Origin: a virus
Lineage: Duplodnaviria > Heunggongvirae > Uroviricota > Caudoviricetes
Length of the DNA: 10,252 nt
Virus record (IMG/VR): IMGVR_UViG_2778261533_000005
Location: 1-10,252 of that record
Strand: one strand, 5' to 3'
In this document: piece after piece, positions 1 through 10,252 of the stretch
How the letters are laid out: every line of letters starts with the position of its first letter
Position numbering within the stretch: position 1 is the first letter of the stretch
Notes under the pieces: model-generated
Database searches by the model: none
Told to the model about the DNA's origin: nothing
Seen by the model: only the letters and a program-made list of their open reading frames with translations
Position numbers and translations under genes: made by a program

Positions 1-390
1 TTACTCTTTTTTCTCCGTATCTACATCGGGTTCATCAGCAAATAGCTTGCCCTGCATCCGATCCAGTTCTTCTTTTCTTACCCGCTTAACCACGCTGTAG
101 ACCCACTGAAGCGAAACACCAAATTTGCGGGCCAGTTCATGGTGGTTACGTCCGTTAAACCCCCTGAAGATTTCCCGGTCGCGCTGACTGACCTTCCATA
201 CCATGCCCATCGGGAAATAAACGTTTTGCCCGCCCCAGACCTGCATCATGCGGTTCGCGACGGCCTGACCAATCTGGTCGGCAATTGCGGGCTCAATATC
301 AATAATCTCGCGAACGGTCTCAGAGGTATGCTGTGCCAGTTCCACCAGGAGTTCCGGCCCTTTACTTCGAAACTGATTCAGGTCGCTCAT
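1..390 (-). CDS. mor: Mor-family transcriptional activator (Mu middle operon regulator-like), 129 aa, complete
   Basis: ATG at 390..388 and TAA at 3..1. The translation has a GGQNVYFPMG motif and a C-terminal FNGRN..ELARKFGVS...VY..VKR helix-turn-helix-like region, recalled as typical of Mu Mor/C activators. Sits directly downstream of, and overlaps, the gemA-like gene as in Mu. Confidence 0.75.
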   Translation of the reverse strand: MSDLNQFRSKGPELLVELAQHTSETVREIIDIEPAIADQIGQAVANRMMQVWGGQNVYFPMGMVWKVSQRDREIFRGFNGRNHHELARKFGVSLQWVYSVVKRVRKEELDRMQGKLFADEPDVDTEKKE

Positions 391-814
391 GTTTTACTCC
401 CGCAGCTCTGCGTTGCCACTTCTTCAGTTTCTCAATAACACTGCTTGCCTGTTCAGTATTGAGCCAGCGCAGGGCGCTGATGCCCGTTTCCCGCTTGATC
501 CACCGCGCTAATGCATTTTCTGAACGGTCACGAACAATGCCGGCAGCAGCCATTTCAAGCCATAGCGCACGGATTTTCCTGGATTGCGGATGGTTATCCA
601 GCGGTAAACCGGAGCTGGCTTTTCCTGCAGGCCTAACGCGAAAGCCTTTCCTTTTCATGGATTCCAGCACGCAGTTTAGTTGTGTGGTATCCATTCCTTT
701 GGTTGAGGCTTTACCGGTCAGCCCCTGTAACATCTGGCGGTAGGTGTCTTCATCCATACCCAGTTCATTACGGGCAATATGAATGAGCTGGATAAGACGT
801 TGTTTAGTCATCAT
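362..814 (-). CDS. gemA: GemA-like regulatory protein (Mu gp16 / DUF1018 family)
   Basis: ORF track gives 362..853. I prefer the tandem ATG ATG at 814..809 because a GAAGGAG Shine-Dalgarno lies about 6 nt upstream and the start overlaps the stop of the upstream small ORF. N-terminal LIQLIHIARNELGMDEDTYRQML..TGK...M....L..VLE.MKRKGF matches the pattern I recall for Mu GemA. Its 3' end overlaps the mor start. Confidence 0.75.
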   Translation of the reverse strand: MMTKQRLIQLIHIARNELGMDEDTYRQMLQGLTGKASTKGMDTTQLNCVLESMKRKGFRVRPAGKASSGLPLDNHPQSRKIRALWLEMAAAGIVRDRSENALARWIKRETGISALRWLNTEQASSVIEKLKKWQRRAAGVKHERPESVSK

Positions 815-1019
815 CGTTGCTCCTTCTGCCTGCATCACCGATATAATCGACATATAAAGGAAGTGCCACAGGCCAGCACAGGAACATCACTGACCAGCTA
901 ATCCAGTAACCGGCACCACTGTAACGTGAATAAAACCCTGAACGGCGGTGCAGTTCAGCAGTACACCAACCGACAAAACAATACCAGAACAGGGCACATA
1001 CAACAGATTCAGTCGTCAT
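804..1019 (-). CDS. small hypothetical membrane protein (about 71 aa, two hydrophobic segments), acidic C-terminus
   Basis: ATG at 1019..1017 inside the longer ORF-track frame 804..1175. Translation MTTESVVCALFWYCFVGWCTAEL...YWISWSVMFLCWPVALPLYV has two predicted hydrophobic helices. Stop TAA at 806..804 overlaps the gemA start codons (ATGATGACTAA). Start choice is uncertain. Confidence 0.4.
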   Translation of the reverse strand: MTTESVVCALFWYCFVGWCTAELHRRSGFYSRYSGAGYWISWSVMFLCWPVALPLYVDYIGDAGRRSNDDD

Positions 1020-1239
1020 TCTGAATATCCCCCCAACTGATATGAATATTACGGGCAGCAATGACAGGGTCTTTATTCCACCATGCACCTGACATGTATT
1101 TTTCAACCTGTTCGCGTCCGGCAATAACACCAATTGTGATCCCCGGCCTGACGTTCTTAAAAAAGGCGCGGGCAAAAAGGTATCTGGCAGATATTCGGCA
1201 GGCTTTTAATTTCCGGCTGTTACCTGATAACGTAATCAT
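1009..1239 (-). CDS. hypothetical small phage protein (76 aa)
   Basis: ATG at 1239..1237 overlaps the stop of the upstream 119-aa ORF (ATGA), and its TGA at 1011..1009 lies 8 nt inside the next ORF. Operon-style coupling is the only support; no family recognised. Confidence 0.4.
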   Translation of the reverse strand: MITLSGNSRKLKACRISARYLFARAFFKNVRPGITIGVIAGREQVEKYMSGAWWNKDPVIAARNIHISWGDIQNDD

Positions 1240-1595
1240 CTGGCCTCCAGTTTCTGCTGTTCCCGCCCACTGACCGGTCGGTGCAGTCTGACGTTCTGCC
1301 CTTCTCGAAACCCCGCATAGCGCGAGGCGTCGCCATTGCGGCTTCTTCCCGGTTTACGCGCCCTGGTGGTTTGCGTCTGCGGGTATTTATGTTCCAGCCA
1401 CTGCTGCATCAGTTCACGTTCGTCATCGGTCAGGGCGAAGGACTGTATTTCACTGATAACGGCCAGCACCCAGCCTTCAGCAAACTGGTCTCCACGGCTG
1501 GTGCGGGTGGTGGTTTTTATTCTTTTGTTCTGTGCACTGATATACTGCTGACGCGCCTTTTTCAGCTGCCGGAGCTGTATCGGGTGCTGTTCCAT
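1236..1595 (-). CDS. hypothetical phage early-region protein (119 aa), first gene of the minus-strand operon in this window
   Basis: ATG at 1595..1593 and TGA at 1238..1236 overlapping the next start. The translation is basic and helical-looking with no low-complexity runs. No family recognised. Confidence 0.45.
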   Translation of the reverse strand: MEQHPIQLRQLKKARQQYISAQNKRIKTTTRTSRGDQFAEGWVLAVISEIQSFALTDDERELMQQWLEHKYPQTQTTRARKPGRSRNGDASRYAGFREGQNVRLHRPVSGREQQKLEAR

Positions 1596-1724
1596 CGCCT
1601 TCCGGGGTGGCGCAGTTCGTCCGTAACGGCGTCAACTATGCGAAACAGGCGCAGTCTGTACTCCAGACCACTATCAGTGCCGTTCGGGTGGCGCAGAAAA
1701 TGAAGGGTAACCGGCGTCAGCGAT

Positions 1725-2822
1725 GTGCTGACGCCGGTATTCACTCTGTGGTATCTGCAGAAAAACATCACCTCTGATATCGCGCCTTATGTCACCCGTG
1801 TGGTCTGGAGCGATAACATCAAAAATGAGTCCGATACCATTGAGGTGGAGCTGGACGACACCGATGGCCGCTGGCTGGATAAGTGGTATCCGGGCAAGGG
1901 TGACACGCTGACGCTGAAAATGGGTTATCAGGGCGAGAAACTGCTGTCCTGCGGTACATTCTCAATAGACGAGATCGAAGTGAGTTCGCCCGCGTCCGTT
2001 GTCGCTATCCGTGGGGTGGCCACCTCGGTTAACAGTGCTCTGCGGACTAAATCCAGCCGTGGTTTTGAGAACACCACGCTGGCAGCTGTTGCGGGGCGGA
2101 TTGCCAGAAAGCACCGGCTGAAACTGGTGGGCAGCATTGAGTCCATCAGAATCGACCGGGTGACCCAGTATGCTGAAACCGACGTGGGTTTTCTGCGCCG
2201 GCTGGCCAGCGAGTATGGTTATGCAGTGAAAGTGGTCAGTGACCAGTTGATTTTTTCTCATCTGGCCACACTGCGCAGTCAGGAGCCGGTCAGGCAGTTA
2301 AAACCGCAGGATGTGGCCTGCTTTTCCCTGCGTGACACCATCAACCGGGTCTATAAATCTGCAAAGGTAAAACACCAGAAAAGCAGCAGTAAAAAACTGA
2401 TCGTCTACGAAGCTGATGGTGGTACCCGTGAAAGCGACAAAAAGCTCAAAGGCGGTAAGGTTACCAGCGCTGACTCACTTAAAGTTAACAGCCGCGTCAG
2501 CGACCCGGACAGTGCCCGGATTAAAGCGGATTCAGCACTGGCCAGACATAACGAATACCAGCAGAACGGCTCCCTGACGCTGACGGGAACGCCTCAACTG
2601 ACAGCAGGCAACAAAATTGAACTGGTGGGCTTTGGACAGTTATCCGGTCCATGGCTGATAATCACTGCCCGCCATGCGTTTGAGCGTAACAGCGGCTACA
2701 CCACAGAGCTGGAAGTGGCACGGGGGCCAGTCACAAGAGGGAAAAAACAAAAAACTCAGAAACTCACGGTTTATCACCCGGATGGCAGTACATCGACGGT
2801 GATTAAGGAGAAGAAAAAATGA
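1725..2822 (+). CDS. baseplate hub protein (P2 gpD / Mu gp44-like, 'late control D' family); start uncertain, possibly 5'-truncated
   Basis: 365-aa ORF whose first in-frame start is GTG at 1725. It contains an ELDDTDG motif and the overall length expected of P2 gpD-type hubs. Its TGA at 2820..2822 overlaps the gpV ATG (ATGA). The nearest in-frame upstream stop is at 1701..1703. Confidence 0.7.
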   Translation: MLTPVFTLWYLQKNITSDIAPYVTRVVWSDNIKNESDTIEVELDDTDGRWLDKWYPGKGDTLTLKMGYQGEKLLSCGTFSIDEIEVSSPASVVAIRGVATSVNSALRTKSSRGFENTTLAAVAGRIARKHRLKLVGSIESIRIDRVTQYAETDVGFLRRLASEYGYAVKVVSDQLIFSHLATLRSQEPVRQLKPQDVACFSLRDTINRVYKSAKVKHQKSSSKKLIVYEADGGTRESDKKLKGGKVTSADSLKVNSRVSDPDSARIKADSALARHNEYQQNGSLTLTGTPQLTAGNKIELVGFGQLSGPWLIITARHAFERNSGYTTELEVARGPVTRGKKQKTQKLTVYHPDGSTSTVIKEKKK

Positions 2823-3346
2823 CTGGTGTCACCCGTCAGATCGGTACGGTCAGTGCCGTTGATGCCGACAGGGTTCAGGCCCGCGTTCGTCTGCCTGAAT
2901 GCGATAATCTGCGCACAAACTGGCTTAACGTGCTACAGCGCAATACCCAGGATAACAAGGATTACTGGCTCCCTGACGTGGGGGAGCAGGTTGAGGTGCT
3001 GCTCGATGCCAACGGCGAGGATGGTGTTATTCTGGGCGCGGTGTACTCAGACGTCGATAAACCGCCGTTCAGTGATAAAAACGTCCGGGGTACGAAATAC
3101 GCTGATGGCGCGGAGTTCAGTTATAACCGCGCGACCCATACGCTGACGGTCAGAGGAGGTATTGAGCGTATCGTGGTGGAGGTTGCCGCTGATATCTCTC
3201 TCAAAGGGAAAAACCTCGACCTCACGGGAGTTACCACGATCAACGGCCCCGCGACACTCAATGGTGATCTGGAAATCAACGGAAGCGCCCATGCAACGGG
3301 TAACATATTTGCTGATGGTCAGAACTCTAATCACCATTCCCATTGA
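2819..3346 (+). CDS. baseplate spike / assembly protein V (P2 gpV, Mu gp45-like)
   Basis: ATG at 2819 preceded by AAGGAG at 2805..2810. 175 aa with an N-terminal OB-fold-like region and a C-terminal repetitive beta-rich region (TLTV..., LDLTGVTTINGPATLNGDLEINGSAHATGNI) typical of gpV spikes. Position between hub and gpW fits. Confidence 0.85.
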   Translation: MTGVTRQIGTVSAVDADRVQARVRLPECDNLRTNWLNVLQRNTQDNKDYWLPDVGEQVEVLLDANGEDGVILGAVYSDVDKPPFSDKNVRGTKYADGAEFSYNRATHTLTVRGGIERIVVEVAADISLKGKNLDLTGVTTINGPATLNGDLEINGSAHATGNIFADGQNSNHHSH

Positions 3347-3402
3347 ACCTTCTTAAACGCCTTTAATATCGGCGCTTACTTCCCGGGGGCAATACTGCCT
3401 CC

Positions 3403-3750
3403 ATGAAAACGACCTCAGTATTCTGGCAACCAGCTCTGCAGGCTCCCGGCGAAATCGTCCGGGGGCTGGATGATATCCGGCAGTCCATCCAGATCATCCT
3501 GCGGACTCCCCGCGGCAGCGACCCGCATCGCCCGGAGTTCGGCAGCAATCTGCACCTTTATATCGACTGGCCTGTCGACCGGGCCATTCCGCATGTGGTT
3601 CGCGAATCCGTCGATGCCATCAGGCGCTGGGAACCCCGCTGCCAGCTTATGTCGGTTAAACCCGCCGTCGACGGCGAACATCTTACGCTCCGGGTGAGCT
3701 GGAAAGGCTCAGACGGACAACCCCGTACTCAGGAACTGCTATGGCGCTGA
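3403..3750 (+). CDS. baseplate wedge protein W (P2 gpW / T4 gp25-like)
   Basis: ATG at 3403. 115 aa, the size and position expected for gpW/gp25 family, with the IRQSIQIIL.T..G....P.FGS.L motif characteristic of that fold. Stop TGA 3748..3750 overlaps the gpJ start. Confidence 0.85.
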   Translation: MKTTSVFWQPALQAPGEIVRGLDDIRQSIQIILRTPRGSDPHRPEFGSNLHLYIDWPVDRAIPHVVRESVDAIRRWEPRCQLMSVKPAVDGEHLTLRVSWKGSDGQPRTQELLWR

Positions 3751-4844
3751 CAGAACCCGATTTTATTGAACGCGATGCCGATAAAATCACGGCAGAAATG
3801 ATTGCGAAGTATGAAGCGGATACCGGAAAAACGCTGTACCCGGCACAGGCTGAACGTCTGCTGATTGACCTGTGGGCCTATCGCGAAATGCTGGTCAGGG
3901 TGGCAGTACAGGAGGCGGCGAAGCAGAATCTGGTCGCTTTTTCCCGTGAGCCGATGATTGATTACCTCGGTGAACTGGTCGGTGTATACCGCCTTGCCGC
4001 GCAGCCTGCCACCACCACACTTCAGTTCTCTGTGGATGAGGCACTGGCCATTGATGTGCTGATCCCGGCAGGCACCCGCGTCAGCGCTTCCGACAGTATT
4101 ATTTTTGCCACCGATACAGACGTGGTGCTGAAGGCCGGATTGCTGCTGGTCAATGTCACGGCCACCTGTACCGAGCCGGGTACCGCTGGCAACGGCTGGC
4201 AACCGGCGCAGGTCAGTCAGTTACTCGATGAGATTGATAACATTGACCTGCTGGTGACCAATCTGACGGCCAGCTCTGGCGGTTCAGAGCAGGAAGACGA
4301 TGACCGGCTCCGGGAGCGTATCAGGCTGGCCCCGGAGTCATTCACCAATGCCGGAAGCCGTGGTGCATACCGTTTTCATGCTATGGGGGCGCATCCCGGC
4401 ATTGTCGACGTTGCTGTTCTTTCTCCCGTTCCCGGCACTGTCGAGCTGTATCCGCTGCTCAGCACTGGTCTGCCGGACAGCAGTATCCTCACTCTGGTAG
4501 AGAGTTTCTGTTCTGACGAAAAAGTCAGACCACTCACTGATACCGTGCGGGCTAAAACACCTGTTCAGGTGGATTACACCATTGAAGCCAGGATTACGAT
4601 CTATCGTGATCAGGATGCAAGGTTGGTAAAGGACAACGCTAACAGCGCCATACAGAACTGGGTGGCATCCCGTACCGCCACGCTGGGGCGCGATATTGTT
4701 CCCAGCCAGATTATCAGCGTGTTGTCCGTTTCCGGGGTGTACCAGGTCGAACTGGTGACACCGGCACTGAGGGTGGTGGCAGAAAACGAATGGGCAAACT
4801 GTACGGCGATCACTCTTAACATGACCGGGGTGTCCGATGGCTGA
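3741..4844 (+). CDS. baseplate protein J (P2 gpJ / Mu gp47 / T4 gp6-like)
   Basis: ATG at 3741 with AGGAA upstream. 367 aa, located between gpW and gpI; the sequence character is typical of Baseplate_J family. Stop overlaps the gpI ATG at 4837. Confidence 0.85.
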   Translation: MALTEPDFIERDADKITAEMIAKYEADTGKTLYPAQAERLLIDLWAYREMLVRVAVQEAAKQNLVAFSREPMIDYLGELVGVYRLAAQPATTTLQFSVDEALAIDVLIPAGTRVSASDSIIFATDTDVVLKAGLLLVNVTATCTEPGTAGNGWQPAQVSQLLDEIDNIDLLVTNLTASSGGSEQEDDDRLRERIRLAPESFTNAGSRGAYRFHAMGAHPGIVDVAVLSPVPGTVELYPLLSTGLPDSSILTLVESFCSDEKVRPLTDTVRAKTPVQVDYTIEARITIYRDQDARLVKDNANSAIQNWVASRTATLGRDIVPSQIISVLSVSGVYQVELVTPALRVVAENEWANCTAITLNMTGVSDG

Positions 4845-5415
4845 GGTGCTACAACTCCCGCCACCGCTTGAGGGTGATATCAGTCTCAGAACGCTGGGAA
4901 GACTGGCCGGACGGCTGGATAACATCGACCTGAGCGTACTGATGGTCGGTCTCGTCGATATTGTCGACAGTTCCGCGCTGCCATGGCTTGGCGAGCAGTT
5001 CTCGCTGTTCGGCGATGGCTGGGAACTGGCGGAATCGGACGATGTACGCCGCATGCTTATCAAATCCGCTATCGAGCTACACCGCTATAAAGGAACACCG
5101 TGGTCAATCCGGGAAATTATCCGCCGTTTTGGCTTCGGCGAAGTGGATCTGATTGAAGGTACGGGGCAGATTGGCTATGACGGCAGACACACGTACAACG
5201 GGCTTTTCGTCCATGGTGATGCACAAGCCTGGGCAGTCTATCGCGTCATCCTTCAACAACCCATCACTAACGATCAGGCGGCGCTGTTACGTCAGACGCT
5301 TGCTGCCTTTGCTCCGGCTCGCTGTCATCTGGCAAGTCTGGAATATCAGTCTGTCGCCATTCGATACAACAGTACTACCCGTTATGACGGTAGTTACAAC
5401 CACGGGAGCAGTTAA
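4837..5415 (+). CDS. tail/baseplate protein I (P2 gpI / Mu gp48-like, e14 YmfQ-like)
   Basis: ATG at 4837 overlapping the gpJ stop. 192 aa, immediately upstream of the tail-fibre gene as gpI is in P2 and Mu. Confidence 0.8.
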   Translation: MAEVLQLPPPLEGDISLRTLGRLAGRLDNIDLSVLMVGLVDIVDSSALPWLGEQFSLFGDGWELAESDDVRRMLIKSAIELHRYKGTPWSIREIIRRFGFGEVDLIEGTGQIGYDGRHTYNGLFVHGDAQAWAVYRVILQQPITNDQAALLRQTLAAFAPARCHLASLEYQSVAIRYNSTTRYDGSYNHGSS

Positions 5416-5417
5416 TT

Positions 5418-6371
5418 ATGGCAAATCTACCCGAAACCCCGCAGTGGGAAAGCGGCATCTACCAGATTGAGGTCTCTGACCCCGTTCTGGGCGGACCTGA
5501 CGGAATTTCTAACCGCCAGGCTAAACAACTGGCCAGCCGAACGTCATACCTCAAACAGAAGGTCGAAAAAAGCGGAACAGACCTGGCTGCACATATCGCG
5601 GCAGTTGACCCGCATACCCAGTACGCGACGAAAGCCAGTCCGACATTCACCGGCACACCAACAGCACCTACACCTGCAAATGGTGATAACAGCAAAAAGC
5701 TGGCGACGACGGAGTTTGTGGCCAAAGCACTTGCGGCACTTGCAGGCAGCGCCCCTGAGACACTGGATACGCTTAAAGAGCTGGCTGACGCTCTCGGTAA
5801 TGATCCAAACTTTGCGACTACGGTACTGAACAAGCTGGCGGAAAAGCTGGCTAAAGACCAGAACGGCGCAGATATTCCTGAGCCTGCGCTGTTTGTCAAA
5901 AACCTTGGTTTGGGGGAAGGCTCTGCACTACCTGTTGGTGTGCCTGTTCCATGGCCGTCAGCCACACCGCCAACAGGGTGGCTGAAATGTAACGGTGCAG
6001 CATTTTCTTCTGAAATGTACCCCAATCTGGCAAAGGCTTACCCCACGAATAAATTACCGGATTTACGGGGCGAATTTATCCGTGGCTGGGATGACGGACG
6101 AGGTATTGATGCAGGACGAGAGATACTTTCATTTCAGGAAGGCACTATCGTCTCCGGTTTTGATGATAATGATACTGGGGATATCAGTTCACTTAGCTCA
6201 ACACAATACGGATTTGGTGACACTCTAACCTCTAATCAATGGGGGGCCATAAATGGCAAAAAGTGGATATTTGATGCATCCAGTAAAGGTGCACAAAAAT
6301 ATGACTGGTGGGCTTATGTATCAGCTCGTCCGCGTAATATTGCATTTAATTACATCGTAAGAGCGGCATAG
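5418..6371 (+). CDS. tail fibre protein: constant N-terminal part (about residues 1-163) fused to the currently expressed variable C-terminal cassette 1
   Basis: ATG at 5418 with GGGAG at 5404..5408. The N-terminal region contains the side-tail-fibre motif SPTFTGTPTAPTP...ATTEFV...LDTLKELADALGNDPNF. The C-terminal region from about residue 164 is a tail-collar-type domain (PVGVPVPWP....GWLKCNGAAFS...YP.L...LPDLRGEFIRGWD) ending in ARPRNIAFNYIVRAA. The crossover site lies in-frame at 5893..5918. Confidence 0.9.
   Translation: MANLPETPQWESGIYQIEVSDPVLGGPDGISNRQAKQLASRTSYLKQKVEKSGTDLAAHIAAVDPHTQYATKASPTFTGTPTAPTPANGDNSKKLATTEFVAKALAALAGSAPETLDTLKELADALGNDPNFATTVLNKLAEKLAKDQNGADIPEPALFVKNLGLGEGSALPVGVPVPWPSATPPTGWLKCNGAAFSSEMYPNLAKAYPTNKLPDLRGEFIRGWDDGRGIDAGREILSFQEGTIVSGFDDNDTGDISSLSSTQYGFGDTLTSNQWGAINGKKWIFDASSKGAQKYDWWAYVSARPRNIAFNYIVRAA
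5893..5918 (+). other. 26-bp recombination crossover site 1 (gix/hix/pix-like), at the constant/variable boundary of the expressed fibre gene
   Basis: TTGTCAAAAACC-TT-GGTTTGGGGGAA: two 12-bp half-sites matching 8 of 12 positions as an inverted repeat around a TT core. The left half closely resembles the TT.TC.AAAACC left half I recall for Hin/Gin sites. The 14 bp from the core onward recur at the 5' end of every cassette. Confidence 0.7.
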
Positions 6372-6390
6372 AAACGTTGGTTTGGGGGAA
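6365..6390 (+). other. crossover site 2 (direct orientation), 5' end of cassette 2
   Basis: GGCATAGAAACG-TT-GGTTTGGGGGAA. The right half and TT core are identical to site 1. The left half is supplied by the conserved 3' end of cassette 1 and contains its TAG stop. Confidence 0.65.
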
Positions 6391-6915
6391 GGCTCGGCGC
6401 TGCCCGTTGGTGTCCCCGTTCCGTGGCCCTCAGCCACACTGCCAGCAGGGTGGCTGAAATGTAACGGCGCAGCATTTTCTTCTGAAATGTACCCCAATCT
6501 GGCAAAGGCTTATCCTACAAATAAACTACCGGATCTACGGGGTGAGTTTATCCGTGGCTGGGATGACGGACGTGGCGTGGATGCGGGGCGAGCCTTGCTA
6601 AGTCTTCAGGATGACTCTTTTGAAGCGCACAGGCATGAGTCATTTTTTTATGCGGGTATTTCACGCAATGAAATCCCATTAAAAAATCTTCCAAGTTCAG
6701 ACGAGATGCTGACTTTAAGTTCCACAACTAATGCCTTGTCACCGGACGGTATTGATGCCACCAATTCGTTAATTGGTAATGACGATTACAACTGTCTTAT
6801 CGAAGGGAATAAAAATAACAAACGAACAGCAACGGGTCTAAGTACCAGTATTGTCGGCGCAGCAGAAACCCGCCCCCGTAACATTGCGTTTAATTACATC
6901 GTAAGGGCGGCATAG
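6382..6915 (+). CDS. silent alternative tail-fibre C-terminal cassette 2 (collar-type domain, no own start or RBS)
   Basis: The frame is open from the crossover core (6379) to TAG at 6913..6915. The track's M is the TTG inside the site. The N-terminal 70 aa are near-identical to cassette 1, followed by a unique about 90-aa core and the conserved ETRPRNIAFNYIVRAA end. It would be in frame with the constant region if joined at the core. Confidence 0.75.
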   Translation: MGEGSALPVGVPVPWPSATLPAGWLKCNGAAFSSEMYPNLAKAYPTNKLPDLRGEFIRGWDDGRGVDAGRALLSLQDDSFEAHRHESFFYAGISRNEIPLKNLPSSDEMLTLSSTTNALSPDGIDATNSLIGNDDYNCLIEGNKNNKRTATGLSTSIVGAAETRPRNIAFNYIVRAA

Positions 6916-6934
6916 AAACGTTGGTTTGGGGGAA
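6909..6934 (+). other. crossover site 3 (direct orientation), 5' end of cassette 3
   Basis: GGCATAGAAACG-TT-GGTTTGGGGGAA, identical to site 2. Confidence 0.65.
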
Positions 6935-7393
6935 GGCTCGGCGCTGCCCGTTGGTGTGCCTGTTCCGTGGCCCTCAGCCACACCACCAACGGGCTGGCTG
7001 AAATGTAACGGTGCAGCATTTTCTTCTGAAATGTATCCCAAACTGGCAAAAGCTTACCCCACCAATAAATTACCGGATTTACGGGGTGAATTTATTCGTG
7101 GCTGGGATGATGGGCGGGGAATTGATAATAGACGCAACCTACTGTCTGCACAGTCTGACACTATTCAGAATATAGTTGGCACTTTTGGACGAACTCAGCT
7201 TTTTAAAGATGCTTTAAATTCAGGGCCATTTAGTCAAACTGACTCTATATTATCAGTAGGCTTGCAACCAACTGAGAGTATTGAAGGATATGGCGCCTCT
7301 GTATGGACATTCGACGCCTCTCGCTCAGTTCGCACAGCATCTGAAACACGTCCTCGTAACATTGCGTTTAATTACATCGTAAGGGCGGCATAG
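6926..7393 (+). CDS. silent alternative tail-fibre C-terminal cassette 3
   Basis: Same architecture: conserved collar N-terminus, unique core, ETRPRNIAFNYIVRAA, TAG at 7391..7393. No ATG or Shine-Dalgarno. Confidence 0.75.
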   Translation: MGEGSALPVGVPVPWPSATPPTGWLKCNGAAFSSEMYPKLAKAYPTNKLPDLRGEFIRGWDDGRGIDNRRNLLSAQSDTIQNIVGTFGRTQLFKDALNSGPFSQTDSILSVGLQPTESIEGYGASVWTFDASRSVRTASETRPRNIAFNYIVRAA

Positions 7394-7412
7394 AAACGTT
7401 GGTTTGGGGGAA
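7387..7412 (+). other. crossover site 4 (direct orientation), 5' end of cassette 4
   Basis: GGCATAGAAACG-TT-GGTTTGGGGGAA. Confidence 0.65.
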
Positions 7413-7994
7413 GGCTCTGCACTGCCTGTTGGTGTGCCTGTTCCATGGCCGTCAGCCACACCGCCAGAGGGATGGCTGAAATGCAACGGCGCAGCATTTT
7501 CTTCTGAAATGTACCCCAATCTGGCACAGGCTTACCCCACGAATAAATTACCGGATTTACGCGGTGAATTTATCCGTGGCTGGGATGACGGACGTGGCGT
7601 GGATGCGTGGCGAACATTACTGAGTGCTCAGGATTTTGCGTTTGAAGATCATGCTCTGGGGCTACCTACCAATCAGGGATATGCAGGTATTGAGAAAGGT
7701 AGCACTGAAAATGATGTTTATGCCGCTTTCTCTGATGGCATGCACTATACAGGGAATGTAACCAGTAGCGGTCAATGGGATGATTATTCTCAGTCAAAAA
7801 TTTATATCCGTAGTGATGGTAAGCCTGTCGGAAATAATATTGAGTTAGCTAACTCAAGTGAGGCTTTGCGTTCTTCTTTGCGTACTTATAGAGCCAGTAC
7901 AGGATGGTATAACCCAGGACTAAACAAACCTAAAACAGCTACAGAAACACGTCCGCGCAACGTTGCTTTTAATTACATCGTAAGAGCCGCATGA
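7404..7994 (+). CDS. silent alternative tail-fibre C-terminal cassette 4 (largest, 196 codons)
   Basis: Conserved collar N-terminus, unique about 115-aa core, ETRPRNVAFNYIVRAA, TGA at 7992..7994. Confidence 0.75.
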   Translation: MGEGSALPVGVPVPWPSATPPEGWLKCNGAAFSSEMYPNLAQAYPTNKLPDLRGEFIRGWDDGRGVDAWRTLLSAQDFAFEDHALGLPTNQGYAGIEKGSTENDVYAAFSDGMHYTGNVTSSGQWDDYSQSKIYIRSDGKPVGNNIELANSSEALRSSLRTYRASTGWYNPGLNKPKTATETRPRNVAFNYIVRAA

Positions 7995-8013
7995 AAACGT
8001 TGGTTTGGGGGAA
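7988..8013 (+). other. crossover site 5 (direct orientation), 5' end of cassette 5
   Basis: CGCATGAAAACG-TT-GGTTTGGGGGAA. The left half is a variant because cassette 4 ends with TGA rather than TAG. Confidence 0.65.
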
Positions 8014-8481
8014 GGCTCTGCACTGCCCGTTGGTGTGCCTGTTCCGTGGCCCTCAGCCACACCGCCAACAGGGTGGCTGAAATGTAACGGTGCAGCATTT
8101 TCTTCTGAAATGTACCCCAAACTGGCAAAGGCTTATCCTACAAATAAACTACCGGATCTACGGGGTGAGTTTATCCGTGGCTGGGATGACGGGCGAGGGA
8201 TTGATGCAGGACGTGCTTTATTAAGCTTTCAAACTGGGATGCTGGAAAAACACCGCCATATTGTTGTAGCTAACGATGGGTATGACACAAAGGATGAATG
8301 GGAGTTGGCCACAATTTTCAAAAAAACATATACACAAGGACGGGGACTTGATGCCACAAGTACAGGCGGGAGTCTGATCCCATCACCGACACTTCATTCA
8401 CGAGGGAGTATTGGTAACACTGGTGGTAGTGAAACTCGCCCCCGCAATATCGCATTTAACTATATCGTGAGGGCGGCTTAA
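8005..8481 (+). CDS. silent alternative tail-fibre C-terminal cassette 5
   Basis: Conserved collar N-terminus, unique core, ETRPRNIAFNYIVRAA, TAA at 8479..8481. No crossover site follows it; the tfa gene converges 6 bp downstream. Confidence 0.75.
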   Translation: MGEGSALPVGVPVPWPSATPPTGWLKCNGAAFSSEMYPKLAKAYPTNKLPDLRGEFIRGWDDGRGIDAGRALLSFQTGMLEKHRHIVVANDGYDTKDEWELATIFKKTYTQGRGLDATSTGGSLIPSPTLHSRGSIGNTGGSETRPRNIAFNYIVRAA

Positions 8482-8487
8482 TTATAC

Positions 8488-9105
8488 TCAACTGGCTGCT
8501 GCCAGAGGCATTTCCGGCCAGTTGATATCCGGTGCAGTGCTGATGTCAGTCGCATTAAGCGTATCTATGAAATCAAGCACGGCGTTTAGTTTTTCCGTCT
8601 CCTGGGGCGTCAATCGGCGTCCGGCTCGTAGTTTGAGATTAATAAGCTCAACAGATGCCATTGCCTGTTCCTCAAGTTGCTGACGATGCGCTCCGGCAGC
8701 TTCCAGTTCTGCTGCGTGCTGTCGTCTCGTATCTGTCACCCAAATCTCACCATCCCAGACATCATAGATAGTAGCTGGCTGTTTCACCGTCGTATCAGGA
8801 GGGTAATCTCCCGGTTGTGTGATTTGCACAGCGTTACCATTCTCTGTGCTGTAAACCGTTTCGCCTCTGTGGTCTGGAACATATTTCCAGATGTTCTGGT
8901 CGGTATCACGACAGACAGCGAAGCCGGGGCGTTTTTCTGGTGGCGCGTCAATGCATGAGTGAGCCGGAATTCCAACACCATAAGCGAGATACTCAACAGT
9001 GGCAGAGAGATATTCACGGTTTTCAGCATCGTAGTTATAAACGGTAATATCGCCTGCAGTTATAGCGATACCATTCTGATCAAGTACTGCAGCAGCATTA
9101 TTCAT
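8488..9105 (-). CDS. tail fibre assembly protein (Tfa / Mu U-like chaperone)
   Basis: ATG at 9105..9103 overlaps the TAA of the inverted cassette (TAATG). 205 aa. The C-terminus DTLNATDISTAPDINWPEMP resembles the D.TSTAQDIEWPALP end I recall for E. coli TfaE-type chaperones. Confidence 0.85.
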   Translation of the reverse strand: MNNAAAVLDQNGIAITAGDITVYNYDAENREYLSATVEYLAYGVGIPAHSCIDAPPEKRPGFAVCRDTDQNIWKYVPDHRGETVYSTENGNAVQITQPGDYPPDTTVKQPATIYDVWDGEIWVTDTRRQHAAELEAAGAHRQQLEEQAMASVELINLKLRAGRRLTPQETEKLNAVLDFIDTLNATDISTAPDINWPEMPLAAAS

Positions 9106-9608
9106 TAAGTAGCCCTTACAATATAGTTAAACGCAATATTACGGGGGCGGTTTTCCGTTCCTGTATTCCCTCCGTTGGCACCTAATCTATAAACACCACG
9201 AGTGCCAATAGCACGTAGTGAAGATGGAACTTTTACACCTGACTCATCTGTTTTAACAATCCCGCCATCACCGTATGTAGCCAGTATACCAGGGTTTGTT
9301 CCTGCACGGGTGTTGTTTGCGGCAAGCCCTTCACCAGTCCATAACTCCATATAATGAATATGATCTATAACCGAATGTGATTGTGCATTAAGCAAGGAAC
9401 GCCCTGAATCAATTCCCCGCCCATCATCCCAGCCACGAATAAACTCACCCCGTAAATCCGGTAATTTATTGGTGGGGTAAGCCTTTGCCAGTTTGGGGTA
9501 CATTTCAGAAGAAAATGCTGCGCCGTTACATTTCAGCCACCCTGTTGGCGGTGTGGCTGAGGGCCACGGAACAGGCACACCAACGGGTAGTGCAGAGCCT
9601 TCCCCCAA
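9105..9608 (-). CDS. silent alternative tail-fibre C-terminal cassette M in inverted orientation, followed by tfa
   Basis: Minus-strand frame open from crossover site M to TAA at 9107..9105. N-terminus near-identical to the other cassettes (GEGSALPVGVPVPWPSATPPTGWLKCNGAAFSSEMYPKLAKAYPTNKLPDLRGEFIRGWDDGRGID), unique core, ends ENRPRNIAFNYIVRAT. No own start codon. Confidence 0.8.
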   Translation of the reverse strand: MGEGSALPVGVPVPWPSATPPTGWLKCNGAAFSSEMYPKLAKAYPTNKLPDLRGEFIRGWDDGRGIDSGRSLLNAQSHSVIDHIHYMELWTGEGLAANNTRAGTNPGILATYGDGGIVKTDESGVKVPSSLRAIGTRGVYRLGANGGNTGTENRPRNIAFNYIVRAT

Positions 9609-9625
9609 ACCAACGTTTTCGTCTT
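9600..9625 (-). other. crossover site M (inverted relative to sites 1-5)
   Basis: Plus strand reads TTCCCCCAAACC-AA-CGTTTTCGTCTT, the reverse complement of AAGACGAAAACG-TT-GGTTTGGGGGAA. It is the only site with its asymmetric core inverted, so it is the only direct inversion partner for site 1 in this configuration. Confidence 0.7.
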
Positions 9626-9679
9626 AACTCCCACCTATACCAGCTATGTATTTTTAACAAAACAAAGAGGATATTTTTC

Positions 9680-10252
9680 ATGCAAATTGGCTACATTCGT
9701 GTGTCAACAAATGACCAGAATACAGATTTACAACGAAACGCACTGAACTGCGCAGGATGTGAACTGATTTTTGAGGATAAAATCAGCGGAACAAAGTCAG
9801 CCCGACCGGGATTGAAAAAGCTGCTCAGAACGTTATCAGAAGGAGATACGCTCGTTGTCTGGAAGCTGGACAGGCTGGGCAGAAGCATGAAACACCTCAT
9901 CACTCTTATTGAGGAACTGCGGGAAAAAGGGGTTAACTTCCGTAGTCTTACAGACAGCATTGATACGTCAACACCCATGGGACGTTTCTTTTTTCACGTC
10001 ATGGGGGCTTTAGCGGAAATGGAGCGTGAATTAATAGTTGAACGAACACTGGCCGGACTTGAAGCAGCACGTGCACAGGGGCGTATTGGTGGACGTCGTC
10101 CGAAACTGACAAAAGAGCAACATGAACAAATAGCAAGGCTGATCAAAAATGGCTATAGCAGGAAACAGTTGGCAATTATTTACGATATCGGTATATCGAC
10201 GATTTATCGTTATCACCCTGTAGAGGAACTTCAAACTCAAGCTGATTTGTAA
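9680..10252 (+). CDS. site-specific DNA invertase, serine recombinase of the Gin/Pin/Cin/Hin family
   Basis: ATG at 9680 with AAGAGGA at 9664..9670. N-terminal IGYIRVSTNDQNTDLQRNAL holds the catalytic-serine motif. Long identical stretches to the Gin/Pin sequences as I recall them (GDTLVVWKLDRLGRSMKHLI, SLTDSIDTS.PMGRFFFHVMGALAEMERELI.ERT.AGL.AAR), plus a C-terminal helix-turn-helix. TAA at 10250..10252. The ORF-track start at 9485 is an upstream in-frame extension, rejected. Confidence 0.95.
   Translation: MQIGYIRVSTNDQNTDLQRNALNCAGCELIFEDKISGTKSARPGLKKLLRTLSEGDTLVVWKLDRLGRSMKHLITLIEELREKGVNFRSLTDSIDTSTPMGRFFFHVMGALAEMERELIVERTLAGLEAARAQGRIGGRRPKLTKEQHEQIARLIKNGYSRKQLAIIYDIGISTIYRYHPVEELQTQADL

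Follow-up and report, generated by a model that had tools for sequence, protein, structure and literature searches.

In phage Mu, mor, gemA and the early genes share the direction of the late genes, the late promoter P_P precedes the baseplate-fibre operon, and the target duplication is 5 bp. The genome of BcepMu (AY539836) begins with gp01 (Mor) and gp02 (GemA) on the minus strand and runs on to gp09 (transposase), also on the minus strand, followed by the lysis, head and tail genes; its late block on the plus strand includes gp45 (U), gp46 (X), gp47 (D), V, W, J, I and H. An intact 38,313-bp prophage in the otsA gene of E. coli M-17 (NZ_CP068394.1) has the same layout. BcepMu and the E. coli Bcepmuvirus-type prophages (that of M-17; phage PhiKM, PQ738613) share a leftward early operon that ends with gemA and mor at the left end, and BcepMu-type relatives share the P2-like order U-X-D-V-W-J-I-H on the other strand. 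The orientation of the early operon was read from the GenBank entry for BcepMu and from the annotation of M-17, and the duplication length from two insertions; neither is stated for BcepMu in the open-access literature examined. A different background is provided by the defective ('grounded') prophages of E. coli, for example the Sakai pool, in which internal deletions strip replication, lysis and morphogenesis functions and leave intact genes scattered (PMC2669165; PMC6379469).

The window, by which we mean the whole stretch of 10,252 nucleotides analysed here, very probably represents, on the evidence of its sequence, almost all of a 10,492-bp remnant left by a BcepMu-like transposable prophage (Bcepmuvirus type). 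Its features are collected in Table 1. The proteins encoded in the window are collinear with those of BcepMu and 40-62% identical to them, and nucleotide identity to the M-17 prophage is 97-100%. Compared with its BcepMu-type relatives, the element is without 27.6 kb of the interior, including most of U and all of X, and its hub gene is truncated at the 5' end; compared with M-17, the window has one extra fibre cassette. Like the prophages of the Sakai pool, it has lost its interior functions and is fixed at one chromosomal site; unlike the lambdoid members of that pool, it derives from a transposable BcepMu-type phage and has kept both transposon ends. It is a derivative of a BcepMu-type member rather than a functional member, and thus an ordinary decayed prophage of a known family and no new kind of element.

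Table 1. Features of the window and of the deletion junctions
Feature	Position	Strand	Remarks
mor	1-390	-	129-aa activator of late transcription (Mor/C family); matches PF08765 over the full length (Pfam, 1e-42); closes the leftward early operon; 53% identical (aa) to BcepMu gp01
gemA (Mu gp16 family)	362-814 (open frame to 853)	-	150 aa; Pfam PF06252, 1.3e-40
Two small overlapping early ORFs	804-1019; 1009-1239	-	71 aa; 76 aa; gene calls on carrier contig L003
Fusion ORF	1236-1595	-	119 aa; start of the minus-strand operon; probable product of deletion 1
J1 crossover	1567-1568		27,008-bp deletion; perfect shared TG, imperfect 7-of-8 microhomology CTGcCGGA
gpU relic	1567-1712	+	146 bp; codons 141-190 of 294
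J2	1708-1712		561-bp deletion; microhomology TAACC
Hub gene, 5'-truncated (P2 gpD / BcepMu gp47 family)	1713-2822 (ORF 1725-2822)	+	Pfam Phage_GPD
Spike gene V (gpV family)	2819-3346	+	Intact; Pfam Phage_base_V; start overlaps hub stop
Candidate activator-dependent late promoter and leader	3351-3402	+	Conserved block before W
Wedge gene W	3403-3750	+	Intact; Pfam GPW_gp25
Wedge gene J	3741-4844	+	Intact; Pfam Baseplate_J
Wedge gene I	4837-5415	+	Intact; Pfam Tail_P2_I
Tail-fibre gene	5418-6371 (fibre region 5418-9618)		ORFs; Pfam Collar, Caudo_TAP
Fibre-assembly gene	8488-9105	-	
Serine invertase (Gin/Cin/Min type)	9680-10252	+	190 aa; Pfam Resolvase, 1.7e-51, and HTH_7

Termini, chromosomal site and distribution

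An NCBI contig of 192 kb (carrier contig L003) contains a sequence identical to the window; in it, the 10,492-bp element lies inside ycaQ with intact TGAT...ATCA ends. The termini, TGATTAGAC...GCGCATCA, are of the Mu type (TG...CA), and are situated 162 bp outside window position 1 on the left and 78 bp past the window end on the right. They are bordered by GCAAGC, a 6-bp target duplication that maps to one position in K-12 ycaQ, with lpxK-ycaQ' on one side and 'ycaQ-ycaR-kdsB-...-mukFEB on the other. The M-17 prophage in otsA likewise has TGAT...ATCA ends, near-identical to those of the window element, and a 6-bp duplication (TCCAGC); the terminal 80 bp at the right end are apparently the same in both, and the left ends are related.

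Gene calls on the source contig revealed no head, sheath, tube or tape-measure genes in the window or its flanks, as the initial annotation had noted for the space between the regulators and the hub. No ORF for an rve-type DDE transposase, a MuB/ExeA-like ATPase or a repressor was present in the window or the element, and an Rfam scan of the whole window matched no family. The flanks, in which the annotation had named a complete, conventionally ordered prophage as evidence against its reading, are host chromosome on both sides. These flanks, the Mu-type ends, the target duplication and the 27 kb of extra DNA that intact relatives carry between the joined points bear out its suggestion of a degenerate prophage retaining a switchable fibre module. 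Its alternative, an unusual element organization, is needless, the layout being native to the BcepMu lineage apart from the deletions.

The element resembles Mu in its Mor and GemA families, in a transposable lifestyle with TG...CA ends, in an invertible fibre segment with a Gin-type invertase and, as with P_P of Mu, in a candidate late promoter before the baseplate-fibre genes. It differs from Mu in its divergent early genes, its 6-bp duplication, its six crossover sites (Mu has two) and its baseplate genes, which belong to P2-type Pfam families (GpU, X, GPD, Tail_P2_I) as annotated in BcepMu. Assignment to Mu sensu stricto (Muvirus) was rejected on the basis of the divergence, which is native, the duplication and the baseplate families. 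An R-type tailocin or contractile injection particle was also rejected, as sheath, tube, tape-measure and lysis genes are absent from the element and its flanks.

The fusion ORF was found on seven contigs from independent assemblies (NCBI and Logan); GCA_002512315.1 is one carrier. Three carrier loci were examined: the ycaQ site is shown by L003 and L004, L004 is identical to L003 outside the fibre array, and the short contig L005 matches L003 at 100% identity throughout its extent. The fibre region is repeat-rich and L004 ends inside it, as might be expected of an assembly chimera joining two parts of a complete prophage. However, both junctions lie in unique sequence outside the repeats, and the fusion ORF recurs on all seven contigs, one of them 192 kb long with host flanks and a precise 6-bp duplication. 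We regard the probability of a chimera as practically negligible. The junction is rare. No place in 5,426 complete E. coli genomes has both junction sides together (megablast of 1-3400 and 1440-1860), and the exact 30-mer spanning J1 is absent from JGI metagenomes, GTDB species representatives and IMG/VR. Related prophages are present in 643 of the 5,426 genomes.

Two deletion junctions between the regulators and the hub

The junctions were read by blastn and by base-by-base comparison with the M-17 prophage locus. Window positions 32-1573 correspond to 3558-5099 of the M-17 locus (97.1% identity), 1567-1712 to 32101-32246 (100%) and 1708-6118 to 32803-37213 (99.6%). The breakpoint alignment proposed at the outset thus located two crossovers, J1 and J2. 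Deleted lengths were measured against this single intact prophage; its early region is just 97% identical, and ancestral lengths may differ slightly.

The DNA lost at J1 comprises the 5' half of the DUF2786 gene, the transposase, the MuB-like ATPase, the repressor/operator region, a methylase and the lysis genes and, on the late side, the terminase, portal, head, sheath, tube and tape-measure genes and the 5' part of gpU. The transposase, MuB/ExeA-like ATPase and repressor typical of BcepMu relatives all fall within these 27,008 bp. Missing at J2 are the 3' end of gpU, the whole of gpX and the opening 40 nt of the hub gene with its ATG. Of the P2-like tail block there remain D (truncated), V, W, J, I and H, together with the relic of U; X, sheath, tube and tape measure are absent. 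J2 is also visible against IMG/VR, in which 71 loci were matched: among the matches listed, 29 of 30 alignments begin exactly at window position 1708 and the other is cut by a contig end, while the loci themselves run on for about 220-480 nt upstream.

The ORF that begins the minus-strand operon is a composite. Its 8-9 N-terminal codons, approximately, are the antisense of the gpU relic, and the remainder, aligned with the M-17 protein, represents residues ~116/117-227 of a DUF2786/DUF7168 early protein that is 227 aa long when intact; the N-terminal half of that protein is gone. The Pfam DUF7168 match in the fusion ORF covers only profile positions 71-139 of 140, in contrast to a full match in the intact protein. 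The gpU relic comes from a gene at 31679-32563 of the M-17 locus (Pfam Phage_P2_GpU, 9e-38). As the apparently intergenic DNA is 100% identical to part of this gene, the space separating the two divergent ORFs consists, on this comparison, almost wholly of former gpU coding sequence and is no regulatory region. The other early genes are those of the intact phage: the gemA product is 45% identical to BcepMu gp02, and the ORFs at 804-1019 and 1009-1239 have same-length genes in M-17. The small ORFs scanned (804-1175 and 1009-1239) had no match in Pfam.

The initial annotation, with Mu as comparator, treated the divergence of mor/gemA from the hub as anomalous. Its measurement was accurate: the operon starts at 1595 and the gap to the hub GTG is 129 bp (1596-1724), close to the 130 bp reported. 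The orientation itself, leftward over 1-1595 with mor and gemA at the left end and the late genes opposite, is native to both BcepMu and M-17. Since the native arrangement in this family has early and late genes diverging, an interior deletion alone places mor/gemA back-to-back with the hub, and no inversion is needed. Mu is the wrong gene-order yardstick for E. coli 'Mu-like' prophages of the BcepMu lineage.

We are highly confident that the odd neighbourhood of regulators and baseplate genes was left behind by two deletions, of 27 kb and 561 bp, within a prophage in E. coli ycaQ. A distinct element architecture, with the regulators brought beside the hub by inversion or by a natively unusual gene order, would agree with the co-directional mor/gemA of Mu, against which the window looks inverted. 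This is extremely unlikely: BcepMu and the intact E. coli relatives already carry mor/gemA on the opposite strand, the window is collinear with M-17 in the same orientation on both sides of each junction, and truncated gene pieces lie at both junctions. The proposal of a deletion or inversion junction near 1596-1724 was therefore right as to deletion and wrong as to inversion. It was partly right as to place, since J2 lies within that interval, whereas J1 is 28 nt outside it, within the 119-aa ORF; it had expected one junction, and there are two.

In the sequence of events that we propose for the two-deletion scar, a BcepMu-type phage would have transposed into ycaQ, generating Mu-type ends and the duplicated GCAAGC. 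The interior would then have been lost by two illegitimate deletions at the level of microhomology, in either order or in one complex event. Deletion 1 (27,008 bp) would have fused the middle of the leftward DUF2786/DUF7168 early gene to the middle of the rightward gpU, and deletion 2 (561 bp) would have taken the remaining 3' part of gpU, the gpX gene and 40 nt from the 5' end of the hub gene. The surviving genes are without frameshift or nonsense changes. This state of preservation fits recent deletion, though selection for retention may also be compatible with it.

The invertible fibre array

The fibre gene has alternative C-terminal cassettes, four direct and one inverted (9105-9608, minus strand). 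Six gix-like crossover cores, AAAC(C/G)TTGGTTT, are situated at the cassette boundaries, at 5900, 6372, 6916, 7394 and 7995 in direct and at 9607 in inverted orientation. In all, the core pattern had seven matches where 0.38 was expected; the match at 9286 is outside the series. A serine invertase with Resolvase and HTH_7 domains, together with sites in inverted orientation around fibre cassettes, is the arrangement of the Gin/Min type. Min (plasmid p15B) and Gin, Cin and Pin similarly have a serine invertase beside a fibre gene whose C-terminal part is exchangeable among cassettes at cores of the AAACC-NN-GGTTT type; in the window this system is a side feature of the main finding. With its invertase gene intact, the array may still undergo inversion of its fibre cassettes. 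L003 and L004 differ only in the fibre array, where the cassette substituted in L004, a contig ending in repeats, is only 96.4% identical to that of the window; this difference is compatible alike with inversion, gene conversion or an assembly path through repeats.

The truncated hub gene and expected expression

The window hub corresponds to residues 20-384 of the 384-aa intact hub of M-17, with 100% identity. The GTG start and slightly short N-terminus noticed in the initial annotation therefore reflect the loss of exactly 19 residues. The sole available start, GTG 1725, is Val20 of the intact protein; it has no Shine-Dalgarno sequence, and an in-frame TGA is present upstream at 1701-1703. 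A shared GTG start among homologues, named earlier as evidence against a junction, was not the rule: in 64 of the 70 IMG/VR matches the hub starts MAE(I/V/M)..., 19 codons upstream. In 68 IMG/VR loci a near full-length gpX lies directly before the hub, and the hub ATG of relatives overlaps gpX. The only informative solved relative of the hub, the R2 pyocin protein chain 6u5h_C (E 2.5e-17), aligns its residues 20-323 with intact-hub residues 40-352. Its N-terminus extrapolates to about hub residue 21, and the conserved core probably does not include the lost segment; the absence of a start codon and of coupling is in any case decisive for the hub. The first ~16 hub residues are variable among relatives, and TGVSDVL is conserved. 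For annotation, ORF 1725-2822 is best described as a 5'-truncated, pseudogene-like remnant, and the 119-aa ORF as a fusion made by deletion.

A sigma-70 promoter and terminator scan of 1-2900 found two promoter-like sites against 1.8 expected, with none near 1400-1800 on either strand, so that a promoter in the gap is unsupported. The mor/gemA operon would be without its early promoter. The hub no longer has its ATG, is translationally uncoupled from gpX and, by our reading, is also without its upstream late promoter. With these signals gone and V dependent on the hub, both hub and V are probably silent. V itself has an M-17 homologue of equal length and is inside a gap-free blastn alignment of 4,411 bp with 99.6% identity. 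W, J and I are also 99.6% identical to M-17 at the nucleotide level, and their products are 54-62% identical to BcepMu gp49-51.

The block before W consists of TCTTAAAC-G-CCTTTAATATC, with TAATAT at 3364-3369. It is followed by a 7-bp hairpin, GGGGGCA-ATAC-TGCCTCC (3385-3402), which abuts the W ATG. The block is kept across 40 distinct V-W gaps (76 IMG/VR loci), with small variations in the most divergent group, and is retained even in a few loci with an unrelated upstream V end; a late-promoter-like block is also present in the V-W gap of BcepMu. This conservation makes the block a candidate activator-dependent late promoter, and 3351-3375 would be the Mor-dependent part. Expression of W, J, I and the fibre genes would then depend on the supply of a Mor-type activator.

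Such retention raises the question of whether the relic is kept because it is functional, either as a naturally occurring module of the mini-Mu or satellite kind or as a store of genes for fibres and baseplate wedges. Both transposon ends are intact, the retained late genes other than the hub are full-length and 99.6% identical to the intact phage, and the promoter-like block has been retained along with mor, the six-site fibre shufflon and the invertase; the related prophages of E. coli would be potential helpers. A co-resident or superinfecting BcepMu-like phage could in that case trans-activate, mobilize, co-package or recombine with the relic, which could serve as a host-range reservoir of alternative fibres or as an assembly-interfering decoy. 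We nevertheless consider a functional module very unlikely. The relic is very rare and is seen at one chromosomal site only, the junctions cut genes at random-looking points, so that what is left of gpU is non-functional, one ORF is a fusion and the hub is without a start, and the operator/enhancer region and transposase are gone; the near-identity to intact phages is equally explained by recent deletion. As a decayed prophage, the element is predicted to be incapable of transposition, replication, lysis and particle formation. The main value of the case lies in correct annotation, with little importance beyond, and in a base-resolved example of a transposable prophage disarmed by internal deletions, with both ends and the fibre-switching module still in place.

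In support of the candidate late promoter, the motif MTTWAAWATC had three matches in the 41.5-kb M-17 locus against 0.41 expected, all on the plus strand and in late intergenic gaps. A conserved late-promoter-like block with a leader hairpin before several late operons may aid annotation and expression studies of this common prophage family.

Gene order and the deletion junctions

Megablast against annotated collections reached prophages with P2-type tail annotation in complete E. coli genomes (643 of 5,426), as well as phage PhiKM, which is classified in Bcepmuvirus; Mu was not reached. In BcepMu, Mor (gp01) and GemA (gp02) lie at the far left on the minus strand, in a leftward operon running on to the transposase gp09. 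The repressor region follows, and then plus-strand lysis, head and P2-like tail genes, the late strand ending U (gp45), X (gp46), D (gp47), V, W, J, I, H. Proteins encoded in the window are collinear with those of BcepMu, at 40-62% identity, and the intact 38,313-bp prophage of E. coli M-17, inserted in otsA with a 6-bp duplication (TCCAGC), has the BcepMu layout. The initial annotation had taken Mu as its reference and regarded the divergence of mor/gemA from the late genes as anomalous; opposite-strand mor and gemA are the norm in this family. The abnormal feature is only the proximity of the early operon to the hub ORF, which was correctly noted: the gap between the two ORFs is 129 bp. Five overlapping ORFs occupy the minus strand of 1-1595 (Table). 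Within them, 806-977 has no nucleotide match in PhiKM, yet is collinear with the M-17 prophage, a difference that is ordinary mosaicism of small early genes.

Table. Features of the window and of the loci compared with it
Feature	Position	Strand	Remarks
mor	1-390	minus	PF08765, 1e-42
gemA	362-814	minus	PF06252, 1.3e-40
Small ORF	804-1019	minus	
Small ORF	1009-1239	minus	
119-aa ORF	1236-1595	minus	DUF7168 match, partial
P2 gpD-type baseplate hub ORF, 365 aa	GTG at 1725	plus	
gpV, gpW, gpJ, gpI homologues	downstream of hub	plus	
Tail-fibre gene and extra C-terminal cassettes, fibre-assembly gene, serine invertase	5418-10252		
gix-like cores, AAAC(C/G)TTGGTTT	5900, 6372, 6916, 7394, 7995	plus	
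gix-like core	9607	inverted	
Aligned block 1	32-1573		M-17 locus 3558-5099, 97.1%
Aligned block 2	1567-1712		M-17 locus 32101-32246, 100%
Aligned block 3	1708-6118		M-17 locus 32803-37213, 99.6%
Non-coding regions with conserved block	3347-3402		M-17 locus (L006) 15332-15401, 28632-28703, 34446-34497; BcepMu (L008) 30769-30823
ycaQ parts flanking the element	810-1268, 11758-12540		source contig (L003) coordinates

The source contig was aligned to the M-17 prophage and the junctions were then inspected base by base. The alignment consists of three collinear blocks on the same strand, which refutes the inversion proposed as one origin of a junction near 1596-1724. The alternative proposal, a deletion junction in a degenerate prophage, is borne out by two junctions relative to M-17, by truncated genes and by host flanks. 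At the first junction (J1, 1567-1568) TG is common to both sides within an imperfect 7/8 microhomology, and 27,008 bp are deleted; at the second (J2, 1708-1712, TAACC) 561 bp are deleted. J1 interrupts an early gene encoding a 227-aa DUF2786/DUF7168 protein, whose intact M-17 version matches both Pfam domains in full. The 119-aa ORF is a fusion of about 9 antisense codons of gpU to residues ~116/117-227 of this protein. Since 1567-1712 represents codons 141-190 of a gpU-family gene (294 aa), the gap between the divergent ORFs is relic coding sequence. At J2 the remainder of gpU was lost together with the whole gpX gene and the initial 40 nt of the hub gene.

Insertion site and truncated hub

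Part of the 192-kb source contig (NCBI) matches the window at 100% identity. Comparison with K-12 revealed a 10,492-bp element inserted at a single point of ycaQ, with ends 5'-TGATTAGAC...GCGCATCA-3', a GCAAGC target duplication, and flanking host genes (lpxK at one end, ycaR-kdsB-...-mukFEB at the opposite end). The flanks therefore hold no surrounding complete prophage, and an assembly artefact is excluded. The element extends 162 bp beyond the window on the left and 78 bp beyond it on the right. In M-17, about 1.1 kb (L006 2410-3517) with ORFs of 162 and 633 bp separates the left end from mor; the absence of these two genes here, where the left end lies 162 bp before position 1, is consistent with the variable end cargo reported for BcepMu-like phages (PMC2920897).

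The junction is rare. None of the 5,426 complete genomes of E. coli has it, and the J1 30-mer was not found in JGI metagenomes, GTDB species representatives or IMG/VR. The fusion ORF is present on 7 contigs, and two carriers are identical across 14.7 kb, the fibre array excepted. The insertion splits ycaQ, which in K-12 encodes an interstrand DNA crosslink repair glycosylase, so carriers presumably lack YcaQ function.

The window hub ORF corresponds, with 100% identity, to residues 20-384 of the hub in M-17, where its GTG is an internal codon, that of Val20. Upstream, at 1701-1703, there is an in-frame TGA, and no Shine-Dalgarno-like sequence precedes the GTG when the sequence is read directly. 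The suspicion that the hub is short at its N-terminus was justified, as homologous hubs begin 19 codons earlier: 64 of 70 hub matches among IMG/VR relatives start MAE(I/V/M)..., and a near full-length gpX lies directly upstream at 68 IMG/VR loci. Among the IMG/VR alignments listed, homology to the window begins exactly at 1708 at every locus not cut by a contig end. The hub ATG overlaps the gpX end by 13 nt in M-17 and BcepMu, which suggests translational coupling. The window gene lacks both its start codon and the gpX coupling. Hub residue 40 aligns with residue 20 of R2 pyocin chain 6u5h_C, and the lost segment is probably outside the conserved core.

The element is a decayed BcepMu-type prophage, one more example of a well-known kind. 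A mini-Mu-like fibre module that could be activated in trans and mobilised is a most improbable reading: there is only one insertion site, the breakpoints run through genes and look random, and the transposase and operator region are lost.

Candidate late promoters

The first deletion took away the repressor/operator region, where transcription of the leftward early operon would begin; by analogy with Mu, mor and gemA would thereby have lost their promoter. No sigma-70-like site was found near the junctions. The 41.5-kb M-17 locus contains three copies (0.41 expected) of a conserved block, (C/A)TT(T/A)AA(A/T)ATC preceded by TCTTAA (overall TCTTAA-N-CTTTAA(A/T)ATC), each on the late strand in an intergenic gap. 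One copy precedes the holin gene, another precedes the tail-chaperone/tape-measure/U/X/D/V block, and the third lies between V and W. A variant precedes the head protease/scaffold genes. The V-W gap of BcepMu contains the same block, which is also kept in the V-W gaps of 76 IMG/VR loci (40 distinct gaps) and varies slightly in the most divergent group; at a few loci with the block the V gene end is unrelated sequence.

The block holds a TAATAT/TAAAAT hexamer without a -35 element, the pattern of the activator-dependent late promoters of Mu, and we therefore infer that the blocks are candidate Mor-type late promoters. In the V-W gap the block is followed by a hairpin directly against the W start codon; block and hairpin would form an activator-dependent late promoter with a structured leader. 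The only copy left in the window is at 3351-3375. The promoter of hub and V would have lain in the 27-kb deletion; W-J-I-fibre would keep theirs, but would depend on an activator whose own promoter is lost. This Mor-type reading is the best available answer to how the baseplate-fibre module might be expressed. In the holin leader, pairing across the Shine-Dalgarno looks possible by eye.

Fibre cassettes and invertase

The fibre region is an invertible tail-fibre system of several cassettes: it contains one expressed fibre gene, the assembly gene, the invertase and promoterless C-terminal fibre cassettes, four direct and one inverted. With six gix-like cores, the system is closer to Min of p15B, which has six sites, than to Gin of Mu, which has two. 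M-17 carries one cassette fewer. On a second contig carrying the same deletions (L004), positions 1-1169, compared with window 5369-8228, join a different cassette to the fibre gene's constant part. This cassette matches window 7404-7994 at 96.4% identity, and all 13 mismatches in the collinear part lie in 5924-6107. Inversion could account for the difference, as could gene conversion from another prophage or the path taken by the assembly through the repeats.

The 255-aa ORF at 9485-10252 was rejected as a mechanical artefact: it extends the 190-aa invertase upstream, beyond the true start at ATG 9680. The minus-strand ORFs 6321-6497, 6838-7041, 7325-7519 and 7920-8120 are likewise artefacts; the repeated 'MGYISEENAAPLHF...' ORFs arise where the 5' segment that the cassettes repeat is read in antisense.

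Follow-up and report, generated by a model that had tools for sequence, protein, structure and literature searches.

The stretch of DNA analysed here (the window; 10,252 nt) carries a tail-fibre gene followed by an array of alternative 3′ cassettes, a tail-fibre assembly gene and a DNA invertase gene, all within a chromosomal, BcepMu-like transposable prophage inserted in ycaQ. BLAST comparison to E. coli M-17 revealed that this prophage has lost ∼27 kb (transposase, lysis, head, sheath and tube), with the deletion junction at 1567-1573, plus a further 556 bp. Upstream of the fibre gene there remain part of the early region and a run of baseplate genes (1725..5415, + strand) which is 99.6% colinear with E. 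coli M-17. The initial annotation placed the array within a Mu-like baseplate module, and baseplate genes do precede it, but the module is a heavily deleted BcepMu-like remnant. Because ∼27 kb is missing, the remnant is unable to make virions alone. We found no promoter-like site upstream of the truncated baseplate operon; with such a site lacking and the prophage defective, expression of the fibre gene in the source strain is doubtful.

Table 1. Features of the window, with positions counted from its first nucleotide.
Feature	Position	Strand	Basis or detail
Early-region remnant of the same prophage	1..1573	-	Mor, GemA, small ORFs
Mor	1..390	-	Pfam 1e-42
GemA	362..853	-	Pfam 1.3e-40
gpD-like hub, 5′-truncated	1725..2822	+	Pfam/NCBIfam
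Baseplate V	2819..3346	+	Pfam/NCBIfam
Baseplate W/gp25	3403..3750	+	Pfam/NCBIfam
Baseplate J	3741..4844	+	Pfam/NCBIfam
Baseplate I	4837..5415	+	Pfam/NCBIfam
Fibre ORF, constant part and cassette A	5418..6371	+	317 aa
Constant N-terminal part of tail fibre	5418..5906	+	163 codons, ending ...DIPEPALFVKNL; ORF and translation
Crossover site 0	5893..5918	+	TTGTCAAAAACC TT GGTTTGGGGGAA
Cassette A, fused to constant part	5907..6371	+	Pfam Collar 4.1e-14
Crossover site 1	6365..6390	+	GGCATAGAAACG TT GGTTTGGGGGAA
Silent cassette B	6379..6915	+	178 aa from site; Pfam Collar
Crossover site 2	6909..6934	+	right half-site and TT core as in other five
Silent cassette C	6923..7393	+	156 aa; Pfam Collar
Crossover site 3	7387..7412	+	right half-site and TT core as in other five
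Silent cassette D	7401..7994	+	197 aa; Pfam Collar
Crossover site 4	7988..8013	+	CGCATGAAAACG TT GGTTTGGGGGAA
Silent cassette E	8002..8481	+	159 aa; Pfam Collar
Tail-fibre assembly (chaperone) gene	8488..9105	-	Pfam Caudo_TAP 8.7e-26
Silent cassette F, inverted	9105..9611	-	168 aa; Pfam Collar
Crossover site 5	9600..9625	-	AAGACGAAAACG TT GGTTTGGGGGAA on - strand; sole inverted site
Din-family serine DNA invertase	9680..10252	+	190 aa, intact ORF

The constant part of the fibre ends much as the constant part of Mu Sc does before gixL (67% identity over the last 21 aa), and the crossover core TT supplies the final two bases of its last codon, Leu163. Profile searches matched all six cassettes to the Pfam Collar family (PF07484, E ∼1e-14). 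One cassette is joined to the constant part, four follow in tandem and one is inverted, so that both the arrangement and the six collar-type C-termini claimed in the initial annotation are borne out by the ORFs and the profile matches. Taken from the site, the reading frame of all six cassettes is GGT TTG GGG GAA GGC, the same as that of the constant part; therefore joining at the core preserves the reading frame, as had also been claimed.

A cassette opens with the right half of a site, continues with a conserved collar head of ∼220 nt (coding for 70 aa of the collar) and a variable insert, and closes with a conserved tail of ∼45 nt, after which comes the left half of the next site. Although the repeated unit had been described as 26 bp long, the actual repeat is this head together with this tail. 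A repeat search returned direct units of 299 nt and inverted arms of 220-259 nt which were 84-93% complementary, and the heads of different cassettes differ from one another at 18-35 of 210 nt. Segments A to D each run from a head to a tail, whereas the segment comprising E, the assembly gene and F is double-headed, with cassette E at one end and a head at both. The start codon of the assembly gene overlaps the stop codon of cassette F (TAATG), the only cassette coupled to it, and the assembly gene lies between E and F in all 11 related E. coli chromosomal loci that we compared.

Crossover sites of the Din family span 26 bp, in which a 2-bp core separates two 12-bp half-sites that are imperfect inverted repeats of each other, and partner sites have the same asymmetric core dinucleotide and stand in inverted orientation. 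In the window the 19-mer AAACSTTGGTTTGGGGGAA occurs six times (five on the + strand and one on the - strand; none expected from 200 shuffles), and each of the six cassettes starts at AAAC[C/G]-TT-GGTTTGGGGGAA. Five of the sites are direct and one is inverted, and the right half-site and TT core are invariant in all six. Compared with Mu gix (TTATCCAAAACC TC GGTTTACAGGAA), site 0 matches at 10 of 12 positions in its left half, and the right half common to all sites matches at 9 of 12. The left halves of the other five sites (e.g. GGCATAGAAACG, CGCATGAAAACG and AAGACGAAAACG) match gix or cix at 4-6 of 12 positions and keep the inner AAAC(G); the published site consensus permits AAACGTT/GGTTT (Table 3, PMC4134206). 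Thus, of the claim that a 26-bp site opens each cassette, the shared right half and TT core hold, while the left halves vary. Judged by their sequence, the sites appear to fit the gix/cix pattern, and they share a TT core. We assume that an invertase dimer can bind the internal sites despite their weak left halves.

The ORF adjoining the array, called a Hin-family invertase in the initial annotation, is by its sequence a small serine recombinase of the Din family (Gin/Cin/Pin/Hin/Min). Recombinases of this family combine an N-terminal resolvase catalytic domain, bearing the active-site serine, with a C-terminal HTH. The window protein contains resolvase (PF00239, 1.7e-51) and HTH_7 (PF02796, 1.3e-13) domains, aligns over its full length to the Gin structure 4M6F (E 4.5e-91), and conserves the catalytic motifs RVSTNDQ and WKLDRLGRS. 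Founding members of the Din family are ∼60-75% identical to each other; the window invertase is 71.6% identical to Gin and 73.7% identical to Cin, with Gin and Cin sharing 74.7%. It is 100% identical to the invertase of E. coli M-17 and to that of related prophages occurring as different isomers, and the exact protein is found on at least 1000 public contigs. Din systems use a Fis-dependent recombinational enhancer in cis, in the 5′ part of the invertase gene. Positions 9698-9769 align to the annotated P1 cin enhancer (cin nt 19-90) with 58 of 72 nucleotides identical, relative to ∼70% for the rest of the gene, although this segment also encodes the conserved catalytic N-terminus. Inversion in the window would presumably depend on Fis and an enhancer.

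Comparison of the 11 chromosomal loci revealed the same cassettes, permuted and inverted in order. Every locus follows one plan: the constant part, forward cassettes, the E-assembly gene-F segment in either orientation, reversed cassettes, and the invertase. This is the order permitted by inversion at these sites. Several loci hold the same cassettes differently arranged: {A,G,E,F} in three arrangements (8178, FEA3 and CFIAFB), {A,H,C,E,F} in two (JNEC-KY180 and M-17), and {A-F} in two (the window and strain 12089). In the comparison of 8178 with FEA3, SNPs on either side narrow the exchange down to a stretch of ∼29 nt that includes the site. When the window is compared with 12089, no mismatches are present in the 210-nt heads of A, B, C and D despite their different neighbours, and therefore the exchange took place at the site; the head of F has 2 mismatches in 210 nt. 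Tail flanks move with the preceding cassette, as exchange at the core predicts. In cassette E, 22 of the 210 head nucleotides differ between the window and 12089, though the variable part is of the same type, so processes beyond clean site exchange also shape the array.

All six fusion proteins exist in public sequence. The 317-aa constant-A fibre of the window occurs exactly on 38 public contigs, and the predicted fusions of the constant part to B, C, D, E and F were found as exact proteins on 24, 17, 12, 19 and 15 contigs, respectively. Cassette C is joined to the constant part in E. coli 12089, and cassette E in 2014C-3075 and CFIAFB20190167. These fusions contradict the possibility that the cassettes do not join the constant part in frame at the core, and the alternative isomers contradict a lack of heterogeneity at the junctions, in both cases by comparison between genomes. 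Taken together, the isomer sets, the breakpoints at sites and the six fusion proteins indicate, from genome comparison, that inversion occurs between the sites.

Two other explanations of this anatomy can be set against site-specific inversion, and we regard both as very improbable. The isomers might have arisen by RecA-dependent homologous recombination between the ∼220-nt inverted heads, with the invertase playing no part. The inverted arms are long enough for this, and the mismatches in the cassette E head of 12089 do suggest some gene conversion or homologous exchange. However, homologous crossovers should be scattered over the heads, whereas in every comparison the whole head stays with its cassette body, moving with it from the first polymorphic base, 8 nt past the site, and leaving the upstream flank in place; the mismatch-free heads of A to D in their new contexts argue likewise. 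In addition, an almost identical site is a demonstrated crossover site in EC958 Phi2 (PMC4134206), and isomer formation in a related three-cassette system has been assessed against a gin deletion control (PMC13418256). Marginally less probable still is that the downstream cassettes are not silent alternatives but independent genes, started at TTG and encoding free collar-domain proteins of ∼150 aa. Each is an uninterrupted ORF from the TTG inside the site, a possible start, and RefSeq/PGAP calls such cassettes separate ‘phage tail protein’ CDSs; the earlier claim that they lack a start codon must be dropped to that extent. Its other half, the lack of a ribosome-binding site, stands, as we found no Shine-Dalgarno sequence before the TTG. 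Moreover, this TTG belongs to the invariant recombination site, a cassette alone would be without the N-terminal part which attaches the fibre to the baseplate, and other genomes contain each downstream cassette as an in-frame fusion to the constant part. The EC958 genome paper likewise described auto-annotation of alternate 3′ fragments as misleading (PMC4134206).

A frozen relic, in which shuffling lies in the past, the invertase is no longer expressed or effective and the A-first arrangement is fixed, is a more serious contender, though we still consider it unlikely. With the ∼27 kb went every regulatory, head and tail-tube gene, a search of 8400-9760 (including the ∼70 nt upstream of the invertase gene) detected no promoter-like site, and the sole full-length copy of the remnant that we retrieved (L018) is 100% identical to the window. 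Yet neither the invertase ORF nor any of the six sites is damaged, and the protein is the same as in intact prophages. A second copy of the remnant (L019), at the same locus and sharing the deletion junction, has D and then B after the constant part, where the window has A and then B; therefore at least one rearrangement is more recent than the deletion. Flipping persists in defective prophages, e14 of K-12 among them (PMC4272514), and an array can be acted on in trans by the invertase of another prophage (PMC4134206). Inversion may still be occurring in the source strain.

A Min-type multiple-inversion system acting on the C-terminal, receptor-binding end of a Mu-S-like tail fibre is, in our view, a highly probable reading of the region. 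Sites, invertase, isomers and exact fusions agree on the multi-cassette switch with a Gin/Pin-family invertase proposed in the initial annotation. By homology to Gin and Cin, the 190-aa invertase would bind all six sites and cleave them at the TT core that they share, inverting the DNA between any pair of sites in opposite orientation. In the arrangement of the window, the single inverted site could pair with any of the five direct sites, and no other pairing would be allowed. A single inversion, between site 0 and site 5, would bring F into position after the constant part together with the assembly gene to which it is translationally coupled, and two inversions would be needed to bring B, C, D or E there. 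A breadth-first search of a model of the array reached 240 isomers, in keeping with the many DNA isomers anticipated, and these would encode six different fibres; in the same model the 12089 arrangement lies four inversions from the window.

Among the known systems closest to this one is Min of plasmid p15B. Its constant part reportedly comprises 739 codons (a figure attributed to Sandmeier, 1992), whereas that of the window has 163 aa and a Mu-Sc-like end. As described in reports citing the original work (Sandmeier, Iida and Arber 1990/1992, in PMC2481393, PMC6109161 and PMC6906374), p15B Min resembles the window in having a serine invertase of the Din family, six crossover sites, a single constant 5′ fibre part for which there are several alternative 3′ parts, and 240 isomeric forms (PMC2481393). 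Thus the likeness first proposed withstands comparison in sites, cassettes and isomers. The window shares with Min systems the possession of more than two sites with overlapping invertible segments, having six sites and six cassettes. It differs in its carrier, which for p15B Min is a P1-related plasmid prophage and here a chromosomal transposable prophage. However, the P1-like plasmid pYZMc17-1_100k has the same site type (TT core, GGTTT[G/A]GGGGAA) at 8 positions, with collar-type cassettes and an invertase 95.8% identical to that of the window.

As in Mu, the invertible region is followed directly by the invertase gene, at the right end of a transposable prophage, and, as in the Mu G segment, a crossover site ends a constant part of ∼165 codons; the Mu half-site GGTTTACAGGAA is comparable to GGTTTGGGGGAA. 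In contrast to the window, Mu has a TC rather than a TT core, and two sites with two cassettes, both of which are paired with an assembly gene of their own (U, U′); Mu Sv is not a collar-type cassette, and similarity between the window assembly protein and Mu U was undetectable. EC958 Phi2 is similar in its site (GAGAGATAAACGTT GGTTTGGGGGAA), which lies in a 227-bp imperfect inverted repeat, and in its collar-domain 3′ parts; flipping at its site GATAAACGTT GGTTTGGGGGAA was shown by PacBio reads (PMC4134206). The ‘shufflon’ of a P2-like prophage in EPEC E2348/69 has three inverted repeats, four variants and three C-termini, and was validated by PCR (PMC4272514). These loci, with two and three cassettes, respectively, belong to P2-like prophages, whereas the window has six in a Mu-like element. 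By its description, Enterobacter phage FRphi is also comparable: a different phage, it carries an invertase of the Gin type and can choose among three C-terminal fibre parts. Long reads, together with a gin deletion and locked variants, were used to quantify its isoforms, one of which was tied to the receptor FhuA (PMC13418256). The R64 shufflon likewise uses clustered overlapping inversions to swap the C-termini of an adhesin-like protein (PilV), but Rci, which acts on unrelated sfx sites, is a tyrosine recombinase and the window recombinase belongs to the serine resolvase/invertase family. We therefore rejected an R64-type system, and the window is a shufflon in the loose sense only.

This type of system has long been known (Mu Gin, P1 Cin, plasmid p15B Min) and is common in E. 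coli, where chromosomal arrays of the family have 2 to 7 cassettes and P1-like plasmids carry eight-site arrays. The array is unremarkable in kind, as a near-identical invertase and the same site type are already present on P1-like plasmids, and several publications already describe the mechanism (PMC4134206, PMC4272514, PMC13418256; p15B Min as cited in PMC2481393). As a result of the prophage deletion, the switch cannot alter the host range of phage made by this element alone. The six tips may confer different receptor specificities, and the switch can join one phage tail-fibre gene to any of these six alternatives.

A 19-mer, AAAC[C/G]TTGGTTTGGGGGAA, occurs six times in the window, where none would be expected (200 shuffles). 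In 12-2-12 notation, the first site reads TTGTCAAAAACC TT GGTTTGGGGGAA; the other five have the same TT core and the same right half, with left halves that vary among them (GGCATAGAAACG, CGCATGAAAACG, AAGACGAAAACG). The initial annotation treated the sites as 26-bp repeats, and the TT core and right half are indeed common to all six, but the repeated sequence extends well beyond 26 bp: each cassette consists of a conserved head of ~220 nt, a variable middle and a conserved tail of ~45 nt (...RPRNIAFNYIVRAA). The frame GGT TTG GGG GAA GGC stays open past the sites for 154, 178, 156, 197, 159 and 168 codons, and the constant part of the fibre (163 codons, ending in ...VKNL) runs into the first site in the same frame. 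With one open frame after all six sites, the proposed in-frame joining of constant part and cassettes at the core holds. Chance repeats or a mis-assembled duplication are ruled out, because the same cassettes are present in independent complete genomes.

All six cassettes matched the Pfam Phage Tail Collar domain. Their closest solved structures were a short tail fibre (9CUY chain c, E 5e-17) and the T4 gp37 tip (2XGF), and the T4 gp12 short tail fibre was a weak structural match (E 0.14). In gp12, the collar is built from both chain ends and the receptor-binding head is an insertion. If the cassettes are gp12-like, a collar made of both ends with the head inserted between them would explain their conserved-variable-conserved layout.

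Coordinates of the features in the window
Feature	Position	Strand	Remark
119-aa ORF, lineage marker	1236-1595	-	gene spans the 27-kb deletion junction
Tail-gene fragment	1567-1712		146 nt
Deletion junctions	1567-1573 and 1708-1712		first: 7-nt overlap of the two matches
Fibre ORF	5418-6371		317 aa
19-mer copies	5900, 6372, 6916, 7394, 7995	+	
19-mer copy	9618-9600	-	
Caudo_TAP fibre-assembly gene	8488-9105	-	start on the stop codon of inverted cassette F
Serine invertase, complete	9680-10252		190 aa

We built five fusions in silico, joining 5418-5906 to each silent cassette, and sought them in public assemblies. All five predicted proteins exist there as exact, full-length matches (constant-B in 24 contigs, constant-C in 17, constant-D in 12, constant-E in 19 and constant-F in 15), and the constant-A protein was found in 38 contigs; every cassette is found joined to the constant part, as had been predicted.

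Of 5426 complete E. coli genomes, 1958 had some match to the window region, as did 237 plasmids. Eleven chromosomal loci were typed by the variable part of their cassettes, with types absent from the window designated G to K. Three cassette sets were each seen in two or three arrangements. Every locus follows the order constant part, forward cassettes, E-tfa-F (the double-headed segment around the assembly gene, in either orientation), reversed cassettes, invertase, which is the sole order permitted by inversion at head-type sites. Three 8178 isolates that looked like isomers in a BLAST table have the same arrangement, and the difference lay in the joining of BLAST pieces.

Cassette arrangements of the eleven chromosomal loci (>, fibre orientation; <, reversed)
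Locus	Arrangement
window	A> B> C> D> E> F<
12089	C> E> F< D< A< B<
8178	A> G> E> F<
FEA3	A> G> F> E<
CFIAFB20190167	E> F< A< G<
JNEC-KY180	A> H> C> E> F<
M-17	H> A> C> F> E<
2014C-3075	E> F<
A33	G> A> E> F< C< J< I<
JB2	A> H> F> E< B< K<
M114	A> D> B> F> E<

Sequence comparison places the breakpoints of these rearrangements at the sites. Strains 8178 and FEA3 carry the same prophage at the same insertion beside yehR, and flanking SNPs narrow the exchange between them to ~29 nt that include the site. Cassettes A, B, C and D of 12089 and the window agree throughout their 210-nt heads and the F heads have 2 differences, with a new left neighbour in every case; the upstream flank of each cassette is the tail of the cassette before it on that strand. 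Heads of unlike cassettes differ at 18-35 positions. Homologous recombination spread across the heads would not yield this pattern. The multi-cassette switching of the fibre C-terminus proposed at the outset is therefore upheld by comparison between genomes, through isomers across the eleven loci with breakpoints at sites. Cassette E of 12089 (L005 4968-5190, in the sequence retrieved from that genome) has a variant site, GGTTTAGGGGAA, and a head with 22 differences in 210 positions to that of E in the window, but a variable part of the same type. Such a divergent head beside the identical A-D heads hints at occasional gene conversion or head exchange in the array.

A breadth-first search, with inversions between oppositely oriented sites as moves, found 240 arrangements reachable from the window state. 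From that state, at most two inversions are needed to bring any cassette into expression, and the 12089 arrangement is four inversions away. The number 240 is also quoted for the p15B Min system (PMC2481393, the single relevant secondary source that our literature search yielded).

Comparison of the E-tfa-F segment (8002-9611) across the window, L001, L004-L007, L010 and L014-L017, sequences retrieved from other genomes, showed E and F around one assembly gene in 11 of 11 chromosomal loci; the number of one-headed cassettes (A-D, G-K) ranges from 0 to 5 per locus. The constant pair and variable one-headed cassettes suggest a two-cassette core later joined by modular cassettes. Translational coupling to the assembly gene is limited to F, and the gene is antisense or distant whenever one of A-E is the expressed cassette, which suggests that the cassettes depend unequally on the chaperone. 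Similarity between the window's assembly protein and Mu U was looked for, and none was found.

The invertase aligned over its full length with the Gin structure 4M6F (E 4.5e-91), with catalytic motifs kept. With Gin it shares 71.6% identity and with Cin 73.7%, approximately as much as Gin shares with Cin, in agreement with its earlier assignment to the Gin/Pin family. Membership among R64-type shufflons was dropped because the recombinase class differs. In general the window sites follow the gix/cix pattern and the published site consensus (Table 3, PMC4134206), with weak left halves at the internal sites; Mu gix is TTATCCAAAACC TC GGTTTACAGGAA, whereas the window core is TT, and P1 cix is ...ACC TT GGTTTAAGAGAA. 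The end of Mu Sc, directly before gixL, is 67% identical to the final 21 residues of the constant part. In the alignment with the annotated P1 enhancer, 58 of 72 positions agree, but the stretch also encodes the conserved N-terminus and so is no proof of an enhancer. Scans for promoters and terminators near the invertase gene and at the deletion junction did not rise above the shuffled background, and none of three proteins (invertase, fibre and assembly protein) was assigned to a specific NCBIfam family.

Related prophages occupy various chromosomal sites, interrupting for example otsA, wzz(fepE) or a SWIM-domain gene, as expected of a transposable Mu-like phage, and in them the invertase gene lies ~70 bp from the right end. 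The intact M-17 copy (~38 kb) has leftward early genes (Mor, GemA, Gam, B-like ATPase, transposase) and rightward lysis, head and tail genes, a layout that is BcepMu-like. Window positions 32-1573 match its Mor/GemA region at 97%, and from 1708 on the window is colinear with M-17 at 99.6%. Relative to M-17, the window is missing ~27 kb (transposase, B-like ATPase, Gam, lysis, head, sheath, tube and tape measure) and, in a second loss, 556 bp comprising tail protein X and the first 40 nt of a gpD-like gene. Judged by these losses, the remnant cannot make particles. NMHY01000015.1 (GCA_002512315.1; L018) matches the window at 100% identity, and in it the remnant splits an AlkZ-like gene (L018 810-1268 and 11827-12540). 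We take this gene to be ycaQ, with lpxK on one side and what are presumably ycaR, kdsB and mukFEB on the other. The 119-aa ORF is also found in GCA_958313175.1, at the same locus, where the array begins with constant-D and then B; at least one rearrangement is therefore later than the deletion. The 8178/FEA3/CFIAFB variant carries an additional 876-nt gene between baseplate V and W/gp25 (L001 39-914, L007 1039-1914, L016 1039-1914), annotated as a hypothetical protein or PD-(D/E)XK nuclease domain protein and absent from the window and M-17, and is possibly a moron or a defence gene.

Mu, P1 and e14 are the classical cases of fibre switching by a Din-family invertase, and Min of p15B, with six sites, is the paradigm of multiple inversion. 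Our comparison with Min is based on secondary citations and a present-day P1-like plasmid. In EC958, prophages flip, as seen in PacBio reads, and one site, in a collar-domain fibre, is nearly identical to the window's (PMC4134206). An EPEC ‘shufflon’ of three repeats and four variants was validated by PCR (PMC4272514), a three-cassette array in an Enterobacter phage has been dissected with long reads, gin deletion and locked variants (PMC13418256), and fibre rearrangements in an ST131 Bcepmuvirus-like prophage are noted in a preprint (10.1101/2022.05.07.487787). Our literature search found no paper on this particular array of six cassettes in a prophage of BcepMu type. Both the mechanism and the existence of multi-cassette forms are already established, the family is common, and the copy here is in a defective element.

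The ~100-kb non-mobilizable E. coli plasmid pYZMc17-1_100k, with P1-like genes nearby, has eight sites of the window's type and at least seven collar cassettes (L008 2610-7092); its invertase and the window's share 95.8% identity. Since cassette type I turns up in this plasmid as well as in the A33 array on the chromosome, Mu-like prophages and P1-like plasmids appear to have cassettes in common. It is conceivable, though we think it unlikely, that the array and invertase have been kept functional in a particle-less remnant for the use of other elements. The remnant's invertase would then act in trans, flipping the homologous fibre arrays carried by prophages or P1-like plasmids in the same cell, and the remnant would be a reservoir of collar cassettes for exchange between P1-like phage-plasmids and Mu-like prophages. 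The cassette types, site type and 96% identical invertase common to both element kinds fit such a role, as does a rearrangement later than the 27-kb deletion.

These data reveal no new mechanism, and their value is chiefly practical. A TTG lies inside each site (6382, 6926, 7404, 8005, 9608), and in related RefSeq loci PGAP annotates each silent cassette as a separate ‘phage tail protein’ CDS starting from it; in some genomes, cassettes are annotated as pseudogenes ‘missing N-terminus’. Such CDSs after the fibre gene are silent alternative 3' ends, not genes. The cassette order in an assembly is a single snapshot among up to 240 states, and short-read assemblies break at the array. One contig of GCA_958313175.1 (L019) ends within the array, and a Logan contig from run ERR3531475 (L020) ends at site 0, the site at the end of the constant part. 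Such ends are as expected from repeated heads or mixed orientations, and the cassette order of these arrays in draft genomes is therefore unreliable. For work on host range, nature provides in this family a library of at least 11 collar-type tips, presumably receptor-binding, that can be exchanged on a single scaffold.

Follow-up and report, generated by a model that had tools for sequence, protein, structure and literature searches.

A very probable Min-type multiple DNA inversion system for tail-fibre variation in a defective Mu-like prophage of Escherichia coli

Min-type multiple inversion switches have been known since 1990. The Min system of plasmid p15B from E. coli 15T-, reportedly characterized by Sandmeier, Iida, Arber and colleagues in 1990-1992, is said to contain six crossover sites and six alternative 3' ends and to adopt 240 isomers; X62121 is the accession of p15B. 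The G segment of Mu and the C segment of P1 are two-state switches, with two sites and one invertible segment, and in Mu either orientation carries its own assembly gene (U or U'). Goldberg et al. (2014, PMC4272514) described a three-site tail-fibre 'shufflon' from a P2-like prophage of EPEC E2348/69, and E. coli EC958 prophages contain invertible fibre segments (PMC4134206). In both strains, sequencing and PCR revealed variants coexisting in one culture (PMC4272514, PMC4134206). The p15B Min multiple inversion system itself is cited in passages of PMC6109161 and PMC5903667.

We analysed a 10,252-nt stretch of viral DNA (IMGVR_UViG_2778261533_000005:1-10252, hereafter the window), in which an array of fibre-gene cassettes lies at the right end of a defective Mu-like prophage in the E. 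coli chromosome. The prophage is a remnant of ~10.5 kb without head, sheath, tube or transposase genes. We conclude that the locus is very probably a Min-type multiple DNA inversion system that diversifies a phage tail fibre at its receptor-binding end. As in p15B Min, a Din-family serine invertase accompanies more than two clustered crossover sites and overlapping invertible segments (six sites and five segments in the window), and a constant 5' fibre-gene part, Sc, is joined to one of several 3' cassettes. The 240 isomers and six alternative ends that we enumerate for the window equal the figures reportedly given for p15B. The two systems differ in their setting, the window array belonging to a defective Mu-like prophage in the chromosome and that of p15B to a P1-like plasmid, and in Sc, which has only 163 codons and is not related to the long S gene of P1 and p15B. 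Arrays built in the same way are found on P1-like plasmids, which served as a proxy for p15B: 235 plasmid records match, with DNA identities mostly of 80-90%, and one such locus (L021) has eight sites and an invertase 96% identical to that of the window. The left half of site 1 is TTGTCAAAAACC in the window and GTTCTTGATTACC in L021.

With the Gin/G and Cin/C systems of Mu and P1 the window shares a related invertase (72% identity to Gin, 74% to Cin), 26-bp sites with a 2-bp core, and a module beside the invertase that varies the fibre tip and occupies the right end of a Mu-like genome. Its putative enhancer is placed as theirs are, within the 5' end of the gene. Two-state segments such as Mu G, P1 C and e14 P have exactly two sites, whereas the window has six sites, five segments and 240 isomers, and unlike Mu it contains a single assembly gene, tfa. 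The EPEC E2348/69 and EC958 loci likewise belong to prophages in E. coli chromosomes and offer alternative C-termini with a Collar domain, and the right half and core of the 3' site of EC958 Phi2 (...AAACGTT GGTTTGGGGGAA) are those of the window sites, but these loci comprise two to three sites and two to four variants, compared with six sites and 240 variants here. The R64 shufflon (Rci, sfx) and the Rin shufflon of Bifidobacterium phages (PMC6109161) follow the combinatorial logic proposed for the window, with several sites, recombination of inverted pairs only and alternative adhesin C-termini. They depend on tyrosine recombinases and unrelated sites (Rci on sfx sites in R64), whereas the window recombinase is a serine resolvase/invertase. 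The coordinates of all features are compiled in Table 1.

Table 1. Features of the inversion locus (positions in the window; core-to-core segment lengths in nt)
Feature	Position	Strand	Remarks
Sc, constant 5' fibre-gene part	5418..5906	+	163 codons; ends with the site 1 TT core
Crossover site 1	5893-5918	+	TTGTCAAAAACC-TT-GGTTTGGGGGAA; core TT 5905-5906; fixed, Sc side
Cassette 1	5907..6371	+	the expressed cassette in window isomer (Sc·c1, 317 aa); segment S1, 472 nt
Crossover site 2	6365-6390	+	core TT 6377-6378
Cassette 2	6379..6915	+	silent in window isomer; segment S2, 544 nt
Crossover site 3	6909-6934	+	core TT 6921-6922
Cassette 3	6923..7393	+	silent in window isomer; segment S3, 478 nt
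Crossover site 4	7387-7412	+	core TT 7399-7400
Cassette 4	7401..7994	+	silent in window isomer; segment S4, 601 nt
Crossover site 5	7988-8013	+	core TT 8000-8001
Cassette 5	8002..8481	+	forward-facing end of S5 (1612 nt; cassette head at each end)
tfa, tail fibre assembly gene	8488..9105	-	Caudo_TAP domain, E = 8.7e-26
Cassette M	9105..9611	-	reverse-facing end of S5; Collar domain; in frame with core
Crossover site M	9600-9625	-	fixed, invertase side; minus strand AAGACGAAAACG-TT-GGTTTGGGGGAA; core AA at 9612-9613 on plus strand
Serine DNA invertase, Gin/Cin/Pin/Min type	9680..10252	+	190 aa; stop codon included; Resolvase and HTH_7 domains
Enhancer-like sequence	9698..9769	+	inside 5' end of invertase gene; collinear with annotated cin enhancer

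The pattern AAACSTTGGTTTGGGGGAAGGCTC matches the window exactly six times without mismatches when both strands are scanned (at 5900, 6372, 6916, 7394 and 7995 on the plus strand and at 9595-9618 on the minus strand), and it was absent from 200 shuffles of the sequence, the chance expectation being zero. An earlier interpretation of this DNA from its sequence alone (the sequence-only reading) had proposed six sites, five of them direct and only site M inverted; the six exact matches bear this out, with 26-bp limits spanning 5893-9625. Every site has GGTTTGGGGGAA as its right half, and the left halves vary. Site 1 has the Hin-family form: its half-sites match at 8 of 12 positions, yielding a 26-bp site with two imperfectly inverted 12-bp halves and a 2-bp core. 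The other five sites have the right half and core in common with site 1, and their left halves are weak (5/12). The site sequences agree with published sites and the consensus quoted in PMC4134206, and the right half of site 1 is that of an EC958 site whose inversion was demonstrated with PacBio reads (PMC4134206). In an alignment of the six copies, homology begins 4-5 nt left of the TT core and extends ~210 nt rightward, and the conserved stretch forms the start (head) of a cassette behind each site. Inverted repeats among the heads measure 220-259 nt at 84-93% identity. Sites 2-5 share an additional ~50 nt upstream, corresponding to the conserved cassette C-terminus, and the direct repeats at these sites thus reach ~300 nt.

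The reading frame is continuous from Sc across the core into all six cassettes, and the open reading frame at 5418-6371 encodes a Collar domain at residues 174-221. Relatives of the locus carry Sc joined to differing cassettes, in proteins of 317, 319, 322, 341 and 360 aa. Cassette 2 is fused to Sc (341 aa) in four loci (L014, L028, L036, L037), cassette 3 (319 aa) in three (L007, L020, L035), cassette 5 (322 aa) in six (L008, L013, L029, L030, L032, L034), and cassette 4 (360 aa) in L024, where the window's remnant is found again at an identical insertion site. The sole copy of tfa follows cassette M within S5, and in the window isomer it runs antisense to the fibre operon; the exact Tfa protein occurs in 1041 blocks of the collection. 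Consensus scans found no promoter-like site on the minus strand able to drive tfa and cassette M independently, and no terminators between cassettes.

The invertase (Resolvase, E = 1.7e-51; HTH_7, E = 1.3e-13) retains the catalytic Ser9 within RVSTNDQ. It is 96% identical to the enzyme of the P1-like plasmid pYZMc17-1_100k, which carries an eight-site array, and the best solved structures, both matching over the full length, are those of Gin (4m6f, 3uj3). In the 5' part of the gene, positions 9698-9769 align collinearly with the annotated cin enhancer (nt 19-90; P1 record AF234173), and the blocks GTGTCAACAAATGAC and GCGCAGGATGTGAAC are near-invariant among the window gene, cin and gin, a conservation that sits inside conserved coding sequence. 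Judged from this homology, the segment is likely a Fis-binding recombinational enhancer.

In the mechanism we propose, a single Gin-like serine invertase, probably with host Fis bound to the putative enhancer that its own gene carries at the 5' end, would exchange strands at the 2-bp TT core between any two of the six 26-bp sites in inverted orientation. The head adjoining Sc would then be translated in frame to form the fibre tip, and the host range would change with it. The window's own invertase copy would be the catalyst, and the reaction would depend on Fis. From the differences between assemblies, we infer that the window locus itself switches. Breadth-first enumeration from the six site coordinates yields 240 reachable isomers. 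Segments S1-S4 carry a cassette head at one end only, and S5 carries one at both ends (cassette 5, and tfa with cassette M on the opposite strand). The arrangement is predicted to place any forward single-head segments first, S5 in one or the other orientation next and any inverted single-head segments last; this segment rule gives 4! x 5 x 2 = 240 isomers. For n single-head segments it becomes n! x (n+1) x 2, and it decodes any such array. All arrangements that we observed are reachable through inversions alone.

In the window isomer all four single-head segments are forward. Five first inversions are possible, and all of them use site M because it alone is inverted. The sequence-only reading had anticipated much of this logic: the enumeration agrees that only site 1 x site M alters expression in a single step, leading to cassette M with tfa co-oriented, and that site M x sites 2-5 merely reorders the array. 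Cassette M is one inversion away, and cassettes 2-5 are reached after a site M step, at two inversions each. The 'ordered sequential' inversions that it invoked hold in the sense of two steps with the first via site M, and the expression carries no meaning beyond that. Neither the layout nor the logic stands out: the logic is that of known multiple inversion systems, and the +++++- pattern accounts for 48 of the 240 isomers, one of five equal-sized orientation classes of an ordinary Min-type architecture. The five-direct/one-inverted layout is an ordinary state of a known type of switch, not a new mechanism. The all-forward class makes up ~10 of 27 lineage-collapsed loci, sampled by distinct neighbourhoods and not as random genomes.

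We compared the array with related genomes, among which L001-L010 are complete and some others are short-read assemblies, a type in which 300-nt repeats are liable to wrong joins. Six genomes (window/L023, L007, L013, L030, L035 and L036) contain one set of five segments, 97-100% identical, in six orders, and these lie two to four inversions from the window. The flanks of L030 and L035 are 100% identical (3875 and 4000 nt), yet their arrays are at least four inversions apart. Six mouse E. coli assemblies contain four isomers, with identical flanks in the five that are comparable. L024 harbours the window's remnant at the same insertion site with a 4-kb flank that is 100% identical, but there Sc is followed by S4 and then S2. 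Other segment sets behave alike: {S1,S7,S3,S5} occurs in seven orders, including that of a P2-like phage locus (L019), and {S1,S2,S4,S5} in six. In all 31 complete loci the '>' sites come first and the '<' sites after them, in keeping with the model, and the same order is seen in L019 and in the eight-site P1-like plasmid locus L021. When cut at the TT core, S1-S4 are 100% identical after relocation (L007 compared with the window). As moved segments stay identical, exchange is placed within 20 nt, between position -1 and the first head polymorphism. The left half of site 1, with a C at position -1, remains with Sc in all isomers examined. A two-site relative of the locus is present in E. coli 2014C-3075 (L008), and a metagenome scan for the Sc junction recovered three loci, too few for frequencies, two of them with an S1-like first cassette.

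These isomers bear on whether the array could instead be a static tandem duplication of fibre-tip pseudo-cassettes, recombination-inactive, its direct repeats recording past duplications. Five cassettes do stand head to tail on one strand in the window, the prophage is defective, and three isolates of strain 8178 share one arrangement. Set against this are the six orders of the five segments in six genomes, the differing isomers between 100% identical flanks, the second isomer of the same remnant in L024 and the intact Gin-like invertase with Ser9 adjoining the array. The sequence-only reading had itself allowed for a static array should relatives always show this one arrangement; as isomers exist, we rejected it and consider it hardly credible. 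RecA-dependent recombination between the 210-300-nt heads, with the 26-bp sites and the invertase as bystanders, could in principle also reorder the cassettes. The heads are long and similar enough (84-93% identity) and form inverted or direct repeats, arrays with fewer cassettes exist, and exchange does act on heads: all 11 differences between the S4 copies of the window and L024 are confined to the first 165 nt, the head, with none in the 436-nt variable part, and gene conversion within cassette heads does occur. However, homology between the copies starts precisely at the site, relocated segments keep whole heads, which places crossovers within 20 nt around the TT, and the left half-site (C/G at -1) always stays with its own flank. 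In addition, PacBio reads document high-frequency inversion at the same type of site (PMC4134206). Intact moved heads and left half-sites that stay with their flanks led us to reject purely homologous recombination as the main driver, and we regard it as very unlikely.

It is also conceivable that the sites are functional and the resident invertase is silent, so that other prophages or P1-like plasmids in the cell would supply the invertases that shuffle the array in trans. Trans action has been reported for EC958 Phi4, which has a truncated invertase (PMC4134206), and for PinQ on e14 (PMC12529663); related invertases are present in 1958 of 5426 E. coli genomes, and a consensus scan found no sigma-70-like promoter upstream of the window gene, although such scans are weak evidence. 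Against this, the resident gene is intact, with Ser9 and the HTH domain, the exact protein is found on at least 1000 contigs, and the enhancer must act in cis, an enhancer-like sequence being present at the locus. We consider shuffling in trans rather improbable, and favour a Min-type system with its own invertase.

The sequence-only reading had further argued that persistence of the array, exposed to deletion across its repeats, implies selection. Arrays with fewer cassettes, which it suggested looking for, are indeed seen, since the same segments make up arrays of one to five segments in other genomes; here, loss is inseparable from gain, and site-specific from homologous exchange. With the array in a ~10.5-kb remnant and such same-segment arrays elsewhere, the claim of selection is unsupported. 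As the mechanism is textbook, the main value of the analysis lies in annotation and interpretation. In thousands of Enterobacteriaceae genomes the annotation of such loci goes no further than 'phage tail protein (xN)' and 'recombinase family protein'. They break short-read assemblies, for example at contig ends in L024 and L025, and a switching locus makes strains look different.

One expression state is missing from our comparison. Sc fused to cassette M, which a single inversion of the window isomer would produce, is absent from 31 of 31 loci, and no near-identical database protein carries the Sc·cM fusion. A neutral, uniform model would expect Sc·cM as often as the common Sc·c5 and does not predict its absence. 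BLAST searches of E. coli complete genomes, few of which contain Sc, with synthetic junctions returned no true single-piece fusion for Sc·cM and two for Sc·c5. Two small puzzles are the missing Sc·cM and a lone tfa whose orientation switches. In a different reading, the switch would have been adopted by the host, with selection acting on the fibre variant expressed by the lysogen and the array no longer serving the phage. The points behind it are a remnant unable to build virions, shuffling kept since the remnant formed, and the missing Sc·cM. We think such host use quite unlikely. If true, the fibre might be a variable surface-masking protein against phages, like StfE2 under PinQ, and the orientation of S5 would be a second switch, turning tfa on or off, to give ten expression states.

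We found six crossover sites in the window with a motif scan. The 24-nt motif AAAC(C/G)TTGGTTTGGGGGAAGGCTC occurs six times with 0 mismatches and has 0 matches in 200 shuffles of the window. Extending the motif to 26 bp gives five sites in direct orientation (sites 1 to 5) and one inverted site (site M), and this confirms in full what the sequence-only reading had proposed, including the outer limits at 5893-9625. All six sites agree exactly in their right half-site and TT core. The left half-sites vary with the DNA upstream, which is the constant part of the tail fibre gene, the conserved end of the preceding cassette or the DNA before the invertase gene; position -1 is C in the left half of the constant part and G in all other left halves. 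Homology of the six copies extends from 4-5 nt left of the core to about 210 nt right of it, and the repeated sequence codes for the conserved beginning of a Phage Tail Collar domain. We cut the window at the TT cores to define five segments, S1 to S5, and found all six heads in frame across the core with the 163-codon constant part (Sc). The prophage is Mu/P2-like, and the window is its tail end.

Genes, crossover sites, segments and small reading frames of the window
Feature	Position (nt)	Strand	Basis or remark
gpD	1725-2822	+	gene call
gpV	2819-3346		gene call
gpW	3403-3750		gene call
gpJ	3741-4844		gene call
gpI	4837-5415		gene call
Tail fibre gene	5418-6371		gene call
Four more fibre-tip cassettes		+	after tail fibre gene
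tfa (tail fibre assembly gene)	8488-9105	-	
Sixth cassette (cassette M)	9105-9611	-	
Serine invertase gene	9680-10252		complete, 190 aa
24-nt motif copies	5900, 6372, 6916, 7394, 7995	+	motif scan
24-nt motif copy at site M	9595-9618	-	motif scan
Site 1, 26 bp	5893-5918	+	motif extended to 26 bp; TTGTCAAAAACC TT GGTTTGGGGGAA
Site M, 26 bp	9600-9625	-	motif extended to 26 bp
Segment S1			472 nt, cassette head at one end only
Segment S2			544 nt, cassette head at one end only
Segment S3			478 nt, cassette head at one end only
Segment S4			601 nt, cassette head at one end only
Segment S5			1612 nt, double-headed: cassette 5 one way, cassette M then tfa other way
Antisense small-ORF family	5459-6025, 6321-6505, 6838-7049, 7325-7527, 7920-8128	-	repeated head sequence
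Antisense small-ORF copy at site M	9485-10252	+	255-aa ORF starting 9485, merged with invertase frame

We enumerated the isomers by encoding the segments, allowing inversion only between oppositely oriented sites and running a breadth-first search from the window arrangement. The search reaches 240 isomers, the farthest lying 6 inversions from the window. In every legal order, a forward run of single-head segments is followed by S5 in either direction and then by an inverted single-head run (4! x 5 x 2). Five first inversions are possible from the window isomer and all five use site M, but just one of them, site 1 x site M, alters which cassette is expressed: it brings in cassette M, with tfa then co-oriented. 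Cassettes 2 to 5 are two inversions away. The sequence-only reading had named site 1 x site M as the sole one-step expression switch, with cassettes 2 to 5 reached thereafter, and its switching reasoning is therefore correct. The orientation pattern itself (+++++-) is shared by 48 of the 240 isomers and represents one of five equal-sized classes. It is thus an ordinary state, expected one time in five, and no peculiarity that needs explanation.

We compared the window with related loci and found that they do not all show its arrangement, alternative isomers being present in related genomes. A contig of assembly GCA_002512315.1 (NMHY01000015.1) matches the window at 100% identity. A second copy of the same remnant, in another assembly, at the same insertion site and with a 100% identical left flank of 4 kb, has Sc followed by S4 and S2 and thus represents another isomer. 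Five other genomes also hold all five segments of the window (97-100% identical), and their orders differ from each other and from that of the window. The order is S3+ S5+ S4- S1- S2- in E. coli 12089 and, in the other four genomes, S5+ S1- S4- S3- S2-, S5+ S3- S1- S2- S4-, S3+ S2+ S4+ S5+ S1- and S2+ S4+ S1+ S5+ S3- (plus and minus giving segment orientation); these five orders are 2-4 inversions from the window. Two further loci (L030 and L035) have both flanks 100% identical, including chromosomal DNA, and are at least 4 inversions apart. In a mouse E. coli lineage, a four-site version with identical segments in six assemblies, and identical flanks in the five that are comparable, displays 4 of 12 possible isomers across the six assemblies. 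A run of forward sites followed by a run of inverted sites is kept in 31 of 31 complete loci, and again in L019, a P2-like phage locus whose constant part differs, and in L021, an array of 8 sites carried by a P1-like plasmid.

The moved segments also report on the point of exchange. They are 100% identical end to end, as in S1 to S4 of E. coli 12089 and the window, the left half-site (C at -1 with the constant part, G elsewhere) never leaves its own flank, and the heads show no polymorphism until 19 nt right of the core. From this, the exchanges can be placed in a 20-nt interval around TT. An interval this narrow, as read from the aligned loci, speaks for site-specific recombination and against a general homologous mechanism. 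The heads are nevertheless reached by homologous exchange: S4 of the window (7400-8000) and S4 of the second remnant copy show 11 differences, every one of them in the head (the first 165 nt) and 0 in the variable part, with flanks 100% identical over 4 kb, and this distribution suggests gene conversion between cassette heads.

The invertase contains Resolvase and HTH_7 domains and aligns over its full length to solved Gin structures; Ser9 is kept, the corresponding position being alanine in the 3uj3 sequence. It shares 72% identity with Mu Gin, 74% with P1 Cin and 96% with the invertase adjoining the 8-site array of plasmid pYZMc17-1_100k (L021). In the P1 record, the enhancer of Cin-mediated inversion is annotated at nt 19-90 of cin. 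Nucleotides 9698-9769 of the window are collinear with it, and two blocks are near-invariant among the window gene, cin and gin. From the established behavior of this family, we infer that the window system would depend on Fis.

In work by Sandmeier et al. from 1990-1991, plasmid p15B is reported to form 240 isomers, its crossover sites and alternative gene ends each numbering six. The window locus has the same architecture as the Min system of p15B, and its numbers of sites, gene ends and isomers equal these figures. The literature (PMC6109161; the reference list of PMC5903667) describes Min as a serine-invertase shufflon that produces variable tail fibers. Smaller chromosomal relatives have been reported from EC958 prophages, with two sites, one of which is identical to the window sites in its right half and core (PMC4134206), and from an EPEC P2-like prophage with three sites and four variants (PMC4272514). 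In bacterial inversion systems with many coexisting sites, inverted sites are preferred to direct ones (PMC11850598). The window locus shows each defining feature of Din-family and Min-type systems that could be tested, namely the enzyme type, the build of the 26-bp sites, a cluster of more than two sites, alternative cassettes in frame and several isomers. As a tyrosine-recombinase shufflon or a simple two-site switch it failed the test. Systems of this kind have long been known, and the locus adds another member; comparative evidence backs its switching logic.

It had also been argued that persistence of the same-strand array implies selection, a conclusion that does not follow. The remnant on the GCA_002512315.1 contig (about 10.5 kb; 810-12540 of that contig) sits in an AlkZ-like gene, ycaQ in E. 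coli, with lpxK and kdsB on either side. It has no head, sheath, tube, tape-measure or transposase genes, and direct action of selection on phage host range is therefore impossible here. Its gpD (+) is 5'-truncated (365 aa versus 384 aa in relatives) and abuts an early-region fragment on the minus strand (DUF7168, two small ORFs, GemA and Mor; window 1-1725), and matches of the window to intact relatives begin only at about 1567-1708. Cassette number also varies: arrays of the same segments elsewhere hold one to five segments per genome, and cassettes have therefore been gained or lost. That direct sites are left unresolved already follows from the restriction of the invertase family to inverted sites. 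Intact relatives (L007-L020, L028-L037) reside at many chromosomal places, for example by yehR, hycI, ygjJ, fepE and bcsR, often with a truncated host gene directly after the invertase gene, as expected of a transposable Mu-like phage with P2-type tail genes.

The remaining interest of the locus lies in its single, orientation-changing tfa and in a missing state, the fusion of Sc to cassette M (Sc·cM). The six cassettes have one tfa between them; it lies within S5, 6 nt from the cassette 5 stop codon on the opposite strand (window 8482-9105). By enumeration it is antisense to the fiber operon in the window isomer and in 120 of 240 isomers, and in none is cassette 5 co-oriented or co-transcribed with tfa. 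A promoter scan of the window found no promoter-like site of its own for tfa. Among the 31 loci, 9 hold S5 inverted at an internal position and 6 have cassette 5 joined to the constant part. None has cassette M as the expressed one, the state to which the sole one-step switch of the window isomer leads. The predicted 331-aa Sc·cM fusion has no near-identical protein among 5.8 billion protein clusters. The hits were just four proteins of 331 aa, each from a single contig; in the two that were examined, the cassette is 82% identical to cassette M. The 322-aa Sc·c5-type fusions instead fill dozens of clusters and hundreds of contigs, much of this count coming from Salmonella Typhi (clonal sampling). 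Complete E. coli genomes hold 0 Sc·cM versus 2 Sc·c5 true fusions, genomes with this constant part being too few for a test. A host-range founder effect, clonal sampling or selection may lie behind the Sc·cM deficit.

The P1-like plasmid array (L021; NZ_CP123256.1, 2603-7100) has 8 sites (>>>>><<<, forward then inverted), 7 cassettes and one tfa in the same architecture, and the same rule allows it 6! x 7 x 2 = 10,080 isomers. Its constant-part site differs in the left half (GTTCTTGATTACC). In the P2-like prophage L019 (8463-9426), segments S1, S7, S3 and S5 follow a different, 500-aa fiber gene, and a truncated second invertase gene (100 aa) adjoins its full-length one. This resembles p15B, where a truncated second invertase gene has reportedly been described beside min. 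Finally, 51-67-aa ORFs of one repeated family (MGYISEENAAPLHFS..., MP.WGTFQKKML...) lie antisense to each cassette head of the window. They arise as by-products because the head sequence is repeated; at site M, one such ORF runs into the invertase reading frame and gives the spurious 255-aa ORF from 9485.

What the first reader, a model, noticed from the sequence alone, without database searches (positions are those of the whole stretch)
6356..6390. Cassette stop codon and conserved C-terminal tail are embedded in the next crossover site
Each tandem cassette ends with the same peptide ETRPRNIAFNYIVRAA, and its last codons plus the stop (GCG GCA TAG AAA CG) form the left half-site of the next site. 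Recombination signal, reading-frame terminus and the next cassette's entry point overlap within about 30 bp. This explains why both ends of every cassette are conserved while only the middle varies. The conserved C-terminal peptide may also be a functional element of the fibre domain.
Basis: seen in the sequence. Interest (0 to 1): 0.5.

Follow-up and report, generated by a model that had tools for sequence, protein, structure and literature searches.

The report
Tail-fibre cassette stops inside inversion sites
This prophage can fuse any of six alternative receptor-binding tips onto its tail-fibre gene by DNA inversion, and each tip's stop codon does sit inside the next 26-bp recombination site; this layout belongs to the known Min (plasmid p15B) type of multiple-inversion system, and the conserved end peptide is kept for protein folding, not for recombination.

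Summary
The window holds six 26-bp crossover sites, five direct and one inverted (0 expected by chance). In four of them the left half-site (GGCATAGAAACG or CGCATGAAAACG) contains the last Ala codon and the stop codon of the preceding cassette, 6 nt upstream of the TT core.

The sites are used in nature:
- Two E. coli loci are exact inversion isomers.
- 20 related loci show 19 arrangements, all obeying one half-site grammar.
- All six in-silico Sc+cassette fusions exist as exact proteins in public genomes.

The recombinase is about 80% identical to Mu Gin and nearly identical to the invertase of P1/p15B-like plasmids, which carry the same junction. A simulation gives 240 isomers, the number published for p15B Min.

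The C-terminal peptide lies almost entirely outside the site. It is kept in cassettes E and F, which have no site after them. Synonymous sites there are nearly saturated (pS 0.67, pN 0.02). It matches the C-terminal collar-domain residues of T4 gp37. So both cassette ends are conserved because together they form the collar fold. Only xCA-stop-AAACG is tied to the site.

Verdict: a new member of a known kind, of low to moderate interest.

The parts
5418..5904 (+). Constant 5' part (Sc) of the tail-fibre gene, up to the core of site 1
   Evidence: ORF 5418-6371. The Sc part joined in silico to each of the six cassettes gives proteins that exist exactly in public genomes.
5893..5918 (+). Crossover site 1 (TTGTCAAAAACC|TT|GGTTTGGGGGAA), read through in frame (…K N L G L G E G…). 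Its left half is canonical for the family.
   Evidence: The left half matches the Mu gix left half TTATCCAAAACC at 10 of 12 positions.
5907..6371 (+). Cassette A, currently fused to Sc and therefore expressed
   Evidence: Pfam Collar domain PF07484, E 4e-14. Alignment A2.
6365..6390 (+). Crossover site 2, the object of the finding. The left half GGCATAGAAACG contains cassette A's last codon GCA (6366-6368) and its stop TAG (6369-6371). Core TT is at 6377-6378.
6379..6915 (+). Cassette B (silent)
   Evidence: Collar domain. The Sc-B fusion (341 aa) is present in 24 public contigs.
6909..6934 (+). Crossover site 3. Cassette B's stop TAG is at 6913-6915.
6923..7393 (+). Cassette C (silent)
   Evidence: Collar domain. 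The Sc-C fusion (319 aa) is in 17 contigs. C is found in both orientations in relatives.
7387..7412 (+). Crossover site 4. Cassette C's stop TAG is at 7391-7393.
7401..7994 (+). Cassette D (silent)
   Evidence: Collar domain. The Sc-D fusion (360 aa) is in 12 contigs.
7988..8013 (+). Crossover site 5 (CGCATGAAAACG|TT|…). Cassette D's stop TGA is at 7992-7994.
8002..8481 (+). Cassette E (silent). It ends with the same peptide, but no site follows it.
   Evidence: The Sc-E fusion (322 aa) is in 19 contigs.
8488..9105 (-). Tail-fibre assembly chaperone (tfa). Its ATG overlaps the stop codon of cassette F.
   Evidence: Pfam Caudo_TAP PF02413, E 9e-26. Sequence read.
9105..9611 (-). Cassette F (silent, inverted). 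Together with tfa and E it forms the one unit that has a cassette entry point at each end.
   Evidence: The Sc-F fusion (331 aa) is in 15 contigs.
9600..9625 (-). Crossover site 6, the only inverted site. Its outer half AAGACGAAAACG faces the invertase gene.
9680..10252 (+). Serine DNA invertase of the Gin/Cin/Min family
   Evidence: Pfam Resolvase plus HTH_7. E 4.5e-91 to the Mu Gin structures 4M6F and 3UJ3. Nearly identical to the recombinase of P1-like plasmid L005.
9698..9769 (+). Probable recombinational enhancer. This is inferred only from position: nt 19-90 of the invertase gene, where the enhancer is annotated in P1 cin.
   Evidence: P1 annotation. This stretch is 81% nt identical to cin and 79% to gin. 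Fis-like motifs here are not statistically meaningful.

Best explanation
The window carries a Min-type (plasmid p15B-like) multiple DNA-inversion system in the tail-fibre gene of a prophage.

Components and reaction. A Gin/Cin/Min-family serine invertase (9680-10252) recombines pairs of oppositely oriented 26-bp sites at their TT core. Each site has a well-conserved right half (GGTTTGGGGGAA) that is also the first codons of a cassette. Its left half belongs to whatever lies upstream: the constant gene part Sc, the 3' end of the previous cassette, or the flank next to the invertase gene.

Why the stop codon is always kept. Cassettes A-D are head-to-tail units with a right half at the 5' end and a left half at the 3' end. 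Their last Ala codon and stop codon fill the outer 7 bp of the left half (xCA-TRR), followed by the inner AAAC(G) shared by all sites. The stop lies 6 nt upstream of the exchange point, so a cassette keeps its own terminator in every arrangement. The Sc side supplies ...AAC C, and the TT core completes the Leu codon that leads in frame into GLGEGS...

Combinatorics. Four single units plus one double-headed unit (E, tfa, F) give 240 reachable isomers. Each of the six tips can be expressed.

The terminal peptide. RPRNIAFNYIVRA(A) is not a recombination signal. It is the C-terminal part of the tail-collar domain and corresponds to the end of T4 gp37. It works together with the conserved N-terminal 70-75 residues of each cassette, while the variable middle is the presumed receptor-binding part. 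The overlap of stop and site is best read as tight packing allowed by a degenerate, A-rich left half-site.

Shown here: the sites, their use in nature, the exchange interval, the frame-exact fusions, protein-level selection on the peptide, and its homology to gp37.

Inferred: the 2-bp staggered exchange at TT, dependence on Fis and an enhancer, the restriction to inversion, and that a recombinase subunit actually contacts the xCA-TRR bases.
For: Sites
- Six sites against 0 expected.

Recombinase
- Pfam Resolvase plus HTH_7.
- E 4.5e-91 to Mu Gin.
- Nearly identical to the recombinase of P1-like plasmids.

Sites compared with known ones
- The right half and s1 match Mu gix and P1 cix.
- They also match the published 26-bp consensus.
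- An inversion seen by PacBio in E. coli EC958 prophage Phi2 uses the same GGTTTGGGGGAA half (PMC4134206).

Use in nature
- L001 and L004 become identical, with 0 mismatches over 9.7 kb, once one segment is inverted. One breakpoint is a cassette-end site.
- 20 independent loci show 19 arrangements. All fit forward units, then the double-headed unit, then reversed units.
- The window's own cassette set appears in 3 arrangements (window, L012, L027).
- A cassette-specific marker at +18 always stays with its cassette, and the left half always stays with the upstream unit. Exchange is therefore confined to about -6 to +17.
- All six Sc+cassette fusions built at the core exist as exact proteins, in 12-38 contigs each.

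The same junction elsewhere
- It occurs in P1-like plasmids and P2-like prophages. 26 of 41 unique junctions have a stop at -8 to -6, and TAA, TAG and TGA are all used.

Combinatorics
- A simulation reaches 240 isomers, the number cited for p15B Min (PMC2481393).

The terminal peptide
- pS 0.67 and pN 0.02 over the last 14 codons.
- It is kept in cassette ends with no site after them.
- It aligns to the gp37 C-terminus and to the C-terminal regions of gp12 and another short tail fibre.
- gp37 collar domain definition.
- 125 of the 150 best representative homologues end with the motif.
- The motif is internal in the in-frame multi-collar protein P0292.

Precedent
- The stop codon of P1 cin lies inside the left half of cixL.
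Against: - No experiment on this strain. All evidence of inversion comes from comparing genomes.
- The outer left half of the internal sites matches the family half-site TTATCCAAAACC only at AAAC (4 of 12, counted by eye). It is not shown that the recombinase reads the codon and stop bases.
- The enhancer is inferred only from position and coding-sequence homology.
- In the window's arrangement tfa is antisense to the fibre operon, and five cassettes have no chaperone gene of their own. This is unexplained.
- The original p15B papers could not be read. Equivalence to p15B rests on P1-like plasmids, on the isomer count and on secondary citations.
- The structure prediction failed, so packing of the C-terminal residues against the collar rests on homology to gp37.
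Confidence: 0.87

Rival explanations
1. One reading: the recombination signals are the reason both ends of every cassette are conserved, and the C-terminal peptide is held constant because it overlaps the site.
For: - The 299-nt direct repeat unit runs from about 45 nt before the stop to about 250 nt after it, so the conserved DNA does straddle the site.
- The last codon is xCA in 42 of 42 unique cassette ends followed by a site. It is more varied (GCT, ACT, GCG, GAT, GTT, GCA) where no site follows.
Against: - Synonymous sites in the last 14 codons are almost saturated (pS 0.67) while pN is 0.02.
- E, F and other ends without a site keep the peptide.
- T4 gp37 and gp12 carry the same C-terminal motif.
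- The motif is also internal and not followed by a stop in multi-collar proteins.
- A 26-bp site cannot explain 220-260 nt of 5' conservation.
Confidence: 0.07
2. Only the right half-site and the core matter. The 'left half' at cassette ends is not recognised, and the stop codon simply happens to lie next to the site because the array is tightly packed and was built by duplicating one junction.
For: - The outer left half shares nothing with the canonical TTATCC or TTCTC motif. Only AAAC is common to all three classes of left half.
- Positions -12, -11, -7 and -6 vary.
- Invariance of CAT could reflect common descent of all junctions.
Against: - From established knowledge of serine invertases (Gin, Hin): a dimer occupies both half-sites and both subunits cleave, so a subunit must sit on these bases.
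- The spacing from stop to core is fixed in 26 unique junctions across three phage types, with a single 1-nt exception.
- xCA is invariant with a site but not without one.
- These arguments are suggestive and are not independent of phylogeny.
Confidence: 0.3
3. The rearrangements arise by RecA-dependent homologous recombination between the 220-260-bp inverted repeats (the conserved 5' ends of the cassettes), not by site-specific recombination.
For: Inverted repeats of 220-259 nt at 84-93% identity are present. They are long enough for homologous recombination.
Against: - At every junction class examined, the cassette marker at +18 stays linked to its cassette whatever the left half. Exchanges therefore fall between -6 and +17 and not along the repeat.
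- L001 and L004 map the exchange to a 30-bp interval containing the core.
- A dedicated Gin-like invertase is encoded next to the array.
- No deletions between the five direct repeats are seen in the window.
Confidence: 0.04
4. The tandem cassettes are dead duplicates. Only the outermost pair (s1 and s6) is a working two-state switch of the Mu or P1 kind.
For: Only cassette F has a translationally coupled chaperone gene. In simple systems each tip has its own.
Against: - Internal sites are breakpoints in natural isomers.
- All six fusion proteins exist in public genomes.
- All cassettes keep intact reading frames under purifying selection.
Confidence: 0.02

Closest known systems
Min multiple-inversion system of plasmid p15B and P1-like phage-plasmids (Sandmeier et al. 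1990-1992; cited in PMC2481393, PMC6109161, PMC4134206)
   Same: - Serine invertase nearly identical to that of P1-like plasmids.
- Six crossover sites and 240 isomers (PMC2481393).
- A constant 5' gene part fused to alternative 3' collar-type tips.
- The same cassette-end junction …NYIVRAA-stop-AAACG|TT|GGTTTGGGGGAA in P1-like plasmids L005, L006 and L023.
- A single tfa gene inside the array.
   Different: - The host element is a chromosomal prophage with Mu-like regulatory genes and a P2-type baseplate, not a P1-like plasmid.
- The constant part is short (163 aa) and unrelated to that of the P1-like and P2-like elements compared.
- Cassettes are 76-92% identical in nucleotide sequence to the plasmid ones.
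- The stop is TAG or TGA here and mostly TAA in the plasmids.
- The p15B sequence itself was not available for direct comparison.
Gin/gix G-segment of phage Mu and Cin/cix C-segment of phage P1
   Same: - Recombinase about 80% identical to Gin.
- Same 12+2+12 site design, with the GGTTT…GAA half on the cassette side and …AAAACC on the constant side.
- The invertase gene adjoins the segment.
- The enhancer lies in the 5' part of the gene in P1.
- In P1 the cin stop codon TAA lies inside the left half of cixL (CAATCCTAAACC|TT), a direct precedent for a stop codon embedded in a half-site.
   Different: - Mu and P1 have two sites and two states. Each tip has its own chaperone (U, U').
- No cassette ends at a site there, and the tips are not tandem head-to-tail units.
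R64-type shufflon (Rci, sfx) and the bifidophage Rin shufflon
   Same: Multiple overlapping inversions assemble one variable 3' end onto a constant 5' gene part. Direct and inverted sites are interleaved (PMC6109161).
   Different: Those systems use tyrosine recombinases and short asymmetric sites. Here the recombinase is a serine invertase. This locus is therefore not a member of that family.
Collar domain of the T4 gp37 long-tail-fibre tip (PDB 2XGF) and the T4 gp12 short fibre
   Same: - Cassette residues 5-116 align to 2XGF residues 27-128.
- The last 23 cassette residues align to the last 23 of gp37, which ends …NIAFNYIVRLA.
- The gp37 collar is formed by residues 811-860 plus 1016-1026.
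- gp12 ends …ETRPWNISLNYIIK….
   Different: The T4 fibres are single fixed genes with no inversion sites. The middle (needle and head) regions are unrelated in sequence.

Membership tests
Min/Gin/Cin-type serine-invertase DNA inversion system | A small serine recombinase of the DNA-invertase subfamily (resolvase catalytic domain plus C-terminal HTH) encoded next to the invertible DNA | tested here: met
   Pfam PF00239 (E 1.7e-51) and PF02796. E 4.5e-91 over 185 residues to Mu Gin structures 4M6F and 3UJ3. Nearly identical to the recombinase of P1-like plasmid L005.
Min/Gin/Cin-type serine-invertase DNA inversion system | 26-bp crossover sites: two imperfectly symmetrical 12-bp half-sites around a 2-bp core, matching the family consensus | tested here: met
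   All six sites have a TT core and the right half GGTTTGGGGGAA (compare gix GGTTTACAGGAA and cix GGTTTAAGAGAA). The s1 left half matches gix at 10 of 12. The internal left halves keep only the inner AAAC (consensus in PMC4134206).
Min/Gin/Cin-type serine-invertase DNA inversion system | Recombination takes place at those sites and inverts the DNA between oppositely oriented copies | tested here: met
   Comparative evidence only. Exact isomer pair L001/L004. 19 arrangements in 20 loci, all consistent with inversion between opposed sites. Exchange confined to -6 to +17. Not tested experimentally in this strain.
Min/Gin/Cin-type serine-invertase DNA inversion system | Fis-dependent recombinational enhancer in cis, usually in the 5' part of the invertase gene | tested here: inconclusive
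   The stretch homologous to the annotated P1 cin enhancer (nt 19-90) is 81% identical, but it is coding sequence. Degenerate Fis-like motifs are too frequent to be informative.
Min/Gin/Cin-type serine-invertase DNA inversion system | Strong bias for inversion over deletion between directly repeated sites | not testable with these tools
   Only indirect support: five direct sites persist in the window, and arrays of 2-5 single units persist in relatives.
Min subtype (multiple inversion, p15B-like) | More than two crossover sites forming overlapping invertible segments. Six sites and 240 isomers in p15B. | tested here: met
   Six sites. The simulation reaches exactly 240 states. The figure of 240 for p15B is cited in PMC2481393.
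Min subtype (multiple inversion, p15B-like) | Alternative 3' gene parts assembled in frame onto one constant 5' tail-fibre part | tested here: met
   All six Sc+cassette fusions exist as exact full-length proteins.
Phage tail collar domain (PF07484; gp37-type tip) | N-terminal collar segment plus C-terminal residues that complete the same domain, with the variable part in between | tested here: met
   PF07484 E about 1e-14 in all six cassettes. Both the N- and C-terminal segments align to gp37 2XGF, at the very C-terminus in both proteins. Domain definition from PMC12724248. The three-dimensional packing was not confirmed here because the AF2 model failed.
R64-type shufflon | Tyrosine recombinase (Rci) acting on asymmetric sfx sites | tested here: not met
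   The recombinase is a serine invertase. The locus works like a shufflon but is not a member of that family.

The most novel reading that the evidence does not exclude
The unit 'right half-site, collar N-part, variable tip, collar C-strand, stop, left half-site' may be more than an invertible segment. It may be a portable cassette that the invertase itself moves between phage genomes by rare intermolecular exchange, or by deletion and insertion at the sites. This would resemble an integron-like shared pool of receptor-binding tips. In that reading the xCA-TRR-AAACG half-site is under a real dual constraint, serving both as codon plus stop and as recombinase contact.

Hints:
- A P2-like prophage (L033) with an unrelated constant part and baseplate carries the window's cassettes, tfa and invertase at 98-100% nucleotide identity. 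The homology starts exactly at ACC|TT of site 1.
- Cassette number varies from 2 to 5 single units among near-identical prophages, always with boundaries at sites.
- xCA is invariant only where a site follows.
Probability: 0.15. Interest if true: 0.55.

Novelty: new member of a known kind. Interest (0 to 1): 0.27.

Why it matters
The locus shows compactly how a temperate phage keeps six receptor-binding tips behind one promoter and displays one at a time. The half-site grammar derived here (each junction is a left half plus a right half; four single units plus one double-headed unit give 240 states) predicts every arrangement seen in 20 loci. It could be used to annotate such arrays, which genome pipelines currently label as separate 'phage tail protein' genes starting at a spurious TTG.

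The stop codon sits on the cassette side of the exchange point, so every isomer has a properly terminated gene. That is a useful design rule for engineered multi-inversion switches and for swapping host-range modules.

None of this changes current understanding of serine invertases or tail fibres.

Tried and rejected
- The original p15B papers and the Johnson review (PMC53420, PMC4384473) are not held. Literature searches found no paper that states the stop/half-site overlap explicitly.
- An exact-pattern scan of one genome per species returned only 4 stretches, in Escherichia sp. and one Moraxella contig. It was not useful for surveying diversity.
- AlphaFold2 on the six-cassette alignment gave pLDDT 39.6 and pTM 0.13, which is unusable. 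No fold search was run. The homologues I was allowed to submit are over 94% identical to cassette B, so a deeper alignment could not be built.
I replaced it with a look-up of the tfa protein.
- The search with the Sc part alone listed mostly other tip types, including gp53-like ones. It did not show the collar fusions within its top 120. The exact look-up settled the question instead.
- A degenerate Fis-motif scan of the invertase gene gave 9 matches in 220 nt. I rejected it as uninformative.
- The promoter and terminator scan of the array found fewer matches than in shuffles, so there is no sign of independent expression signals for the silent cassettes.
- Explanations considered and rejected: homologous recombination as the driver, dead duplicate cassettes, and an R64-type (tyrosine recombinase) shufflon. 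See the rival explanations and the membership test.
Full report
**What is in the window.**
Positions 1725-5415 encode baseplate proteins: a gpD-like hub, gpV, gpW/gp25, gpJ and gpI. A tail-fibre gene starts at 5418. Five collar-domain reading frames then follow head to tail on the + strand (ends at 6371, 6915, 7393, 7994 and 8481). Next come a tail-fibre assembly gene (8488-9105) and a sixth collar frame (9105-9611), both on the - strand. A 190-aa serine recombinase gene follows (9680-10252, + strand).

**Checking the observation.**
The motif AAACGTTGGTTTGGGGGAAGG occurs six times, five direct and one inverted. None was found in 200 shuffles.

Written as 12+2+12, all six sites share the core TT and the right half GGTTTGGGGGAA. 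The left halves fall into three classes:
- TTGTCAAAAACC at the junction with the constant gene part (s1, 5893-5918)
- GGCATAGAAACG (s2-s4) or CGCATGAAAACG (s5) at the 3' end of cassettes A-D
- AAGACGAAAACG next to the invertase gene (s6, 9600-9625)

In s2-s5 the last sense codon GCA fills positions -11 to -9, and the stop codon fills -8 to -6.

Some details need correcting. The terminal peptide is not identical in all cassettes. D uses TGA. Cassettes E and F end with the same peptide but have no site after them.

**Are these real recombination sites?**
The recombinase has resolvase and HTH_7 domains. It matches Mu Gin at E 4.5e-91. It is nearly identical to the recombinase of P1-like phage-plasmids.

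The right half and s1 resemble Mu gix (TTATCCAAAACC|TC|GGTTTACAGGAA) and P1 cix. They also fit the published 26-bp consensus. One inversion observed by PacBio in E. coli EC958 prophage Phi2 uses GAGAGATAAACG|TT|GGTTTGGGGGAA (PMC4134206).

Direct evidence of use comes from comparing genomes:
- Two E. coli loci from mouse isolates, L001 and L004, become identical over 9.7 kb once the segment between a cassette-end site and the invertase-proximal site is inverted. The breakpoint lies within a 30-bp interval that contains the core.
- Across 20 independent related loci I found 19 different arrangements.
- The window's own six cassettes occur in three orders: window A B C D [E tfa f'], L012 A B [E tfa f'] c' d', and L027 [E tfa f'] a' d' c' b'.
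- Cassette-specific markers at +18 always travel with the cassette, and left halves always stay with the upstream unit. All exchanges therefore fall between about -6 and +17.
- I joined the constant part to each cassette at the core in silico. All six products exist as exact full-length proteins in public genomes, in 12-38 contigs each.

**How the array works.**
Every junction is a left half plus a right half. Cassettes A-D carry a right half at the 5' end and a left half at the 3' end. The unit E-tfa-F carries a right half at both ends. Sc and the invertase flank each carry a left half.

All 20 loci obey this rule.

A breadth-first simulation allowing only inversions between opposed sites reaches exactly 240 states from the window's arrangement, in at most six steps. 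That is the number cited for the six-site Min system of p15B (PMC2481393).

The stop codon is 6 nt upstream of the exchange point, so each cassette keeps its terminator in every isomer. On the Sc side, C plus the TT core forms the Leu codon that reads into GLGEGS. The upstream cassette's frame and the downstream cassette's frame are offset by one base. The overlap therefore involves two different reading frames plus the recombination signal.

**The same junction elsewhere.**
P1-like plasmids (L005, L006, L023) and P2-like prophages (L021, L022, L033) have the same …NYIVRAA-stop-AAACG|TT|GGTTTGGGGGAA junctions. Of 41 unique junctions, 26 have the stop at -8 to -6. All three stop codons occur. 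CAT at -10 to -8 and AAAC at -5 to -2 are invariant, and there is one exception shifted by 1 nt.

In P1 itself the stop codon of cin lies inside the left half of cixL (CAATCCTAAACC|TT). A stop codon inside a half-site therefore has a precedent in this family.

**Why the ends are conserved.**
The data say otherwise.
- The conserved 5' end spans 220-260 nt, about 72 residues with 66 invariant columns. That is far more than a half-site.
- In the last 14 codons the six cassettes differ at almost every synonymous position (pS 0.67) but hardly at all in amino acids (pN 0.02, ratio 0.03). Excluding the two codons inside the site, pS is 0.69 and pN 0.012.
- The peptide is kept in cassette ends that have no site after them (E, F and others in relatives). 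There the final codon varies (GCT, ACT, GCG, GAT, GTT, GCA), whereas it is xCA in all 42 unique ends followed by a site.
- The cassette aligns to the T4 gp37 tip (PDB 2XGF) in two pieces: residues 5-116, and the last 23 residues. gp37 ends …NIAFNYIVRLA. T4 gp12 and another short fibre show the same C-terminal motif.
- A profile search found 16,572 representative proteins at E ≤ 0.001. Of the best 150, 125 end with the motif.
- One 1271-aa protein (P0292) has several in-frame collar modules, each ending …TRPRNVALLxCIRALP with no stop.

The two conserved ends therefore appear to be the two parts of one fold. This is inferred from homology to gp37, not modelled here. The variable middle is the presumed specificity-determining part. 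Only xCA-stop-AAACG is associated with the site.

**What remains uncertain.**
The outer left half of the internal sites does not resemble the canonical half-site. Whether the recombinase reads these bases or merely tolerates them is open (rival 2). The invariance of CAT and of the spacing is suggestive, but it is not independent of common descent.

The enhancer is inferred only by position. The restriction to inversion and the 2-bp staggered cut are taken from what is established for Gin, Hin and Cin.

The tfa gene is translationally coupled to F only, and in the window's arrangement it is antisense to the fibre operon. How the other five tips fold is not explained.

The structure prediction failed, and the original p15B papers could not be read.

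**Verdict.**
The structural reading (stop codon and last codon inside the left half-site of a working crossover site) is right, and the locus is an active multiple-inversion switch. The causal claim about conservation of the ends is wrong.

The system is a chromosomal-prophage member of the known Min (p15B) type. The same junction is present in P1-like plasmids and P2-like prophages. It is therefore a new member of a known kind, and interest is low to moderate.

The most novel reading still open is that these half-site-bounded cassettes are portable modules exchanged between phage backbones at the sites. The main hint is a P2-like prophage that carries the identical module, with homology beginning exactly at the core of site 1.

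Noticed in passing
window 1-1707 (junction at about 1708): The left end of the window carries Mu-type regulatory genes on the minus strand: Mor (1-390), GemA (362-853) and a DUF7168 protein (1236-1595). They abut a 5'-truncated gpD hub gene. In relatives (L012) gpD is preceded by the sheath, tube, tape-measure, gpU and gpX genes, and collinearity with the window starts only at 1708. This is a deletion or rearrangement in this prophage, or an assembly chimera.
   Followed up: partly
window 8488-9611 (minus strand), junction at about 9103-9107: The stop codon of cassette F overlaps the ATG of tfa (TAATG), so the only chaperone gene is translationally coupled to F. In the window's arrangement tfa is antisense to the fibre operon. 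Cassettes A-E have no chaperone gene of their own. P1-like plasmids also have a single tfa in the array.
   Followed up: no
L033 about 3854-7500 compared with window 5905-10252: A P2-like prophage with an unrelated constant fibre part and baseplate carries cassettes A, C, E and F, tfa and the invertase at 98-100% nucleotide identity to the window. Homology begins exactly at ACC|TT of site 1. Measured against relative L012 (the window ends at the invertase stop), it ends about 78 nt after that stop. The whole invertible module has been swapped between phage backbones with a breakpoint at the crossover site.
   Followed up: partly
window cassettes: first 72 codons compared with last 14 codons: Synonymous divergence between cassettes is much lower in the 5' collar part (pS 0.31) than in the 3' peptide (pS 0.67). 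This suggests DNA-level homogenisation (gene conversion or recombination) downstream of the sites.
   Followed up: no
L012-L019 and L025-L034 (flanks): Near-identical prophages sit at many different chromosomal positions (next to bcs, T2SS, che, cob and other genes), with the invertase gene at the prophage end. This fits a transposable, Mu-like lifestyle.
   Followed up: no
L006 3044, 5073, 5525 and 6032: One P1-like plasmid has a cassette-end junction with a 1-nt shorter A-run (CGGCATAAAACG|TT), placing the stop at -7 to -5. It also has three sites with degenerate right halves (GGTTTGGGGAAT or GGTTTGGGGAAG) next to shortened cassettes. These look like decaying sites.
   Followed up: no
P0292 (1271 aa) and other long hits: Some proteins contain 3-7 matched collar stretches. 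P0292 has several in-frame tandem collar modules, each ending with a …TRPRNVALLxCIRALP motif followed by a linker rather than a stop. This is a fixed, concatenated counterpart of the cassette array.
   Followed up: partly
window 6382, 6926, 7404, 8005 (TTG) and annotated relatives: Annotation pipelines call each silent cassette as a separate 'phage tail protein' gene starting at the TTG inside the right half-site (TTG GGG GAA). These starts are artefacts of ORF calling. The cassettes are promoterless 3' gene parts.
   Followed up: no

Follow-up and report, generated by a model that had tools for sequence, protein, structure and literature searches.

Organization of the tail-fibre locus

The window analysed here is a 10,252 nt stretch of viral DNA (IMGVR_UViG_2778261533_000005:1-10252), of which the segment 5,418-8,481 is displayed. 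It carries the constant part of a tail-fibre gene, six cassettes, a tail-fibre assembly gene and a serine invertase gene (Table 1). A block of approximately 220 bp occurred six times, five times in direct and once in inverted orientation (repeat family D1, inverted pairs I1-I5). Each block begins with the perfectly repeated 19-mer AAAC[CG]TTGGTTTGGGGGAA, which had 6 matches in the window versus 0 expected by chance. Starting at the GGT that follows the central TT, all six cassettes were open to their stop codons, with lengths of 154-197 codons, and no frameshifts or internal stops were found across them. Cassette A consists of a head, a variable body and a conserved 16-codon 3' tail and matched the Pfam Collar domain (E = 4e-14), and the heads of all six cassettes matched the Phage Tail Collar domain PF07484 at 52.7-55.8 bits (Pfam gathering cut-off 24). 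One idea is that the body might be inserted into a single domain made up of the head and the 3' tail; the structure predicted for cassette A from an alignment of the six window cassettes had a pLDDT of 39.6, which was too low to use. The tfa gene is located at the point where the two cassette arms converge, and F is the only cassette that shares its orientation. NCBIfam yielded no specific name for any of the invertase, the fibre and tfa.

Table 1. Coordinates of the genes, cassettes and crossover sites in the window
Feature	Coordinates	Strand	Remarks
Tail-fibre constant 5' part, 163 codons	5418..5906	+	Terminates within S-A, at its central TT; ORF 5418-6371
Crossover site S-A, expression site	5893..5918	+	TTGTCAAAAACC TT GGTTTGGGGGAA; positional homologue of Mu gixL
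Cassette A	5907..6371	+	Expressed at present as the fibre-gene 3' part; head 5907-6116
Crossover site S-B	6365..6390	+	Left half overlaps the cassette A stop codon
Cassette B	6379..6915	+	Silent, direct; head 6379-6588; intact, in frame
Crossover site S-C	6909..6934	+	
Cassette C	6923..7393	+	Silent, direct; head 6923-7132; intact
Crossover site S-D	7387..7412	+	
Cassette D	7401..7994	+	Silent, direct; head 7401-7610; intact
Crossover site S-E	7988..8013	+	
Cassette E	8002..8481	+	Silent, convergent with tfa; head 8002-8211
Tail-fibre assembly (chaperone) gene tfa	8488..9105	-	Pfam Caudo_TAP, E = 9e-26
Cassette F	9105..9611	-	Silent; sole inverted cassette of the window isomer; head 9611-9402
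Crossover site S-F	9600..9625	-	Minus-strand reading: AAGACGAAAACG TT GGTTTGGGGGAA
Serine DNA invertase, Gin/Cin/Pin/Hin/Min family	9680..10252	+	Catalytic Ser9 context YIRVSTNDQ

Crossover sites and invertase

Six 26-bp gix-like sites were present and were aligned to gixL and gixR from the Mu record, as well as to the site table of PMC4134206 with its consensus. Five are direct and one is inverted (site F versus sites A-E), and the core TT and the right half were common to all six. Mu gixL reads TTATCCAAAACC TC GGTTTACAGGAA. The distance from S-F to the invertase ATG was 67 nt, as is that from Mu gixR to gin. The invertase contained the Pfam domains Resolvase (E = 2e-51) and HTH_7 (E = 1e-13), matched the PDB structures of Gin (4m6f/3uj3, E = 5e-91) and shared 72% identity with Mu Gin including the motif YxRVSTNDQ. 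The locus thus has the recombinase domains, the imperfect dyad sites with a shared 2-bp core and the inverted partner sites of the Gin/Cin/Pin/Hin/Min systems, and alternative orientations were seen at 16 E. coli loci in genomes other than the source strain. It is probable that the window invertase catalyses the inversions. Such systems use a Fis-bound recombinational enhancer in cis, typically within the invertase gene and toward its 5' end. Over its first 300 nt the window invertase gene was approximately 70-90% identical to gin per 30-nt block, a level that coding constraint would explain equally well, and a Fis-dependent enhancer may be used here too.

Prophage context

The host element is a Mu/B3-like transposable prophage of E. 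coli, with Mor and GemA in its context, a MuA-like transposase in its relatives and insertion sites that vary. Approximately 27.6 kb carrying genes for transposition, lysis, the head and the tail has been lost from the window prophage. This prophage is a deletion remnant whose array was left behind recently by a working system, so that the selection recorded in the cassettes was exerted in intact ancestors and relatives and not necessarily in the window genome; present-day selection on the window copy is doubtful since the head, tail-tube and transposase genes are missing. In P1-like E. coli plasmids the site sequence and the layout were those of the window, the heads were 88-91% identical to the window heads and some of the bodies were shared (E and I at 95% amino acid identity).

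Arrangements of the array in other E. coli genomes

The comparison set consisted of 16 E. coli loci, from a prophage family sampled in only about 25 genomes, and these gave 13 different arrangements. The P1-like phage vB_EcoM-673R5 has the same sites but was left out, as its cassettes contain many frameshifts and its invertase gene is called as two split CDSs (Hin1/Hin2), which may reflect either decay or errors of assembly. The constant part was joined to differing cassettes among these other genomes. E. coli 12089 carried all six window cassettes at 98-100% identity in the order C E / F D A B (plus arm / minus arm), which is 4 inversions away from the window order A B C D E / F. Strains 8178, FEA3, DEF2 and DEF10, which are mouse isolates, had 0 differences over 4.5 kb of flanking sequence, yet were four different isomers, and these near-clonal isolates differed in the expressed cassette. 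Isomers were signed permutations that kept exactly one copy of each cassette, as for A, G, E and F in the mouse isolates. A gene-conversion system of the pilE/pilS or vlsE type was considered and rejected, as the isomers are reciprocal permutations and non-reciprocal conversion was found only within the shared heads.

Fusion to the constant part was seen, in one genome or another, for each of the cassettes A, B, C, E, G and H, including B in E. coli MS20655, C in E. coli 12089 and E in two further loci (L086 and L089). Cassettes that are silent in one genome were thus joined, in identical form, to the constant part elsewhere, which bears out the original prediction that silent cassettes are periodically expressed, and does so better than dN/dS. 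Cassette D was inverted in E. coli 12089 and direct in another locus (L094). No direct fusion of D or F to the constant part was found with chimeric constant-plus-cassette queries against complete E. coli genomes, where full-length matches were two pieces with another cassette between. Cassettes D and F are presumably expressed as well.

The arrangements agreed with a computed model in which 240 arrangements were reachable from the window order and every cassette could reach the expression site. The model invariants, a plus arm followed by a minus arm, tfa at the convergence point and E and F innermost, were kept by 16 of the 16 loci, and in all of these tfa was between E and F.

We are highly confident that the locus represents a Gin/Min-type multiple DNA-inversion system, or serine-invertase 'shufflon', that determines which receptor-binding end the tail fibre carries; what points to its activity is comparative and was drawn from genomes other than the source strain. 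Transcription and translation would begin in the constant part and run into whichever cassette follows the first 26-bp crossover site. The invertase would recombine any pair of sites in inverted orientation and, with sites at the cassette 5' ends, an inversion would swap the inner portions of the plus and minus arms converging on tfa. The 70-codon head is downstream of the crossover point and would travel with its own cassette. The cassettes probably differ in receptor specificity.

Divergence of the heads and selection

The six heads aligned codon for codon without gaps. Variable sites fell 5/2/28 by codon position in 68 codons (chi-square p = 3e-8) and 7/3/30 in 70 codons, which agrees with the original prediction that head differences were mostly at third positions. 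The few amino acid variants it had listed (PPTGW/LPAGW/PPEGW and N/K, the latter at codon 40) were all present. It had placed the heads within 5907-8230, which was correct for heads A-E while the sixth is elsewhere on the minus strand. Head dN/dS was approximately 0.06-0.10 (p about 1e-13) and not near 1, with a mean pN/pS of 0.069 (68 codons) or 0.10 (70 codons), and pooled head alleles (n = 34) gave an omega of 0.145. On these substitution patterns the proposal of strong purifying selection holds for the head-encoded protein, which is the N-terminal part of a Phage Tail Collar domain.

The further claim that this selection acts on each copy could not be sustained from the heads. The heads were recombinant mosaics (PHI p 0.0004-0.003), and 146 of 300 informative site pairs failed the four-gamete test. 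Between genomes, the heads of orthologous cassettes were more divergent than their bodies, as with differences at 7/210 versus 0/270 and 12/210 versus 0/225 positions. Gene conversion, for which a test had been proposed, was evident from tracts, two of them with an identifiable donor in the same locus. Nucleotides 135-174 of the cassette E head form a tract identical to cassette B, with a B match at 7 of 7 sites, and the body of this cassette E was identical to that of E in another genome (L084) although its head matched window cassette B. In a further genome (L091) the head of H matched the same-locus E at 12 of 12 sites. The heads therefore evolve non-independently, and selection on each copy is unreadable from heads alone. 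Mosaicism, the greater divergence of heads than bodies and the donor tracts together indicate that the heads draw on one pool of pre-filtered, mostly synonymous variants. The same head pattern would arise if selection acted on the copy being expressed at the time and conversion took place as well.

These same mosaic heads, with conversion tracts and faster change than the bodies between close relatives, would be in keeping with silent cassettes that are a dead archive, never expressed, with heads kept clean only by conversion from the selected expressed head, as would the defective state of the window prophage. The bodies argue otherwise. They have no conversion donor, yet across genomes they showed 49 synonymous versus 35 nonsynonymous changes (omega approximately 0.22, p = 1e-11), and 72 of 74 cassettes across genomes were intact, with one frameshifted and one truncated exception among relatives. 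Such non-convertible bodies are better evidence than the heads for the function of each cassette. With six different cassettes found fused to the constant part and the mouse isolates varying in the one expressed, a dead archive is very improbable. Under the preferred reading of an expressed, inverting array, the likeness of the heads would be kept by purifying selection on the protein during expression and by conversion that spreads the pre-filtered variants.

The head might instead be conserved as a DNA element, an extended recombination or accessory site for the invertase or RecA, with the codon pattern incidental. The repeat does reach approximately 200 bp past the 26-bp site, as in EC958 Phi2, and the heads do act as substrates for homologous exchange. 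Constraint on DNA would lower change at all codon positions, yet Nei-Gojobori pairwise comparisons of the heads gave dS of 0.18-0.51 with dN of 0-0.037, and third positions made up 28 of the 35 variable sites. The same pN/pS calculation in the other two frames gave 2.0 and 22.8, and the head is a recognised protein domain. Gin-family invertases require just the 26-bp sites and an enhancer. Only a slight chance is left to this explanation. Antisense ORFs over the heads (e.g. 6321-6497, minus strand) were rejected as genes, as that frame had pN/pS above 1 or contained stops; they are by-products of head conservation.

It is similarly hard to credit that the downstream cassettes are independent genes, each translated on its own from the polycistronic late transcript, with selection acting on a free collar-domain protein. 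RefSeq does assign each of them a CDS ('phage tail protein', TTG start), and cassettes in direct orientation would share the fibre-gene transcript. The putative TTG start is, however, inside the crossover site with no evident Shine-Dalgarno sequence or ATG, the reading frame is continuous with the constant part to which the same units are fused elsewhere, and calls of this kind were flagged as annotation artefacts in the EC958 paper (PMC4134206). Recent tandem duplicates in neutral drift, with a synonymous excess due to chance or composition, would account for the tandem layout and similar unit lengths but can be dismissed given the minimum changes in the heads (33 synonymous versus 6 nonsynonymous against a neutral expectation of 25% synonymous, binomial p = 1.5e-14), the chi-square and frame-wise pN/pS results above, bodies too dissimilar for recent duplication and the occurrence of the same cassettes in P1-like plasmids.

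Implications of the array

The head pattern is what would be expected for a long-known kind of phage host-range switch. A silent-site excess in array repeats is real evidence of protein constraint that is unassignable to single copies if the repeats exchange sequence, and the comparative test is the stronger one as permuted cassettes and their fusions to the constant part elsewhere show use directly. The locus is a compact instance of such an array, with six serine-invertase sites inside an E. coli Mu-like prophage. Its two-arm geometry leads to simple, checkable predictions, namely that a plus arm precedes a minus arm, that the innermost pair is fixed and that there are 240 states. Annotation that makes each silent cassette a 'phage tail protein' gene of its own misleads host-range prediction and prophage typing.

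A more tentative possibility, which we consider rather less than an even bet, is that the 70-codon head and the 16-codon 3' tail act as portable homology arms around the variable bodies, with cassettes moving between unrelated co-resident elements. If so, Mu-like prophages, P2-like prophages and P1/p15B-like phage-plasmids would be the elements exchanging, via homologous recombination or gene conversion. This would amount to a species-wide shared pool of fibre tips for E. coli phages, an integron-like cassette economy atop the invertase switch, and would explain why cassette number and content vary among otherwise 99% identical prophages.

Comparison with known inversion systems

The R64 shufflon (Rci) and Rin of a Bifidobacterium phage resemble the window in the multi-inversion choice of the C-terminal end of an adhesin or receptor-binding protein. 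These employ tyrosine recombinases and short asymmetric sites, in contrast to the serine invertase and 26-bp dyad sites of the window. An R64-type shufflon (tyrosine recombinase Rci, 19-bp sfx, PilV) was rejected as a classification, the window having a serine invertase and a phage tail-fibre target.

The Min multiple-inversion system of the P1-related plasmid p15B was reportedly described by Sandmeier et al. in 1990 and 1992. Judged from secondary citations and P1-like plasmids, on which this comparison rests, Min and the window share a serine invertase, six crossover sites, overlapping invertible segments and cassettes that are alternative 3' ends of one fibre gene. Min is found on a P1-type plasmid whereas the window array is in a Mu/B3-like prophage and not on a P1-related plasmid, and the window fibre has another, much shorter constant part (163 aa). 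For Min, 240 isomeric forms are given in PMC2481393, the same number as was computed for the window locus.

Prophage Phi2 of E. coli EC958 has a site, GAGAGATAAACGTTGGTTTGGGGGAA, that is nearly identical to the window site and is followed by a 197-bp repeat, and both orientations were present in PacBio reads (PMC4134206). Its 3' crossover site, GAGAGATAAACGTT GGTTTGGGGGAA followed by the 197-bp repeat, has the right half and the Collar-domain head as in the window. Unlike the window, Phi2 is P2-like with one invertible segment, two alleles and a constant part containing Phage_fibre_2 repeats. The Enterobacter prophage FRphi carries a Gin-dependent fibre shufflon with isoform mixtures measured by long reads and locked variants that differ in infectivity (PMC13418256). 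By this description it is like the window in having multiple C-terminal isoforms chosen by a gin-type recombinase, although there are three isoforms and the phage is different.

The G segment and Gin of Mu were similar to the window in the invertase, the site sequences and the spacing of the right site. Mu has two sites and two S-U pairs, each with its assembly gene, while the window has six sites, six cassettes and one tfa. The central dinucleotide is TC in Mu and TT in the window, and the 70-codon head shared by the window cassettes has no counterpart shared by Mu Sv and Sv'. In both, the invertase is at the prophage end adjoining host DNA, and the crossover occurs at a homologous place in the fibre gene, where the constant parts of the window fibre and Mu S share 65% identity over their final 20 aa.

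Organization of the tail-fibre locus

The 163-codon constant part of the tail fibre gene (5418-5906) leads into the first of six alternative 3' cassettes, A to F, and the arrangement of the window is constant-A B C D E / tfa F / invertase, where the slash separates the plus arm from the minus arm. Each cassette consists of a shared head of about 70 codons, a variable body and a conserved 16-codon 3' tail, and from the GGT after the central TT of the crossover site the cassettes A-F measure 154, 178, 156, 197, 159 and 168 codons. In this arrangement tfa is co-oriented with cassette F only and lies antisense to the fibre operon; cassettes A-E have no co-oriented assembly gene. Most relatives from other genera have a separate tfa after each collar cassette. 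Prophages of mouse strains carry an extra nuclease-domain gene between the baseplate V and gp25/W genes, an interval that is only a 56-nt gap in the window (3347-3402).

Features of the window and of related E. coli loci (L001, L088, L092, L093)
Feature	Position	Strand	Remarks
Baseplate genes	1725-5415	+	GPD hub, baseplate V, gp25/W, baseplate J, tail protein I
Tail fibre gene	5418-6371	+	317 codons; directly after baseplate genes
Four further open units		+	Downstream of tail fibre gene
Tail-fibre assembly gene (tfa)	8488-9105	-	Caudo_TAP
Fifth downstream open unit	9105-9611	-	After tfa
Serine recombinase	9680-10252		Resolvase and HTH_7 domains
PD-(D/E)XK nuclease-domain gene	L001 57-932; L088 1057-1932		Also in L092, L093

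Crossover sites

All six units start with one 19-mer, AAAC[CG]TTGGTTTGGGGGAA, which matched six times (five plus, one minus) where no match is expected in shuffled sequence. The first crossover site reads TTGTCAAAAACC TT GGTTTGGGGGAA as 12+2+12, and gixL in the Mu record (TTATCCAAAACC TC GGTTTACAGGAA) occupies the homologous position in the S gene. Over the 20 residues preceding the site the window fibre and Mu S are 65% identical, the distance between the right-hand site and the invertase start codon is 67 nt in both phages, and the window recombinase matched the Mu Gin crystal structures (E = 5e-91) with 72% identity to Gin. A site with the same right half followed by a 197-bp repeat has been described in prophage Phi2 of E. 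coli EC958, where PacBio reads recovered both orientations (PMC4134206).

In the internal sites (6365-6390, 6909-6934, 7387-7412 and 7988-8013) the left half is shared with the final codons and stop of the cassette before it (GCG GCA TAG AAA CG or GCC GCA TGA AAA CG), and the 3' tail is thus both protein-coding and half of the next recombination site. Directly 5' of the central TT, the expression-site copy has C (5904) and the other five sites have G (6376, 6920, 7398, 7999 and 9614). A C variant in one silent site of E. coli A33 (L087; CGCATGAAAACCTT) hints at localized conversion at crossover sites. RefSeq assigns a separate 'phage tail protein' CDS to each silent cassette (6382-8481 in the window, and in the related loci L001 and L084-L095). 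The supposed TTG start falls within the crossover site, so these calls are artefacts of annotating promoterless 3' gene segments.

Synonymous divergence of the cassette heads

All six cassettes were open to the stop in a frame continuous with the constant part, free of frameshifts and internal stops. The heads aligned gap-free over their first 68-70 codons and, as the original prediction had stated, differed mostly at synonymous third positions, with variable sites distributed over the codon positions as 5/2/28 for the 68-codon alignment (chi-square p = 3e-8) and 7/3/30 for the 70-codon one. Minimal changes numbered 33 synonymous and 6 nonsynonymous against an expected synonymous share of 25% (p = 1.5e-14). 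Nei-Gojobori estimates gave dS of 0.18-0.51 and dN of 0-0.037, and mean pN/pS was 0.069 (68 codons) or 0.10 (70 codons) rather than near 1, all dN/dS estimates in this study being from counting methods applied to recombining sequences. The two other frames gave pN/pS of 2.0 and 22.8 and the synonymous pattern is therefore specific to the cassette reading frame. The 3' tail (ETRPRNIAFNYIVRAA) had the same codon-position bias (4/2/14), and the bodies between were too divergent for meaningful alignment. A Pfam Phage Tail Collar domain was found in all six heads (53-56 bits; cut-off 24).

The head lies downstream of the crossover point and is therefore part of the cassette, not of the constant part. 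This is directly demonstrated by the cassette A head, which is identical in the expression site (window, L084) and when silent (L085, L087 and L091). Antisense open reading frames (MGYISEENAAPLHF..., MPxWGTFQKKML...) cross every head (minus-strand 6321-6497, 6838-7041, 7325-7519 and 7920-8120, and plus-strand 9485-10252 in its 5' part); they are unsupported as genes and recur only because the heads are repeated.

Mosaic heads and conserved bodies

The original prediction took this excess for purifying selection on each copy. The excess is real, but the heads alone cannot show such selection because they are mosaics: 146 of 300 informative-site pairs failed the four-gamete test and the PHI test was significant (p = 0.0004-0.003). 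Between genomes, orthologous cassettes differed more in the head than in the body, the reverse of the expectation for point mutation. Cassette E of the window and of L084 differed at 7/210 head and 0/270 body positions, and all seven differences fell in nt 135-174, where the window E equals the window B at 7/7. Body type H, found in relatives, differed at 12/210 head and 0/225 body positions between L084 and L091 (Fisher p = 1e-4). The L091 H head equals the E head of the same locus at 12/12 differing sites while E retains its own head, so this exchange was non-reciprocal. Given the mosaicism and these conversion tracts, the heads share one set of variants that selection has already screened. 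An equal synonymous excess would arise from conversion coupled with selection on whichever copy is expressed.

The bodies are better evidence for each cassette because they have no conversion donor. Across genomes they showed 49 synonymous and 35 nonsynonymous changes (omega about 0.22 by a counting method, p = 1e-11), and pairwise pN/pS for the E body alone was 0-0.20, or 0.04-0.13 for the more divergent allele pairs. Intact cassettes numbered 72 of 74 in 16 loci. Decay does occur in relatives, as one cassette of L087 is frameshifted (about 8072) and a deletion in MS20655 (L095, about 6479) has taken away the 3' end of tfa together with that of cassette E.

Natural isomers

Fifteen related E. 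coli loci were collected and, with the window, gave 16 in which cassettes were typed by body. The cassette fused to the constant part was A, B, C, E, G or H, G and H being further body types, while none of the complete E. coli genomes searched had D or F in the expression site. E. coli 12089 carries all six window cassettes (98-100% identity) as constant-C E / tfa F D A B / invertase. The prophages of 8178 (three isolates), FEA3, DEF2 and DEF10 share one chromosomal site (4.5 kb of flanks, 0 differences) and have four arrangements (A G E / F, A G F / E, A F / E G and G F / E A). These isomers and fusions in related genomes are direct evidence for the use of silent cassettes. The predicted expression of the silent cassettes was right in its conclusion, though its logic holds only in part.

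Inversion between a plus and a minus site would swap the inner parts of the two arms. Under this model plus cassettes would always remain ahead of minus cassettes, tfa would be kept at the point of convergence and the innermost pair would be constant. These rules were obeyed in 16/16 loci, the innermost pair always being E and F. In the model 240 arrangements are accessible from the window, that of 12089 in four inversions; 240 is also the number quoted for the six-site Min system of p15B (PMC2481393). The short-read assembly of Escherichia sp. MOD1-EC7003 (L029, L033 and L035) falls apart into contigs of 1-1.7 kb right at the cassette array, as expected from several isomers in the population or from collapse of the heads in assembly.

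State and origin of the prophage copy

The window is of E. coli origin. Prophages of strains M-17, JB2 and JNEC-KY180 match it at 99.9% identity over positions 1567-5417, and the opposite end of the same prophage in MS20655 matches 1-1572 (Mor, GemA and neighbours, minus strand) at 99.6%. The two parts lie about 27.6 kb apart in MS20655, separated by transposase, lysis, head, sheath, tube and tape-measure genes, which indicates an internal deletion in the window (junction 1567-1572, 6-nt overlap). Near 1712, a second deletion (556 bp) removed a tail gene 3' end, tail protein X and the gpD gene start, and the element on its own is unable to form particles. The array, invertase and sites appear untouched and the gene loss is thus probably recent.

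About 80 bp past the end of the invertase gene lie truncated host genes, different in each genome (L001, L084-L095): the yehR side, fepE, hyc, yicL, pdu, ygjJ and otsA. These flanks fit random transposition by a Mu-like phage with its right end just past the invertase.

Relation to known systems

Early genes are divergent from late genes in this prophage family, unlike in Mu. No paper was found in the literature on this array in the Mu-like prophage family. The locus is homologous to the Gin/Cin/Pin/Min family and would work like it. It cannot simply be equated with the G segment of Mu, given its six sites, shared heads and single tfa gene, and unlike Min it does not reside on a P1-type plasmid. 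Arrays on P1-like E. coli plasmids, however, share its site and two-arm layout, have heads with 88-91% identity and include body types E and I at 95% identity. Gin-dependent multi-isoform fibre shufflons have been shown experimentally elsewhere (PMC13418256), and the R64 Rci and Bifidobacterium Rin shufflons follow the same logic with another enzyme, a tyrosine recombinase. The system is an ordinary, well-understood type of phage host-range switch.

Follow-up and report, generated by a model that had tools for sequence, protein, structure and literature searches.

The Min system of p15B comprises 240 isomers. Gin-type invertases recombine only sites which lie in opposite orientation, and in Gin, Hin and Cin the reaction is confined to inversion by a recombinational enhancer which depends on Fis and lies within the invertase gene. 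Min is a serine-recombinase shufflon which gives variable tail fibres (PMC6109161). Multiple inversions choose one of several adhesin C-terminal ends in the R64 shufflon (Rci) and in the Rin shufflon of a Bifidobacterium phage (PMC6109161).

Tail-fibre assembly (Tfa) chaperones are usually seen as tip-specific, and in host-range engineering a tip is as a rule transferred with the chaperone gene that belongs to it. Gp37-like tips for different receptors vary in the insert which binds the receptor, and the gene next to them downstream still codes for a conserved chaperone (PMC9659904). Furthermore, lambda Tfa is able to substitute for T4 gp38 (PMC9659904; PMC3004832). No discussion of one chaperone for many cassettes was found in the literature which we searched, a body that has the original p15B papers outside it.

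Here, we analyse a stretch of 10,252 nucleotides of viral DNA (‘the window’). Its tail-fibre locus is a Min-type multiple-inversion switch (shufflon) for the phage tail fibre. The switch itself is not new, as the Min type has been known since p15B and the exact proteins of the locus occur on hundreds of contigs. Our focus is the single tfa gene which accompanies six alternative tips. We find this arrangement best explained by a Min-type shufflon in which the one Tfa is a generic chaperone for all six tips, a reading to which we give a probability of roughly 0.6.

Organization of the locus

The features of the window from the baseplate genes to the invertase are the following:

1725-2822, plus strand: gpD-like gene (D') of a Mu/P2-type baseplate operon; Pfam Phage_GPD in the neighbour genes of H
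2819-3346, plus strand: V, baseplate operon
3403-3750, plus strand: W, baseplate operon
3741-4844, plus strand: J, baseplate operon
4837-5415, plus strand: I, baseplate operon; Pfam Tail_P2_I in the neighbour genes of H
5418-6371, plus strand: open reading frame of the short tail-fibre gene H, directly after the baseplate genes D', V, W, J and I
5418-5899, plus strand: constant 5' part of H, 160 residues, 99% identical to intact prophages
5900-5918, plus strand: crossover site 1, in frame within H, where the constant and variable parts join
5919-6371, plus strand: body of cassette 1 (C1), type t7, fused to H and hence the tip now expressed; Collar domain, E = 4.1e-14
6372-6915, plus strand: site 2 (6372-6390) and silent cassette 2 (C2); open reading frame 6382-6915; collar domain, HRH motif
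6916-7393, plus strand: site 3 (6916-6934) and silent cassette 3 (C3), type t3; open reading frame 6926-7393; collar domain
7394-7994, plus strand: site 4 (7394-7412) and silent cassette 4 (C4), a rare type; open reading frame 7404-7994; collar domain
7995-8481, plus strand: site 5 (7995-8013) and silent cassette 5 (C5), type t0; open reading frame 8005-8481; collar domain
8488-9105, minus strand: tfa, 205 amino acids, the sole tail-fibre assembly gene; Caudo_TAP domain, E = 8.7e-26
9105-9618, minus strand: cassette M and the inverted site (9600-9618); open reading frame 9105-9608, 167 amino acids; Collar domain PF07484, E = 4.7e-15
9619-9679, no strand: spacer of 61 bp from the last site to the invertase start, conserved in every array-type locus, with a different one in simple switches
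9680-10252, plus strand: serine DNA invertase of the Gin/Pin/Cin/Min (Din) group, 190 amino acids; Resolvase domain, E = 1.7e-51, and HTH_7

Pfam recognizes a Collar domain in all six cassettes (E = 4e-14 to 5e-15). They have about 200 bases in common at the start and about 45 at the end. The corresponding collar frame of the protein, of T4 gp37/gp12 type, consists of about 66 conserved residues at the start and of RPRNIAFNYIVRA at the end, and encloses a variable insert. The C-terminal motif RPRN(I/V)AFNYIVRA is present in six of six cassettes.

C5 and M are the heads of a two-headed segment, E, which reads C5> <tfa <M. C5 and tfa are convergent and have 6 bases between their stop codons. Cassette M is translationally coupled to tfa: on the minus strand, the TAA stop of M (9107-9105) and the ATG of tfa (9105-9103) overlap at base 9105 in the joint TAATG. 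In addition, tfa is preceded by an AAGGG of its own. The preliminary description of this DNA had listed six collar cassettes (five tandem, one inverted), one tfa gene and its TAATG joint to M, and Pfam and sequence reading bear out every detail. It was also right that the expressed C1 has no co-oriented tfa in the present isomer, as tfa lies antisense to the expressed fibre gene H-C1.

The gaps between the plus-strand cassette reading frames measure 10 bases each and therefore offer no space for a gene. A degenerate or overlooked tfa behind the tandem cassettes had been considered a finding which would overturn the single-gene picture. A tblastn search with Tfa against the six frames of the window gave none; it returned the gene itself only, with the next match at E = 0.37.

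Crossover sites and isomers

The motif AAAC(C/G)TTGGTTTGGGGGAA heads each cassette. A pattern search found six exact matches against 0 expected, five of them direct (starting at 5900, 6372, 6916, 7394 and 7995) and one inverted (9600-9618). Aligning the sites shows that each of the six leads into the same reading frame, GEGSALPVG... The invertase resembles the Gin structures 3UJ3 and 4M6F over residues 1-185 (E about 1e-90). Moreover, the window sites share their core and the following 197-base repeat with the crossover site of Phi2 in E. coli EC958, at which inversion has been directly seen in PacBio reads (PMC4134206).

All permitted inversions from the window arrangement were enumerated, with recombination only between sites in opposite orientation. 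This exhaustive search reached exactly 240 isomers. Each follows one grammar: a plus-oriented cassette stack, segment E in either orientation, an inverted cassette stack and the invertase. H is therefore always fused to a functional cassette.

In 120 of the 240 isomers, tfa points the same way as H. By fused cassette, it lies in sense in 24 of 48 isomers for each of C1 to C4, in 24 of 24 for M and in 0 of 24 for C5. None of the isomers places tfa immediately behind, and coupled to, one of the five cassettes other than M; in the sense isomers of C1 to C4 it comes further downstream. The other 120 isomers, among them the present one and every C5-expressing one, have tfa in antisense. In all of these, the cassettes of the minus stack, M and tfa share a leftward orientation.

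Survey of related loci

About 300 IMG/VR loci (given below as L numbers) were retrieved with the window's cassettes as queries and annotated with purpose-built HMMs. Simple two-arm switches of P2-like or e14-like type account for about 65 of the first 80. Their order is H-collar> Tfa> <Tfa2 <short non-collar tip, followed by a Pin-like invertase which starts MLIGY. Tfa2 is a different protein of 142 amino acids. Arrays, with 2 to 10 collar cassettes each, come from Mu-like prophages, one P2-like phage and P1-like plasmids. Their common features are an invertase starting MQIGY and a conserved 61-base spacer, and the simple switches differ in both.

A comparison with related elements for cassette-linked tfa genes had been proposed as a check. 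Such genes are present in the simple switches, and arrays usually have one tfa. The single tfa is a family trait of arrays: one copy, always placed in the two-headed segment, is the norm, as seen in about 25 of them. The exception is L038, an array with two two-headed segments and two tfa genes.

The simple switches speak against the earlier idea that collar domains of this kind fold without a dedicated chaperone. A coupled tfa follows every collar cassette in these approximately 65 loci, and homologues of C1, C2, C3 and C5 (71-96% identity) are among the cassettes so coupled. A C1 homologue with a variable part 71% identical has an overlapping tfa of its own in the simple switch L182. C2 homologues, 95-96% identical over the whole cassette, overlap a tfa in the simple switches L235-L246, as do C3 homologues with variable parts 75% identical in L101-L105. 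The nearest relatives of C4, only 56-58% identical, are tfa-linked. The C5 type is tfa-linked in 12 simple loci and untethered, that is, without a linked tfa, in 15 array positions. Close homologues of M, too, overlap a tfa of their own in two-arm switches. Cassette type does not decide tethering.

Cassette structure and selection

Cassette M is homologous to the T4 gp37 tip 2XGF (E = 1.4e-19). The alignment covers both ends, including the HxH motif and NIAFNYIVR. The preliminary description had offered as one option that M is mechanistically distinct. This option finds no support in its fold, which is the same as in the other cassettes, or in the M-type cassettes of the P1-like arrays L005, L008, L010 and L011, which are untethered. 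HxH, the metal-binding motif of the gp37 needle, occurs in M (HIH), C5 (HRH) and C2 (HRH) and is absent in C1, C3 and C4; C1 and C3 are closer to a ‘short tail fiber’ (PDB 9CUY). As a predictor of Tfa need, the gp37-like HxH motif was rejected, since tethered types without it and untethered types with it both occur.

Cassettes 1-5 are intact and keep the reading frame set at the crossover site, and the silent ones have no start signals of their own. Every cassette type occurs fused to H in some genome. For three types without tfa in the first sample, dN/dS of the variable part was 0.22 (C3, t3), 0.12 and 0.21 (C1, t7). The C5 type has a value of 0.10 in array context, and tethered types range from 0.08 to 0.18. 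The tandem cassettes are hence under purifying selection, which is at odds with their being pseudo-cassettes, the second finding named beforehand as fatal to the puzzle. Taken together, these sequence comparisons suggest that the untethered cassettes are Tfa clients; that they are pseudo-cassettes or a chaperone-free class is supported in neither case.

The Tfa chaperone

Tfa has a C-terminal Caudo_TAP domain (PF02413, E = 8.7e-26, residues 80-200) and is also matched by PF28596 Caudo_TAP_N among precomputed Pfam hits. A scan of genome contigs with Tfa gave no matches. A PDB search with the single Tfa sequence gave no real match either, and the family profile alone reached Mu Tfa (U; PDB 5YVQ_B, E = 6.6e-7), with only the C-terminal 68 residues aligned. 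This restriction to the C-terminal domain agrees with a two-domain view of Tfa: North and co-workers reportedly described in 2019 a C-terminal domain which is a common assembly module and an N-terminal domain which binds the fibre.

The N-terminal domain of Tfa is uncoupled from cassette type. A single N-terminal cluster, with members at least 85% identical, occurs alongside 13 cassette types. Conversely, the M type is linked to three N-terminal variants, which are 100%, about 60% and about 36% identical to that of the window. Between loci of unlike cassette type, the Tfa N-terminal domains have a median pairwise identity of 70%, compared with 27% in the variable part of the cassettes and 90% in their frame. 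Tfa N-terminal identity has a Spearman correlation of 0.10 with the variable part and of 0.66 with the frame, the latter value being confounded (inflated) by physical linkage and shared ancestry.

These patterns point to the collar frame as the likely binding partner of Tfa. The N-terminal fibre-binding domain would recognize this conserved frame rather than the variable insert, and one copy of tfa would then be enough for every tip. In the 2XGF structure the chain presumably comes back from the tip and ends with its C-terminus in the collar. The docking region of Tfa would accordingly be situated in the conserved frame. The constant chaperone beside gp37-like tips of varying specificity and the exchange of gp38 for lambda Tfa are in line with this view.

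State of the prophage and isomers in other genomes

A complete relative is found in E. coli 8178. It is a Mu-like transposable prophage of 40 kb with a DDE transposase, a MuB-like ATPase, Gam, GemA and Mor. This complete prophage has a single tfa, and no second copy was found elsewhere in it. In the window, positions 1-1572 are the distal end of the prophage early arm (DUF2786, GemA, Mor), and gpD follows from 1708 on, starting at about its 41st base. Compared with the 8178 prophage, about 27.4 kb are missing, with the transposase, repressor, lysis, head, sheath, tube and tape-measure genes. The junction of the early arm to gpD was found in no complete E. coli genome. The prophage in the window is a deletion remnant which is unable to make particles, and nothing in the window is now selected for fibre assembly. 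Because of this state, the question of Tfa supply concerns the intact relatives.

The exact Tfa protein is recorded on 841 contigs. Ten of its contexts were fetched; nine were intact arrays and one was disrupted (L094). All nine intact arrays fit the isomer grammar, as do the other arrays in the survey which were examined, and insertion sites vary from genome to genome. The tfa gene is in sense to H in four arrays (L087, L090, L092, L096) and in antisense in five (L088, L089, L091, L093, L095). Tfa-sense isomers are not in excess among the sequenced genomes, which is expected if these prophages are silent. All six cassettes of the window recur in L089 (E. coli GCA_001902675.1) with 96-99% identity, in the order H-C5> <tfa <M, then C1, C4, C3 and C2, all inverted. 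L044 is a further isomer among the relatives. This evidence for isomers is a comparison between genomes and does not describe variation within one culture.

Supply of Tfa

We propose that the Gin-like invertase joins the 160 constant residues with which the fibre begins to any one of six receptor-binding tips. When segment E lies in the M-then-tfa direction, tfa would follow the fibre gene within a single operon free of terminators, regardless of the cassette fused. No terminator-like sites were found between the cassettes. Read-through of the fibre operon is a plausible source of Tfa and would provide it in 120 of the 240 isomers. In antisense isomers, Tfa may be supplied through a promoter that escaped the scans or by another prophage, or fibre assembly may be poor. 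Tfa-antisense isomers would probably carry a cost.

Two sigma-70 consensus scans of the minus strand for a promoter of antisense tfa gave nothing above background; activator-dependent late promoters are outside the reach of such scans. The 61-bp spacer showed no convincing promoter in either direction. With no promoter for antisense tfa, half of the isomers are without a visible source of Tfa. The remaining option of the preliminary description, a single Tfa which acts in trans from its own promoter, therefore holds in part. Its compatibility component agrees with the Tfa N-terminal domain, which follows the collar frame and not the cassette type. Its promoter component is not borne out, since no sigma-70-like site was found upstream of tfa in the inverted orientation. 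Furthermore, C5 is never co-transcribable with tfa, yet it is under strongly purifying selection in arrays (dN/dS 0.10). This conservation sits awkwardly with a strict need of Tfa in cis.

The conservation of C5 without co-transcription also speaks for the alternative that Tfa serves M, or the tethered position, only. The untethered cassettes would then fold unaided or with host chaperones, as T4 gp12 does without gp38. The wide distribution of single-tfa arrays fits this alternative, as do the sequenced isomers with their lack of a tfa-sense excess and the absence of a gp37-like HxH from C1 and C3. T4 offers two precedents: gp12, a collar protein, needs gp57A and not gp38, and the need of gp37 for gp38 can be bypassed by mutation (PMC3004832). 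However, the same types are tethered or untethered depending on the locus (C1, C2, C3 and C5 with tfa, M without), HxH does not predict tethering, and the Tfa N-terminal domain is independent of cassette type. We consider a Tfa restricted to M unlikely, and retain the generic chaperone as the better account.

The supply of Tfa could itself depend on orientation. Inversion would then create either a hidden second layer of phase variation or, with convergent promoters on the flanks, a shared chaperone which stays on in every isomer. We regard this extension as speculative and rather improbable. In the first case the switch would vary tip assembly as well, and fibre-less or poorly fibred particles would result. 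In the second case the convergent-promoter arrangement on both flanks would be undescribed.

A further alternative is that all isomers produce Tfa. Transcription from a leftward promoter in the constant flank (the 61-bp spacer or the beginning of the invertase gene) would pass through the inverted stack into M and tfa, and the late fibre promoter would act likewise from the other side. Such a promoter would be sufficient under the isomer grammar, given that every isomer with tfa in antisense has its minus stack, M and tfa all pointing left. Array-type loci, moreover, share the distinct conserved 61-bp spacer and the invertase variant which are absent from simple switches. However, the conserved spacer may merely carry the promoter and ribosome-binding site of the invertase itself, and no minus-strand sigma-70-like site is better than 8/12 matches, with such weak sites at background density. 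We consider a supply of Tfa in every isomer by this route improbable.

Lastly, the notion that cassettes 1-5 are decaying pseudo-cassettes and M with tfa the sole working unit, which could appeal to the remnant state of the prophage and to silent cassettes lacking start signals, is already contradicted and can be set aside as highly improbable: none of the cassettes is disrupted or out of frame at the crossover site, their variable-part dN/dS (0.10-0.22) is similar to that of tethered ones (0.08-0.18), and each type is seen fused to H in some genome.

The supply of Tfa in antisense isomers is a modest, testable point for the intact relatives. As half of the isomers have tfa in antisense, the arrays are a natural test of how strict the need for Tfa is.

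Relation to known systems

Among the common collar-type tips of enterobacteria, at least 13 receptor-binding inserts unrelated to each other occur with one type of chaperone, and natural multi-tip switches have just one copy of its gene. If a generic role were confirmed by experiment, a single Tfa could serve engineered libraries of collar tips.

Cassette M resembles the gp37 tip of T4 gp37/gp38 in its collar, HxH motif and C-terminal NIAFNYIVR. In contrast to the window locus, T4 gp37/gp38 and lambda Stf/Tfa have no inversion switch and one tip per chaperone. The R64 Rci and Rin systems are similar to the window switch in that one C-terminal end is chosen by multiple inversions, but they use tyrosine recombinases and have no Tfa-type chaperone.

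The two-arm switches Mu G/Gin, P1 C/Cin and e14 P/Pin share with the window a Gin-like invertase and a Tfa gene coupled to a variable part. Common to them as well is a 26-bp site of the AAACC-NN-GGTTT kind, at which the constant part of the fibre gene passes in frame into the variable part. The two-arm switches have two sites, two tips and two mirror-image chaperone genes, whereas six sites and six tips are combined here with one chaperone gene. In the related simple loci (P2-like, e14-like), a collar tip with a Tfa of 200 amino acids is opposed to a short non-collar tip with a Tfa of 142 amino acids.

The closest counterpart is Min of p15B, a P1-related phage-plasmid. Both have a serine invertase adjoining a cluster of overlapping invertible segments, and in both several crossover sites, each at the start of an alternative 3' end, serve one tail-fibre gene. 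P1-like plasmids with the same layout have an invertase region which is 89% identical in DNA to that of the window. The host elements differ, as the window locus belongs to a Mu-like transposable prophage remnant and not to a P1-like plasmid. The cassette which carries tfa differs as well: it is M in the window and t2 in the P1-like arrays.

Invertase and spacer

Among the loci compared (L001-L066 and the window), every array-type locus, a multi-cassette tail-fibre switch, encodes an invertase that starts with MQIGY. A 61-base spacer (window 9619-9679) is likewise conserved and common to all array-type loci when the same region is compared across L001-L066. In contrast, the simple two-arm switches carry a Pin-like invertase starting with MLIGY, and their spacer is unrelated to that of the arrays. 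Since both features are found in all arrays and not in the simple switches, one invertase clade accompanies the multi-cassette arrays, and it spans Mu-like, P2-like and P1-like hosts.

Array variation

The number of cassettes per locus ranges from 2 to 10 among the relatives (L004, L010, L026, L095, L005). The module formed by cassette C5, the tail-fibre assembly gene tfa and the inverted cassette M occurs in the same version in Mu-like prophages and in one P2-like phage (L095), and in a diverged version in P1-like plasmids. The tandem repeats, of about 300 bases and 74-88% identical, are likely substrates for cassette gain and loss via homologous recombination.

A single array in L038 (7384-11247, on a contig shared with L183) comprises two tfa genes and two two-headed segments, each combining cassettes of opposite orientation with a tfa. 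Its order is tail-fibre gene H and a cassette (both forward), tfa and a cassette (both inverted), a cassette and tfa (both forward), an inverted cassette and the invertase; between the two segments lies a short spacer with divergent sites on either side. Retention of a second chaperone copy is therefore possible.

Damage is visible in other relatives: an IS1 insertion directly after a cassette (L053, 8503-9200), a disrupted cassette region (L094, 5603-7554) and two separate HMM matches for tfa (L011, 8982-9420), possibly reflecting a frameshift.

Deletion remnant

The prophage in the window is a deletion remnant (region 1-1725). Positions 1-1572 match the early-arm Mor/GemA end of Mu-like prophages at 97-99.6%, while the gpD match begins at 1708, from about the 41st base of gpD. 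Between them lie 135 bases of other sequence (1573-1707), and about 27.4 kb of the E. coli 8178 prophage is absent. This junction was found in no complete E. coli genome.

Antisense frames

Antisense ORFs of 45-67 aa (MPDWGTFQKKML..., MGYISEENAAPLHF...) are repeated over the conserved start of each cassette:

5896-6033, minus, antisense ORF
6350-6505, minus, antisense ORF
6894-7049, minus, antisense ORF
7372-7527, minus, antisense ORF
7973-8128, minus, antisense ORF
9485-9627, plus, antisense ORF over the start of M

They recur because the underlying DNA is itself repeated, and nothing suggests that they are genes.

Tip structures

One collar frame and one switch are common to two structural sub-kinds of tip. 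An HxH motif is present in M (9105-9608), C5 (8005-8481) and C2 (6382-6915) and absent from C1, C3 and C4. In position it corresponds to the HxH that binds metal in the needle of T4 gp37; cassette C3 resembles the 'short tail fiber' of PDB 9CUY.
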